Positions 1 to 64,000 of a stretch of 64,000 bases of DNA are shown here, one piece after another (position 1 is the first letter of the stretch; every line of letters starts with the position of its first letter). The translations under genes were made by a program, and so were the position numbers. The stretch is from NCBI RefSeq assembly GCF_009914755.1, contig NC_060925.1; one strand, 5' to 3'. The stretch comes from the human T2T-CHM13v2.0 reference genome, Homo sapiens. Under the pieces are notes generated by a model. The model saw only the letters and a program-made list of their open reading frames with translations. It searched no databases and had not been told where the DNA came from.

Positions 1-705
1 TTAGAGAAGAGAGAGATTCCAGCTGGATGTAGACTGAGGAAGGCTGCAAGCAGAAAACAGAATCTGAGCTGGATTTTGAAGGCCAGATTGGGTTTTGATG
101 GGAGGAGGTAAGGTAGTGTGAAGGACATGCCGAAGTGAGTACACTGCATGTTCTGTAACTATTGTAGCCCAGTGGGGCAAAGGTATCAGGCAAAAGAATG
201 AAGATACAATCTGAACTGCAACTGGAAATACAAGTTTATAGAAGATCCCTGGGTCTGGATTTTACTCCAAGGCTGTAAGGAATCATCGAAGATTTTAGAA
301 CAAGAAAAGGACAGAGATCAGAGCTTGAAAGTCAACAAAAGGTTGTTCTTAACCAGCTATAATGAAGGAGAGTCCATAACTCCTTGGGTATCACTTACCA
401 CCAGCTCATAACTCCTGGCAGCCGGAAGCTCTAATGTCTAACACAAATCTCTTTCCTGAGATCCTGATGTCCGCTGTGCTTTGTGAATCTCTCCGTCAAG
501 CAGAGAGTTCCACTGGTTTCTATGTAGCTGCGCTTCATGAGAAGGCAAAGGAAGCTGATATTTTACTCTGAGAGTCAAAGGAACTGTCAATTAACCAAAT
601 ACGTGGACCTTCTTCCAAGAACTTCTGGGGAGAAGAAACACAGTTTACATAAGAATATTTTCTGCATAAAAAGAAGATTCCTGTGCTGGCTTCAAGGTAC
701 TCAAG

Positions 706-802
706 GAAGAGGAGGTGGAAAATGAGAAATAGGGAACAGAGGATGAGGAGGGAAAAGAGAAGGAGGAGAACGGAGGAAATTAGAAAGAGGAAGAGGAAAG
801 GG
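706..802 (+). repeat. GA-rich low-complexity tract
   Basis: Nearly pure purine run (gaggaa/gaaaag variants). Confidence 0.8.
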
Positions 803-805
803 ATG

Positions 806-1283
806 TGTAGTTGGTTAAATTATGCCTCCTCACCAAGCCCCTCCAAAGATATGTGCCAGGGTCCTAAACCCTGGTACCTATGAATGTGACCTCATTTGGA
901 AATAAGATCTTTGAAAATGTAATTAATTTAAGGAGCTCAAGATGAAATCATCTTGCATTTAGAGTGGGCCCTGAGTCCTGTGACTATGTTCGTATAAGAG
1001 AAAGGTGTGGGAGATTTGAACCCTAGAGACACAGGGGTGAAGGCCATATGAACACAGAGGCAGAGATTGGAATGATGTGGTCACAAGCCAAGGATCACCA
1101 GGAGCCACCAGAAGCTGAAAGAGGCAAGGAAGTGTTCTCCCCTATAGCCTTCAAAGGAAATGTGGCCCTACCAACACCTTGATTTCTGACCTCTGACCCC
1201 TGAAAGTGTGAGAGAATAAATTTATGTTGTTTTAAGCCACCAAATTTATGATAATCTGCTACACCAGTCATAGGAAACGAATA
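806..1283 (+). mobile_element. ERVL-MaLR solo LTR, MLT1-like (B/C/D)
   Basis: Motifs gaatgtgacctcatttggaaataag, ccacagaagctgaaagaggcaagga and gagaataaattt...tttaagccac. Confidence 0.8.
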
Positions 1284-1965
1284 ATTAGGGGATCCCCCAA
1301 GTGTGTGGGGGACATGGGAGGGAGATATCACAGTATGTACCACTCTCAAGTAGCCACCAATATGATGGTTTTCTTTTCCTCAGGAAGCTCGAGAATGATG
1401 AGTAAAATCTGAGACTTCTGGACAATACAGGACACACACAAATAATGGAAAAGACACTCAAATAAGGTGGAAACTAAGTAAACAATTGAAACGTGGAGTC
1501 AGATGCCACTGACAGCCTAAGAAAGCCAAGTAGCCCAGCTTCCCCATGGGGTTGTCCTCGGCTTTGGTGAGGGGAAGAAGCAGGGTCTGTCCTGGACACT
1601 TGTTCCTGGGCTCAGGGCCCAAGTGTTTGATGCACAGCTTCCCACTCTTTCAATGGAGGTGCACCTATTGTCTCCTCAGCCAAAGACTCAGGATCATGAA
1701 TAACTCATAGTAAACTCACTGGGGGGTTGTAGGCATGGATTTTTTGTAAACACCATAAAAGGTCCTTGATCCAAAAGGCTCTGCACTCAGTGCATTACAT
1801 GTACTTTCTATTCTCCCCAGGCCCTACCCCACCCCTACATCAGCCCATTATAATTCTTAAAGATTTTGTGCTCAAGCCAGGGGCCCGAGTGGGGGCATTT
1901 ACCCTCCATATAGTGCAAACATACACAAAGAACAATTGACCACCATATAACATAACACTTTGTAG

Positions 1966-2304
<339 letters not shown>

Positions 2305-2511
2305 CAGACTAATGTTTATCTCTGACCCAAAGGGAAAAAAATACTTCCCAAGCCAAGTAGATCTGACCTGAAAACACCACCATCTGGCCAAGAAACAGAA
2401 CTTTTGGGATGATTGGATCCAAGAAATTGTTGTGTGGATTATCCAGCCTTCTTCTCCCTGGCTGCCACTCTTAGGACTAATCACTGATAGGAGGAAATGC
2501 TGCTAACACAT

Positions 2512-2916
2512 TGATATAGTTTGGATATTTTTTTCCCTGCCCAAATTTCATGTTGAAATGTAATTCCCAATGTTGGAGGTGGGGGCCGATAGGAGGTGTG
2601 TGGGTCACGGGGGTGGATCCCTCATGGATTGGTGCTGTTCTTATGATAGTGAGTTCTCATGAGATCTGCTTGATTAAAAGTGTGTGGTACCTCCCCCAAC
2701 TCTCTCTATTGCTCCTGCTTTTACCGTGCGACGTGCCTGCTCCACACTTCACCTTCTGCCCAAGCAAAAGCTTCCTGAGGCCTCCCCAGAAGCCAAGCAG
2801 ATGCTGGCACCATGCTTGTATGGCCTGCAGAACCATGAGCTAATTAAAACTCTTTTCTTTATAAATTATCCAGTCTCAGGTATTTCTTTATAGCAACATA
2901 AGGAGGGCCTGATACA
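2512..2916 (+). mobile_element. MaLR solo LTR, MSTA/MSTB-like
   Basis: Starts tgatatagtttggat, contains cccaaatttcatgttgaaatgtaat, ends agtctcaggtatttctttatagca...taca. Confidence 0.85.
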
Positions 2917-2931
2917 CAAGTACACACAGGG

Positions 2932-2932
<1 letters not shown>

Positions 2933-2971
<39 letters not shown>

Positions 2972-2990
2972 ATACAAAGACACACACACA
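2933..2990. repeat. (CA)17 microsatellite with degenerate extension
   Basis: Read directly. Confidence 0.95.
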
Positions 2991-5129
2991 GAGCAGCAGC
3001 AACATTGCTGGCAGACACAACAGTCCATGGGGAAAGCAAGCAAACTTCCAGCCATGGGTGTGGGAGCATGCATGCACATGTACAAGTGCAAACAGGGCCT
3101 GCTTCTGCAGAAGGAGACATTAGTAGTCGAAGCTCATGCAGTGACAAAGGGGCAGCTGCTTACGCTTTAGTCCCCTCTGTGACCCCTGTGCATGCAAAGC
3201 AGTCACCGACAGTGGCAGAGAGGGAAGTAGGAAGCACAGAGTGGTCGGGGTGGGGGTGGGCTGCCCCTGCTCATGGGCACAGAATGCAGCTTTGCTAACA
3301 GATTAGGTGGGGCTGGTGGAAATGGAAAAGCTGCTTAAAATGATTACTTATAGAGAGAATCCAAGGAGTTTTGTTGCTTGTGACCACAGATAATCAGGGG
3401 CTGCCTCCAGCACCAGTCCAACAAGCTTAGAGATGAAAGGACCCCTGTTCAGGTTCTAACCTGAGAGAAATGTCAGAGAAGAATTAGGAAGTGCTTTAAC
3501 ACAAAGCCCAGGATGAAAAATCTGGCAGCTCTCCAACTGTCTCAACATGCAGCATAATAGCGAAACAAAGCCACTCCGCGGCTACATTCATCCAGCCATG
3601 AGGCAGAAGGACTGGGAAAACTGGATTTGGCATGCAAGCCCTTCCCTGGGTTTTCTTCTAGCCCAGCTCACAGTTTGAGGTTTGCAAAGGCATCTGCCTC
3701 CCTGGGCAAGAAGTTTGTCTATACAGAGCAGATACCGGGTTCCTCTTTTCCATAAATATTTCTGCAAAATCCATTCATCTTCCTGAAATCTCTAATTATG
3801 AGTACACTTTGACTTTATTTCTCAGTGCACCTTTCTTTCCCTTAGCCCGATTCTTTCCCCCAGATCCCCACTTTCCTAGGGCAAAAGAAAGCGGCTTCCA
3901 CTCACAGCAAATTTTCTGAGTCCTCCCCACAGTGAAGTGAAAACCAAAGAGAGAACATTATCAGAGAAAAGCAGCACTATTCATACATCCTTAACTTTAC
4001 ATAATAATTTCATAATTGCTTTTTATGAAATCAAGTTTAATCACATTTCTGCTGCAAAAATGCTTGAAATCGTGACTTTACGAAAGGAGAGGTTGCCAGC
4101 GTACTGCATGGCACGCTGCTAGCTATGGAACCCCTCATGGTGTACTTTTGTTTGTTAAGATTTCCAATATTTTAAACTCCATTTCCTAACTCTACAGGTG
4201 CTCTCCTCTTTTTCATATATGATCCTTCCGCCTACTGCCATCTGCCATAGGATTTGTCCCATAGCCTGGAGAAACCCTCCCCCTGCTTACAGTCTTTGGA
4301 ACCCAGCCTCATATCTTGGTTCATCCAGATGGTTACAGAGATCTTCTGACAGAGTTAGGATGCAGTATCACTTTACCAATAGGGGGTGTCCAGTGTATAA
4401 TGTGCTCCATCCTGAGGAATGCAGGGTTTTAGATGCTATAACACAAACAAATGTCCTCCTTTAAAAATTCATACTTTGTCAACCAGAAGTTATTTTCATA
4501 TCTGGTTTAAGCATTTGCAAGAAGTGTGCCAGGAAATACAGCAGAATACAGAAGCTGTCTGCAAATAGATCTCCAAGTGATAAGGCACAATCTTCAGTAT
4601 GCTGCCTGTTGCAAGAGGTTTTTTAAAAATTAAATCTATCATGGAAAATACACTGGCCTTTGCTACTATAGGCAGCTCAGGGACAGTCAGATGGATGTAA
4701 AAGCCTGGGAAGTGAAAAGTTTGAGGAGCCACTGGGACTCTATAACATTGCCTGGTACTGGGAATTAGGATGGAAGGGATAGTGAACTCACTGGTGGCCC
4801 CCTGGGAATATTGCTTCCCAGTCCATGCTGATCCACTTGTTCTTGGGGTCCCTAGACACTTCTAGAAAAGGCTAATCCTGAAGGTTGGCCTACCCTGAAA
4901 GTCTGAGACGATTCCCTTCTGGTGTCTTCAAGCAGCCTTCTCTTAGGTAAAACAAGGTCAGGAAGGAGCTAGAAACAAATTTGGGGGAGAGGGAAGCTGG
5001 ATAGTGATTTCTCTCAGAAGGCTCTCTTCCTAGGTTCTTACTGATTAGCAATTCAGATTCACTGTTCTCATATCAGCCCATCCTGGCAAAGGCACCTTCC
5101 TGATTGAGTATCAGCCATTTAATCAATCA

Positions 5130-5380
5130 TCTTGCTTTTGTGCTGCACCTCTTCCAATTGGTGACTCTATTTCTCTGATCCTAGGAGTGCAGTCCTGGCC
5201 AATGGGCCCTTTGTAGCCCCGGGGGAGGCTGTCATCCCAGTGATGAATCTGGGGGCTTCAGCATGCCCTGTCTATCTCATGTGTAATTCCATTAAAGCAG
5301 CAGGCCATTGGCTACCACCTATGGGCATCTGGGCCCTATGGAGCCACCATAGGACTTGACGAATGATGGCATTTGAATCA
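5130..5380. repeat. Left arm of ~250-bp inverted repeat (partner 5899-6149)
   Basis: Hand alignment to the reverse complement of 5899-6149: about 194/252 identical, outer 28 bp perfect. Confidence 0.92.
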
Positions 5381-5898
5381 ACCATCTCTGTGCCCTGTCC
5401 ATAATAAGGGACATAGGAGTACACAGAAGGGACTGGGTTTCTCTTCTAGTCAGGTAAATTCCTACCCCTCTATCAAGATCCAGCTCAAGAGTTACTTCCT
5501 CAAAGAGTTTCCTAACTATTCCTATGGCCAGAAAAGGCCTTAGATTCATGGTTATCATATTCCCACTCTTCCTTTAAGGCTTCTTCCCAGCCCAGCTTTG
5601 GCCATATTCTAAGCCACTCCCTGACTCTTCAGGTTGTGCCCAGGTGCAAATCTCCAGTCAAGCTGGCCACTCAACTGAGAGCTGAAGGTCATTCTTCTGG
5701 CCTCTCATGATGAACAGAAGCAAACTACAGCTCTGAATATTCCTGTCACAGACCATCACCAGACTTTTATGCTACCTCAGTGGTACCATAGCAGAGCCAC
5801 ATGCCAAATAGCCACTTGTCAGGAGGATCATTCTGCTCCATTGTTTAATTATGCAAACTCATTTGCATCTCCTTCCTCTGTCTCTGAACAAACAGCAA

Positions 5899-6149
5899 TC
5901 ATGCAAATACCATCAGCTATCAAGCCCTGTGGGGGCTCCATAAAGCCTGGATACCCTTAGGCAGTGGCCAGAGGCCTGCTGCTCTAATGGAATTACTGAA
6001 GAGCTACACAGGGCATGCTGCAGTCTCCAAAACCAATCCTGGGCTGACAGCCTCCTCCAGCGGATACTGAGGACCCATCAGCTAGGGAAGCTCTACTAGG
6101 ACAGAGAAATGAGGTCACTATTTGGAAGAGGTGCAGCACAAAAGCAAGA
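5899..6149. repeat. Right arm of ~250-bp inverted repeat (partner 5130-5380)
   Basis: For example ttggaagaggtgcagcacaaaagcaaga (6122-6149) is the exact reverse complement of 5130-5157. Confidence 0.92.
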
Positions 6150-7243
6150 GCATGGTCTTGAGACTCAAGAAGACCACACTCCCCACAGCTTCTTGCCCAT
6201 GCTCCTCACCTGAGAGGGGCCCTACCTGCTCTAGTCACAAGTCCACAGATGGTACCTTTTTGAGAGTTTAGAGACATTGTTTGGTGACCTGGAAGTGGAG
6301 GTCAAAGCAGGCATTTTAGTTTCAGCCCAGAGATTGGAGTGCTTGCTCTGGACAGGACAAAGGCCCCCAAAGGCAGAACTGAGTGGCAAGTGTGGAGAGT
6401 GCACCAGCAGTAGGTGCTGGAATTAGACTCTCTCTCATCGCAGGACAGGAAAGGAGAGTAGCTGAAGCCAAGGTTTCTCCCAGGCAGCAAGACTTGCAGC
6501 CAGAGACAGCTTTGTGACCTGGAACCAGTCTGTGTATGCCACTACTGGATGCCCCAGCCTGCTCCCTTGGTCAGCTGGGGGACAGTGGCCTACCAGCTGA
6601 GGAGCAAGAGAGAGGTGGAACCCCCTCCCCTGGAGATCTAACCTCAAGCACAGTCTACCCTTAAAGAAGGGAGAATCACAGCCCATCAAAGTCCCCACTG
6701 AGTCAAAGAAAATGTGAGTGTGGTGCCAGCTGCTAAAGGGAGCACCACCAAAGCCTGGAAATGGACCTGGAGAGGGGATAATATATCACCTTCCACCAAC
6801 CTCCTCAGTGCACTATTGTGGACTCATCAGTGGCTCTTTCTGTTGGGGCTCAGGGAGCATGGGCTGAAAGAAACCACTTCTCAGACTTCTCCAGTGAATC
6901 CATCCCCAGTGAAGGCAAACGCACACTGGGAGGTGTTGCTTTTCATGCTTCTCCCTTGCCTCTGTCCCTGCCGCTAACTGCCGGCTCTTACTCTTAAGCC
7001 ACTTACTGGACTGCAGCCTGAATTACATCACCAAACAAAAATTACGTTGCTACAATAAGCAATGTGTGAGAAGCCATAGCACAAAACTATGTGCAAACAT
7101 GGAACTCATACAGAGCCTTGGTGCCCTGAAAGCTCCCAGAAATGAAGCAGTTGCTTATGCACAATATATACCACAGTCATACCCCAAGGGGAAAAAAGAA
7201 TTAAAAAATCAAGAAGCCCTATCCAAACCTATCCAAATGATAG

Positions 7244-7289
7244 ACACACACACACACACACACACACACATATTTTATATATATATATA
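7244..7289. repeat. Compound (AC)n/(TA)n microsatellite inside the L1
   Basis: Read directly. Confidence 0.9.
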
Positions 7290-7945
7290 AAGAAGTGCTG
7301 GCTCTCTCAGGTGAGAGGGAACCAGTGCAAGAAGCACTGCAATAAAAAATCCAGAGTGTTATGTTACCTCCAAGAGACCCCACTAGCTCCCAAGCAATGG
7401 ATCTGAGCCAGAATGAAATGTCTGGAATGACAAACATAGAATTCAGAATATGGATGGCAAACACCAATACCCAAAAACATCACAAGCAAGTTGAATTCCA
7501 ATACAAAGAAGCCAGGAAAACAATCCAAGATTTGAAAAACAATATGGCTATATTAAGAAAAAATGAAAGCAAGACTCTGGAATTGAAAAATTCACGGCAG
7601 GAATTTCAAAATATAGTAGGAAGCCTTAACAACAGACTAGACCAAGCAGAAGAAAGTATTTCAGAACTCTAAGATAGGTCCTTTGAATTAACCCAAATTT
7701 GTTTGTTTGAATCAACAAAAATAAAGAAAAAAGAATTTTAAAAAATGAACTAAGCCTTCAAGAAATACGGGATGACATAATGTAACCAAATACATGACTT
7801 ATTAGCATTCTCAAGAGAGAAGAGATAGTAAGCAACTTGGAAAATATATTTGAGGATATAATTCAGGAAAATTTCCCCAATCTTGCTAGAGAGGTCAACA
7901 GGCAGATATAAGAAATCTAGAGAATTCCTGTGAGATACTATACAA

Positions 7946-8260
7946 CAGGGGCTCCCAACCCCTGGAGCCATGACTGGTACCAGTCCAAGGCCTGTTAAAA
8001 ACGGGTCCATACAGCAGGAGATGAGCGGCAGGTGAGCAAGCACTGCCACCTGAGCTCCGCCTCCTATCAGATCAGCAGTGGCATTGGATTCTCATAGGAG
8101 TCTGAACCCTATTGTGAGCTGTGCACGCGAGGAATCTAGGTTGCACACTCCTTATGAGATGAAACAGTTTCATCCTGAAACCATCCCTGCCACCCCAGTT
8201 CATGGAAAAATTGTCTTCCATAAAACTGGTCCCTGGTACCAAAAAGGTTGAGGACTGCTG
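7946..8260 (+). mobile_element. MER1B-like hAT-Charlie DNA transposon nested in L1 ORF1
   Basis: Ends caggggctcccaacc / ggttgaggactgctg; perfect 8-bp TSD ctatacaa at 7938-7945 and 8261-8268. Confidence 0.92.
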
Positions 8261-8659
8261 CTATACAAGACAACCATCTCCAAGGCACATAGTCATCAGA
8301 CTATCCAAGGTCAATGTGAAAGAAAAAAAATCTTAAAGGCAGCTAGATAAAAAGGATCATATTACCTATAAAGGGTAATACTATAATATGACCCTTTCAT
8401 AGTATTAGTGTGAAAACCATCAGACTAAGAACAGACTTCTCAGCAGAAACCTTGCCAGCCAGAAGAGATTGGGGACCATTTTTGGCATTCTTGAAAAGAT
8501 AAGCCAGCCAAGAATTTCATTTCCTTCCAAAGAAAGCTTCATAAACAAAGGAGAAATAAAGTGTTTCCCAGACAAGCAATTGCTAAGGGAATTCATCACT
8601 ACCAGACCAGTCCTACAAAAAATGCTTAAAGGAGTCCTAAACATGGAAACAAACGAATG

Positions 8660-9029
8660 TGTATTTGTCTGTTTTCATGCTTCTGATAAAGACATAACTG
8701 AGACTGGGCAATTTACAAAAGAAAAAGTTTTAATGGACTTACAGTTCCATATGGGGAGGCCTCACGATCATGGCAAAAGCCAAGGAGACACAAGTCGCAT
8801 CTTACGTGGATGGTAGCAGGCAAAGAGAGAGGGCTTGTGCAGGGAGATTCCTCTTTATAAAACCATCAGATCTCATGAGACTTATTCACTATCATGAGAA
8901 CAGCAAGGGAAAGACCTGCCCCTATGATTCAATTATTGAATATGATTCAATTACCTCCCTCCAGGTCCCTCCCAAAACACATGGGAATTCACGATGAGAT
9001 TTGGGTGAGAACACAGTCAAATCATATCA
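8660..9029 (-). mobile_element. THE1 (A/B-like) solo LTR nested in the L1, sense to KCNH1
   Basis: THE1 motifs catcagatctcatgagacttattcactatcatgagaac; perfect 5-bp TSD gaatg at 8655-8659 and 9030-9034. Confidence 0.92.
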
Positions 9030-9063
9030 GAATGATACTTGCTACCACAAAAGTACATGTAAA

Positions 9064-9428
<365 letters not shown>

Positions 9429-12400
9429 TCAACTAGTTGTTGGCAACTAGCCAACAACACTACAACAGGAACAAAATCTCACAAAGCAACATTAACCTTG
9501 AGTGTAAATGGTCTAAATGCTCCAATTAAAATACAGAGAGTGGCAAATTGGATTAAAAAAACAAGACTCATCCTTTTGCTATCTTCAAGAGACCCATCTC
9601 ACATGTAATGACACCCACAGACTCAATGTAAAGAGATGGCAAAAGATCTACTGCACAAATGGAAAACATAAGACAGCAGGGGGTCGCTAGTCTTATATCA
9701 CATAAAATAGGCTTCAAACCAACAAAAGTAAAAAAGGACAAAGAATAACATTACATAATGATAAAGGTGTTCAAATCAACAAGAACACTTAACTATCCCA
9801 AATATATATACAATTAAAATTGGAACATTCAGATTTATAAGACTATTATTTCTAGACCTGAGAAATGACTTTGATAGTCACGAAATAATAGTGGGGGACT
9901 TCAATATCCCACTGACAGCAATAGACAGGTAGTCAATGCAGAAAAATAACAAAGAAATTCTGGACTTAAATTTGGTACTCGACCAATCGGACTTAATAGA
10001 CATCTACAGAATACTCTACCCAACAACCACACAGTATACATTCTTCTCATCTGCACATGGAACGTACTCTAAGACTGACCACGTGCTTGGTCATACAGCA
10101 AGTCTCAATAAATTAAAAAAAATCAAAATCATACAGTGGAATAAAAATAGAAATCAATTCCAAATGAACTCTTAAAACTACCCAAATACATGGAAACTAA
10201 ACAACTTGCTCCTGAATGACTTTTAGGTAAAAAACAAAATTAAGGCAGAAATTAAAAAAAAATTCTTCGAAACAAATGAAAATAGAGACATGACATACTA
10301 AAATCTCTGGGATGCATCAAAAACAGTGTTAAGAGGAAAGTTTATAGTTCTAAATGCCTATATCAAGAAGATAGATAGATCTGAAATTAACAACCTAAGA
10401 TCAGAGCTAAAGGAACTAGAAAACAAGAACAAGCTAAACCCAAAGCTAGCAGAAGAAAAGAAATAGCAAAAATCAGGGCAGAACTAAATGAAACTGAGAC
10501 CAAAAACCATAGGGAGGATCAACAAAACAGAAGGTTGGTTCTTCGAAAAGGATAAACAAGTTCGATAGACCACTAGCTAGATGAACAAAGGAGAGAGAAG
10601 CTCCAAATAAGCACAACCAGAAATGACAAAGACAATATCACAACCAATCCCACAGAAATATAAAAGATCCTCAGAGACTATTATGAACATCTCTATGTAG
10701 ACAAACTAGAAAATCTAGAAGAAATTGATAAATCTCTGGAAACACATAACCTCTCAGGATTGAATCAGGAAGAAAAAGAAATCCTGAAAAAACCAATAGT
10801 GAGTAATGGAATTGAACCAGTAATAAAAAACCTGCCAACCAACAAAAGCCCTGGACCAGATGGATTCACAGCCAAATTCGACCAGATATACAAAGAAAAG
10901 CTGGTTCCAATCCTACTGAAACTATTTTTAAAAATCAAGGAGGAGGGACTCCTCCTTAACTCATTCTACTAAATCAGCATCATCATGATACCAAAATCTG
11001 GCAAAGACACAACAAAAAAAGAAAACTACAGATCAATATCTCTGATGAACATAGATGCAAAAATCTTCAGCAAAATACTAGGAAACTAAATCCAGCAGCA
11101 CATCAAAAAGTTAATTCACTGTGAGCAAGTGGGCTTTATTCCTGGGATGCAAGGATGGTTCAACATGTGCAAATCAAAAAATGTAATTCACCATATAAAC
11201 AGAATGAAAAATAAAAACCATGTAATCATCTCAATAGATGCAGAAAAAGTAGTCAATACAATCCAACATCTCTTTATAATGAAAACCCTCAAAAAACTGG
11301 GAATTGAAGGAACACATCTCAAAATAATAAAAGCCATCTATGACAGATCCACAGCCAACATCATACTGAATGGACAAAAGGCAGAAACATTCGCCCTAAG
11401 AACTAGAACAAAACAAAGATGTTCACTCTCATCACTCCTATTCAACATAGTAATGGAAGTTCTAATCAGAGTAATCAGACAAGAGAAAGAAATAAAGGGC
11501 ATCCAAACAGGAAAGGAAGAAGTCAAACCATCTCTTTGCTGATGATATTATTCTATATCTAAAAAACCCTAAAGACCAAAAGTCTCCTAAATTTGATGAC
11601 TTCAGGAAAGTCTCAGGATACAAAATCAACATACAAAAATCAGTAGCATTTCTATACACCAATAATATGCAAACTGAGAGCCAAATCAAGAATGCAATTT
11701 CATTTGCAGTAGCCACACACACAAAAATAAAATACCTAGGAATACATCTAACCAAGCAAGTAAAAGACCTCTCCTGGAAGAACTATTAAGCACTATTTAA
11801 ATAAATCATAGACAACACAAACAAACAGAAAAGCATTCCATACTTATGAATTGGAAGAATCAGCATCATTAAAATGTGCATACTTCCCAAAGCAATGTAC
11901 AGATTCAACACTATTCCTATCAAGTTACCAATGTCATTTTTTTCACAGAATTAGAAAAAAACTATTCTAAAATTCATATGGAACCAAAAAACAGCGCAAA
12001 TAACCAAGGCAATCCTACACAAAAAGAGTAAAGCTGGAGGCAATCACATTATCCAACTTCAAAGTACATTACGAGGTTACAGTAACAAAAACAGCATGGT
12101 ACTGGTACAAAAACAGATGAATACACCAATGGAACAGAATAGAAAGTTTGAAATGAAGCCACACACCTAAAACTAACTGGTCTTTGACAAAGCCAACAAA
12201 AATAAACAATAGGGAAAGAATACCCTATTCAATAAATGATACGAGAAAATTGGCTAACTATATGCAGAAGAATGAAACTGGACCCCTACCTCTCACCATA
12301 TACAGAAATTAACACAAGATGAATTAAAGACTTAAATGTAATACCTCAAACTATAAAAATCCTAGAAGAAAACCTAGAAAACACCCTCCTAGATATTGAC

Positions 12401-13875
12401 CTAGGCAAATAATTTATGCTAAGTCCTCAAAAGCAAATGCAACAAAAATTAAAATTGACAATTGGGGTCTAATTAAATGAAAGAGCTTCTGCACAGCAAA
12501 AGAAACTATGAACAGAGTAAACAGACAATCTACTGGATGGGAGAAAATATTTACAAACCATGCATCTGATAAAGAACTAATATCCAGAATCTATGAGGAA
12601 CTTAAATCAACAAGCAAAAACCAAATAACTTCATTAAAAAGTGGGCAAACGACATGAACAGATGCTTCTCAAAGGAAGACATCCTAATGGCCAAGAAACA
12701 TGAAAAAATGTTCAACATCACTATCATCAAAGAAATGCAAACCAAAACCACAAAGAAATACCATCTCACACCAGTCAGTATGGTTATTGTTAAAAAGTCA
12801 CAAAATAACAGATGGTAAGGTTGGGAAGAAAAGGGAATGCTTACATACTGTTGGTGGGAATGCCAATTAGTTTAGCCCCTGTGGAAAACAGCTTGGAGAT
12901 TCTCAAATAGCTAAAAATAGAATTACCATTCGACCTAGAAATCCCATTACTGGTTATAAACCCAAAGGAAAATAAATTGTTCTACCAAAAAAGACACCTG
13001 CACTCATATGTTTATCACAGCACTATTCACAATAGCAAAGACATGGAATCAACCCAGGTGCCCATCAACAGTAGACTGGATAAACTATGGTACATATACA
13101 CTATGGAATACTACAGAGCCATTAAAAAGAACAAAATCATGTCCTTTGCAGCAACATAAATGCAGCTGAAGGCCATTATCCTAAGTGAACTAATGCACAA
13201 ACAGAAAACTATGTACCACATGTTCTCACTTACAAGTAGTAGCTCAACATTGAGTACACATGGACACAAAGATGGGAACAATAAACACTTGGGATTCCAA
13301 AACTGGGGGTGGGGGTACAGAAGGGTCCAAAACTGGGCAGGGGGTAATGGTGGCGGGTGGAAGGGTTGAAAAACTATCTACTACTGGGTAGTATGTTCAC
13401 TACTTGGGTAGTGGGATCACTAGAAACCCAAACCTCAGCATCATGTAATATACCCATGTAACAAACCTGCACACATACCCCCAGAATCTAAAATTTAATA
13501 AAACAAACAACCACAAAAAGAGTATGGGCTTGGTGATTGCCAGGCTTGAGCTACAATTCTAACTCCAATTAGCTTAATGGATCAGAAGCAAATTATTTAA
13601 CCTATCTTGGCCTCAGCACCTAAGTGAGATACATGTAAATGCGTTAACTCATACTTGGCAGATGAGACAATAAATTGGGATGGTTATTATATTTTATGCT
13701 GGCACCAGGGGTATCTGCAGAGGCTGAGAGACCTCTACAATCAGGGCCTGGGGGAGAGAAAAAGAAGGGAAAAGGGGCTATGAAATATATAGGAAAAGCT
13801 TCAGAGGGACAAAGAAGGAAAGATGTCTCTGCCGATACCATCTTTTAGCCAAGGCTTTAAGAATATACACCAATA

Positions 13876-14281
<406 letters not shown>

Positions 14282-14339
14282 TTATTGAACATTTACTTTG
14301 TACCAAGCTCTAAAAAAGCTGATCAAGTCAGAGAAGTGT

Positions 14340-14610
14340 GGCCAGGTAGGGTAGTTCCCGCCTGTAATCCCAGCACTTTGGGAGGCTGAGGCAGGCGGAT
14401 CACCTGAGGTCAGGAGTTTGAGACCGGCCTGGCCAACATGGAGAAACCCCGTCTCTACTAAAAATACAAAATTAGCTGGGCATAGTGGCACATGCCTGTA
14501 ATTCCAGCTACTCAGAAGGCTGAGGTGGGAGAATAACTTGAAACCAGGAGGCAGAGGTTGCGGTAAGCCAAGATCATACCATTGCACTCCAGCCTGGGCA
14601 ACAAGAGTGA
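14340..14610 (+). mobile_element. AluSp/Sq-like, lacking 3' end and poly-A
   Basis: atggagaaacccc and caacaagag diagnostics; ends abruptly before the tail. Confidence 0.88.
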
Positions 14611-17600
14611 GTGGGGGTGGGGAGTTAACTGGAAGTATAATGAGAGCTACAAAGAGGTGATTGCTGCTAATTGGATTAAAAGACAAGGGGCTTCATCTAG
14701 ACTAGAGAAATTAAAGAGAAGATATATGGAGTCAGGGTCCCATTATGAATTCAAAATTTCAATCTAGAAATCTAAGTTAAGCACAGGCAGGGTAAAGACC
14801 ATTAAGTGACATTAGTAAAAAGTAAATTGCCAACAACAAAGTTTGCAGAGAGATAAACCAAAACCGCGTGGACCTCTGACATACATTATACCAGATATGG
14901 TCTGCACGGACATTTGGTCTGGAATAGATTCTTTATGTGAGCTCATATGCAGGCATTCAAAGTCCCCTTGGAAATAGGGGAGAACTAACATTTCTTTTTA
15001 TTAATCTAACATCTTATAAAGTAGTTATTGTTATCAGAGGAGAGGCAGCCTGGGTTCAAATCCTGACTCTGCTTACCAAAAGCAAAGGCTAGAATAAAAA
15101 CCTCCATGACTTACTGTCAAAATTTGTAAGGACATGCTCAAAACCACAGAGCACATTTTTAAGAGTAGAAGGAACAATAAATAGGAAAAAGGAAGTCCAA
15201 AAAACTTGGCAGATGGGTTCGAAATGTGAAATTTGGCTAGGCCAAAGAAAGAATGAGAAAGTAACTTGCAAGGAGGGACTTTGAAGCTAGTTAGAAAACA
15301 TCCTTTGACAGCCTTCTAGTATTAGCACATGTGAAATGCACTTTGGAAACATGACTGGCTGCTCACTGGAAAATGAGTGGGCCACTGGGCATTTGTAAGA
15401 GGTGGGAGGGGAGCTGAGTTGAGGAAGATGTTTAGAAATTAGCGAGACCCTGCCAGTAATCTCTGTTTGGGATTTTACTGAGGACCAGGTGATAGTGATT
15501 CCCTGTGCTAGAGTATATTTTGGCTTCTTGATGTTTCAGAGGCAAGACCTGTTCGCTCCACAAGTCAGTGATCATTTGAGCTGGAAGAGATACTAAAGAG
15601 CATCTAGACCCTGCTTCCTAAATATGCTCTGTAAAACACTAGCTCTAGTGGATTTTTACAGGTATTTCATAATAGATAATACTTACAGATATCATTCAAA
15701 ATTTTAGGGAGCACATGAATGAGAAATCTTGGGTTAAACATCTAAGACATCAAGAAGCCAACTTGCTTGCTTGAGGATGAACTTCTGATCTAGGATCCAT
15801 TAGCACTACCCTTATTATGCCTCAACTACATACACCTAAGAAAATATTATTAAGGATGCTACTCTCCTCCAAAAGACTGCACTAGCCTTATACTCTTCTA
15901 AGCTAGGCCAGATCTTTTCTAATTTGTGGTAAACACTGTATGTAACAGTACATCAAGTAACTTGATGACTATTAAAAGATAAGTTACAACTTTCCTCCTC
16001 CTTCCTCTCTTCCACATCTGACTCTACCATTCCCTCCATTCATTCTGTTATAGGAGGAATCAGATCCATTTTGAATCCAACAGAGCCATTCTTCACCAAA
16101 CCTCACTGATGAACCACCTGGATCTCTAGGGCTACTTGAGGGGCCCAGGCTCAAATTTTAGAATTTTCTGTTTAGGAGATTTCTAGATGTTAAAATTCAG
16201 TCCATCACTTCTTTTTAAAAACTTTTAGCACCTGATGGGATCTAAGTCCCAGAAAAGCTAACTAATACATTTGATTGATTTTATTGTCATCATCCTTATC
16301 ATTATCATCGTCTTCTTTATCATAATTATAGCCATATAAACATTGAAAATTTGCCATGTCAAAGCATGCTTCTAAGGCCTCTATTTCATACCTGAATAAA
16401 ATAGGGCCTAGAGAGGTTAGGTAACTGGCCTGAAGTCACTAAGTAGGGCCAGGATTTGAACTCAAATACTCTGACTGCAGGATCCACATTTTAAACCACC
16501 AGTCTAGTACCTCCATATGATTATTCTACCAGCCAAACTATTATGGCTCCTATTCTTCTTTGCTCTGCTGCCCCCATTGCTATGAATAATGGAAGAGAAA
16601 TAACACAGCTACATACTTACCACACGTGAGGCAACATGCCTGGCACTTTCTCACTCTTTCCCATCACTACCATTTGGGGTAGGCGATGTAGATCCACGGA
16701 AGACCACAAGGTATACTTGTTCAATGCCCACCCATCCTGACCCCCTGCCCCAGCTAGCAAATGGCAGAGCCTGGATGTGAAGATCTAGCTTTAAAGCCCG
16801 TGTTCATTCCAGAACTTTATTACTTCCTTAAAAATAGCCAGACATAGCCTGACTACAGTTTAAGCTAATTCATACATAATGAAGCATGGAGCACTTTTAT
16901 TATCTTCCACCTCCAGCATCATCATGGGGTTCTGCTAAATGTTCTCGGGGTACTGGGGAACACCTGAGGACCCATGAAAGACTGCACAGGTCCCTAACAT
17001 CACTCACTGATCCTCTTGAGGAAAACAGAACTTGATTTTGATTTATAGTTTGTTGTTCTAAAAGAATTATGGTCATGTCACTCACATCATCTCTCCCCCT
17101 CCCCCGACTCCTAATTCCAACACCATGATTTTATTATCTTTTTGGCTTGACAGACTAATAGATGATTTTAATTTCACAGAAGCCCACATAGGAGGGATGA
17201 CAAGGAAAATATGGGCTATGCAGATATCATTTTTAAAACTTAGGCTATGATGACTCAGGGGGGAAGTGGATGACATTTTTAAGTACCTAGCTTTATGGTT
17301 TATCTTTCCATCTTATCAACCTTCCACAATAATTTATTCAGGGAGAAAATTTAAAAGCTTTCCAATGCCACTTATGAGCAGAGCTTTCTCCAAGCATTCA
17401 ATGCTTTCATCTTCTCTTCTCCAGAATAAAATGCTCTTTGGTTAAAGTGGGCTAGAAATGTACATATGGTATTCAAGACAGTTCACTATGGCAACCTCAG
17501 TTTTAGAAAACAGGCATTAGGAGGGCTCAGCTTTGAGAACATCAGTAACTATAGTCCCAGCTCCCTCCCAAACTCACTAAGTTGGGGCTTTAATCAAACA

Positions 17601-18110
17601 AAAAAAATTCATCCTGGAACAAATTAATATAAACAAACACTGCACAAAACAAACTCTATACACAACAATATTGGCTTTAAAAATAAAGCCCTACACACAG
17701 AATGAGAACCGCCCTCCCAATTACCTACGTGCCAATTATCCCATGCACTGACTGCTGTTAATTACCTAATTGCTTGTCTGCAGTACATCATTTAATTGTG
17801 GTACATTGCTTCTACTGTCCTAATGATCAGCAGGAGAACGTAATTCCCTAGGACCTGGGGAGTGAAACCTTATCTCAGGTTGAAAGGAAAGTAGAGCCCA
17901 AGTGAAACATCGACTAAAGAAATGTCTGGTTATTAACCAAGGGCAACAAAGTGTGAATTCAGAACCTCTAAGACTGGAGGTGGAAGTAGGGGATGGGCAG
18001 TGGGGAGGAGAAAGGGAAAAATATGTATTGAGTGGTTCCTGCAGGTAATGTGTCACTTTTTCTTTTTGTTTGTTTTACTGTATGTAAACTTCTCAATAAA
18101 CCCAATTAGG

Positions 18111-18480
18111 GCAGCCATAAAAAAGAATGAGTTCATGTCCTTTGCAGAGACATGGATGAAGCTGGAAACCATCATCCTCAGCAAACTAACACAGGAACAG
18201 AAAACCAAACACCACATGTTCTCATTCATAAGTGGGAATTGAACAATGAGAACACATGGACACAGGGAGGGGAACATCACACACTGGGGCCTGTTTGGGG
18301 TGTGGGGGGGTCAAGGGGAGAGAGAGCATTTGGACAAAAACCTAATGCACATGGGACTTAAAACCTAGATGATGGGTTGATAGGTGCAGCAAACCACAAT
18401 GGCACATGTATACCTATGTAACAAACCTGTACGTTCTGCACATGTATCCCAGAACTTAAAATAAATAAACAAAATGCCAA
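18111..18480 (+). mobile_element. 5'-truncated L1PA (about PA7-8) 3' end
   Basis: L1 ORF2 C-terminus and 3'UTR; TSD aaacc(c/t)aattagg at 18098-18110 and 18481-18493. Confidence 0.92.
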
Positions 18481-18494
18481 AAACCTAATTAGGA

Positions 18495-18630
18495 AGGACT
18501 TGTATCAGCCCCTTTTCACAAACAAGGAAACTGAGGCTCTGAATGGTTAAGTAATTTGCCCAAAGGCACATAGCTGGTCAGCAGTCAAATCAGTATTCAA
18601 ACATAGTCCTTAGACTCAAAGCATTGGCCT
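18495..18630 (-). mobile_element. MIR fragment
   Basis: ggaaactgaggctc...ggttaagtaatttgcccaaaggcacatagct core. Confidence 0.75.
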
Positions 18631-21600
18631 TTCTAGTGAGTTACTAATAGCATGGCCGGGTTAACCCGCTGCCTAACGAAAGTGAAATGTGTCATGCCTC
18701 CCACACCCATCACATCCAGCTACTTGCTGTGTGCCTGTCACTACGAGGGGGAAATTTGTCACATCTCCCAACCTGGGGTATTACTGTGGTTTTACCGTAC
18801 ATGTTTCTGAGTGTATTGGCGGTGGCAAAGGCCACTGGAGAAAGATACTTAGGAGACAACCCAAGCTACTCCTGAAAAGTTAACAGACTAGAAGAATGCA
18901 GAAGCCAAAGAATGCCAATATGGGAACAGCTGAGAGCCACACTTCACTGAGGCTACCACAGAATGTGACACTCCTTAGCCAGAAGAGCACGTGCCAGGTT
19001 TGGAATCTGCCACTTATTAACCGGGCAACCTTGGAAAAGGGGTTTTCTTCCTCACAGGGTCCTAGTTTATTCCATTGAGAAATGGGAATGATACAGTAAT
19101 GTCATGAGGCTGTTCCGAAGATGTAATAAGCTGACATACACGTACTGATACTGTGACGTAGCTTGTACAATATCTGGAGTTGGTAATAATTTACTATTTA
19201 TAGTCTGCAAAGCTCTGATTACAGACACAAGATGATTCTAGGCTTTGAGGAAAAAGCGCATAGACCTTGCACCCTAGAGAGCCAAGGGTTTGATGAGGAA
19301 GGCTCTACTTCCCCTTCTTTTCATGAATAGCCACAAGCCACCTCCCTCAGAAGAAACAATAGCGCTGTGCTTTTCTTTTGTGCCTCCCTCTAGACTTCCT
19401 GTTAACTGACCTAAGATCTCAAAATAGCCTGATTTTTCCCTCCAAGAATGGAACTGGCCAAAACAGTGGGCAAATGCTGACCTCTTCACTGTCAGGAGCT
19501 GAAGAGGCAGCAAGGCCAGCAATGGATTCCACTTCCCAGAGCGACTGATCCCTCCTTTGCTGCAAGAGGTGCAGAGAACCTGCGGATAACACCTACCCCA
19601 CAGAACATTGCGCAGGGCAATAACCCTGCATGAACAAAGGCAGAGGAACTGCCTTCTTTTTACTTTACAAAAGGCACAGGATAATAAAGAATAGGGTATC
19701 AATCACGTGGACAGAACAAAATAACAATAACATACAAATGAATTGAGCACTCGCTATGTAGTAGTAGGCTTCATGTGAGCTTTGCAAATATTATCTTATT
19801 TAATGCTTGCAACTATCCTACAAGTTAGAAATTTTCATCATCCGCATTTTACAGAAAAGGAAGCTTTTATAGCTCCTCCAGAATTATAGAAGCAATAAGT
19901 GGCAGAAGCAGGACCCAGACCAAAGTCTCACCTGGCTCAGACCTCACAAGCAAGAAAAACTAAAGGCCAAAATGCTGGATTTGCCTCCAGGTTCTGCCTC
20001 TTTCATCCTTGTCTGTGCCCTCATGTGGCTTTGGAGGAAATGGAGGAAGGCAACAGTTTCTTCCTGAGTTGGGTTCCAAGAGCAGAGCTGAGAGCTAGGT
20101 GATGTTCATACCCTTGGATTTAGGGAAAAAGGGATGTGGCTTAGAATACAGAGGCTAGAGTAGAACAGGAAACTGTGATCAGGAAGACTTTGGCCAAGGT
20201 GTCACTTCTGGCTCCAATTCTTTCATCCCAACCCAGCTCTGTGACCTTTCTATAAAATGTGAAATGAGGGTGTTAGGGAAGTAGAGAAGAGATTGAACGG
20301 TTACCAAGTCATCTTCTAGCTCAGAGTCTTTGCTGCACATTGGAGAAGATCAACAAGATCAAGAAACTCCCCAGATAGATGTCAAAGGCACTGTGTTGTC
20401 AAGAATCTTAGCAAATAAAACACTTAATTTTGCCAAGATAGAAACAGCTACAACAATACACTTTACTTTACCAGGAAAAAAAAATAGCTAGGAGAATAAT
20501 TCATGCATGTAATGTTCTTGTCTTCCATGCCCTACGTAACTACGAATTAATTCTCAGAAGGACACAATGAGAGACTACAATGGCAATAATAAAATGACAA
20601 GCCTCTTTTTTTTTTTTTCCAAAAAAGAATGGCTACCTCTTTACACAAAGGCTTTCACTAAACTTCCTCTGGATCCATACCAGACTCATATATAGTCACT
20701 TAGAGTTAGAAGAAAATTTGAAGGTCAGCTAGTTTGACTCTCCAACAGTCGCCTAAGTCCCTTCCACAATGTTTCTGAATATGGGTACCTAGGAGATGCC
20801 TAAGTACCCTCATAATAACAAATTTGATACACTCAAAGCAGCCTATTTCATTCTTTGGGGAGCTCTGATTTTTTTCAAAAGACTTTTTATACTGTGCCAA
20901 AATCTGTCTATAATTTTGGTTCTTCCTCTGTACCCTGTGGCTATAAAAAATCCTCCACAACAGCCCTTCAAAAATGTAGCCCCTGCGTCTTCTCTTCTGC
21001 AGAGCTATCACTCTACTTACAGAAAAAATCTGACCACTGAGGTGTCATTGTTTTTGTTGTCATTCTTGTTTTTTTTTAAAGACAGATTTACTTGAGCCAC
21101 AATTATTCCAAGAAGATTACTCCTCCAAATAACCCAAACTGCATATTTTTTCAACCTATATTATCAGCAACACTGAAAGCTGATTATAATCAACTTGCTT
21201 TCATAGAAAGAAGGAATACATCAAAAAATAGCTTATAAGAGAATCCACTTGGCTAAATGTATCACCAGCAAGCATCCCATGTTCCCAACCAACAGATCAA
21301 CCAGGAAGAACATTGGATGCACATTTCTCCACCACTGCCCACCCTCCACTAGAATTTAAATGGCCAGGTTTCAAACCACAGAACTATAAAAACCATCTTG
21401 CCACAATCTTGCATTTTATTATGTGGAAGTTGAGGCCCAGAGTTGAGGCCCATCTCTTTCTCCTTGCCATCCTCAAATATTTATTAATTCTAGGCACCCC
21501 ACACTTGTTTATGCACTGAGGATACTAAGGCACCAAGCCCTTGCCTTCTCAGGTCTCTGTGCAGGGACCCACAAGATAGTCCAAGGGATTTAAAACAGGT

Positions 21601-21739
21601 GGAGGAATATTGCTGGGGTAGCCCCGTGACAGGCATTGGAACCTTGTACAAAGGACTTAGAAGACAAAGGGTTGTTTCCTTTCTCCAGGCTTTGCTCAAA
21701 CTGCCCCTCCCAGTAGATCATTGGCCCCTTCTGTTAGGC

Positions 21740-22660
21740 AAACTCATTCTTTGGATTCAGCTCAGGTATCACCCCTGACAATTAATCCTTGACTCCCTTT
21801 AGCTGTCCCCCTCCTTTATGCTCCCATAATACCTTGTTCAAATCACAATCACTGTACTTAGCACTTCTACGCATTTATCTTTCTTGTGTTAATCTTTTCC
21901 ATTAGACTTTAGGTTCCCAGAGATAGGGAACTGAGTATCATTGGGTTTTATATGTCTAGTCTAGTTCAGTTGGCACAATACTGGGTTTGATGAATGAAAA
22001 AGTAAACATTTCAGCAGTTTTTAGGGCTAACAGGGGTTTGTCACACACAGAAAAGAATTCCAGGTTGAGAAAGCAGCAGGCAGAGACACGGCACTCTGAA
22101 GGGATGTGGTGTGCTTGGAGTACTGTGTGGAATTCTCATGGTGGCAGTTCAGGGTGGGAAAGGTGGGCATGGGGATAAGTGGTTGAGTTCGGGGCTCAGG
22201 GGTTAAGTTTGGGCCAGATGTGGACAATCACATATACCATGCTGAAATGTGCAGATATTATCCCTTAGTCAGGTGGGAGACTGACAGATCAGATTTTTAA
22301 GGTTAGTCAAGCAGCCATAAGAAGGAAGCACTCCACTGAGGGCAGACACGAGGCAGGAAGGTGAGTTTGGAGCCCATTGCATGATCCAGCTAGGGCATGA
22401 GGAAGGTTTTTAATGAAGAGCTTTGTGTCCTGAGAATTCTGTGGGGGCCTTGAGGATGAAGGCAAAGTACTGACTTAGAGTTGAGCGCTTAGGCAGAACC
22501 AACAGGATCTGTTGAGTAACACAAGGCCTCAGAGAGGGGGAAGCAGCATCAACGTTGATGCCAGGGTTTCTAACTTGGAACCCCAGGACAAATCAGACAA
22601 TGTAAATAGGAACCGTGAGACAGTGAGCAGGTTGGGAGAAAGATTATGAGGTCATTTTAG
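21740..22660. mobile_element. L2 fragments in both orientations
   Basis: Degenerate L2 3'-end motifs; boundaries approximate. Confidence 0.5.
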
Positions 22661-23437
22661 GAAAGATTCCTATGACAACCTTTCCATATGATTTCTCCAG
22701 GTGCAGAGCTATCTTGTTATTGTTTTAACCAAAAGAGTCAGAGAGATGAAGTGCAAGAAAATCCGTCATGAAAACCTCAAGAGTACAAGACCAATACTTT
22801 AATCCTCACAGAGATAGATGGAGGAGTTCTGATGATTTGAGAGTGAAAGAAACAATTTCAGGTCAAAGATCTTCTGGTTCTTAAACCACCAATCATTTCT
22901 CAACCAGTTTAGTTGGGAGTTGAATGCAAAATATTCTCTAGACAAACAAATTCCATGTCTCTCTTATTCTCTGGACCCAACTAAATCATTTTCATATCTG
23001 TTAAAAAATTACCATTACTAGCTGGCAGGCTAATGGCTTCATACTACTCAGCAAATCCCAGTCACCACAGAGAATTCAGTTTACATTAATTAAATGGCCC
23101 CACAGAGCCATGTTGCTGACTAGCAACCTCACATTTTACTCATCTTTTCAAAATGCTAGCAGGTCTAGATATTGATGGGGGAAAAAAAAGCCACCTCCCT
23201 GCCCCCTCCAAGCACATAAATAAATCCCTTCTGCACCAAAACGGATCCATCTTCTAATCTAGCAACATCCCCTCTCTCCTCCATTTTATAGCAAAAGCCC
23301 CGCAGAGCAAACAACAAACAGATCCTCTTTAGAACCAATTACTCTACTTAAATAAACAGCAAAGGGACTTTTCTGGTCACAGTGATTATCCAAAGTGTAC
23401 AGAGACTGTTCTTTGTGGAAAATAACTGAAACTTTTA

Positions 23438-23770
<333 letters not shown>

Positions 23771-24485
23771 CTATTTTAACGTGAACCTTAATAACATCCT
23801 TAACAACATGCAGTTTAAGAAATGTTAAAGTAGCAGTTAACACATGCCAAAGTTTAATCACTTTGAGATCACTTATGTCACCTCCTCAAAGGGTTATCTT
23901 GATCATGCTATCCAAAATAGGACACACACACCCATTATTCTTTATCACACCCCCTTTTTCCCCTATAACACTGATAATAATCCTTCATTATATTACTTAT
24001 TTACTGGTTTATTGCATGTATCTCAACTTGATAGCTCATGTGTCTTATTCATCCACATAACACAGTGCCTGCACATGGTGGGAGCTCAACCAATATTTAT
24101 AGGCAGAAGGAAAGAATGGAGGTAGACTGTGGTGGGTCTATATTAGCGTGACTGAGAGGTGAATATTTAAGGGAGCACGTGGACTCTTCATCAGAAATCT
24201 AATGAGCAAGAGAGGTTTCCTTTCTCTGGGATGATCCACATGGAAGAAGTCAGACAAGTGCAGAGTTCTCTCCTTACCATAGCATGTCCACCACCCTAAG
24301 GTTTATGTTTGTATGGTGCCTCTTTCTCATCCTCTCTCCCATACCTCCTTCCAGAGTATGTTCCTTACCCTTGCTAAATGTCCTCCTGGTGGTATAAAAA
24401 TATAGGCTCTATATAAATGGCATCTCCAGGATCCTCTCTATCCCTAGCATTCCACAAGAATACATTTAATAAGTCAATAGAATAA

Positions 24486-24849
24486 TGCTATGGACTGAAT
24501 GTTTGTGCCCCTCCCCCATAATTCATATATTAAAATCCTAACCCTTAGTGCAATGATGTCAGGAAGTGAAGCCTTTGGGAGGTAATTAAGTCATGGGGGT
24601 GGAGCCTCTCATAAATGGGATTAATGTCCTTATAAAAGGGACTCCTAAGAGCTCTCCTGTGCTCTTTCTATCACGTGAGGATACAATGAGAAGTAGGCAG
24701 TCTGCAAACCAGAAGGGGGCCCTCACCAGAACCTGACAATGCTGTCCCCTGGTCTCAGACTTCCAGCTTCCAGAACTGAGAGAAATAAATTTCTGTTGTT
24801 TATAAGTTACCCAGACTATGGTATTTTGTTATAGAAGCCCAAATTAAGA
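24486..24849 (+). mobile_element. MLT1A0-like MaLR solo LTR
   Basis: tgctatggactgaatgtttgtg...gagaaataaatttctgttgtttataag. Confidence 0.85.
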
Positions 24850-25834
24850 AAAGTACTAATCCCATATAGCCATATTCTGGGTCAAAGCTTTATCAAATCG
24901 TCTCTAACCATCTGCTTTTCACACCTAGGGATATTCTTCCTACCTTTGCCAGCAAGCAACATTTTAACATATGTCAAATGCAAAGCCTAATTCATTTCTG
25001 GCATAGCCTCTGGTTATAAATAGCTTAAAATGTTGTTTATCTTGCCTCTAAATTTTCAGCACGATAAACACAAATTTGAATCCCCAGGGAGCCAACGAGG
25101 AGTATGCAAGAGGAAGGAAAAAATGCTACAAAGGGTGAAAAGTAATGTATTCAAGGGAGTTGTCAGCCTGTACATCCAGATAGGCCAAGCTCCACAGCTG
25201 AAATCAAAGGACCTGTAGCTCAGTGTGTTTAATAGGCCAGCTGTTTTCCTGATTAAAGCTAAGGAGGTAATTATACTTCCAAGTACATGGATAGAACTTG
25301 ACTTTACCTCAAACATCAAAAAGTATCCATTCTAAGTATGTAAGATATCTGTGGGCACAGCCTTCCCTAAGAACCTCCAGAATGTGAGCTGAAAAACATT
25401 TATACTAGACATTACTTCACAATTCTCTATGTGTTTGTGGTTCTAATTTACAAAGATGGTTTTACTGAGTCAATGTGAATAGGATACATGCTTGGGGTAG
25501 CTTCCAGGCAAATATGTCTTTAAAACTGTGCTACTTAGATTCCCTTACCAAGTTCTTTTTTCAATCATCTGTAACATGGGTGGCTAATTTAGGGCTGGGG
25601 TCAGTAGAGGGAAATGTTTCTCTCTGTAGGATGCTAACTGGCTTCCATGGAAATAGGCTCATTTATTGTGTACTCCCTAGTACTCAGTTCTAACCAACAA
25701 GGCTGGCCAATTCATTTGTAAATATTATATGTATTAAGCATTCTATAACCTCCCTATACTGCCCACAATGGCTCATGCACCCTTCATATTTGTGTCATCT
25801 TGTTCCTCTAGAGAATATCCTTCCTCCAGCACAT

Positions 25835-26402
25835 TATGGTAGGTAGTTAAAAAATAGGCCCCATCCATTCTTTTCCATACGGTACACACATGCTGCAACT
25901 CACATCAAGAGGTGAAGTCTAATTCCCTCCCCTTGAATCTGGGCTGGCCTTAGTCACTGACTGGCCTCAACCAATAGAAAGTGGAAGAAGCGATGTTCTG
26001 GGATTTTGAGTCAAGGTCATAAGAAGCCTTGCAGGCTCTGCCTGGATCACTTAGAACACTCATTCTTGGGACTCTCCCTCTTGGAACCCAATCAACAAGT
26101 GAGAAGCACAAGCCACACAAGGGGTCACATGTATGTGCTGTGGCCCACAGCCCAGCTGAGCTCTCAGCTGACAGTCTCGACTGCCAGTCATGTCAAGAAG
26201 CCATCTTAGTTGTCCTGCTCAGTCCAGCCTTCAGATGACTATAGCCCCAGTCAATGCCTGACTGCAACCACATGTGGGAAGTGCAAGTGAGAACCAACCA
26301 GCTGAGCTAAACAGCCCACAGAATGGAAGAAACAATAATAAGTTTCTTAAGCCACTAAATTTAGGGGCGGTTTGCTACACAGCAATAGATAGCCAGAATA
26401 CA
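25835..26402 (+). mobile_element. MLT1 (F/G-like) MaLR solo LTR
   Basis: ccccttgaatctgggctggccttag...ttaagccactaaattt...cagcaatagatagccagaataca. Confidence 0.75.
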
Positions 26403-26411
26403 CAGAATCAT

Positions 26412-26648
26412 GGAGCTTGAGACCAGCCTGGGCAACAAAGTGAGACCTTGCCTCTGCAAAAAATAAAAAATAGCTGGGCATGGTGGCATGCACCTGTAGT
26501 TCCAACTACTCAGAAGGCTGAGATGGGAGGATTGCTTGAACCCAGGAATCCAGGAGTTTGAGACTGCAGTGAGCTATAATTTGGCCACCGCACTCCAGCC
26601 TGGGCTACAGAGCAAGACTCTGTCTCAAAAAAAAAAAAAAAAAAAAAA
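26412..26648 (+). mobile_element. 5'-truncated AluJ-like
   Basis: gggaggattgcttga, gagtttgagactgcagtgagctat, A tail. Confidence 0.85.
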
Positions 26649-28865
26649 TTACCTGCCAGGTTACGTAATATTCCAGCAGAACATCACAAATCATCCCAAC
26701 TCTGAGCTGGCATCCCCCACTTCCTTCCCTGAAAGAATGATACAAGAGAGAGCAAGGGGTGGCTCTAAGAGGGGCAGATTTTCCTCTGGAAGTGTCTTGA
26801 GTATCTGTGAGAAAATGTAGAATGTATAAAACCTGCAGTCTCCTATTGGGATGAAATGTGGTATAAGCCAGAACTATTGAGAGTAGAAGCTAGTTGATAA
26901 TCTTGCCTGATTTGTATTAAGATTACTTCATCTAAACAAGACCCAATATATGAGTGTTATACTTTTCAAATGAATTTGGGAGTCGTTTTTCTAATTATAA
27001 AAGAAACTATTAGGTAAAATAGTAGCACTGCATGGGCATGTAATTACCCATATATCTATAAAAATTCAGTTTATAAGCAACTCTTCAGGGGCATATCTAT
27101 TGCATAAAACAAGGGGCAACCATATTGTGGTCGGAATACACCATGAAATAAATAAGTGCATCTGTAGAAATGACAACATTCCCATTATGAAACATTTTCC
27201 AATCACAGGTTTTGACAGAAAAAATAAATGGAGGGTAGATCCTACTACAAAAAGTATTTCACAGTAAGATAATCATGATTAATCTGTAGGGTCTAAGAGT
27301 CTCAGTATTGTCATAACTTGAGTTGATTTTCAACCCAAATTGAAAATCATATAACTTTACTTCCTGTCAAGGCAGTAGTTTTGGTATAAATTATCTGTTA
27401 GTGAGATTTAAGAACGTAATATCAGAGGACCTGTCAGATCCAAAACAAACTCAGGACTATTCTGGCAAATGCGAAATGTTTTTATGACACACATAACTTG
27501 GGAGAACTGTCAAGGGGAAGGAGATAGAACATTTGGCAAGCTGCTTGTAAGTTACACACAATGCTGGAAATAATGACTTCCCAGGTCAGGGTTGCAAATC
27601 AGAAGCCCGGACAAGCACTACACCCACATTTGTTTCTTGTTTGCCAGTGTGTAAAATAATCATTCACTCAAGAACAAAAGGTACCCCAATGCACTCAGCA
27701 ATCAAACTACTGGAGGCAATCAGCCTATTGATTTATTTATTACACTGAGGCTCTGGGTGCAGAATGTTAAAACTTAATGTTCCAAGTCTCTAAAATACTA
27801 ACATTCTAAATGGACATTCTGAGCTGGGAAAAAAAAAAGAAGGAAGTAAGGAAAGGCAGCCTAATTAAAACTCCAGGCAAACATCTCAGTAATAATTAAT
27901 CCTCCTCCTCTTCCCCCCAATTATATGGAGCTGTCTTTACTGAACCTCCACTTCTGCAGTGGACATAAACATCCCTGTGGGGTACCAATGTAGGACTGAA
28001 GAACATCCACAAAACATAGGTAGGAAGTGGGACACAGGGCTGAGGTGGCACAGGGCCAGGGAGGGGCACAGCACAGAAGAAAACTAAGCCCCTGCAGGCA
28101 ATTTGGTTAAATGAAGGGCAAAGGCTAGAACAGCCAGCCACTTGAGAAAGCTGAAGGTGGGTGGGTAGGGTGAAATGGGATTACCAGGGTGAATTCAAGA
28201 GATGCTGGAACTCTGGGACCCTGGAAGGATCAATAGCCTTCTTGAGGTTGAAGAGTGGCAGGGAAGCAATTCTGATCTGAACCCTACAACTAAGTCTGGA
28301 ACGCTCCAGAGAAGGTGCTGTTTATTCAAAGACAGGCTCTGAGTGAGCTTGGCAGGTCTGGGAGATCAGAAAAAAATGAAATTTCTGGCTGCTTCTCTTC
28401 ACTATTTCCTATTATATGCTCTTTTAAGGACTATCTCACAGTGTTATAATGTACTCCACAAAATATAATTCTAATGTTAAACTTACTACCTGCTGTTGAG
28501 ATCATTATTTCTAGACCCAAACCAATTAAAAAAAATTCATTCAGTCATTCATGCAACTTTTGCCAGGCACTGTTCTAGGGGCTGAGGGGTAACAGTGGAA
28601 CAGCAGATGCAGTGGGGGAAGGAGATGCAGGTGACTATAATGTGTTAGGGGCTATAACAAGGGAGAGTCCAGGAGGGGTATCCAGCTCAAGTTCAAGGGA
28701 TAAGGGAAGTCTTCCAAGATTAATGTCTGAGCTGCAACCTGAAGGATGAGTTCAAGTTAAGCAGCATAAAGCTGAAGCATGGAGATGATTCCAGGCAGAG
28801 GGATCAGCATGAGCAAAGGCCTTGAGACACAAAGATCTGCCTCTTTAGCAAAACTGAAAAGCCAT

Positions 28866-29208
<343 letters not shown>

Positions 29209-30397
29209 TTATCTGTTCCTTCATTCACCTGTAGAAATGAGAGTTATATTTTGTAATCCTTGGAGGAAAGTGCCTGGTTTCCTCATTTGGCAGCAAACTC
29301 ACCTCAGCACCTTCCACACTCTGTACACTGAGAGTGAGAAACATCAGCTTGTTGAGTGAGTAGCTGTTTAAAGGTTTAGATCCACTACTCTGTTGGCGGC
29401 TTCTCTGGGAGGCTGAGAGAAGTGCCAGAAACACCAAGTACAGTAAGGGTTGCCCTCCTCCCCCTATCCCACTGCCTTTATTCCTCTTCCCTAGGGTATC
29501 AGGAAGTCCTTTGTCCTCATGCCATTTCAGGACAAGAGGGGTTTCTTCATTCACTTCATCAGGATGATGAAATGCAGCTGCAGAGTCCTGCCATAGCTGA
29601 GGGAGGCTCCGAGGAAGGGGCATCCTCTCTCCTGGCCCTAGAAAAAAACTCCTTATAAGACAGATAAGGGGAACTGGATTAATCTTTCCAGGCAAGCCCT
29701 AAGCAGAATGTGTGCATATTCACTGAACTAGATCGTTCAGGGGGACAATGACAAGGGCTCAGTTCTCAGACCACCTGGATTATACCACCTATGTGAAATC
29801 CAGGCCCTCTCTTCAGTTCGTACAGCCATGACTAAGACAAAAAGAGAATATGCCCAAATCTCCTCCTCCCCAGTACTGCCCTCAACACGTTTTCCAAGAA
29901 CTTGATCATCTATTCTTTCAGTATGAGTTTCGGGGCTAGACAAGCTGGCTGCAAGCCCAGGTTCAACCCATCGAGGGCTTGTGGTGACCACTGCTGGACT
30001 TCTCCTCCTACTCCCTGCCCTCCAGTCACACTGGGAGTCTTGGAGTCCCTTTAAATTCGGCTCCTGTCTCACATCAGGGCTTTCCAGGCACTGCCCCAGA
30101 CACTTCACCCTACTCCTTGGCCTGGATGACTCCTGCTCATCCTTCAAAATATGCCCAAACCTCCTCTCTGATCCCTTGAGCAGAGTAGCTCCCTATTATT
30201 TATGTCCTCTTCATTCTGTTTCCTCCTGGAAACACCCATCGTAATTGGAACTGCTGCATACCCAGCACTGTCTCCGGTACGTGGCAGGCACTCAATGGCT
30301 GTTGAATGTATATATAAATGAACAGCACTGCGCATCTTACTAAATCTCTCCCAGCCTCAGTTTACTCAACTATAAAATGTGGCTAATCATACCAACC

Positions 30398-31080
<683 letters not shown>

Positions 31081-31484
31081 CCATCTCATTGGGCTGCTGT
31101 GAAGTTTACATGAATGAATGTCAACAGATAACTTAGCACCATGCTTAGAACATAGTAGGGGTTCAATAAATAGTAGCCACCATAAAAGAAGAATCTTCCC
31201 AACAGCACTGTGAAGCAAATTCCACAGGGATTCTCAGCCTCATTTGAAAGAGAGAAAAGTGAGTTCTGAAGAGGTTAAATGATTGCCTGTGACTGCCTCG
31301 TGGTCTCCATGCTGGCAAAGGAAACGCAAGGTTCCCAGGATGTCATCCTCTGCATTCCCTCCCTCAAGCAGCCCTCCTCTTCAATCAACATTCAATGACA
31401 CCTGCCTTGGGTGGGCATAATGCTAGGTGATGGAAAGAAGGATAAACTGGAGACAAGATTTTGACCTTACCGAGTGATGGCTTA

Positions 31485-31950
31485 GGTAGGTTTCCAGCTG
31501 TTTCCCCCAAATCAATTCTTTCCTCTTATGGTAATGAACCCATGACTTTTAGCTAGGCATAATGACAACCAGAATAAAGACTAAATTGCAGGTAAGTGTG
31601 GCCATCTGTTCAAGTTCTGACTAAGGGGAGGTGTGTAGAAGGGATGTGTGCAATTTCAGATCATTTCCTTAAAGAGAAAGACCATGTTTGCCTTTCCCTA
31701 TACCTTCTCCCCTTCCTCCTGGCAGGAATAAGGATGTAAGCTAACTTGGACCAGGAGGCCAAGGGCAACAACCTATTTAGGGTGACGTATCACACTAGGA
31801 GGAGGCTGGGTGCCTAAGACCACAAGGTTGCCACACCAGCCCTCTTACACCTGGACTGCTAGGTAAGAGGAGAATAAGCTTCCATCTTGTCTAAGCTTCC
31901 TTTCTTTTGGGTTTTTGTTGGAGCAGCTGAACCTGCAACCTAGCCAATTC
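31485..31950 (+). mobile_element. Old MaLR LTR, MLT1I/J-like
   Basis: Resembles recalled MLT1 motifs (cagaataaagacta, cttgtctaagc, gcagctgaacct); divergent. Confidence 0.5.
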
Positions 31951-33496
31951 AGGAGTCCATGGTCCAGCGGGTCAGTACAATATGTTGACCTCTGTGATAG
32001 AGGTATATACAAAGGTGCTTTTTTCACCTGCTCTAAGAAAAAGCATGAGCTTCCATGTGTCTAATGGACTGAAGAGTAAAATGATGATGAAGACTCTGGC
32101 AGCACATTCAGAGCAAAACCTCCAGCAACTTGAACTGAAACCTTTGTAATATCACTCACTTTCCAGCCCAGCCCTGACTGTGGACCAGAAAGCAAGAATT
32201 AGTGAGGACTCAGAGCGTGCCAGGTTCAGGTGCCCAGCACCCATTCTGTGCCTCACCCCAATGGTGCTGAAGTCCAGCCTTTCAAGTTGATTTTGAACAC
32301 TTAATAACTCTCTCACATGGGAGAAGAGTAGGTAAACAAAGTTTTGACATCTTATAAATGTTGCCATCTCTTATCTGTAGTAAAGGTACAAAGCTCTGCT
32401 TTTTATCCTTACTGCAAAAAATAAATGCTGCTGGCAGTATGTGACCTTGTTTTATCTGCTACAGTTTACAGATGTTAGAACATACATCAAAGACAGACAG
32501 ACACAGTGGAAATCTCATCAACTTGTTTTCGCATGTAAGTAGTGAAAATACACTAGCAGGAATAAAGCCTTAGCTCTAAGGTCTTATCTGATTGTGTTGG
32601 GGTGTCAAGTGCTTAACCGACATGTTTTTTTGGATTTCTTATGCCAACAAAGAAAGGAAGCAATGGAGGTGCTGAGGGGGCCTTGGCTGCAGGGACAGGC
32701 CTGTATTTCACTCTACTTCTCTAAAGGGCATCTATGCCTAGAAAAGTTTTGTCTCATTCTAGGTTTTGTGGGAGATCTCAGAGATATTCAAGAAACATTT
32801 GTTTCTGTTTTTGTTTTTTGATGTTGGTACAAAGGAGTGCAATGGTTATGCTCTTCTGCATACCATCTCTATATTAGAGATGGGACACTGGAGTATGTCA
32901 GCCACAAATCTGGTCAATGAAACACACCCAAGAACCTGTAAGATTATATGCCAGGTTCCATGGGAAGTGCACTTGACTTTCTCTCCCAAGCAGTGAGTAG
33001 ACTGAAAGTTTCCAAAGGTGGGGTTTTGTGTTACCATCTCTCTCCACGCAATTCAGCCCAGTTCAACAACCTGGCCTTACCTATCATGGATCAGGCAGAA
33101 TTCCAGTGATTCAGGGGGATAAAACAGAAGGCTAAGAGATCATCTCTATCTTCAAAGAGATGATACAGAGATGATGCTTACAATATAAGGAGACAAAATG
33201 TCCATATGTGTGTAACAGTGAAGTATAAAACAACAGTAACAAATACCAAGATATGGGAGAGGCAAGGCTAGGCAGGACTATTGAGATTTCATAGAGAAGA
33301 TGAGAATGGAGCTGGCCTTTATATGGTGAGGTGAGATAATTAAGATATACATGAAATAAATAGACAATTTTTCCAAAAAGCAGGAAAAAAAGTTGGATGG
33401 TTGGGAAGGAAGACACCTGGTTGAGCTGGGTTCACTTTCCTTTATCAACTAAACTTCTTGGTAGTCTTATTTACATTATCTCTGCTCTCTTACTCT

Positions 33497-33739
33497 GTTT
33501 TTTTTTTTTTTGAGATAGAGTCTAGCTCTGTCACCCAGGCTGGAGTGCAGTGGTGCAATCTTGGCTCACCGCAACCTCCGCCTCCTGGGTTCAAGCGGTT
33601 CTCCTACCCAGTAGCTGGGATTACAGGCACCTACCACCACATCTGGGTAATTTTTGTATATTTAGTAGAGACGGGGTGTTTCACTGTGTTGACCAAGCTG
33701 GTCTCAAACTCCTGATCTTGTGATCTGCCTGCCTCAGCT
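33497..33739 (-). mobile_element. AluS, 5'-truncated with internal deletion
   Basis: Poly-T followed by Alu reverse complement. Confidence 0.88.
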
Positions 33740-34229
33740 TGCATTCCTACTCTTAAGGAAAACTACTTTGTCCCCATTCCTGATATGTCTCTCCATGGTA
33801 AGGTGGTTTCAGCTGCATCATGTTCTGAATCTTCACCTGACTGATAGGTTTGCAGGGAGAACAAACTCATGTGTAGACCAGCCCTTTGCTCTCTCCTCGG
33901 GAATGAACTGCCTGTAGGAAGGATGTTCTTTCTGTCCTCCTCTGCCATAAGATTTATGGAGCAGACCCGCATAGGAAGAGGGTTGTGCTGGTCATCATCA
34001 CAAGGTGGGTCTAATTCTGGGTCTCAATATTAAGAAGACTTCTTGGATGCAAATATAAAGCACATTCTCTAATATTAGGTTTATCTGGAAAATAAAAGGT
34101 GATGCCTTGACCTGTACCCGTCATACTTATTTTCTCTCTTGGTTCAGAACTCTTGGGGGAATCTATGCAATTTATTAAGCACCCCTGAACCCAATACCCA
34201 TCCCTCTTCATTTCTCAGGCTACTTTAAT

Positions 34230-35650
34230 CTTGCTCCTCACCCCCATACTCCACTAATGCTACTCTCACCATAGTCAATAACTCCTTTGCTGATAAATCT
34301 AAAGGACACTTTGTAGTTCTCAATGAATCATACCTCTTTGATTCTAGCACACACGTACGGTGTTTAGCATTTTTATCTCTGAAATCAAAATGTGCCAGTT
34401 TACCTGGCAGCACTGATTCTTAATGGGCCATAAAATATTAATGTGTTTTACAATCCATGACATTGTCTATTTCGTGAACTATAGTTCTGTAACACTTGAA
34501 AATGACCATTTGTCATACTCCCTTACGACCCCTCCCCCACCACACACCTTGACTTCTGTTATATCCCTCTCTCCTGGTCTCTCCTCCTTTTCTGGAAATC
34601 CATCTCGGGCTCCTATAAATTGGTATTCCTTGGGGCTGTGTTCTAGACTTTGTTGCTTCTTTCTCTCCCTCGTTTCCCTGGGTGTTCTCAGCCTCTCCCC
34701 TGGCTTCAATTGCCACCTAGACCATGATGTTCCCTAGATTTTCACCTCAAGCCTTGATCTTTCTTCTGAGTCCAGAATCTCCCACTGGCTACTTTCACTC
34801 AGCTCAAACCCACAGATCTAAAAATGGAACTGGTCCTCCTTCCTGGGAAACCTGCCCATCATCCAGTGTTGCCCATCCCAGTGAAGTCATCCAAGTCATT
34901 CCAGGCTTTTTTCTCCTGCTCATCTTCATATCCAAAATAGATGGCCAAGCTCTGAAAATTTCATACATAAAATACCTCTTGGATCTATTTTTCTTCATTT
35001 CCACAGCCATTTAAGTCAGGTTAGGCTACTGTCATCTCTCAGCATGCTCCCTGCCTTTTATCTTGGCTTTTTCTACTCCATTCTCCACACAGCTGCCAGG
35101 ATGATTTTTCTAAACACAGATGAGTTTCTGTCATTCTTCTGCTTTAAAATCCTCACTGGCTCTCCATTACCCTCAGTCCAAATTCCCTAACAAGTCTCAA
35201 GGCCTTGCTCACCTGTTCTACCCTCTTGAGAATGCTATGCTCCAGGTATTTGGAACTACTTTTTTTTTTTTTCCCAGATGTGTCTCCAAAACCTTTGCAG
35301 ATGCTTCTCCCTATTCCTGGAACACTTACTCTCTAATCTCCCTTTGCAACCCCCCACAGCCACTGCTGTCCCTGGTGGAATTCAGCTCAGACATCAGCTC
35401 TCTCAGGAAGCCATCCTTGACTTCTCATAGCCGCTGGATTAGATGCCTGTCATATAAGCTCCCACAGCATCCTGTTCTTAGTCCTATTACAGCTCTTGGC
35501 TCTATGTTATAAAATGCATATTTACTTGGCTGTTTCCTGGCTGAGAAGGTTGGCTTTATGAGAGGTGTATCTGTTTGGCCCACTGTTTGTATTTCCAACC
35601 TCTAGCACTGTACCTGATGCGTTTCACATCAATGAAAGCATGCGTTTGAA
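34230..35650 (+). mobile_element. L2 3' portion, degenerate
   Basis: Pyrimidine-rich L2 motifs (ctccacacagctgccaggatgatttttctaaac, cagctcagacatcagctctctcaggaagcc); limits approximate. Confidence 0.6.
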
Positions 35651-36729
35651 CAGAACAATGTTAAGTTAGTCCAGGATATGAAAGACTTAGAATGTCTTAG
35701 GCTGGATGACTTTGAGGAGAAGATAGGTCCCCAGTCCAAGTGCAAGAACCTGGGTATCCTTAGGCAGCTACAATGTCGGCCTCACTCAAGAAGAAGGAAT
35801 TTGCTGACCTGCTCAGAAACACTCCTGTAATTCACTATAATTCAGTTTAATGATAAGCTGAAAATTTACAGACTAATTTAAAAAGAATTAAAGATAATGC
35901 ATGTTAGAAATTACTCTGTGACATAAATCTGTCCCTAAAAGTATTAAAACTTCACCCAAATATGGGTCAACAGCCTTCCTTGTGGGGACTATGCTGATCA
36001 TGAGAAATCAAGGCTGGCATCTCTGTCTGAATGGGGACTCAGCCATAAATGGTTAAGTTAAAGCAATGGTTTGGAAACTTCATGACAATTCTCCTTCTGT
36101 TCTTCATTACTGCAATTAGATAAAATTAAATTAGCCAAATCTCTCCACCAAGCAAACAGAACACAAATCTTCCACTGAAAGCAGGTGATAATTTTCCAAG
36201 ATTGCTATGGATGAGAACATTGTTTTTTCCCCCTTCTGATTATTTATAAAAGAATATAAGTGCGTTAGAGAAAATAACTGAAATATGTTGAAAAATGGAC
36301 AATAAAAATTACAAATAAGTCTACTGTCCAGAAAACTTCAGTTAACATTTTGGTATACTTTCCATCTTTCTTTTACTCATATATGCATTTTGATCTAGTT
36401 AAGGTTACTCTATATATAGCTATATATTCTGCTTTTATCCCACTTAAAGTTATATTTGAAACATTTTGCATGCCAGTAAAACTTCTTCATATCATTATCA
36501 TAACAACTGCCTTAATTTACCACAATTTATGATTCAACCAATCCCTCTGTCTAGACACTATAAAGTTATGAAAATTTCCTTTAGAAAGATCAATAAACTT
36601 TCCTAGCTGCCAGTGTCTTCGGGGACTGTAAACCAATTTTTAAAATTACTTAAGCAAACACAGAATTAGGAAAGAGAACTGGTCTCCGCCTCCACCCTCT
36701 CTCAATCAGGTAATGTGTGCACTACCTGA

Positions 36730-37091
<362 letters not shown>

Positions 37092-38006
37092 TATAGCTTC
37101 TTTCTAAAAGTGCGGACTTAGTTTAATTGCTTCAGATGGAACAGCTGTATGAGTATTAATGCTTGGTTGGAGTGTTTAGGGTGACACTGACACATAGCCT
37201 TCTCCCTCTGTGCTAAGCATGAGCAAACAACATTATTATATGGCAAGTGGCAGCAATATTTACCTAGCAACTTCAAGTCCCTGGAGCAATGTGGAGCAAT
37301 GCACCACAGTGATGGCAGTGCAGTGGGGTACCCCCTCCTCTCCATACTCAGCTTACAAGAATCTTGGGAAGCATCTCTGTGAAGGATTTAGCTTCTCCAA
37401 ACCTCTAAAATAATGAGGGTTTATAGAAAGTTATTGTTGTTTTTGTTGTTGCTTTAGATCTTTGTCAGATAAGCCATTCTGTCTTCATTGCCTGGCCATC
37501 CTCCTTTCCAAGAATGCTTAGAGGGAGGGGTTGGGTACTAGATGCAAAAGTAAATGCCACTTTTTTTCTGATCGAATTGGTAAATAACAAAAATAATGCT
37601 GTCAAGACATCTATATGAAAAATAATATCATTCTTCTAAATTATATCCTAATAACCAACAAATGTGAAATTTGAAATAATGTTGACTCTCTCAATACCCC
37701 TTTGAAAATTAAAACAACATTTTTTTCCACATTTGGAAAGTAGCATATACTCTTAAAGACAACTTGAAAGACAAATATTTAAAAAAATTAAAATATCCTA
37801 AAGCCTCACAAACAAGACATGCACTATAACATGTTAGTGAAAACACTTATGGGCTTTTATCTATGAATCAATGTTTTTCCCTCACATAACTGAGATCATA
37901 TTGCATTTTAAAAATTGTATTTTACTTACTTTGCTTATCATAAGAATTTCTAGTATCGTTTAAAATTTCTTGTGAGTATTGTGAATGGCTATACTCCCAT
38001 TTCTTT

Positions 38007-38181
38007 CTCTTTTTAGAGACAGGGTCTTGCTATGATGCCTAGGCTGGAGTGCAGTAGCTATTCACAGGTGTGATCACGGTGCACTACAGCCTCAAAGTCC
38101 TAGGCTCAAGTGATCCTCAGCCTTCTGAGGCCTCAGCCTCCTGAGTAGCTGGGGCCATGGGCAGAAGCCACCACACCTGGC
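38007..38181 (-). mobile_element. FAM-like fossil Alu monomer
   Basis: Monomer retaining the 7SL-type segment gctattcacaggtgtgatc; decayed TSD tcccatttcttt / tcccaattcttt. Confidence 0.75.
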
Positions 38182-38597
38182 TTTCCCAATTCTTTTCAAA
38201 TGCTCTGAAACACTTGGTCATTTAGAAAACTATTCCTATGTTCTATCTGTGTCTTTTTAAAATATACATTTCATATTTCTTCCTCTAAATCCTAAATTCC
38301 TGTCTTGAGCCCTGGTTTCTTTTCCTGATTCCAGACCCACAGGGTCCAAGTCCCTGCTGGACTCTCCACTTGGATACCCTATTGGCCATTAAATGCAACA
38401 ATGTAACAAGTCAAAATGAAGCTCACCGTTATCTCTCTCACCACCACTTCCTCCTGACTTGATCTTCTACCACTGATGCCTCCATTTCCCCACTCATCAG
38501 AATCGCCTCTCTTGCTTTCCTGTCTTTGCTCCCCACATCCTGCTTACAACCTTACAGACTCTGCTTCATGATGCTTTATCCACCTTTCCCTCCCAAC

Positions 38598-38785
38598 TAC
38601 AGTTGGCAGATTTAGCAAATAAAAATACAAGATACCCAGTTAAAATAGAATTTCAGATAAATGAATAATTTCACTCATGAGCATATCCCATGAAACATTT
38701 GGGTAAAATTTATACTAGAAACTATGTATTGTTTACGTGACATTCAAATTAAACTGGGCATGTGGTGTTGTATTTGGCAGCCCTA
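38598..38785. mobile_element. MER53-like palindromic hAT MITE
   Basis: cagatttagcaaataaaaatacaagatacccagttaaa...ttcaaattaaactgggc...tggcagcccta; halves are complementary. Confidence 0.8.
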
Positions 38786-39384
38786 CTCCTGTCTCCATTT
38801 TTACTGCCTGCATCTTAACACTCCTTACTTCTACTGTAAGCCATAGTTACCTACCAGCCTCCTGGTCTCTCCGTTCAATCCATTAATCTTTACAAATCAC
38901 ATCTGTAATAGTGCCATGCTTTACTCACCACCTTCAGTGGTTTCCACTGCTGAGTTCCTCATGCTGACCTTTAAACTCATCCATAGACTAGCCCTGATAC
39001 GCTTCCCAAGCCCCATATCCCACTGCTGCCCCGCAGGGCTCTCAGCTACAGCTCAAGTAGCTGTCTTGTGGTTATGAAACACCCCTGACACTTTCCTTCC
39101 CTAGGCCTCAGCTCACATCATCTTTTCCATTTAGAATGCCCTACCTCAACTGTCCAAACCTTGACTCCATTCTCACAGAGCTACTACTCTAGGCCTCTTA
39201 TACAGATCACTGGGAAGTTGACCCTACCATGTGGTATGTCAAAAAAGTGAAGAATTGGTCATTTCTTGTGGTTTAGGTTAATGTAATAAAAGGTCTCCCA
39301 CTCAGTGCATCCCTGCCTTAGTTTCTTCCTCACGTTCATCATCTCACCCCATTCCACAAAAAACATCAAGCGGTGACTGCCTAA

Positions 39385-39541
39385 AGCAATGTTTCTCAAA
39401 GTGCAGTCCTCCAACCACATGCGTGGAATCAACTCTGGGGCTAGGGCTATAGATTCAGAACCTGTGGGGAACAACTGGGGCTTGGCATGATGCACAAGTT
39501 TCCCAGCTGAGTTTTGTGTCCACTATAGTTGAGAACCACTG
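39385..39541. mobile_element. MER5-like hAT MITE
   Basis: caatgtttctcaaagtg...gttgagaaccactg terminal repeats. Confidence 0.7.
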
Positions 39542-41359
39542 GCCTCATGGAAAGGTTGCTCAGTCTACTTTACTCATGCTGGTCCCTGAACATGCCACAT
39601 GCATTTCCATGTATTCTCTAATACCTCTGGAGGCCCGTGCTATACTTTCCACTTTCAGACTCAGACTACGAAACTCCTACTTGTCCTTCCAAGCCCAGTT
39701 CAACTTCTACCTCCTCCATGAACATTTCCCTGCTCACTCCAAGAAGTCTATAGAAAAAGGTACCCACGTTACTTATTGTCACTAGCCATGCATTTGTCTC
39801 ACCACATGTAACAGAACATTCCTCCAAGACAAGGATTTTCTTTATACCCCCAAAGAGATTAAGACCATGTTATGCTCTGGTGATTGCTAAATAAATAGAT
39901 GCCGCAGTAATATCCAAATAAGGTCAATGAACACAAGGAAGCTAACTAAGCAAAAATGAGAGTACCTTCCAAATTAGGAACTGTGACAAGGAGGTGTCCT
40001 TCTAAAAAAAATAAATAAATAAAATAAAGAATATTTCATCCATGAACAAGCATTTATGCCTTTATGTACGTATAAGTCCTAACTCAGTAGTGACAGGACT
40101 GCAAGTAAGATCCATGCCATGGGAACTGGGGCCTGCTCATCAATCTTCCCCATGGCTCTTCCCATCTTCTTTCCTCCTCCACTTCCTCCTCCTCTGGCCC
40201 TGTTGACTTCTCCAGTCACTTTCAGAAACTATTCCCTCTCCTTACCTCCTACTTCCCAGAGGTTCTCCCTCCCCTGATATCTCTGGACTCTGGCTCTCCT
40301 TCTACTTCTTTATTCAGGGGCTCACCATTTTTCCTGAGCCTCTCTGCTAGTCTCCATGCCTCTGTATTTGTGGAACCCAAATCTTCCTGTCAACCCCCTT
40401 TCTAAAACTCTCTCTGGGTCCTTATCCCCACAAGATAGTCTTACTCCGGACTGTGAGGCTCTTCAAAGCCTAACCTCTGCCTTCCTTTCAATTGCATTCC
40501 ATTCAGAAAATAGCCTCTGGTGCTTTCTTTCCATGTGCTAGGTGCTGGAGATAAGAAATCAAAGAGTCTGGGGCTCACAGGAGAGTGGGAAGTAAACATG
40601 CAATTGATGCAGTGTGATAGGCTTAATAGAAACAGAGGAGGCCTTTGAAGACTCTTAACCAGCTAGTGGCAACTCCAGTAAGGAGTTAAGAGTAGAACCA
40701 GGACTAGAGTTAAATCTCTAGCTTCAGGACTCTTCACTGCTTGATGCAGCCTGGCCAAAATACTTGTTTGCCCCAAGAAAATTAAAAAAAAAAAATCCAC
40801 AAAACAGGAAAACACAAGATGATCCATAAAGAAAACATAAATTGAGTATTAAAATGCAAAACCCATAAACATTACTAAGGGGACACTAAATCACAGTGAA
40901 AGGAGATCATATAAATATCGTACTTATAAGATAGAAATGCAGGGAGATACTTAACACACTTATGCACAGCCCTGATGCTAGTCCATGACTCATCTATGTT
41001 GGTGAGTCACACAGTAACACAGAATACCAAGATAACTACTTATATGCAGATGCTACTAGTACTACTTGGATAGGGGAAAAATGGTATCTCTACCTTTTAA
41101 TACTGATTTCTATAAAAAATTAAAAGAAAATTACTTTTTAAAATCTAATGAATAAAATGCACATGTGAAAATCTCGAATTTATTTCAAGAAGCCAAGAAA
41201 CTAGATTTGAGAAGCCATTAAGTGATTTCTAAGAGAATTCCAAAAGGATATAAGAAGGATTTCATGCAAAATTAAGGCAGAGAGAACAGCAAAGGGAAAG
41301 ATCATAAGAGATTTCTGATATGTTCTCTGTCCTCAGAGAACATCATCTAGGTTTCTGGG

Positions 41360-41596
41360 ACCACGTTTCAAACTGCAGACTGTGATCAGGTCAGGAAAAC
41401 AATTTAGTGGGTCATGATGGTCATTTTTTTAATGAAAGAGAACATTATCTAATAGAAAATACCAGGTTGCAACTCACATAGCAAGAGAAGTATCAAATTC
41501 TGTGTATAACTGTGTGTGCACTTGTATATGTATTCATTTGCAATGTAATATACATTTCATATGGCAGGTTCCAGTCACAAAAGTTTGAAAAACACT
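41360..41596. mobile_element. hAT-Charlie non-autonomous element, family uncertain
   Basis: tttcaaact...aagtttgaaaaacact ends with internal aatttagtgggtcatga. Confidence 0.55.
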
Positions 41597-43205
41597 CTTC
41601 TTTAAAATACTTTCCTTAGAAGGGCTTTATTTTTAACACAAACTAAACACACTCAGTTATGAGTACTGACCCTTTTCTTCGTTCTTGGCATCTGTGCTAA
41701 AATTAAACAGAGAATGTGAGTGGAATATTAGAACTGGAAGAAAGAGGCCAATTAGCAGAATGTAAATGAGTGAACTGATAATAAGAGAACAAAGAGCAAG
41801 ACAATGAGATGAATGAGCTCTGGCGTTTTTTTCTAAAGGCTCTTGCTTGTGATAACTAAGGATTACTTGCATATTTTCTGTCCTCTTTAAAGCAATGGAT
41901 ATACAGTAGCTGCTCAATAATTGCTCATCCAATGATCCTCTAGAATACCTGCATTCTTTCTATGGCAATGCGAATCATGCAGAGTGATGGCTGTCTTTCC
42001 ACTGTCAGCCCCCTCCACTTACAGGAGGCTGGACTAATGTTTGGTCCACTGCTATATCCCCACCCCTATGACAGTGCCTGGCAGATAGCAGGTGTTCAAT
42101 GCATTTTGGTTGGATTGTACTGAAGGGCATCAACAGACAATATAGTTATAATACCCATTTGATGCTTGAACCCCCTTGCAAGAACAAACTGATTTCAGTC
42201 CATTGACCAAAAGATATGCTAATTATAGAAAAACAACAAGAACAAAACTCTGAATTTAAGTTTCCAGGGAGCAAACAGCTTAGAATCACTTATGCCTCTT
42301 TGTCCAGAGCTCAGGTTGATTCAAAGGACGTGTCTCGACCTTTTAGAGAATAAGAGCCCCATGAAATCTGATAAGTTATTTAGAATATTGAGCTTGGACC
42401 TACTTTACAGACTCAATCTGGCTCCTAGAGACAAAGTGGAGAAGCTTTTTCTAGTGTAGACAGCTTGAAGGCAACAACCACTTTGAATCCAAAGCTGCTG
42501 AGCTATTTGAGAGATCCTGTCCACATTGCTAACTAGAGCAGGCAGAATGCCTGGGAGGGCCCCAAGTAGAGGCCCTCTAGATTTAGAGACGCAGTCAACA
42601 AGGTCAAGTAATTCAACAATAAATCAAGCCCTGGTTTCTTCCTCACAAGAAGCCCAGGATGAAAGGAAATGAGAAGGGGCTAGGAAGCTGTTTGTCTTCC
42701 CCACCCCTCTTCAGCTCCATCATGCCTCTATGCCTAAGTCTAGGTGTTCAAACCAACTCCTAGTAATGCAGCTGTGTGTGGTGAGTCATGAAGGGATGCC
42801 CTGAGCATGGAAAGGCATATGGTAAGTTATGAGTGAGAAGATGAGTGAAAAATGCCCTTATCAAAGGGTTAAGTCAAATCCAAATTTAAAGGATTGTTCA
42901 CTAGTTAATAGGTGCTCATCTCAGCCAGGCAAACATAAAAACGTGGCTATGACCACCAGTAGAATTTCCTCCTTATCAAGGAAACTGATGAGTATTAAAG
43001 GTAGTGAAAAATGCTCTTTCATATCAGATATACTAAAGCAATGGTTTTTGCCTTTATGAGTCCTATTTATACACAGTTGAATCTCACTTCTCTGTGATAA
43101 GGGGGCAAGGAACAGAGTAACTCTGGTCTGCAGGGTTCAGTGGATACCATGGAATCTAGAACACTTATTTTGGCAAACAGTTTCAGCCTCCATTCCCCAC
43201 CCAAT

Positions 43206-43537
43206 TTCTTTTTGCTTGTTTTTGTTGTTGTTGTTGTTGTTGTTTGTTTGTTTGTTTTGTGAGACAGGGTCTCCTTCTGTCACTCAGGCCTCAGGCTAGA
43301 GTGCAGTGATGTGATCATGTCTCACTGCAACCTCCGCTTCTGATCCTCCCACCTAAGTCTCCTGAGTAGCTGGGACCACAAGCATATACCACCATGCCCA
43401 TCTAATTTTTGTATTTTTTGTGGACACAGGGTTTTGCCATGTTGCCCAGGTTGGTCTCAAATTCGTGGACCCAAGAGATCCACCCGTCTCAGCCTCCTGA
43501 AGTGCTGGGATTACAGGTATGAGCCACTGCACCCGAC
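43206..43537 (-). mobile_element. AluJ-like with (TTG)n/(TTTG)n tail
   Basis: gagacagggtctc, gatcctcccacct, ctgggaccaca diagnostics. Confidence 0.85.
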
Positions 43538-43932
43538 CACCCCACCCAGTTTCTATCCCACTCTCCCTTTGACCATCTGCCAGTGTATGCTGAAGGAATA
43601 TAAATCATCCTTGGGTTAACCTAAGCCAAATGTAATCAAGAGAGTCAGTTGGCTTAGGACCAAAAAACAAGAAGGAAGCTACATATTGTGTGCTCCAAAG
43701 TCAAGCAGGAATAAAGTTGGGGCTTTTCTTTTTCTTTCTTTCTTTCTTTTTTAAAATAATACTATCTATGTCTCTATGTAGTTTGAATCTCAATTCTAAC
43801 TTCAGAGTAACTTAATCTCCTCCAGCCTCAGTTTTCTAATAAATCATTTGTAAAAGATAAAACACATGTCTGCAATCTCTACCAGTACCTGGCAACTTAA
43901 TGGGCTAGCATACTACGTTAATTATCATCAGA

Positions 43933-44286
<354 letters not shown>

Positions 44287-44299
44287 TTACAAAATGGAT

Positions 44300-44530
44300 T
44301 GAAGCAGAGGTTTTGGAGTCAGAGGGACTCTGGAATGCTGATTCCATGGACCTCATCAGCCATGAGGAAATTTCCTTAATCTCTTTGAACTTTAATTCTC
44401 TCATCTACAAAATGGGGATAATAAAACCATTTCATAGGGTTACTGTAAGTTTAAAATGAGTATCTGTGTGTCAAATGCTGTGTCAAATGGCACAGAGTAG
44501 ATGACCATAAATGATAGCTATTATTATGAC
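44300..44530 (+). mobile_element. MIR
   Basis: ttctctcatctacaaaatggggataataa...catagggttactgtaag core. Confidence 0.75.
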
Positions 44531-44599
44531 GATGGCTTGCCCCTTTAAAGATATACCACCAATAAAGACCTGTTGTCTAGCTAGCTGAGAAAACTAGAC

Positions 44600-45490
44600 A
44601 CATTTCCTAAAAGCTACTGATGCTCAATGTCCCAGTTACCAACACGTTCCCCCGCATCCCTGCTCCTCCTCCCACATTCTCTATTACTGTGGATGGTGTA
44701 CCAGCTTCCCTGTTATCCATGTGAGAAAACCTATAGTCCTCGCTGACTCCTCCTTCCCCGCCACAGCAAATCTGTCATTGGGTTGCAGTGATTCTACTTC
44801 TTGACTATCTCAACTCCATCTGCTTCTCTCCATCTGCTTGCCACAGTATTAGTTCAGGCCACCATCAACTTACCTCTAGATAACATGCCTTCCACCTGGT
44901 CTCCTTACCCCAGCCTTCCCTACTCAATCCACTCCCCAAGCTGCAACTACTGTCATCTTTCTAAAGTACAAATCTCATCATGCCTCTCCCCTGCTTTCAG
45001 CTCTTCATTGGATCCCCCAAATAAAATCCCAGTCACCTAATGTGGCTTCCAGAGCCTGCCACGATCTGCCTAGTGCTTCACTCCCTCCCTAGTCTGATAT
45101 CTTACCATGTCCCCTCTTGTGTTCCAGCCACACTAAATAATTTGTAGTTCCCCAAATGAGTCATGAGTTTCTCCCTCTGAAAGGATTTGACACATGCTAT
45201 CCCCTCTTTTTAGGATACTTCATCCCTTCTCTTCTCCATGCTAACTCATTCTCAATTTTTAAGTTTTAGCATAGGTACAGGAAGCCTTCCCACTTGAATA
45301 CTGGGTTAGATGTGCCTCCCACTGTACTGCAAATGTCTGCTTATTTGTTCATCTCCTACACTAGACTGGGAGCCCCTTGAGGATAAAACCCATTTTTCTT
45401 ATTGAAATACTCCAGATATCAAACAGTGACTGGCTTTGTGCCAAACAGGCTCTCGCCGTTTGATTGTTGGATAGATAAGTGAATATTAGC
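44600..45490 (+). mobile_element. L2 3' portion
   Basis: L2 motifs (ttcaggccaccatca, ccagccacact, ctagactgggagcccc); limits approximate. Confidence 0.6.
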
Positions 45491-45558
45491 AATTGGCCCT
45501 GCCCTATGAAGCAATCTCTAACTGAAGGTGGCAGTGGCATTGAGCTGCCCAGAAGCTA

Positions 45559-45858
<300 letters not shown>

Positions 45859-45959
45859 CTAGCCAGGTACAGAAAAAAACAGTGTGAGGGTCCTCACTGT
45901 GGCCTTCAGCCCACATCCTTCAGCACTCTAGGGGGAGGAGCAACATCCACTACGCCAGA

Positions 45960-46940
<981 letters not shown>

Positions 46941-49900
46941 TAAAGACAGATATAAAGTAACATTTACTAAGCACTTGCTGAGTGGCAGGCATTGCTAAAC
47001 ACTTTAGAATCATTCATTCATTTAATACTTATCAAACACATTATGGTATGTCAGGCATCATCCTAGGCTCTGAGGATGAAGCAGCAAAAAATAAAAATAA
47101 AAAAAGACAAAAATCCCTGTCCTCATATGAGTTACCATCTAATGGGAAGAGACAAATAGTAAGCAAAATAAATAAAATTTAGTGGTAAGTGCTTAAAGAA
47201 AACAATAAAAAAAAAAGGAAAGAAGGATAGGCAAAGTTGAACAGGGTTGTGATTTTACATTTTAAACTGTTACATGCATTTGCTAATTTAATCCTCCCAC
47301 AAACTGTATGATATAAGTGCTATTATTATATCATTTTACAGATGAGAAAACTGAGACACAAGGAAGATAAATAACTCGCCAAAAATTGCCAGGATATGGC
47401 ACAGCTGGGGTTTCAAACTAGGTAGCTTGACATTAGAGCCTGGTTTAGATCCCAACCAATTCCTATACTAGGCAGCTGCCCCACAAAAAAGGCTTGTAAT
47501 TTTATTATCAACATCTCAGCAGCATCTTGGAATTCAAGCAAAAGGAAAACTGTAGGAGGCTATGCAGATCTCATCTTCTGAAAAGATTAAAAATTTACAG
47601 GTTTTCCTAGAGGGAGAAATATTTCTCTGGACTAAATGTTTGCAATAAAACATTGCATGGCCCCCTACATAGCAAGCATTAAGTATGGACACCTTCAAGC
47701 AAACTTTTCCAGAGAAATCAGAAGTGTTTCTAAAATAATCCATTCTCCCATCCTAGCTTATGAGCAAAGCTAGGGGCATAAAATCAAACATGTTCAGTGA
47801 TGACGTTTTCCTTGAAGTTCTGGGTACTGTCCCACCTCTGCTTCTCTGCCTTAGCACAAGCCATTTGCCACTATATCTGCTGCTCATCCCCAAATTTGGA
47901 AGACTTTCAGCCTCCTTCAAAGTCCAGCTCAAATCTCACCTCACCACTGATGGCTTCACTTATATCCCCACCCCCTCAGGTGCCCCTGTGCTCTCCTTGG
48001 AGGTACAGCAGTGGAAAGGGGTCAAAGAGTTGAAATCCCAGCTCCTTCCCCTCCAGGTGACACTTTTCATTTCTCCTATAAAATGCAGACTGTTAACATT
48101 GACTTGTGAGAATTAAATGAAATTATATCTACCAGTACACAGCCTGGGACAAAGCCTGGCCCCAGTAGGGGATTCAGTAAGTACAGATGCCCTTGCTCTG
48201 TGTGCTTCTGCATTCTTGATCTGGGGTTGCAGGATGCCCATCAAGCGAGCATGCCCTCTGGGAGTACAGACACAGGACAGACCAAGGCAGAGAGGAAAAT
48301 TCAGAACGCCAATGCTTGGGCAGAGTGCTTGCTAAGGACTTACTTCCATAAGGCTCATTAAAAACAAGACTCCTGCAGAAATGCAGATTTAATTTAGGTC
48401 CTCTGCTCTCCAAGCAGATCACTAGGTAATGAGGAGCACTCACACGCCATGTCAAAACTGTGCCCAGTCGTCTGGAACCAAGATTTATTCTCCAGGTGAG
48501 TTCACCTTTAAATATGTCATTTGCCCTGAGCTAGACTTTACTCTTCCCCTGGAAGAGGCTGCTAGTGAATGAGGCCTTGGCATGGAGACAATATTTTATT
48601 CATGGGCACTGTTCCCAGAGCCAATGGAGAGTACAGTGTGAGCAGGTGAGGGAACCTGGAGAGGAGAAATTGCAGACTGTCACAGCCATCAGTCATTTCC
48701 ATCGTTCTTTCCATCTATTGGCTCCACACTGAGGTGGGTGGGGTGTCTGGAACTCCTCTCTCTGAGTGCAGTGGGGAGGTCTCAACTCTGAGATCCCACA
48801 GCCGGCTCCCAACCCCACCCCGGCCACCTTTCCTACTGCTAGGTTTTGAGAAGAGACCATCCTTGCTCTTCCTTGAAGGTCTCAAAGGCCAAAGGGAGAT
48901 ATCAACGTGGAATCTCCTCCAAGCTAGGCAGGACAAGAGTCCTGAGTAAGAGAAGAGGCGTTAGGATCAGGTAGAACTGGATTCAAGTCCCAGTGTCAGC
49001 ACTCACTAGATGCGTGAATGTGCAGCAATACTTAGCTCCTCTCCCCATGTCTTCATTTTTTTGAAATTGCATATAGAATTCTTCTGAGGATTCCATGAGC
49101 TGTTGTGTGGAATGTCCTGGCATAATGCCTGACACATACAAGTGTTCAATGCCTGTGAGCTCTCATTTTTGATATTGTCATCATAGCAGCAGCAGCAATT
49201 TCAGGGAGGCTTTGAAGTCCAGAAGGTCATAGCCAAAAGGGCTTTAGAGGTCACCTAGTCTTAAAATTCATGTTTCCATGAGCTACAGACATAAAAACAG
49301 GCTTGGAGAGAGACAAGTGATATGCTCAAAGTCACCAGCTAATAGCTGGTAAAACTGGGGTATCCCAGCACTACCACCCACATGCCCTGGCTCCCTGGTT
49401 ATCACTGACCATTCTGACCTAGATTGGAGGGGAGGGGCAGATGGGGAGAGGTATAGGATGACAGGACTGGTTCTCTCCCCAGCAGTAGCCTGCCACAAGC
49501 TCCTGCCCAGAGGAGCAGCCAGCCCGCTCTGGGCTCCAGAGTGAGTAGCCACAGTTGGGTCCATGGCTATTCCCTCTTCCATCTGGACCAGCACCTGGGG
49601 CAAATCCCAAAGCCCTCCAGGAAAGTGAGGGCAGATCTGCAGGACAGATCTACAGGGAGAGGAAGAGAGGGCAAATGCTGACGGTGCTGTCTCCCATGGG
49701 CAGCCACCCAGCCAGCCCTACAGTGAGGGTGGGGAAGGGCTTCTTTCCAGACAACCAGACTTACAAAGGCATCCTGGTGCCTGGGAAAAGGAGCCCTAGG
49801 GCAGAGAGATCAAAGTTCCTTTCTGCTCCATCAGCTGCCAGGAACCCACAGAACCTACAGGCATTGTTGAGAGAACACAGCAGAAACAATAGGCGTAGTT

Positions 49901-50932
49901 GGGGCAGGTGGTTGGCAAAAGCAGCGACTAAGTTCAGCTCCAGCCGATACCCTGCCCATCCAAGAAATTAGAATGACTCTGTTTGGACTCATCCTCCTTC
50001 TCTCTAGTACATGTTTTAAATTTTTTTAAGTAATAGTAGGAAAAGCACAGGCTTTGAAGTCAGACAAAATGGTGTTCAAATCCTGGCTTTGCCATTCTTT
50101 ACACTGTGACCAGGGGCAGTTAGTAAAATGAATCGGGCCTCTTGTGCTTACCCCCTTCAAGAAGGATAACAGGGTTGCTGTGGAGGCTAAATGAGACACT
50201 AGTGCAAGACCAGGCATGTAGAAGAAGCACAACAAATATCTGTTCTTAATGCATGTTCAAGAAATGGTAGCTGAGGTTGTAGTAGTGGTATTATGGTTAT
50301 CACGGCAAATAGTCAGCAAAACCAAAGTAATGTTCAAGTTGAGGATTAAATTCAGTTCAATGTTTCCTTTTAAACTGTCAACTCTCAACTGACAATTCTA
50401 ATGAAGGAAGACTAGGAACATAAGTAGCTGATCCCAAAGCCAGTTGAATTTGGTTTGCAATGTGTCATTATGTATTTTTACGATCATGTTATCTTTCTGT
50501 TTTCCTCATTCTAACGGTCGAAAGAATCAGTATGCCTTGAGTACTTATGGACTGGAGAGAAAAAAGACTTGATAAAGACTGAGAAGCAGAGAATGAATCT
50601 CATTGAGAATAGATTTAATCTCAATGGATCTGAGATTAAATCTTTTTTATAGAAAATATGCAAAGAAAATTCATAAGTAAATAATAGGAAGCCCACTGTA
50701 TGTTTTCTCTATTATTTCCAGTACCACCAAATTTTCATTACTCTATTGAAATGCACCTAGAATAATACAATTCTTAGAGAACAATAGGAATTTATCACCC
50801 TCTCCATTTTACAGGTGGGAAAACAAATAACTAGAGAGATGCCTAATTGATGTTCTGGTCAAGTCAACTGATGATTAAGGCACAAACTCTTGATCACTGT
50901 TTCCTGGACTTGTCTGATGAATAGGGTTGCCT

Positions 50933-51193
50933 GGGCACTTGTCAAAAATGCATGGCACGTGTATACCTGTGTAACAAACCTGCATGTTCTGCACATGTAC
51001 CCCAGAACTTAAATTAAAACAAAAAAAAAGAGTAACTCCTTAAAAAAAAATGCTCCCTCACTTCCCCTAAATTCTCATTCCATAGATCTGGTGAAGGCTG
51101 GGATAGTTTTTAAGGGCACTTATTAAAAATGCTCCCTCACCTCCCCCAAGTTCTCATTTCACAGATCTGGGATGGAGGCTAGGATTGTTTTTA
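50933..51193 (+). repeat. Diverged ~80-bp tandem duplication; copy 1 (50933-51113) split by a tiny L1, copy 2 = 51114-51193
   Basis: gggcactt..aaaaatgctccctcac.tcccc.aa.ttctcatt.ca.agatctgg...ggct.ggat.gttttta occurs twice. Confidence 0.85.
50952..51045 (+). mobile_element. Extremely 5'-truncated L1PA 3' tip with two A tracts
   Basis: atggcacgtgtatacctgtgtaacaaacctgcatgttctgcacatgtaccccagaacttaaa; TSD aaaaatgc at 50944-50951 and 51046-51053. Confidence 0.88.
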
Positions 51194-51215
51194 GTAATGA
51201 CATCATGGGATTCTT

Positions 51216-51499
51216 TCTTTGAGACAGTCTCACTCTGTCACCAAGGCTAGAGTGCAGTGGCATTATCTTGGCTCGCTGCAGCCTCTGCCTCCTGGATTCA
51301 AGCAATTCTCCTGCCTCAGCCTCCTGAGTAGTTGGAACTACAGGTGCTGCCACCAAACCCAGCTAATTTTTTGTATCTTTAGTAGAGATGGGGTTTCCCC
51401 ATGTTGCCAGGCTGGTCTCAAACTCCTGACCTCAAGTGATCCACCCGCCTCGGCCTCCCAAAATGCTGGGATTACAGGCATGAGCCGCTGCATCTGGCC
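51216..51499 (-). mobile_element. AluS (Sx/Sz-like) with very short tail
   Basis: Perfect 18-bp TSD tgacatcatgggattctt at 51198-51215 and 51500-51517. Confidence 0.92.
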
Positions 51500-51518
51500 T
51501 GACATCATGGGATTCTTA

Positions 51519-51770
51519 TCAGGGTCAAGATGAGGTTGAGATGAGTGAGGCAACAGCCTTGGGCACACAAATTAAGGGAATGCTAAAAAAGTCAGTAATC
51601 AAGATAAATCATGGTTTAATTCTAAGGTTAATGCAAAAAAATCCATGATGAACAAAATATCAAAAGTTTGAATAAAGACAAGATCAGTAACAGTGCTGTG
51701 CTATCTTCAAGTCTGGGTAAAAAGAAAATTGACAATACTGATCTCCCGTCTCTAGTCATGGCTCTGATTC
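51519..51770. mobile_element. hAT-type MER element, MER96-like
   Basis: Resembles recalled motifs cagtaatcaagataaat and aatccatgatgaacaaaatatcaaaa; family name uncertain. Confidence 0.5.
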
Positions 51771-52016
51771 TTATCATCATCCAAGTTTGGGAAATTCTAC
51801 CCTGGACAGTTAGACTTCCAGCTCCTCTCTTCTCCAGGAAATACACCCTGCCTTTCTAATTTCTTAATGATTTTTTATTGTTGGTCTTTGAGTAAGGCTG
51901 ATCTAGAAGCAAACAAGACCTCTGGAGGTAGGACCTGGAATCCCAAAGTACTCAAGTGAATTCTGAGCACAGCCAGGTTTGACATCCACTGTCTTAGGCA
52001 AGCCTCAACCCTCCTA

Positions 52017-52469
<453 letters not shown>

Positions 52470-54813
52470 CTACTAGGAGAAACGTGTGGGAGACAGGGCT
52501 AGGGTGCATGTGAGCTGGCATGGCCGGGGCCAGAACTAAGACACAGCAGTGGGGGCTAGGCAGTGGGTTGCGGGGGCAGGGTAAGTTGTACTGCTTAATT
52601 TTATACTTTCTGTCATAAAAAGTTTGAGCCATGCCTGAGGTCACTAGTCAAATGTGTGCCTATGTGTTCCACACCAGTCAAAATCCAAACCCATCAGTGA
52701 ATGAGCTTTATCAAGCTCTGCTACGTGCCAAGCACTGTGCTACCTGCCAAGGACAGGATGGTGAATAAACAGTCAGACCTGGTCCTCACAGAGCAAAAAA
52801 CGGAGCAGGAATGACAGACCTTGAATAAATAATCACAAATAAATAAATAATAGCAAGTCTGCAGAGGGCAGTGAAGGATGTTATATCCTTGTTTTGCACT
52901 TACTGTTAGTGCAACAATCTGCTTCACTGTGATGTGGCTCCTGGGGAAAAACATAGCTTTAATATGGTAAGAATAAAATCAAGTCCCCTTTGAGACATAG
53001 CAAGTGTGTACTACATGCTACTACAGCTCCCCCTACATTTGCATTAGGAAGAAGGACCATTATGTTATTACAAAACCCAACCTTCTACCTCTAACTTCCA
53101 TTGCTCAATGCTGAGCTCAAGAGCCACTGCTTCCAGGAAGTCTTCCTATACACCTTTTGCCCTCCATCTGTCACCACGAGTGTGACCATGATTTACCAGA
53201 CATATTTCTATAGAACTCATATTACACCATTTTGCAATCACGTGCTTCTTTCTTTGCCTGTTCCCTGACAGTGTGAGTTGCTTGAAGGCTGAAGCCATCT
53301 TTTCCTTGCCGTTGTATCCCTAGGATCTAACACTATACCAGTACTTAATAAATATTTGTCAAATTTCACACATTTTTGCTCTGGCTTTTCAAAAGATGAG
53401 TTATTATTGATATATAATAAACTGCACATGCTTAAAGTATATAATTTGCTATGTTTTGACATATATACACCAATAAAATCATCACCACTATCAAAATAGT
53501 GAACATATCCATCACCACCAAAAGTTGTGTCATGCCTCTTTGTAATCCCTCCCTCCCATCCCCACCTGCTTTCCACCTGCCATCTCCAAAAAACCACTGA
53601 TCTCTCTTCTGGCAACACAGATTAACCTTCATTTTCTAGAATTTTATATACATGGAATCATACAGTATGTACTCTTTTTAACATCTTTTATTAAGATATA
53701 ATTCATACACCGTAAAATGTATCCATTTAAAGTACAAAATTCAATGGTCTTCAGTATATTTACAGAGTTGTGTAACCATCACCGCAATCTAAGTTTAGAA
53801 TATATTCCTCCCAAAATAAACCCCATACCCATTAACAATCATCCTCCATTTCCTCCCAAGCCCCTTGCCCTAGGCAACTGCTAACCTACTTTCTATCTCT
53901 ATTGATTTCCATATAAGTTAAAATCACATAATATGCGGTCTTCCATGACTAGCTTTTCACTTAACATAATGTTTTCCAGCTTCACCCCATGTTGTAGCAT
54001 GTATCAGTACTTCATTCCTTTTTAATTTGAACACTACTCTATTGTGTGGATATTCCACATTTCATTTATCCATTCATCAGTTCATGGGCATTTGGGTTGT
54101 TTCTGCTTTTTGGCTATTACAAACATTCATGTGCAAGTTTTTATGTGAACATATTTTCAATTCTTTTGTGTATATACCTAGGAGTGAAATTGCTGGGTCA
54201 TACGGTTACTAGGTTTAACATGTTGGAGAAATTGCAGAATTGATTTCCAAAGTAACTGCACCACTTTACATTCCTGCCAGCAGTCTATAAGAGTTCCAGT
54301 GTCTCAATATCCTCATTAACAATTGTTATTGTGTCTTTTTCAATTATCACCTTTCTAGTGAGTATGACTTGCCATCTCATTGTGGTTTTGATTTGCATTT
54401 CCATACAGCTAATGATGTTAAGCTTCTTTTCATGTGCTTATTGGTCATTTATATATCTTCTTTGGAGAAATCAAATCTTTGCCCATTTTTCAATTTTTTT
54501 TTTATTGTTGAGTTCTAAGAACCCTTTTATATAATCTGGATACAAGTCCCTTCTCAGATAAATGATTTGAAAATACTTTCTCATATCCCATGGGTTGTGG
54601 TATCATTTTTGGTGGTATCATTTACAGCACAAAAGGTTTTAGCTTTGATGTAGCTCATTGTACTTATTTTTTTTCTTTTGTACTCTTCTTTGGTTTATTT
54701 GATTCAGCGTATTTTGGGATTCATCCATGTACTGCATGTATTGTTTAATAATAGTTCATGTCTCTTTTTAAATAAGAAAAGCAAACACTTTACTTGAAAT
54801 AATTAGAAATTTA

Positions 54814-55177
<364 letters not shown>

Positions 55178-55405
55178 TTACAGCACAATATCAAGAACAG
55201 ACTGATATTGCTATAAAGTATATGTATAGTTCTGTGTCATTTTATCACGTGTAGATTCATTTAACCAACACTACATTCAAAATACAGAATTCTTCTATCA
55301 CCACAGAGATCTCCTTGTGCTTCCCCTTTATGGTCACGCTTCCCTCAGCAATCACAACCTTTTTCTCCTTTATTATAATTATGTCATTTTAAGAATGTTA
55401 TAAAA

Positions 55406-55701
55406 GCCAGGCACAGTGGCTCATGCCTGTAATCCCAGCACTTTGGGAGGCCAAGGCGGGCAGATCACTTGAGGCCAGGAGTTTAAGACCAGCCTGGTCA
55501 ACATGGCAAAGCCCTGTCTCTACTAAAAAAACAAACAAAAAAATTTAGCCAGGCATGGTGGCACATGCCTGTAGTCCCAGCAACTTGGAAGGCTAAGGCA
55601 CAAGAATCACTTGAACCTGGGAGGTGCATGTTGCGTGAGCCAAGATTGTGCCACTGCACTCCAGCCTGGGTGGGTGACAAAGCGAGACTGTCTCAAAAAG
55701 A

Positions 55702-55732
<31 letters not shown>

Positions 55733-55733
55733 T
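55406..55733 (+). mobile_element. AluS with (TAAA)n(TAA)n tail
   Basis: Full dimer; flanks aatgttata / aatgttaca. Confidence 0.88.
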
Positions 55734-56577
55734 AATGTTACAGAAATGGAATCACACAGTATGTGACCTTTTGAGATTGTCTTTTTTAACTCATCAAAAT
55801 CTTCCAAGTTGTTGCATGTTTCAATAGTTCCTTCCTTTTAGTTGATGAATACTATCCCATTGTATGGATGTACCACAACCATTTCTTCCAAGTAATCTTA
55901 TTCAGTGTTAGCTGACATACTATGGGAGGCAAAAAAATAAGAGAGAAATGCATGGATCTAGAGATAAGGGAAGGACTGAGGACACAAATCCACCAAAAGA
56001 GAGTTATAAACAAGGATCAAAGAGTTCTCTGGAAAAGTACCAGGGAGTGGTGTCAATCTGAACAAAAGGAGCCGGACAAAAAGCAGACACCTGCTCTTCT
56101 AAGCTCATAGATAGCCTCATAACAATGCAGTTGAAGGTCCTGTCTCCTCCATGCCAATAGTGACATGAAGTGTGGTCAGAACTAACCATCCTCCCAGGAG
56201 ATGGGCTAGTTGTCTTTTTCCAGTGAGTCTGACTCTAACTCAACAAGCCTATGTGGGCAGTCCTGCTTCAGCTCTGTTTTCTGATTCACAATGAACCAGG
56301 AGTCACAGGAAAAGAGTAGATGTGCCTCTTTTTAGGATGGATCCCAGAAAATTAATTTAATCTTGAGCCTAAAACAATAGTTACACCAAATCAATATAGT
56401 AAGAATAGCTCTTTTGTCCATGATCTGAGAGAACCAGGCAGCAGGTCAGACATCAAGCAGGGATGGACAACCATCATTTACAGCTCAGGGCTGCTCTTGT
56501 TCTAGGGTGCTTCTGAGGCATTCTGGAAGGTTAAGGGTCCTCAGGAGGCCCTTGCTCAATTACAATTAATATTATGA

Positions 56578-56826
<249 letters not shown>

Positions 56827-57368
56827 TAATTTATATTGGTATCTTATATATAAAGCATTACACCTTAAATACTAAAAACCTAACTGGGAGAGAAGACATG
56901 TAAGTCCAGTTGTCACCTGAATAGATATATGAGTGTGATGTAGAGAGGAAGGGAGGGAGATTGTAACACCACTGTCAGGAAACTAAAAAAGCAAGAACGA
57001 ACCTCCCAGTGCACAAGGTGTTATGGATGCCTCCAAATGTGGATTCTTTGGGTCCTTCTATTTTCAGAAAGGAAGGAGACCTCACCCAACCTCAAAGCAA
57101 AATGCTGATTTGGAGAAGAAGGGGTTTCTTTCATATTTCAGTGGTTTAGAGTTTATACTATATCACAGCGATTCCTACCCAGAAAGAAAGAAAGAAAAAA
57201 GATAGTATTCTCCAGCCCTTAATTAGAAATAGCTATATGGAATTTGGCTGGGGAGGTGGGGGAGGGAGGGAGGGTGTAGCAAAAACACATATCTTTATCA
57301 ATTTCATTTTCTTAAATTTTTCCTGGAAGCTTCTGAACTGTGCCATTGCCATTTGTGTGAATCTTTCC

Positions 57369-58058
57369 TGTGAACTGAAAATGACAAGGTTCATAAATTT
57401 GGAAAGGAGAGCTTTATTTCTCATAAAGGATTGCAGCTTGCAGGGGGCTGTTCTGACAGGCTGGGAAGCATAGCCTCCAGCCAGAAACCAGAAGCAGACA
57501 CTTCAAGAGGGAGAAGAATAAGACAAAGATGTATGGTGAATGGGGTGGCCAAATATATATATTAAATAAGCTATAGGAGGGACCATGAATATTCATAAAA
57601 AGAGAAACATGCATGTGAACAACTGAGTTTCATGCTTCCCCATGGGACCCATGTTCAAAAAATGGCAGCATTAGCATGAACCAAGGATGGAGTTTTTAAA
57701 GCAGAGTACATGAAAACCCTCACTGTGCATCCTCCATAGACTAGCCAGAACCACTCTGTAGTGAGTGGTCTCTTATCAGGAAGGAATCCAGTTCAGCTGT
57801 TTTGTGAAAATCACAAAAGGGAGGAGCAGCATCAGTGATTATCAGTGGTGGAGTCTTTCAAACGGGCTGGTTTCTGTTTAGTCTTAGGGAAGAAAGACTA
57901 AGGGCGTTTAGTGAGATAGGGGTTATAACAAAGCATGTTTAACCTCTCATCCTATTATGGCCAGGAACTCAGTTTCCAAGGCTTCTCTGAAGTCCCCTTG
58001 GCCAAGAGAAGGTCTGTTTAGTCAGTGAAGGGACTTAGAATTTTATTTCTAGTTCTCA
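57369..58058 (-). mobile_element. ERV1 solo LTR, MER39-like, sense to KCNH1
   Basis: Minus strand begins tgagaactagaaataaaattctaag...ttggccaagggg, like recalled MER39; AATAAA near its 3' end; no clean TSD seen. Confidence 0.7.
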
Positions 58059-58059
58059 C

Positions 58060-59720
58060 TCTTCATCAGCAACCTAGGAAGTTTCTTCACTTATTTAGGT
58101 TAGAGCCCCTTATTCCTGCATCTCCTGTCTTCCTCTTCCTTGGTTTACCCCTTTCTCTCTTTTTTATGAAACATCTTCTAATAGCTTTCTGAAAAAAAGG
58201 ATATATGGGAACAAAGTTTTTTGAGACCTAACATGTCTACTCTTATATTCAATTAATAGCTTAGCTTGGTGTAGAATTCTAAAGTGGAAATCATTTCTCT
58301 CTGGATTTTGGAAGCATTTCTCCAGCCTTATCTTGCTATTGAGAAGTCAGAACCAGTAGGATCCCTTGTCCTGCATATTATAACCTGTATTTTTTCTCTC
58401 TAGAAACGCTTTCTACAAGGTTCTGAAAATTCGTAATAATGCACCTTTTTGCTATGGTTCCATTTTCATCCATTGTGCTAAACCCTTTCAATCTGGAAAT
58501 GTATGCACTTCATTTCAAGAAAATTTTCCTGGATTATTTCTTTGATAATTTCTTCCCCTCCATTTCTATATTTTCTTTTCCCTGGCCTCCTGTGATGCAG
58601 ATGTTGGACTCCTAGATTGATCTCATTTTCTTATTTTTCTCTCTTCCTATTTCTATCATTTTATGAGAAATTTCTTCAGCTTTTGCTCTTTTATTGAATT
58701 TTCATTTGATATTATACTTTAATTTCCATGAGATTTTTTTCATTGTCTGAATGTTCCTTTTTAATTGCATTCTGTTTTTTCTTAGATGTAATATCTTCTC
58801 CTATTTTCTCAAAGGATATCAATGATAAGCCTATTTTTAAGTTGACTTCTCTTTGCTTAGTCTTTGTTTCCTCATTTACTTATGTGAATGTTTGTCTGCC
58901 TTTCTTCTTAGAAATATATGGTAATCCTTAGATATCCACTCGTATTTAAGAGTGGGGCCCTAGAAAACTGATTAAAAGCTTTAAGTGAATGAGTAGACAT
59001 TGTCAACTGTGAGAATTCACTGTAGACTGACCTGGCTAGAGTTTGTGTTGAAGAATCCATGATGCTACCAACTTTAGGACTGTCCTTTTGGACTGCTCAG
59101 AGAAGACTCAATTTGCTGTCAAGAATGCTGGCAATATTCAGCAATTAAGTGAGGGAGAGAAAGGTTGAAGGTTTCAATATTCAGTGTACAAAGTTCCCCT
59201 TAATTCTTATTTTCATATACTACCTCTGTTTCACTGTGCCTGTTGTCCCCCAGTCCAGAGACTACCTCTAAAGAATAAACCAGGTTTCATGAATATCAGG
59301 AGGCACAATGACCCAACTGCACAGAATGAGAAAGACATATGTGGGCCTAAATACTTGCTAAGCAAATTTTTAACTGGCCTCCTTTTCCTTAGCTCCACCT
59401 TCACCTCCACTTGTAGAGGTACTTATTGTCACTAATAGTTGAGTGGGGGTTCTGGTGAAAATTTTTTGGGAGCTCTGTTGCAAATCAAATTATTTTTCAG
59501 ATTTCCCTTCTGTCACATTAGGGTTTAGCTTTATGGGGTCTACCAAGTCATTCATTGCTTTCCAGCTTTCAAATTTGTGTTACTGTTATCTCTCCTCTCA
59601 TTCTTTTTGTCTTTATGGATTTATGTTCATAAAAAAGACTCCTCTTTGCTGTTGCTTTTGTGGGGTTACAGGGGTAATCAGATATAAACATGTGCATTCA
59701 GCCAGCCATTACAGCAAAAG
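58060..59720 (-). mobile_element. Old L1M fragment
   Basis: T-rich L1M-like sequence (tagaattctaaagtggaaatcattt, tgctattgagaagtc); limits approximate. Confidence 0.6.
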
Positions 59721-59984
59721 CATTATCAATGGCTTGCAAAGGCTTCAGGAATTACTGGCTTTGGCCCGATGTGCCCCATATGAAAGTGAAAAATGGTTTC
59801 CAAACCCGCAAAGTCAAGTGCTCAGAGCAAAATAGTAATGATAAATAACACCGCCACCTCAAGGTAGATATTGTCACTATTTAGCAGGTAAGGAAACTGA
59901 GGTCCAAGATCAAAGAAATAATGCAATATGTAGCAAGGCCAGAACCCAGGATCTGACTCCAGCCACACACTGTATCCACCAAAT

Positions 59985-60157
59985 CATCCATTCTCAAACT
60001 TCAGTGTGTATCAGAATCATGTGGAGAGCCTTTAAACCCATTCTGGGACCTCACCTCCAAAGTAGATTTGGTAGGTCATGAGTGGGCCCTAGAGAACATA
60101 TATTTCTAACAAGATCCCAGGTGATACTTTTACTGCTAAGAACTTTGAGAAGAGTGG
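59985..60157. mobile_element. MER5A-like MITE
   Basis: ttctcaaacttcagtgtgtatcagaatca...tttctaacaagatcccaggtgat...ctttgagaa. Confidence 0.75.
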
Positions 60158-61818
60158 TACGATGATTTTCTAGCTTCTATTGCAATTCCTTCTTGTATTC
60201 CAGAATATGTTGTCAAGCTGTATGAACATAAATGTTGGTTTTGACTTGCTCTTCACAGCCAAGGCTGATTGGATTATTCATTGATCACCTTTTCTGGAAT
60301 AAGGATAGGCAAATTGAAAAGAAAAAGTGACTTACCTATTAAGAGCCACTATATATTTTCTAAATATAGACTTTAACACCCTCCTTTGCTCTCTGTTTCT
60401 TTTTCTATCTCCCCTCACTTCAACTCTACTACTCTTACTATCCTGCCACCCTGAGGTTTCATAGATGCCAACAGGCAAAACTGAGAAAGCAGAAGCCCTT
60501 TCCAATCTCTGCTTTTAAGCCAGATAGTGCCTGAAATTCAATATCCATTAAGATTACACCTTACTGCTGCTTATTTTAAGGAGACTTAATATGTCTTTTT
60601 TGCCAAAAAAGAAAAAAACTCCTGTATGAATTTCCCTTAAAACAAAATTTCCAGTCTTATCATTCTTAATTCCCCATTAGTCATTTGATTAGGATGAACT
60701 GCTCATTAAGTCAGGTAGCTGTGCTGTTGCCTATGCAGGGTGCAGGAGGAAGTGTCATTAACACATACATTATTGGCACTGAGCACTCAAAGTGGTCCAG
60801 AGACACTCTCTCACTTCCAAGTCAATAATGAGATAGAGCAAATAGAGTCTAAAAAGGCAGAGAAGGAGCTCACAAGTTAAATTTTCTGCTTTCTATGTTA
60901 AGGGAAGCCAAGCAAATCCCTATAGGTGACTTCTGCACTCACAACATTTCTCTTGATAAGGAAGGAAAGATGGAGTCTTCAGAGTTATACTCTTCTGGGT
61001 TCAAATTCCAGCTCAGCTGCTTAGAACTGTGTGGTCAGAGGCAAATAACTTTACTTCTTTTCCCTCTGTTCCTGTCAATCTAATAAAAAGAGAAATGTCT
61101 GCTTGCTTCCCCCTGGGTTGTTGGCAGAATTAAATGAGATACTGTGTGAAATATCCAGAATACTGCGCTGGTACATAGAGACTCCTGATGTTATTTACTC
61201 TTTCAGTTAATCATCCTAGAGTCAACTATCATGACAGTTGACACACATTGGACAGCATGTCATGAAGACAGTAACCTAGAACAGTAACCTGAATTGAATT
61301 AAAAGACTGCTGCCTTTTAATTGCACAGACTCAAAATTTATCATTGCCAAACAATATTGGGGTCCAGAAGAGAGATGTTTTAAACTAAGCTCATCATGCA
61401 CAGAGGCCTTCAAAGGAATCTCTAAAATCCATAAACACTAAGAACTTTGATGTATTAGCTGAAATACTGACTACATATTTAGTGATTTTGAATGAAGCTA
61501 TTCATGGATGAGGAGGGGCTGAAGAGTAAGTGTAGACAAGGGGAGAGTGTGAGGGGGTAGGGAATAAGACCTGAGAACCAGACTTAGTCCTTATTCAATT
61601 TCATCCAGCCCATGTAAGAGCAACACATCTAATTTTGTTAATGTAGTTTTTGGTCTTTACTGTTGTTGTTGCTTTTGTTTCTTCTAATGTGATATTGATG
61701 GAGTAAGTGTGAGGATAGTGTTTATATTGGCATGGCAACTGGCAACTAACTTTTAAATTATTTCCTGTAACTTAAAAGCCATAGCCAAGAAACTCACTGC
61801 CTGGGCAGAAATGGGTAG

Positions 61819-62176
61819 TGATATGGTTTGGCTGTGTCCTCACCCAAATCTCATCTTGAATTGCAGCTACCATAATTCCCATGTGTTGTGGGACGGACCT
61901 GGTGAAGGGTAACTGAATCATGGGGGTGGGTCTTTCCCACGTTGTTCTTGTGATAGTGAATAAGTCTCATGAGATCCGATGGTTTTATAAATGGGAGTTT
62001 CCCCACACAAGTTTTCTCTCTTGTCTGCCACCATGTAAGATGTGCCTTTTGCCTTCCACCATGATTGTGAGGCCTCCCCAGCCACACGGAACTGTGAGTG
62101 CATTAAACCACTTTTTTTCATAAATTACCCAGTCTCAGGTATGTCTTTATTGGCAGCATGAAAATGGACCAATACA
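61819..62176 (+). mobile_element. THE1 (C-like) solo LTR
   Basis: tgatatggtttggctgtgtcc...aataca; TSD ggtag/agtag. Confidence 0.92.
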
Positions 62177-63114
62177 AGTAGTAACAATGGGAAGAAAAAG
62201 AAGAATCTACTCATTGCCATGCTAGCAGATCAATCCAGCATAGGAGGAGGACGCACAGGAGAATGCTGAGTCTATGCTTTGGAGACAAGAGATGCAATTT
62301 GGAATACTGGCTCCACTACCCACTTCAGGATAATCATTTACTCTCTTTAAATTTCTTTGTATATAATAAATAATTACCTTATATTTTTTAATAAGTGGGA
62401 TAATATATAAAATGCTTATCACAGTACCTTGCACATAATACATGCTCAATAAGTAATAATAATAATTAACAGCAGGATAATTAAAGACTAAAGAATTTTC
62501 TCTAAAGTTAATTATTTCCTGGAAATGTTACCTCACTAAGTTTATCATCAGATGTCTTAATTCAACAAACATTAAATACTCAGATATGTCATGTCATCTG
62601 CTGTTCTGGGAAGCAGCATGGTATAGTAAAAATAACTCAGGTTCTGATGAGAAAGCAGCACTGGAATGGAATTCATGGCCCTGTCACTAAGTCAAGTCAT
62701 GAGAGCCTCAGTTTTCTCATTTATGAAAGGGGAAAGATAATCCTCACTTCTTAGGGTGGCTGGGAATAGTCAATTAATTAACATGACAAATGTCAAACAC
62801 AATGCTGGATGGAACAGATTCACAGTAAATCTTAGTTTTCTTTCCTGAACCACCCAGTGTTCATATTTTTCCATCAATCATCTCTGGATTCTGGTTTCTT
62901 CAGCTCTTGGCTTTGAATGATTATACTCCTACTGTGATAAGTTGGCCTGTGCTTTTCCTTAAATAGAAGAGTTTCTGGAGTGTGGAAATTTTGGTGGAGT
63001 CACTTCAGAGGCATCTTCCTCTGCATTCAGTGGATGCATTCAATTTGTTAATGCTGTTGACAAGCTACTGAAGAGACTGTCTCAAAGAGGTGAGTTTGCT
63101 CTGGTTCAATGATC

Positions 63115-63300
63115 CAAGGGCTTCTCAGAGTGTGATGCTGGAACAGCAGCATCACAACATCTGGGCATTTGGTAGAAATGCAAATTCTCAGGCCTACCCC
63201 AGACCTACTGGATCAGAATATCTGGGGGTGAGACCGAGAAATTTGTTCTTTTCAAATTCTGCAGGTGGTTCTGAGGCATGTTAAAGTTTGAGAAACACTG
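63115..63300. mobile_element. MER5A
   Basis: agaaatgcaaattctcaggcctaccccagacctactggatcagaa...agtttgagaaacactg. Confidence 0.85.
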
Positions 63301-63557
63301 GTTTATGCTATACCAATAAATACTCAGTACTTCCCTAATAAGGTTTTAGTATAATGCCCTCCCTCAAGGAGGAAGGATGGCCAGATGAACAAAAAAAGAT
63401 ACTGGGCCATATTGAGAATGCATAAGGAGACTCTGAAGGTAGTTAACCTTACTCTACTGGACAGGACAATGGCCATGAAGCCAGGTGAGAATGAGAGAAC
63501 CATCCCACAGATTAGCAACACCTTGATGGAAATAACTACACTCAGCTCTGAATTTCC

Positions 63558-64000
63558 TGCCAGCGGAACCGAGTAGCCCCATTTTTCTAAGAGATGGTTT
63601 AATTATTTTTTTCTCTTTCCCCACTTCTTACTTAGCCCTTTACAAATGTAAAAATACCCTTTTATCACCACCGCCCCACTCCACCAGATACTCTCTACAG
63701 GGCTAGTTCACCTAACTCCTGAAGAGTTAACAGTCAATTTAGAGACTGAACCATGTCCACTACAGAACTTTCACCCACCAGGCCACCAGGAGGTTGCCTT
63801 GAGATAGCAGCTGATTTCTATGAACTCCCCCTACCAGGAGACTGACTCAAGATATGAAACTCCATCCCACCTGGGGCGCTTTTGGCCTAGTCCTGCCCAC
63901 GAAGGTGCCAGCAGTCACCAGCTAAACCACCCAGTAGATAAGGCACCGGAGGTAACACACAGATCCCACACCCTTGCTCACTTCCTCCCCTGCCTTTTTA
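63558..64000. mobile_element. Possible ERV LTR running off the window end, family unassigned
   Basis: LTR-like composition and internal repeats only. Confidence 0.35.

What the first reader, a model, noticed from the sequence alone, without database searches (positions are those of the whole stretch)
5116..6160. Left arm looks like a templated insertion with its own TSD, ending at the L1 insertion site
Seen: the left arm is bracketed by aatcaatcatct (5121-5132) and aatcaaccatct (5376-5387), 11/12 identical, at a ttt|aatcaa site resembling the L1 endonuclease TT|AAAA motif, with no poly-A. The insert (5133-5375) is the reverse complement of about 5904-6146. Position 6146 is the first base of the putative TSD of the adjacent L1 (6146-6160 / 13518-13532). 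Inference: a second nick ~1 kb away primed copying of local bottom-strand sequence (nicked DNA or nascent KCNH1 RNA) that ran off at the L1 nick. One event would then have produced both the L1 and a nearby inverted copy. Arm divergence of roughly 11-12% each is compatible with an L1PB-age event.
Basis: partly seen in the sequence, partly recalled or inferred. Interest (0 to 1): 0.75.

Follow-up and report, generated by a model that had tools for sequence, protein, structure and literature searches.

The report
Small inverted duplication beside an old L1
A 243-base stretch of a KCNH1 intron was copied in reverse into a spot about 0.5 kb away, and the copied stretch ends where an old L1 element cut the DNA, but whether both arose in one event cannot be decided without other species.

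Summary
Arms 5130-5380 and 5899-6149 form an inverted repeat: 194 of 250 aligned bases match, K2P 0.27. It has no third copy in the T2T genome. Only the left arm is bracketed by a direct repeat, AATCAATCATCT / AATCAACCATCT. About 0.003 such repeats are expected by chance at these boundaries. The repeat starts at a TT|AA step.

The copied stretch ends at 6146-6149. That lies inside the 13/15 target-site duplication (6146-6160 / 13518-13532) of a 7.36 kb L1 on the + strand. The L1's homology to other copies starts at 6159-6161.

The ages agree within error: 0.135 ± 0.02 per arm against an L1 terminal branch of 0.107.

So the left arm is best read as a local inverted templated insertion. This is a known class of structural variant, with median length 284 bp and microhomology at the junctions (PMC12350158). 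L1-linked inverted duplications of flanking DNA are also in print, but with a different layout.

Coupling to this L1's insertion is plausible (about 0.35) but was not testable here, because no orthologous genomes were on hand. Interest is modest.

The parts
5121..5132 (+). Left copy of the 12-bp direct repeat (AATCAATCATCT), a TSD-like duplication of the insertion site. It is preceded by TTT, giving a TT|AA step. The similarity may extend to 5116 (CATTT).
5133..5375 (-). Inserted inverted copy (left arm), the reverse complement of 5904-6146. It has no poly-A.
5376..5387 (+). Right copy of the direct repeat (AATCAACCATCT). G5375 just before it matches the template, not the target, which places the inner junction at 5375|5376.
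5388..5903 (.). Single-copy spacer between the insertion site and the source. It ends in CAATCATG (5896-5903), and 7 nt of that are identical in direct orientation to 5124-5130.
5904..6146 (+). Source of the copy (right arm). It has no flanking direct repeat of its own.
6147..6149 (+). AGA, complementary to TCT at 5130-5132. This is an in-register 3-nt microhomology at the outer junction, and it lies inside the L1 target-site duplication.
6146..6160 (+). Left copy of the L1 target-site duplication (AAGAGCATGGTCTTG). The inferred bottom-strand nick is at 6145|6146, with an ambiguity of 1-2 bases because the right copy follows an A-rich tail.
6161..13517 (+). L1 element of 7,357 bp with a long 5' UTR. 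Its ORF1 C-terminal domain and reverse transcriptase are both on the + strand, and it ends in a decayed A-rich tail. It carries a later insert of about 320 bp at 9058-9381.
13518..13532 (+). Right copy of the L1 target-site duplication (AAGAGTATGGGCTTG).

Best explanation
The 1,020-bp structure at 5130-6149 is a local inverted duplication, not a mobile element. Bases 5904-6146 were copied in reverse complement and inserted about 0.5 kb upstream, at a site whose 12 bases (AATCAAYCATCT) ended up on both sides of the insert.

The most likely path is inferred, not shown. A staggered break at the insertion site left 3' overhangs. One 3' end found a nearby single-stranded template by short microhomology: the top-strand end ...CATCT-3' pairing with AGA at 6147-6149. 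It copied about 243 nt and rejoined, and fill-in of the stagger made the 12-bp repeat. A replicative double template switch would give the same product.

This is the known class of small inverted duplications, or templated insertions. The source ends inside the 15-bp target-site segment of the neighbouring L1, and that segment is unpaired during L1 integration. I give about 0.35 to the idea that the L1 integration intermediate supplied the exposed template or template end, making this one compound event. I give about 0.4 to two unrelated events. The confidence below is for the core claim only: the left arm is a templated inverted insertion of local DNA.
For: Shown:
- Inverted match of 194/250 aligned bases, with symmetric ends.
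- No third copy in the genome. A search with 5100-6200 returned only itself, the arm-to-arm matches and 4 short L1 5' UTR hits, with 5 candidates, all scored. The right arm alone at E<=10 returned itself and the left arm, 2 of 2 candidates. The left flank is unique.
- A significant direct repeat brackets the left arm only.
- In-register TCT/AGA microhomology at the outer junction, and G5375 shared with the template.
- It is the only local inverted pair in the window that does not fall in the masked, roughly 300-bp repeats: 1 of 8 pairs with arms >=100 and spacer <5 kb.

Fit to a known class: in PMC12350158, inverted duplications are defined as inserts that align reversed within 2 kb of the breakpoint. 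That paper reports 277-311 polymorphic events, a median length of 284 bp, and mostly 1-15 bp microhomology.

For the link to the L1:
- The source end (6146-6149) lies inside the L1 TSD (6146-6160).
- The L1 boundary is confirmed at 6159-6161.
- TT|AA at the start of the repeat. TTAA occurs at 0.0055 per position in the window.
- A repeat length of 12 is typical of L1 nick pairs (from established knowledge).
- Ages of 0.135 ± 0.02 per arm and 0.107 for the L1 terminal branch.
- L1-induced local inverted duplications of flanking DNA, and recombination between two ORF2p-made breaks, are reported.
Against: No empty-site allele was seen, so 'insertion' rests on the direct repeat alone.

The extra CATTT(G) similarity upstream of both repeat copies is out of register by one base. 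It can be read as an 18-bp duplication plus a later 1-bp indel, which would move the boundary off TT|AA.

Against the L1 link:
- The arms are nominally older than the L1 (0.135 against 0.107, about 1.3 SE), and the L1 branch may be overestimated because only 40 of 20,279 candidates were scored.
- Both inferred nick sites are poor matches to the L1 endonuclease consensus recalled as TTTT|AA. On the nicked strand they read GATT|AA and TCTT|GC.
- The published L1-linked inverted duplications sit at the L1 junction with a small hairpin loop. They are not 0.77 kb away with their own repeat.
- From recalled element densities, a chance coincidence of a source end with some L1 nick site is roughly 0.3-1% per inverted duplication. 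That is not rare across a genome-wide scan.
Confidence: 0.78

Rival explanations
1. A second L1-endonuclease nick at TT|AATCAA primed copying of the bottom strand (or of KCNH1 pre-mRNA) from 5904 until it ran off at the L1 nick at 6145/6146. One L1 integration would then have made both the L1 and the inverted copy.
For: The orientation is self-consistent. With the nick at the left edge of the repeat, the primed strand copies bottom-sense template from 5904 outwards, and KCNH1 is on the minus strand (hub table). The source ends at the first TSD base. The TT|AA step and the 12-bp repeat fit. The ages are compatible.
Against: The inverted match continues through 6147-6149, past the nick. Run-off therefore needs one extra base and a 1-in-64 chance match, or a nick at 6149|6150 that shortens the L1 TSD to 9/11. 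An RNA template gives no reason to stop at a DNA nick. There is no poly-A and no complementarity between the primer end and the template at 5899-5903 (3 of 5). No such distal layout appeared in the passages read.
Confidence: 0.2
2. Two unrelated events. An ordinary small inverted duplication arose by replicative template switching or break repair. An L1 insertion landed, before or after, within 4 bases of one end of the source by chance.
For: Small inverted duplications are common: 277-311 polymorphic events against about 5,300 polymorphic L1s in the same call set. Microhomology at the junctions is the norm for that class. The arms are nominally older than the L1. Both nick sites match the endonuclease consensus poorly.
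Against: It needs a coincidence of about 1% or less, plus a TT|AA step at the repeat boundary (0.0055 per position).
Confidence: 0.4
3. The inverted repeat came first, and the L1 was then drawn to it. A young, near-perfect 250-bp inverted repeat formed a hairpin or stalled a fork, and the L1 machinery nicked near the base of the stem.
For: The nick lies 4 bases inside the outer end of the stem. Even today the strand folds into one long stem from 5130 to 6149, with MFE -227 kcal/mol, though no shuffle control was possible at this length. The arms are nominally older than the L1.
Against: No call or paper read here shows a preference of L1 for hairpin bases. The 518-nt loop makes extrusion unlikely (from established knowledge).
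Confidence: 0.08
4. The structure is a non-autonomous DNA transposon with 250-bp terminal inverted repeats, or two opposed copies of an unrecognised repeat.
For: The arm ends are symmetric, and the overall shape is 251 + 518 + 251.
Against: It is single-copy in the genome, by a search that did recover the 77%-identical partner arm. No duplication flanks the whole unit: the flanks read ...AATCAATCA and GCATGGTCT. This model does not explain the direct repeat around one arm only. No library of repeat families was available to check against.
Confidence: 0.04
5. The right arm is the copy. The top-strand end of the L1 'reciprocal' break folded back and primed on itself, as in the published model of L1-linked inverted duplication.
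For: This mechanism is documented for L1 insertions in clones and tumours, with 2-bp microhomology.
Against: That model places the new copy between the left TSD copy and the L1 5' end. Here the TSD lies outside the right arm and abuts the L1 directly. The right arm has no flanking repeat, while the left arm has one.
Confidence: 0.05

Closest known systems
Small inverted duplications in human long-read structural-variant sets (SVAN class, PMC12350158)
   Same: The insert aligns in reverse within 2 kb of its breakpoint. Its size (243 bp) is near the reported median of 284 bp. There is short microhomology at a junction, and no poly-A.
   Different: This one is fixed and old, at about 13% divergence per arm. 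It carries a clean 12-bp duplication of its insertion site, and its source ends inside an L1 target-site duplication. The passages read do not say how often those events have such flanking repeats.
L1-induced inverted duplication of flanking DNA at the reciprocal break end (bioRxiv 10.1101/2024.12.14.628481, Fig. 4D/E as described in the text)
   Same: An inverted copy of genomic DNA lies next to an L1 insertion. There are 2-3 nt of microhomology, and the L1 TSD is preserved.
   Different: In that work the copy sits at the L1 junction after a small hairpin. Here the copy is 0.77 kb upstream of the L1 junction, separated from its source by about 0.5 kb, with its own TSD-like repeat. Here the L1 junction itself is canonical.
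L1-mediated retrocopies (target-primed reverse transcription of cellular RNA)
   Same: A 12-bp flanking repeat that starts at a TT|AA step, and an orientation consistent with priming from that nick.
   Different: There is no poly-A tail, the template is local intronic sequence, and the copy stops at a DNA nick position rather than at an RNA end.
Twin priming (5'-inverted L1 insertions)
   Same: A second 3' end near an L1 integration site is used as a primer, which produces an inversion.
   Different: Twin priming inverts L1 sequence itself. Here the L1 is collinear, with ORF1 and RT both on the + strand, and the inverted piece is host DNA.
Microhomology-mediated template switching (MMBIR/FoSTeS; short-range template switches in great apes)
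   Same: Two junctions with short or imperfect homology, a nearby template, and reversed orientation.
   Different: Only search listings and abstract openings were seen for these papers (PMC2621351, PMC7954356). The reported short-range events are, as recalled, mostly much shorter than 243 bp.

Membership tests
Small local inverted duplication (SVAN definition) | At least 75% of the inserted sequence aligns in reverse orientation within 2 kb of the insertion breakpoint | tested here: met
   The whole of 5133-5375 aligns reversed to 5904-6146, which starts 528 bases from the insertion site. The definition was read.
Small local inverted duplication (SVAN definition) | Breakpoint microhomology of 1-15 bp (typical of the class, not obligatory) | tested here: met
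   TCT/AGA, 3 nt, in register at the outer junction. The inner junction has only out-of-register similarity.
Small local inverted duplication (SVAN definition) | The inserted and source sequences are not a dispersed repeat | tested here: met
   Only the two arms are found in the genome.
L1 ORF2p-mediated insertion (TPRT hallmarks) | Target-site duplication of about 7-20 bp | tested here: met
   A 12-bp repeat, 11/12 identical, with about 0.003 expected by chance. The size range is recalled.
L1 ORF2p-mediated insertion (TPRT hallmarks) | Endonuclease consensus TT|AAAA at the start of the TSD | tested here: inconclusive
   TT|AATC matches 4 of 6. The TT|AA core occurs at 0.0055 per position. The boundary shifts if the repeat is read as 17-18 nt.
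L1 ORF2p-mediated insertion (TPRT hallmarks) | Poly-A tail at the 3' end of the insert | tested here: not met
   5345-5375 ends ...GATGGCATTTG, and there is no A-run or T-run at either end.
L1-linked inverted duplication at the reciprocal end (preprint model) | The inverted copy lies between the left TSD copy and the L1 5' end, after a small hairpin loop | tested here: not met
   The TSD (6146-6160) abuts the L1 directly. The copy is upstream at 5133-5375, with about 0.5 kb between copy and source. The model was read.
L1-linked inverted duplication at the reciprocal end (preprint model) | The same mutational event as the L1 insertion | not testable with these tools
   This needs orthologous loci or a polymorphic allele. 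No related genomes are held.
DNA transposon with long terminal inverted repeats | Multiple dispersed copies | tested here: not met
   Single locus.
DNA transposon with long terminal inverted repeats | Target-site duplication flanking the whole element | tested here: not met
   The flanks ...AATCAATCA and GCATGGTCT... share nothing.
L1 (the neighbouring element at 6161-13517) | ORF1 and ORF2 domains in one orientation, an A-rich 3' end and a TSD | tested here: met
   Tnp_22_dsRBD with E 3.8e-20 at 8409-8816. RVT_1 with E 4.3e-15 at 11090-11542. These are 3 of 10 reading-frame pieces with L1-type hits, one of them below the curated cut-off. There are thousands of genomic relatives and a 13/15 TSD. 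The subfamily name L1PB was not tested.

The most novel reading that the evidence does not exclude
A single L1 integration about 50-70 million years ago (dating recalled from neutral rates) left two scars. One is a canonical full-length L1. The other lies 0.77 kb upstream: a second ORF2p-type staggered break, repaired by copying 243 nt of host DNA from the strand exposed or ended at the L1's own nick. This would be a germline-fixed, distal form of L1-induced inverted duplication, not described in the passages read. It would imply that one integration complex can break DNA at two nearby sites and template repair between them.
Probability: 0.35. Interest if true: 0.55.

Novelty: new member of a known kind. 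Interest (0 to 1): 0.35.

Why it matters
As it stands, this is one more fixed example of a common small structural change, sitting in an intron with no sign of function.

If the link to the L1 were confirmed, it would be an evolutionary fossil of the L1-induced local rearrangements so far documented in engineered clones and tumours. It would also have a layout those studies do not report: a distal insertion with its own site duplication. That would make a genome-wide count of such pairs worthwhile, as a measure of collateral damage from L1 integration.

A side effect is that the KCNH1 pre-mRNA carries a roughly 250-bp imperfect intramolecular duplex in this intron.

Tried and rejected

2. Orthologue comparison was not possible. 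The genome tool states that this genome has no relatives held. The other collections are, by their own descriptions, prokaryotic, viral, phage or plasmid, and I did not query them.

3. I looked for a paralogous 'empty site'. The left flank 4300-5129 and the spacer are single-copy, so no paralogue exists to show the pre-insertion state.

4. A transposon or dispersed-repeat origin was rejected on copy number and the lack of an outer duplication.

5. The fold-back model with the right arm as the copy was rejected, because the L1 TSD lies outside the right arm and only the left arm has a flanking repeat.

6. I considered a staggered-break inversion with inverted duplications at both ends. It predicts that the short repeats are themselves inverted, and here they are direct.

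7. I considered a 5' transduction carried in with the L1. The region is single-copy and no duplication spans 5130...13517.

8. I asked whether the 'TSD' could be L1 sequence. One secondary alignment (L051) reached 6145, with about 8 of 11 matches and a gap. None of the 29 main alignments started left of 6159: 4 started at 6159, 3 at 6161 and 22 further in. I judged the L051 extension to be chance.

9. I did not attempt a survey of other L1 5' junctions for the same layout. The roughly 30 loci obtainable mostly continue into further L1 5' UTR repeats, and a sample that small has no power for a rare event.

10. Dating cannot separate the events, because the sampling error of the arms (± 0.02) dominates.
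Full report
**What is there.** The stretch 5130-6149 is a 1,020-bp structure made of two 251-bp arms in opposite orientation around a 518-bp spacer. The repeat finder reports it as two pieces: 5130-5177/6102-6149 (48 nt, 90% complementary) and 5221-5378/5901-6058 (158 nt, 77%). A MAFFT alignment of 5100-5420 with the reverse complement of 5860-6180 joins the pieces. Over 5130-5380 / 5899-6149 there are 252 columns: 194 matches, 56 mismatches (33 transitions, 23 transversions) and 2 gap columns. That gives p = 0.224 and K2P = 0.271, or 0.135 per arm. Leaving out the 6 columns that hold CpG, 53 of 245 columns differ. Identity is 0.88 in the outermost 50 columns and 0.70-0.84 elsewhere. As single-stranded DNA the region still folds into one long imperfect stem from 5130 to 6149 (MFE -227 kcal/mol), though the tool gives no shuffle control at this length.

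**It is not a repeat family.** A search of the window's own 3.1-Gb assembly with 5100-6200 gave 5 first-look candidates, all scored. They were the locus itself with the two arm-to-arm matches (77%), and four short matches (36-43 nt, 90-94%) to query positions 1059-1101, which is the start of the L1. The right arm alone, at E<=10, found 2 of 2 candidates: itself and the left arm. So the search can recover a 250-nt match at 77% identity, and it finds no third copy. The tool warns that counts are lower bounds, and no repeat-family library was available. The left flank 4300-5129 is also unique. Within the window, 8 local inverted pairs have arms >=100 nt and spacer <5 kb. The other 7 all lie in or overlap the roughly 300-bp stretches that the hub table lists as masked repeats.

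**Which arm is the copy.**
- In this window, 12-mers that match at 11/12 or better at offsets of 150-399 occur at 1.7e-5 per position pair (272 of 15,928,625). About 0.003 are expected over 13 x 13 placements around the two arm boundaries.
- With gaps allowed, the two 36-nt boundary windows score 13 (CATTT-AATCAATCATCT against CATTTGAATCAACCATCT), which a fraction of 0.0004 of 5,000 random pairs 256 nt apart reach.
- The right arm's boundary windows score 8, reached by 10.7% of random pairs.

So only the left arm looks like an insertion with a duplicated target.

**The two junctions.**
- At the inner junction, G5375 is shared with the template (right arm, reverse complement ...TATTTG|CATGA) and is absent from the upstream repeat copy. 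A5376 matches the repeat and not the template. The junction is therefore 5375|5376.
- At the outer junction, TCT (5130-5132) belongs to the repeat, since it is present in both copies. It is also complementary to AGA at 6147-6149. This is a 3-nt in-register microhomology, and the first unambiguous templated base is T5133, opposite A6146.
- Neither end of the insert has an A-run or T-run.
- The repeat starts at TTT|AATCAA. The TT|AA core occurs at 0.0055 per position in this window.

**The L1.**
- Identity and orientation: reading-frame pieces between 6161 and 13517 hit the L1 ORF1 C-terminal domain (Tnp_22_dsRBD, E 3.8e-20, 8409-8816, +) and reverse transcriptase (RVT_1, E 4.3e-15 at 11090-11542; E 1.7e-5, below the curated cut-off, at 11496-11789; both +). 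That is 3 of 10 pieces scanned. The element is therefore collinear and on the + strand.
- Its 3' end is a decayed A-rich tail ending at 13517.
- Relatives: the last 868 bases have 20,279 first-look candidates in the genome, of which 40 were scored. Near-full-length matches are 76-79% identical.
- 5' boundary: against 4 other copies, homology starts at window 6158-6165. Against 29 further loci found with 6161-6900 (333 candidates, 40 scored), the main alignment starts at 6159 in 4, at 6161 in 3, and further inside in 22, never to the left. One secondary alignment (L051) reaches 6145 with weak similarity.
- Other copies carry more L1 sequence before the TGAGAC... motif (...GCTGCTG(T)TGAGAC). This copy therefore begins at a repeat-unit boundary of a monomer-like 5' UTR.
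- TSD: 6146-6160 and 13518-13532 match at 13/15. The background rate is 3.2e-6 per position pair (29 of 9,054,160).
The subfamily name was not checked.

**The coincidence.** The bottom-strand nick implied by the TSD is at 6145|6146. It could lie one or two bases further right, because the right-hand copy follows A's. The copied stretch ends at 6146, or at 6149 if the microhomology is counted. The source therefore ends inside the 15 bases that are unpaired on the top strand while L1 reverse transcription is under way.

**Ages.** A maximum-likelihood tree of this L1's 3' end with 29 other copies is star-like. Its terminal branch is 0.107, against a median of 0.113 over the 30 rows and a range of 0.066-0.143. 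The arms give 0.135 ± about 0.02 per arm (the error is my own binomial estimate). The difference is about 1.3 standard errors, with the arms nominally older. The L1 branch may be too long, because closer relatives may not have been sampled. The ages are compatible but cannot show simultaneity.

**Mechanism.**
- Shown: an inverted copy of nearby single-copy DNA, a duplicated 12-base target, 3-nt microhomology at one junction, and a template end inside the L1 TSD.
- Inferred: a staggered break at the target gave 3' overhangs. One of them primed on a nearby exposed strand, and fill-in produced the repeat.
- Variant (a), landing pad: the top-strand end ...CATCT-3' annealed to AGA (6147-6149) and copied leftwards from 6146, displacing the bottom strand from its 5' end at the nick. 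This explains the microhomology and needs the TSD segment to be single-stranded.
This explains the TT|AA step. It then needs either a nick at 6146|6147 or one untemplated base, and it treats TCT/AGA as chance.
- Variant (c): a replicative double template switch with no L1 involvement gives the same product. If the target originally read CATTTGAATCAA..., the duplication is 18 bases with 5-6 nt of microhomology at the return switch, plus one later 1-bp deletion.
- An RNA (KCNH1 pre-mRNA) template fits the orientation, but it gives no reason to stop at a DNA nick.

**What is known.** Long-read sequencing of 1,019 people found 277-311 inverted duplications, the commonest inversion-type class. Their median length is 284 bp, and they are defined as inserts aligning reversed within 2 kb of the breakpoint. 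Most have 1-15 bp of microhomology, and the authors read them as replicative (PMC12350158; passages and the SVAN methods section read). The left arm meets that definition.

[quoted passage not shown] It explains them by self-annealing of the resected reciprocal end, with 2-bp microhomology and a preserved TSD (10.1101/2024.12.14.628481; passages read). In that model the new copy sits at the L1 junction after a small hairpin, and this locus does not have that layout. A 2026 paper reports that L1 intermediates recombine with other breaks or with each other (PMC13526784; abstract only). MMBIR and short-range template-switch papers were seen only as search listings. My three searches found no description of a distal, separately duplicated inverted copy whose source ends at an L1 nick. 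That is not proof that none exists, and no supplementary files were opened.

**Weighing.** The core reading, that the left arm is a templated inverted insertion of local DNA, gets 0.78.

For the link to the L1, I used recalled element densities of about 3e-4 L1 nick sites per base. On that figure, a source end falls within a few bases of some L1 nick in roughly 0.3-1% of inverted duplications. With perhaps 10^4 such duplications in the genome, tens of chance cases are expected. The TT|AA step and the 12-bp stagger add some weight for an ORF2p-made break. The poor consensus at both nicks, the nominal age gap and the unprecedented layout subtract weight.

My estimates:
- About 0.4 for two unrelated events.
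- About 0.08 for 'inverted repeat first, L1 drawn to it'.
- The remainder for the fold-back and transposon readings.

**Verdict.** The single-event claim remains open. Interest is modest.

Noticed in passing
window 5124-5130 and 5896-5902: CAATCAT occurs inside the duplicated target, and occurs again, in direct orientation, abutting the inner end of the source (5903|5904). My rough estimate of chance is 2-5%. None of the models tried for an inverted copy uses this identity.
   Followed up: partly
window 5116-5120 and 5370-5375: CATTT precedes the left repeat copy and CATTTG precedes the right one, one base out of register. Either the duplicated target was 18 bases and one base was later lost, or this is imperfect microhomology between the target flank and the template end.
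   Followed up: partly
window 6159-6900; loci L042-L051: The L1 5' UTR is built of monomer-like units of about 230-250 bp. In the window, 6272-6294 against 6502-6524 has a spacing of 230. Other copies show TGAGAC-TGAGAC unit junctions and up to three units. This copy starts exactly at a unit boundary.
   Followed up: partly
window 9058-9381 and 13870-14189: A repeat of about 310 bp inside the L1 matches one just downstream of the L1 at 85% in direct orientation. Both stretches are masked in the hub table. Their size suggests Alu insertions, one of them interrupting the L1, but the family was not verified.
   Followed up: no
window 7244-7270: A perfect (AC)13.5 microsatellite lies inside the L1 5' region.
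   Followed up: no
window 5130-6149, minus strand: KCNH1 is transcribed from the minus strand, so its pre-mRNA carries this inverted repeat as an imperfect hairpin of about 250 bp with a 518-nt loop. When young it would have been a long double-stranded RNA. No function is implied.
   Followed up: no

What the first reader, a model, noticed from the sequence alone, without database searches (positions are those of the whole stretch)
5130..6149. ~250-bp inverted repeat of apparently unique sequence in KCNH1 intron 10
Seen: 5130-5380 aligns to the reverse complement of 5899-6149 at about 194/252 columns (~77%, hand count) around a ~518-bp spacer. The outer 28 bp are perfect (tcttgcttttgtgctgcacctcttccaa) and an inner block matches 23/24 (gtaattccatta(a/g)agcagcaggcc). 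The small ORFs ending ...GGSIGPRCP (-) and ...GGSIKPGYP (+) mirror each other for this reason. I do not recognise the arms as Alu, L1, LTR or MITE. Inference: the pre-mRNA could fold into a long imperfect hairpin, with some mismatches pairing as G-U, and so act as a non-Alu ADAR substrate or small-RNA source. Its DNA could also support micro-inversion of the spacer.
Basis: partly seen in the sequence, partly recalled or inferred. Interest (0 to 1): 0.8.

Follow-up and report, generated by a model that had tools for sequence, protein, structure and literature searches.

The report
Old inverted duplication in KCNH1 intron
A real 250-base inverted repeat of otherwise unique DNA lies in a KCNH1 intron; it looks like an old local copying accident that is slowly decaying, and no function is in evidence.

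Summary
5130-5380 and the reverse complement of 5899-6149 match at 194 of 252 columns around a 518-bp spacer, with E 7e-49 in the window and 4e-45 in the genome.

Arms, spacer and both flanks have no other copy in the T2T genome. The two best-kept blocks occur nowhere else at up to 3 mismatches. A nearby 315-bp hAT-like MITE gave 5298 candidates in the same search. No target-site duplication flanks the unit. It is therefore not a transposon or a TE pair.

It is most likely a local inverted duplication made by template switching or fold-back repair. A 5'-truncated L1 (6161-13517) abuts it, and the L1's 15-bp target-site duplication (13/15) overlaps the last 4 nt of the right arm. The arm therefore existed when the L1 landed. 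Arm divergence equals L1 divergence (transversions 0.092 in both).

The sense RNA is predicted to fold into a long hairpin (z -16). G-U-compatible mismatches show no strand bias (17 vs 16), and there is no Rfam match.

One oddity remains: the outer 28 bp are perfect (P 0.02 anywhere, 0.0004 at that end). Editing and conservation could not be tested.

The parts
5130..5380 (.). Left arm of the inverted repeat (251 bp)
   Evidence: Aligns to the reverse complement of 5899-6149 at 194/252 columns. Its only other genome match is the right arm.
5381..5898 (.). Single-copy spacer (518 bp), the loop of the predicted hairpin
   Evidence: The genome search finds only itself, 1 candidate. It has no inverted similarity to either flank.
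5899..6149 (.). Right arm of the inverted repeat (251 bp)
   Evidence: Reciprocal match to the left arm at 77%, E 4e-45. No other genome match.
5130..5157 (.). Outer 28 bp of the left arm, perfectly complementary to 6122-6149
   Evidence: At up to 3 mismatches the pattern hits only these two places in the genome, and the reversed control hits 0. A run of 28 or more has P 0.0235 anywhere and 0.0004 at the outer end in 100,000 permutations.
6122..6149 (.). Outer 28 bp of the right arm (partner of 5130-5157)
5283..5306 (.). Inner 24-bp block that matches 23/24 with 5973-5996
   Evidence: The pattern search finds only these two places at up to 3 mismatches.
6146..6160 (+). 5' copy of the L1 target-site duplication (AAGAGCATGGTCTTG); its first 4 nt are the last 4 nt of the right arm
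   Evidence: 13/15 identical to 13518-13532, which lies directly after the L1 A-rich tail. 7 of 2000 shuffles reach this score.
6161..13517 (+). 5'-truncated old L1 with later insertions inside it, abutting the right arm
   Evidence: Pfam Tnp_22_dsRBD, E 3.8e-20 (8409-8813), and RVT_1, E 4.3e-15 (11090-11539). It is collinear with paralogous L1 copies up to about 13503. Paralogs extend 0.8-1.05 kb further 5'. The A-rich tail is at 13490-13517.
13518..13532 (+). 3' copy of the L1 target-site duplication (AAGAGTATGGGCTTG), followed by the unique pre-insertion flank
   Evidence: The flank 13518-13868 is unique in the genome.

Best explanation
The 1020-bp unit is the relic of one local inverted duplication of about 250 bp of ordinary, unique intronic DNA. 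The copy sits in reverse orientation 518 bp from its source.

The architecture is: copy, single-copy spacer, inverted copy, with sharp outer ends, no target-site duplication and no other copy in the genome. This is what a replication template switch, or fold-back (snap-back) priming at a resected break, leaves behind. That step is inferred.

The event is old. K2P between the arms is 0.27. At a recalled neutral rate of about 2.2e-9 per site per year that is very roughly 60 million years. This is the same age as the L1 that later landed about 10 bp outside the right arm, whose target-site duplication includes the arm's last bases.

Since then the arms have decayed like neutral DNA. As a by-product, the KCNH1 pre-mRNA carries a long imperfect hairpin whose base is a perfect 28-bp duplex. 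ADARs may edit it incidentally, but nothing here indicates a selected function. The perfect 28 bp at the stem base may be chance, or a later short template-switch or gene-conversion patch that re-copied one arm from the other.
For: Shown:
1. The repeat is real and highly significant.
2. The arms, the spacer, 1 kb of left flank and 351 bp of pre-L1 right flank each find only themselves in the genome, apart from each arm finding the other arm. First-look candidate counts were 2, 2, 1, 1 and 1.
3. The 28-mer and the 24-mer blocks occur only in the two arms at up to 3 mismatches, and the reversed controls give 0.
4. The search is sensitive enough. A 315-bp hAT-like MITE 1.8 kb away gave 5298 candidates, of which 40 were scored at 74-84% identity. 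The L1 next door gave copies at 68-75%.
5. The bases abutting the two ends (...AATCAATCA | unit | GCATGGTCT...) share no direct repeat of any length (read).
6. The L1 target-site duplication matches 13/15, a score 7 of 2000 shuffles reach, and it overlaps the end of the right arm. The arm therefore predates or coincides with the L1.
7. Ages agree. The arms show transitions 0.132 and transversions 0.092. This L1 against 12 paralogs shows 0.156 and 0.092. K2P is 0.271 for the arms against a mean pairwise 0.308 for the L1.
8. The substitution pattern is ordinary (33 transitions, 23 transversions, 2 one-base indels). G-U-compatible mismatches are 17 on the sense strand and 16 on the antisense strand.

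From print:
- Fold-back inverted duplications in humans carry a single-copy spacer, 766 bp to 70 kb in 21 sequenced junctions, with short inverted microhomology (PMC3907307, abstract and passages).
- Short-range template switches create inverted repeats and can turn near-perfect ones into perfect ones (PMC7954356, passages; PMC8794818, search listing only).
Against: - No outgroup genome was available. No ancestral state lacking one arm has been seen, and which arm is the copy is unknown.
- Microhomology at the inner junction cannot be read after 23% divergence.
- The template switches documented in great apes act over tens to hundreds of nucleotides, and the documented fold-back duplications are far larger. 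A 250-bp copy with a 518-bp loop lies between the two scales.
- The perfect outer 28 bp (P 0.0004 at that place, 0.0235 anywhere) does not fit uniform neutral decay and needs an extra event or luck.
- The genome search works through a word-based first look. A very old family (pairwise identity below about 60-65%) or a family of very few copies could escape it.
Confidence: 0.74

Rival explanations
1. The unit is the relic of a non-autonomous cut-and-paste or foldback-type DNA transposon with about 250-bp terminal inverted repeats. Its family would be too old or too small to be found here.
For: Its shape fits: long inverted termini, sharp outer ends that are the best-kept part (28/28), and an unrelated 518-bp core.
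Against: - No target-site duplication of any length abuts the ends (read).
- No other copy of arm, spacer or terminal 28-mer exists in 3.1 Gb, while a hAT-like MITE family whose copies show similar pairwise identity (74-84%) gives 5298 candidates.
- If the arms were identical at insertion, the family was active at the age of this L1. Its copies would then be about 75% identical to the arms and easy to find.
- Termini are not under selection after insertion, so their perfection is not explained either.
Confidence: 0.08
2. The inverted copy (right arm) was made in the same event as the L1 insertion. A polymerase would have switched template to nearby DNA while the 5' junction of the L1 was being resolved.
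For: - The first L1 nick, at the left edge of the target-site duplication (6145/6146 to 6149/6150), falls at the outer end of the right arm.
- Arm divergence and L1 divergence cannot be told apart (transversions 0.092 against 0.092).
Against: - The target-site duplication lies between the arm and the L1. In standard target-primed reverse transcription (established model, recalled), everything upstream of the 5' duplication is pre-existing target.
- The arm end reads AAAAGCAAGA. On the bottom strand this is a T-rich run followed by a purine, which is an ordinary L1 endonuclease site (consensus recalled). That alone can explain the adjacency.
- TE junctions are dense enough that adjacency within 10 bp is not rare (rough reasoning, not computed).
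Confidence: 0.08
3. The hairpin is a selected structure: a dsRNA in the KCNH1 pre-mRNA (an ADAR or Dicer substrate, or a splicing modulator) or a DNA hairpin. Its 28-bp perfect base would be kept by selection.
For: - The predicted sense-strand hairpin is very stable (z -16.4, 211/251 arm positions paired, longest helix 28 bp).
- The perfect 28 bp at the stem base is unexpected under uniform decay (P 0.0004 at that place).
Against: - Overall arm divergence equals that of the adjacent L1, so decay is not slowed.
- There is no strand bias in G-U-compatible mismatches (17 vs 16).
- The plus strand folds almost as well (z -14.3).
- There is no Rfam match in the arms.
- RefSeq lists no functional element here (supplied table).
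- The only literature search found nothing.
Confidence: 0.06
4. The arms are two independent insertions of one dispersed repeat in opposite orientation, like an inverted Alu pair.
For: By coordinates, the 6 other inverted pairs of 100 nt or more within 5 kb in this window (7 listed in all) coincide with stretches the supplied table marks as masked repeats.
Against: Neither arm has any third copy in the genome. Both arms also start and stop at the same homologous positions.
Confidence: 0.02

Closest known systems
Template-switch and fold-back inverted duplications (four-point template-switch model, PMC7954356; fold-back model with single-copy spacer, PMC3907307)
   Same: A reverse-complement copy of nearby unique sequence, a single-copy spacer between the copies, no target-site duplication and no dispersed copies. 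These events are also known to make hairpin-forming sequence and to perfect near-perfect inverted repeats.
   Different: Scale: the described short-range switches act over tens to hundreds of nucleotides, and the described fold-back duplications are very large (millions of bases in the table rows seen) with 766 bp-70 kb spacers. Here the copy is 250 bp and the spacer 518 bp. The event is tens of millions of years old, so junction microhomology and the ancestral state cannot be read here.
Inverted Alu pairs in introns (IRAlus), the main human ADAR substrates (recalled knowledge)
   Same: An intronic inverted repeat about 250-300 bp long, under 1 kb apart, predicted to form a long imperfect dsRNA in a brain-expressed pre-mRNA.
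   Different: The arms are unique sequence, not a dispersed repeat. The arms are 77% complementary. Editing was not tested.
Non-autonomous TIR DNA transposons, such as the hAT-like MITE at 7946-8260 in this window
   Same: Inverted termini with sharp ends around an unrelated core.
   Different: The MITE has short inverted ends (read by eye), an 8-bp target-site duplication (CTATACAA, 7938-7945 / 8261-8268) and thousands of genomic candidates. The unit studied here has 250-bp arms, no duplication and no other copy.
Diverged inverted repeats studied for DNA fragility (yeast Alu-IR assays, PMC10164571)
   Same: Two inverted homeologous segments of about 250-320 bp.
   Different: At 77% identity and a 518-bp spacer it lies in the range found to be nearly inert in double-stranded DNA.

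Membership tests
TIR DNA transposon / MITE / foldback element | Terminal inverted repeats with defined ends | tested here: met
   251-bp arms with sharp outer ends.
TIR DNA transposon / MITE / foldback element | Target-site duplication abutting both ends | tested here: not met
   The left flank ends ...AATCAATCA. The right flank, unchanged by the L1, starts GCATGGTCT... There is no shared direct repeat (read).
TIR DNA transposon / MITE / foldback element | Other copies of the family in the genome | tested here: not met
   Searches find only the two arms. The positive control with a 315-bp MITE gave 5298 candidates.
Inverted pair of dispersed repeats (IRAlu-like) | Each arm belongs to a dispersed repeat family | tested here: not met
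Inverted pair of dispersed repeats (IRAlu-like) | A-to-I editing of the duplex in transcripts | not testable with these tools
   No RNA-seq or editing database was available. The literature search found nothing on this site.
Template-switch / fold-back inverted duplication | Reverse-complement copy of nearby single-copy sequence, with a single-copy spacer | tested here: met
Template-switch / fold-back inverted duplication | Short inverted microhomology at the spacer / inverted-copy junction | tested here: inconclusive
   Pairing ends at 5380/5899 and the next bases (A/A) do not pair. After 23% divergence, 2-8 bp of microhomology cannot be told from the end of the arm.
Template-switch / fold-back inverted duplication | An ancestral or outgroup state with only one arm | not testable with these tools
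   No other mammalian genome is held.
Known structured RNA / miRNA precursor (Rfam 15) | Match to a curated covariance model | tested here: not met
   There is no match in 5130-6149 at E<=1. The only hit in 4500-6800 is mir-500 at 22 bits against a gathering score of 78, at 6548-6621 inside the L1.

The most novel reading that the evidence does not exclude
The hairpin is not just debris. The perfect 28-bp duplex at the stem base (P 0.0004 at that place) would be kept either by selection on an intronic dsRNA of a brain potassium-channel gene (a non-Alu ADAR or Dicer substrate) or by recurrent template-switch correction that maintains the hairpin. Alternatively, the inverted copy was written during resolution of the adjacent L1 insertion, which would be an undescribed by-product of retrotransposition.
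Probability: 0.1. Interest if true: 0.5.

Novelty: new member of a known kind. Interest (0 to 1): 0.17.

Why it matters
It matters little as it stands. It is a clean, datable example of how a local inverted duplication of unique DNA creates a long hairpin-forming sequence in a gene, independent of Alu or other transposons. An abutting L1 serves as a time marker. It is a convenient non-Alu test site for incidental ADAR editing in brain, and a test of whether template switching can re-perfect the base of an old hairpin. Nothing suggests an effect on KCNH1.

Tried and rejected
- **Known TE or MITE:** rejected, because there are no other copies and no target-site duplication.
- **Longer arms cut off by the L1:** I tested whether the left outer flank pairs with the pre-L1 right flank. 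There is no match (at E<=1). My by-eye count was about 10/30 at zero offset, which is chance level.
- **Unit inserted into the neighbouring repeat:** 13 paralogous L1 copies fetched with up to about 3 kb of 5' flank show no similarity to window 3000-6144.
- **5' transduction by the L1:** rejected, because the target-site duplication lies between the arm and the L1.
- **Rfam:** nothing in the unit.
- **Profile searches of the genome:** a DNA alignment and a sequence-only covariance model R1 were not accepted, so no profile-level search was done.
- **Pfam on raw six-frame translations of the neighbour:** It was replaced by open stretches.
- **First, blind scan for the L1 target-site duplication:** exact k-mers in 11800-20000 found nothing useful. 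It was found only after the L1 3' end was mapped.
- **Literature on KCNH1 editing:** 2 papers listed, neither on this topic by title and abstract opening.

Full report

Yes, to the base.

- Window 5130-5380 aligned to the reverse complement of 5899-6149 gives 252 columns: 194 matches, 56 mismatches (33 transitions, 23 transversions) and two single-base gaps.
- The spacer is 5381-5898, 518 bp.
- The outer 28 bp are identical, and the block 5283-5306 / 5973-5996 matches 23/24.
- blastn gives E 6.8e-49 against the window and 4.0e-45 against the 3.1-Gb genome.
- Similarity ends abruptly at 5130 and 6149. No further inverted match to 4000-6158 exists in the 64-kb window at E<=1.
- Seven inverted pairs of 100 nt or more within 5 kb are listed in this window. 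By coordinates, this is the only one that does not coincide with a stretch the supplied table lists as masked repeat.

**2. Is it a repeat family?**

No, as far as these tools can see.

- Each arm finds only itself and the other arm in the T2T genome. The first look gave 2 candidates each time.
- The spacer finds only itself.
- So do 1 kb of left flank and the 351 bp that formed the right flank before the L1 arrived.
- The terminal 28-mer and the 24-mer block occur only in the two arms at up to 3 mismatches. The reversed-pattern controls give 0.
- Sensitivity was controlled twice. The 315-bp hAT-like MITE at 7946-8260 gave 5298 first-look candidates, of which 40 were scored at 74-84% identity. 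A 6.3-kb query around the site gave 21,745 candidates, of which 40 were scored, with L1 copies at 68-75% identity.
- A family as old as the arm divergence implies would have copies about 75% identical to the arms, and would have been seen.
- What remains open is a family so old or so small that a word-based first look misses it. Profile searches were not accepted for this genome, and no Dfam or RepeatMasker is on hand.
- No target-site duplication abuts the unit. The left flank ends ...AATCAATCA and the right flank starts GCATGGTCT... (read).

**3. The surroundings give a time marker.**

- Ten bases beyond the right arm an old L1 begins on the + strand.
- Its ORF1 is shown by Pfam Tnp_22_dsRBD, E 3.8e-20, at 8409-8813. 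Its reverse transcriptase is shown by RVT_1, E 4.3e-15, at 11090-11539.
- It is collinear with paralogous copies from about 6159 to about 13503. It ends in an A-rich tail at 13490-13517.
- Paralogs run 0.8-1.05 kb further 5', through ~250-bp tandem units. This copy is therefore 5'-truncated, as L1 insertions usually are.
- Directly after the tail comes AAGAGTATGGGCTTG (13518-13532). Directly before the L1 body comes AAGAGCATGGTCTTG (6146-6160). They match 13/15, and 7 of 2000 shuffles reach that score.
- This is the L1 target-site duplication, and its first four bases are the last four of the right arm.
- In standard target-primed reverse transcription (established model, recalled), everything upstream of the 5' duplication is pre-existing target. 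The right arm was therefore in place when the L1 landed.
- One caveat applies: the leading AAGA of the 3' copy could partly belong to the tail.

**4. Age.**

- K2P between the arms is 0.271.
- This L1 copy against 12 paralogs over about 1.4-1.7 kb shows transitions 0.156 and transversions 0.092. The arms show 0.132 (SE 0.021) and 0.092 (SE 0.018).
- Mean pairwise K2P among the 13 L1 copies is 0.308 on a star-like tree.
- The duplication and the L1 insertion are therefore of indistinguishable age.
- With a recalled neutral rate of about 2.2e-9 per site per year, this is roughly 60 million years. This is a rough figure.
- I did not name the L1 subfamily, because no repeat library was available.

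**5. Does anything suggest selection on a structure?**

- The KCNH1-sense (minus-strand) RNA of 5130-6149 folds arm against arm. 211 of 251 arm positions pair, 15 of them as G-U, and the longest helix is 28 bp. MFE is -507.3 kcal/mol against -347.9 +/- 9.7 for 25 dinucleotide shuffles, z -16.4.
- The plus strand does nearly as well (z -14.3). A DNA-level inverted repeat guarantees this.
- Mismatches that would be G-U number 17 on the sense strand and 16 on the antisense strand, so there is no strand preference.
- Divergence is no lower than that of the neighbouring L1.
- Rfam has no match in the unit.
- The one departure from uniform decay is the perfect outer 28 bp. A run of 28 or more arises in 2.35% of 100,000 permutations anywhere, and in 0.04% at the outer end.
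- This may be chance after the fact, a later short template switch or conversion, or constraint. Short template switches are known to turn near-perfect inverted repeats into perfect ones (PMC7954356, passages).
- Only orthologs can tell these apart.

**6. Mechanism.**

*Shown:* an inverted copy of nearby unique DNA, a single-copy spacer, no duplication of the target, and no other copies.

*Inferred:* there are two routes.

- A replication template switch.
- Fold-back priming. Here a 3' end at the distal end of the present spacer paired back about 520 nt upstream, copied about 250 nt of its own strand, and was then joined to the other side.

Human fold-back duplications show this layout. All 21 sequenced junctions carried a single-copy spacer of 766 bp to 70 kb, and 13 carried 2-8 bp of inverted microhomology (PMC3907307, abstract and passages). 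They are at a far larger scale, however. Here microhomology can no longer be read.

I considered a variant in which the copy was written while the L1 5' junction was being resolved. The nick site coincides with the arm end, and the ages are equal. The position of the target-site duplication argues against it. The arm end (AAAAGCAAGA) is itself an ordinary L1 endonuclease site (consensus recalled).

**7. Consequences today.**

- *DNA:* 77% identity and a 518-bp spacer place it where inverted repeats are nearly inert. In yeast, 75% homology lowered rearrangements about 1087-fold. Widening the spacer from 12 to 100 bp lowered IR-induced recombination 300-fold (PMC10164571, passages). Present-day micro-inversion is therefore unlikely.
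- *RNA:* a 250-bp imperfect duplex with a 28-bp perfect base is a plausible incidental ADAR substrate in brain. This was not tested. No editing data were available, and the one literature search listed 2 papers not on this topic.

**8. Verdict.**

The structure is real and correctly described, and it was rightly recognised as not Alu, L1, LTR or MITE. It is best read as an old local inverted duplication, decaying neutrally, and dated by an abutting L1. It is a new instance of a known kind, of low interest unless orthologs or editing data show that the stem base is being maintained.

**Limits.** No repeat library, no other mammalian genome, no expression or editing data and no profile search of the genome were available. 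Supplements of the cited papers were not consulted.

Noticed in passing
window 6161-13517 (+), with duplications at 6146-6160 and 13518-13532: An old, 5'-truncated L1 with a recognisable 15-bp target-site duplication (13/15). Its family's 5' UTR carries ~250-bp tandem units in the paralogous copies L007-L018.
   Followed up: yes
window 7946-8260, with duplications at 7938-7945 and 8261-8268: A 315-bp hAT-like MITE (ends CAGGGG...CTGCTG) with a perfect 8-bp target-site duplication CTATACAA, inserted into the L1 ORF1 region. The genome search gave 5298 candidates. The family name was not determined.
   Followed up: partly
window 8660-9057 and 9058-9370: The L1 is interrupted after ORF1 by what looks by eye like a MaLR-type LTR, followed by an Alu. 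The Alu-like part matches several places in the fetched loci at 73-90%. No names were checked against a library.
   Followed up: no
window 6156-6170: A small perfect palindrome, TCTTGAG-A-CTCAAGA, spans the junction between the target-site duplication and the first bases of the L1. It may be junction microhomology or chance.
   Followed up: no
window 2505-2920: A ~410-bp dispersed repeat with copies at about 80-82% identity elsewhere in the genome. The family was not identified.
   Followed up: no
window 6548-6621 (-): A weak Rfam mir-500 match (22 bits against a gathering score of 78, E 0.078) inside the L1 5' UTR. It is almost certainly chance.
   Followed up: no
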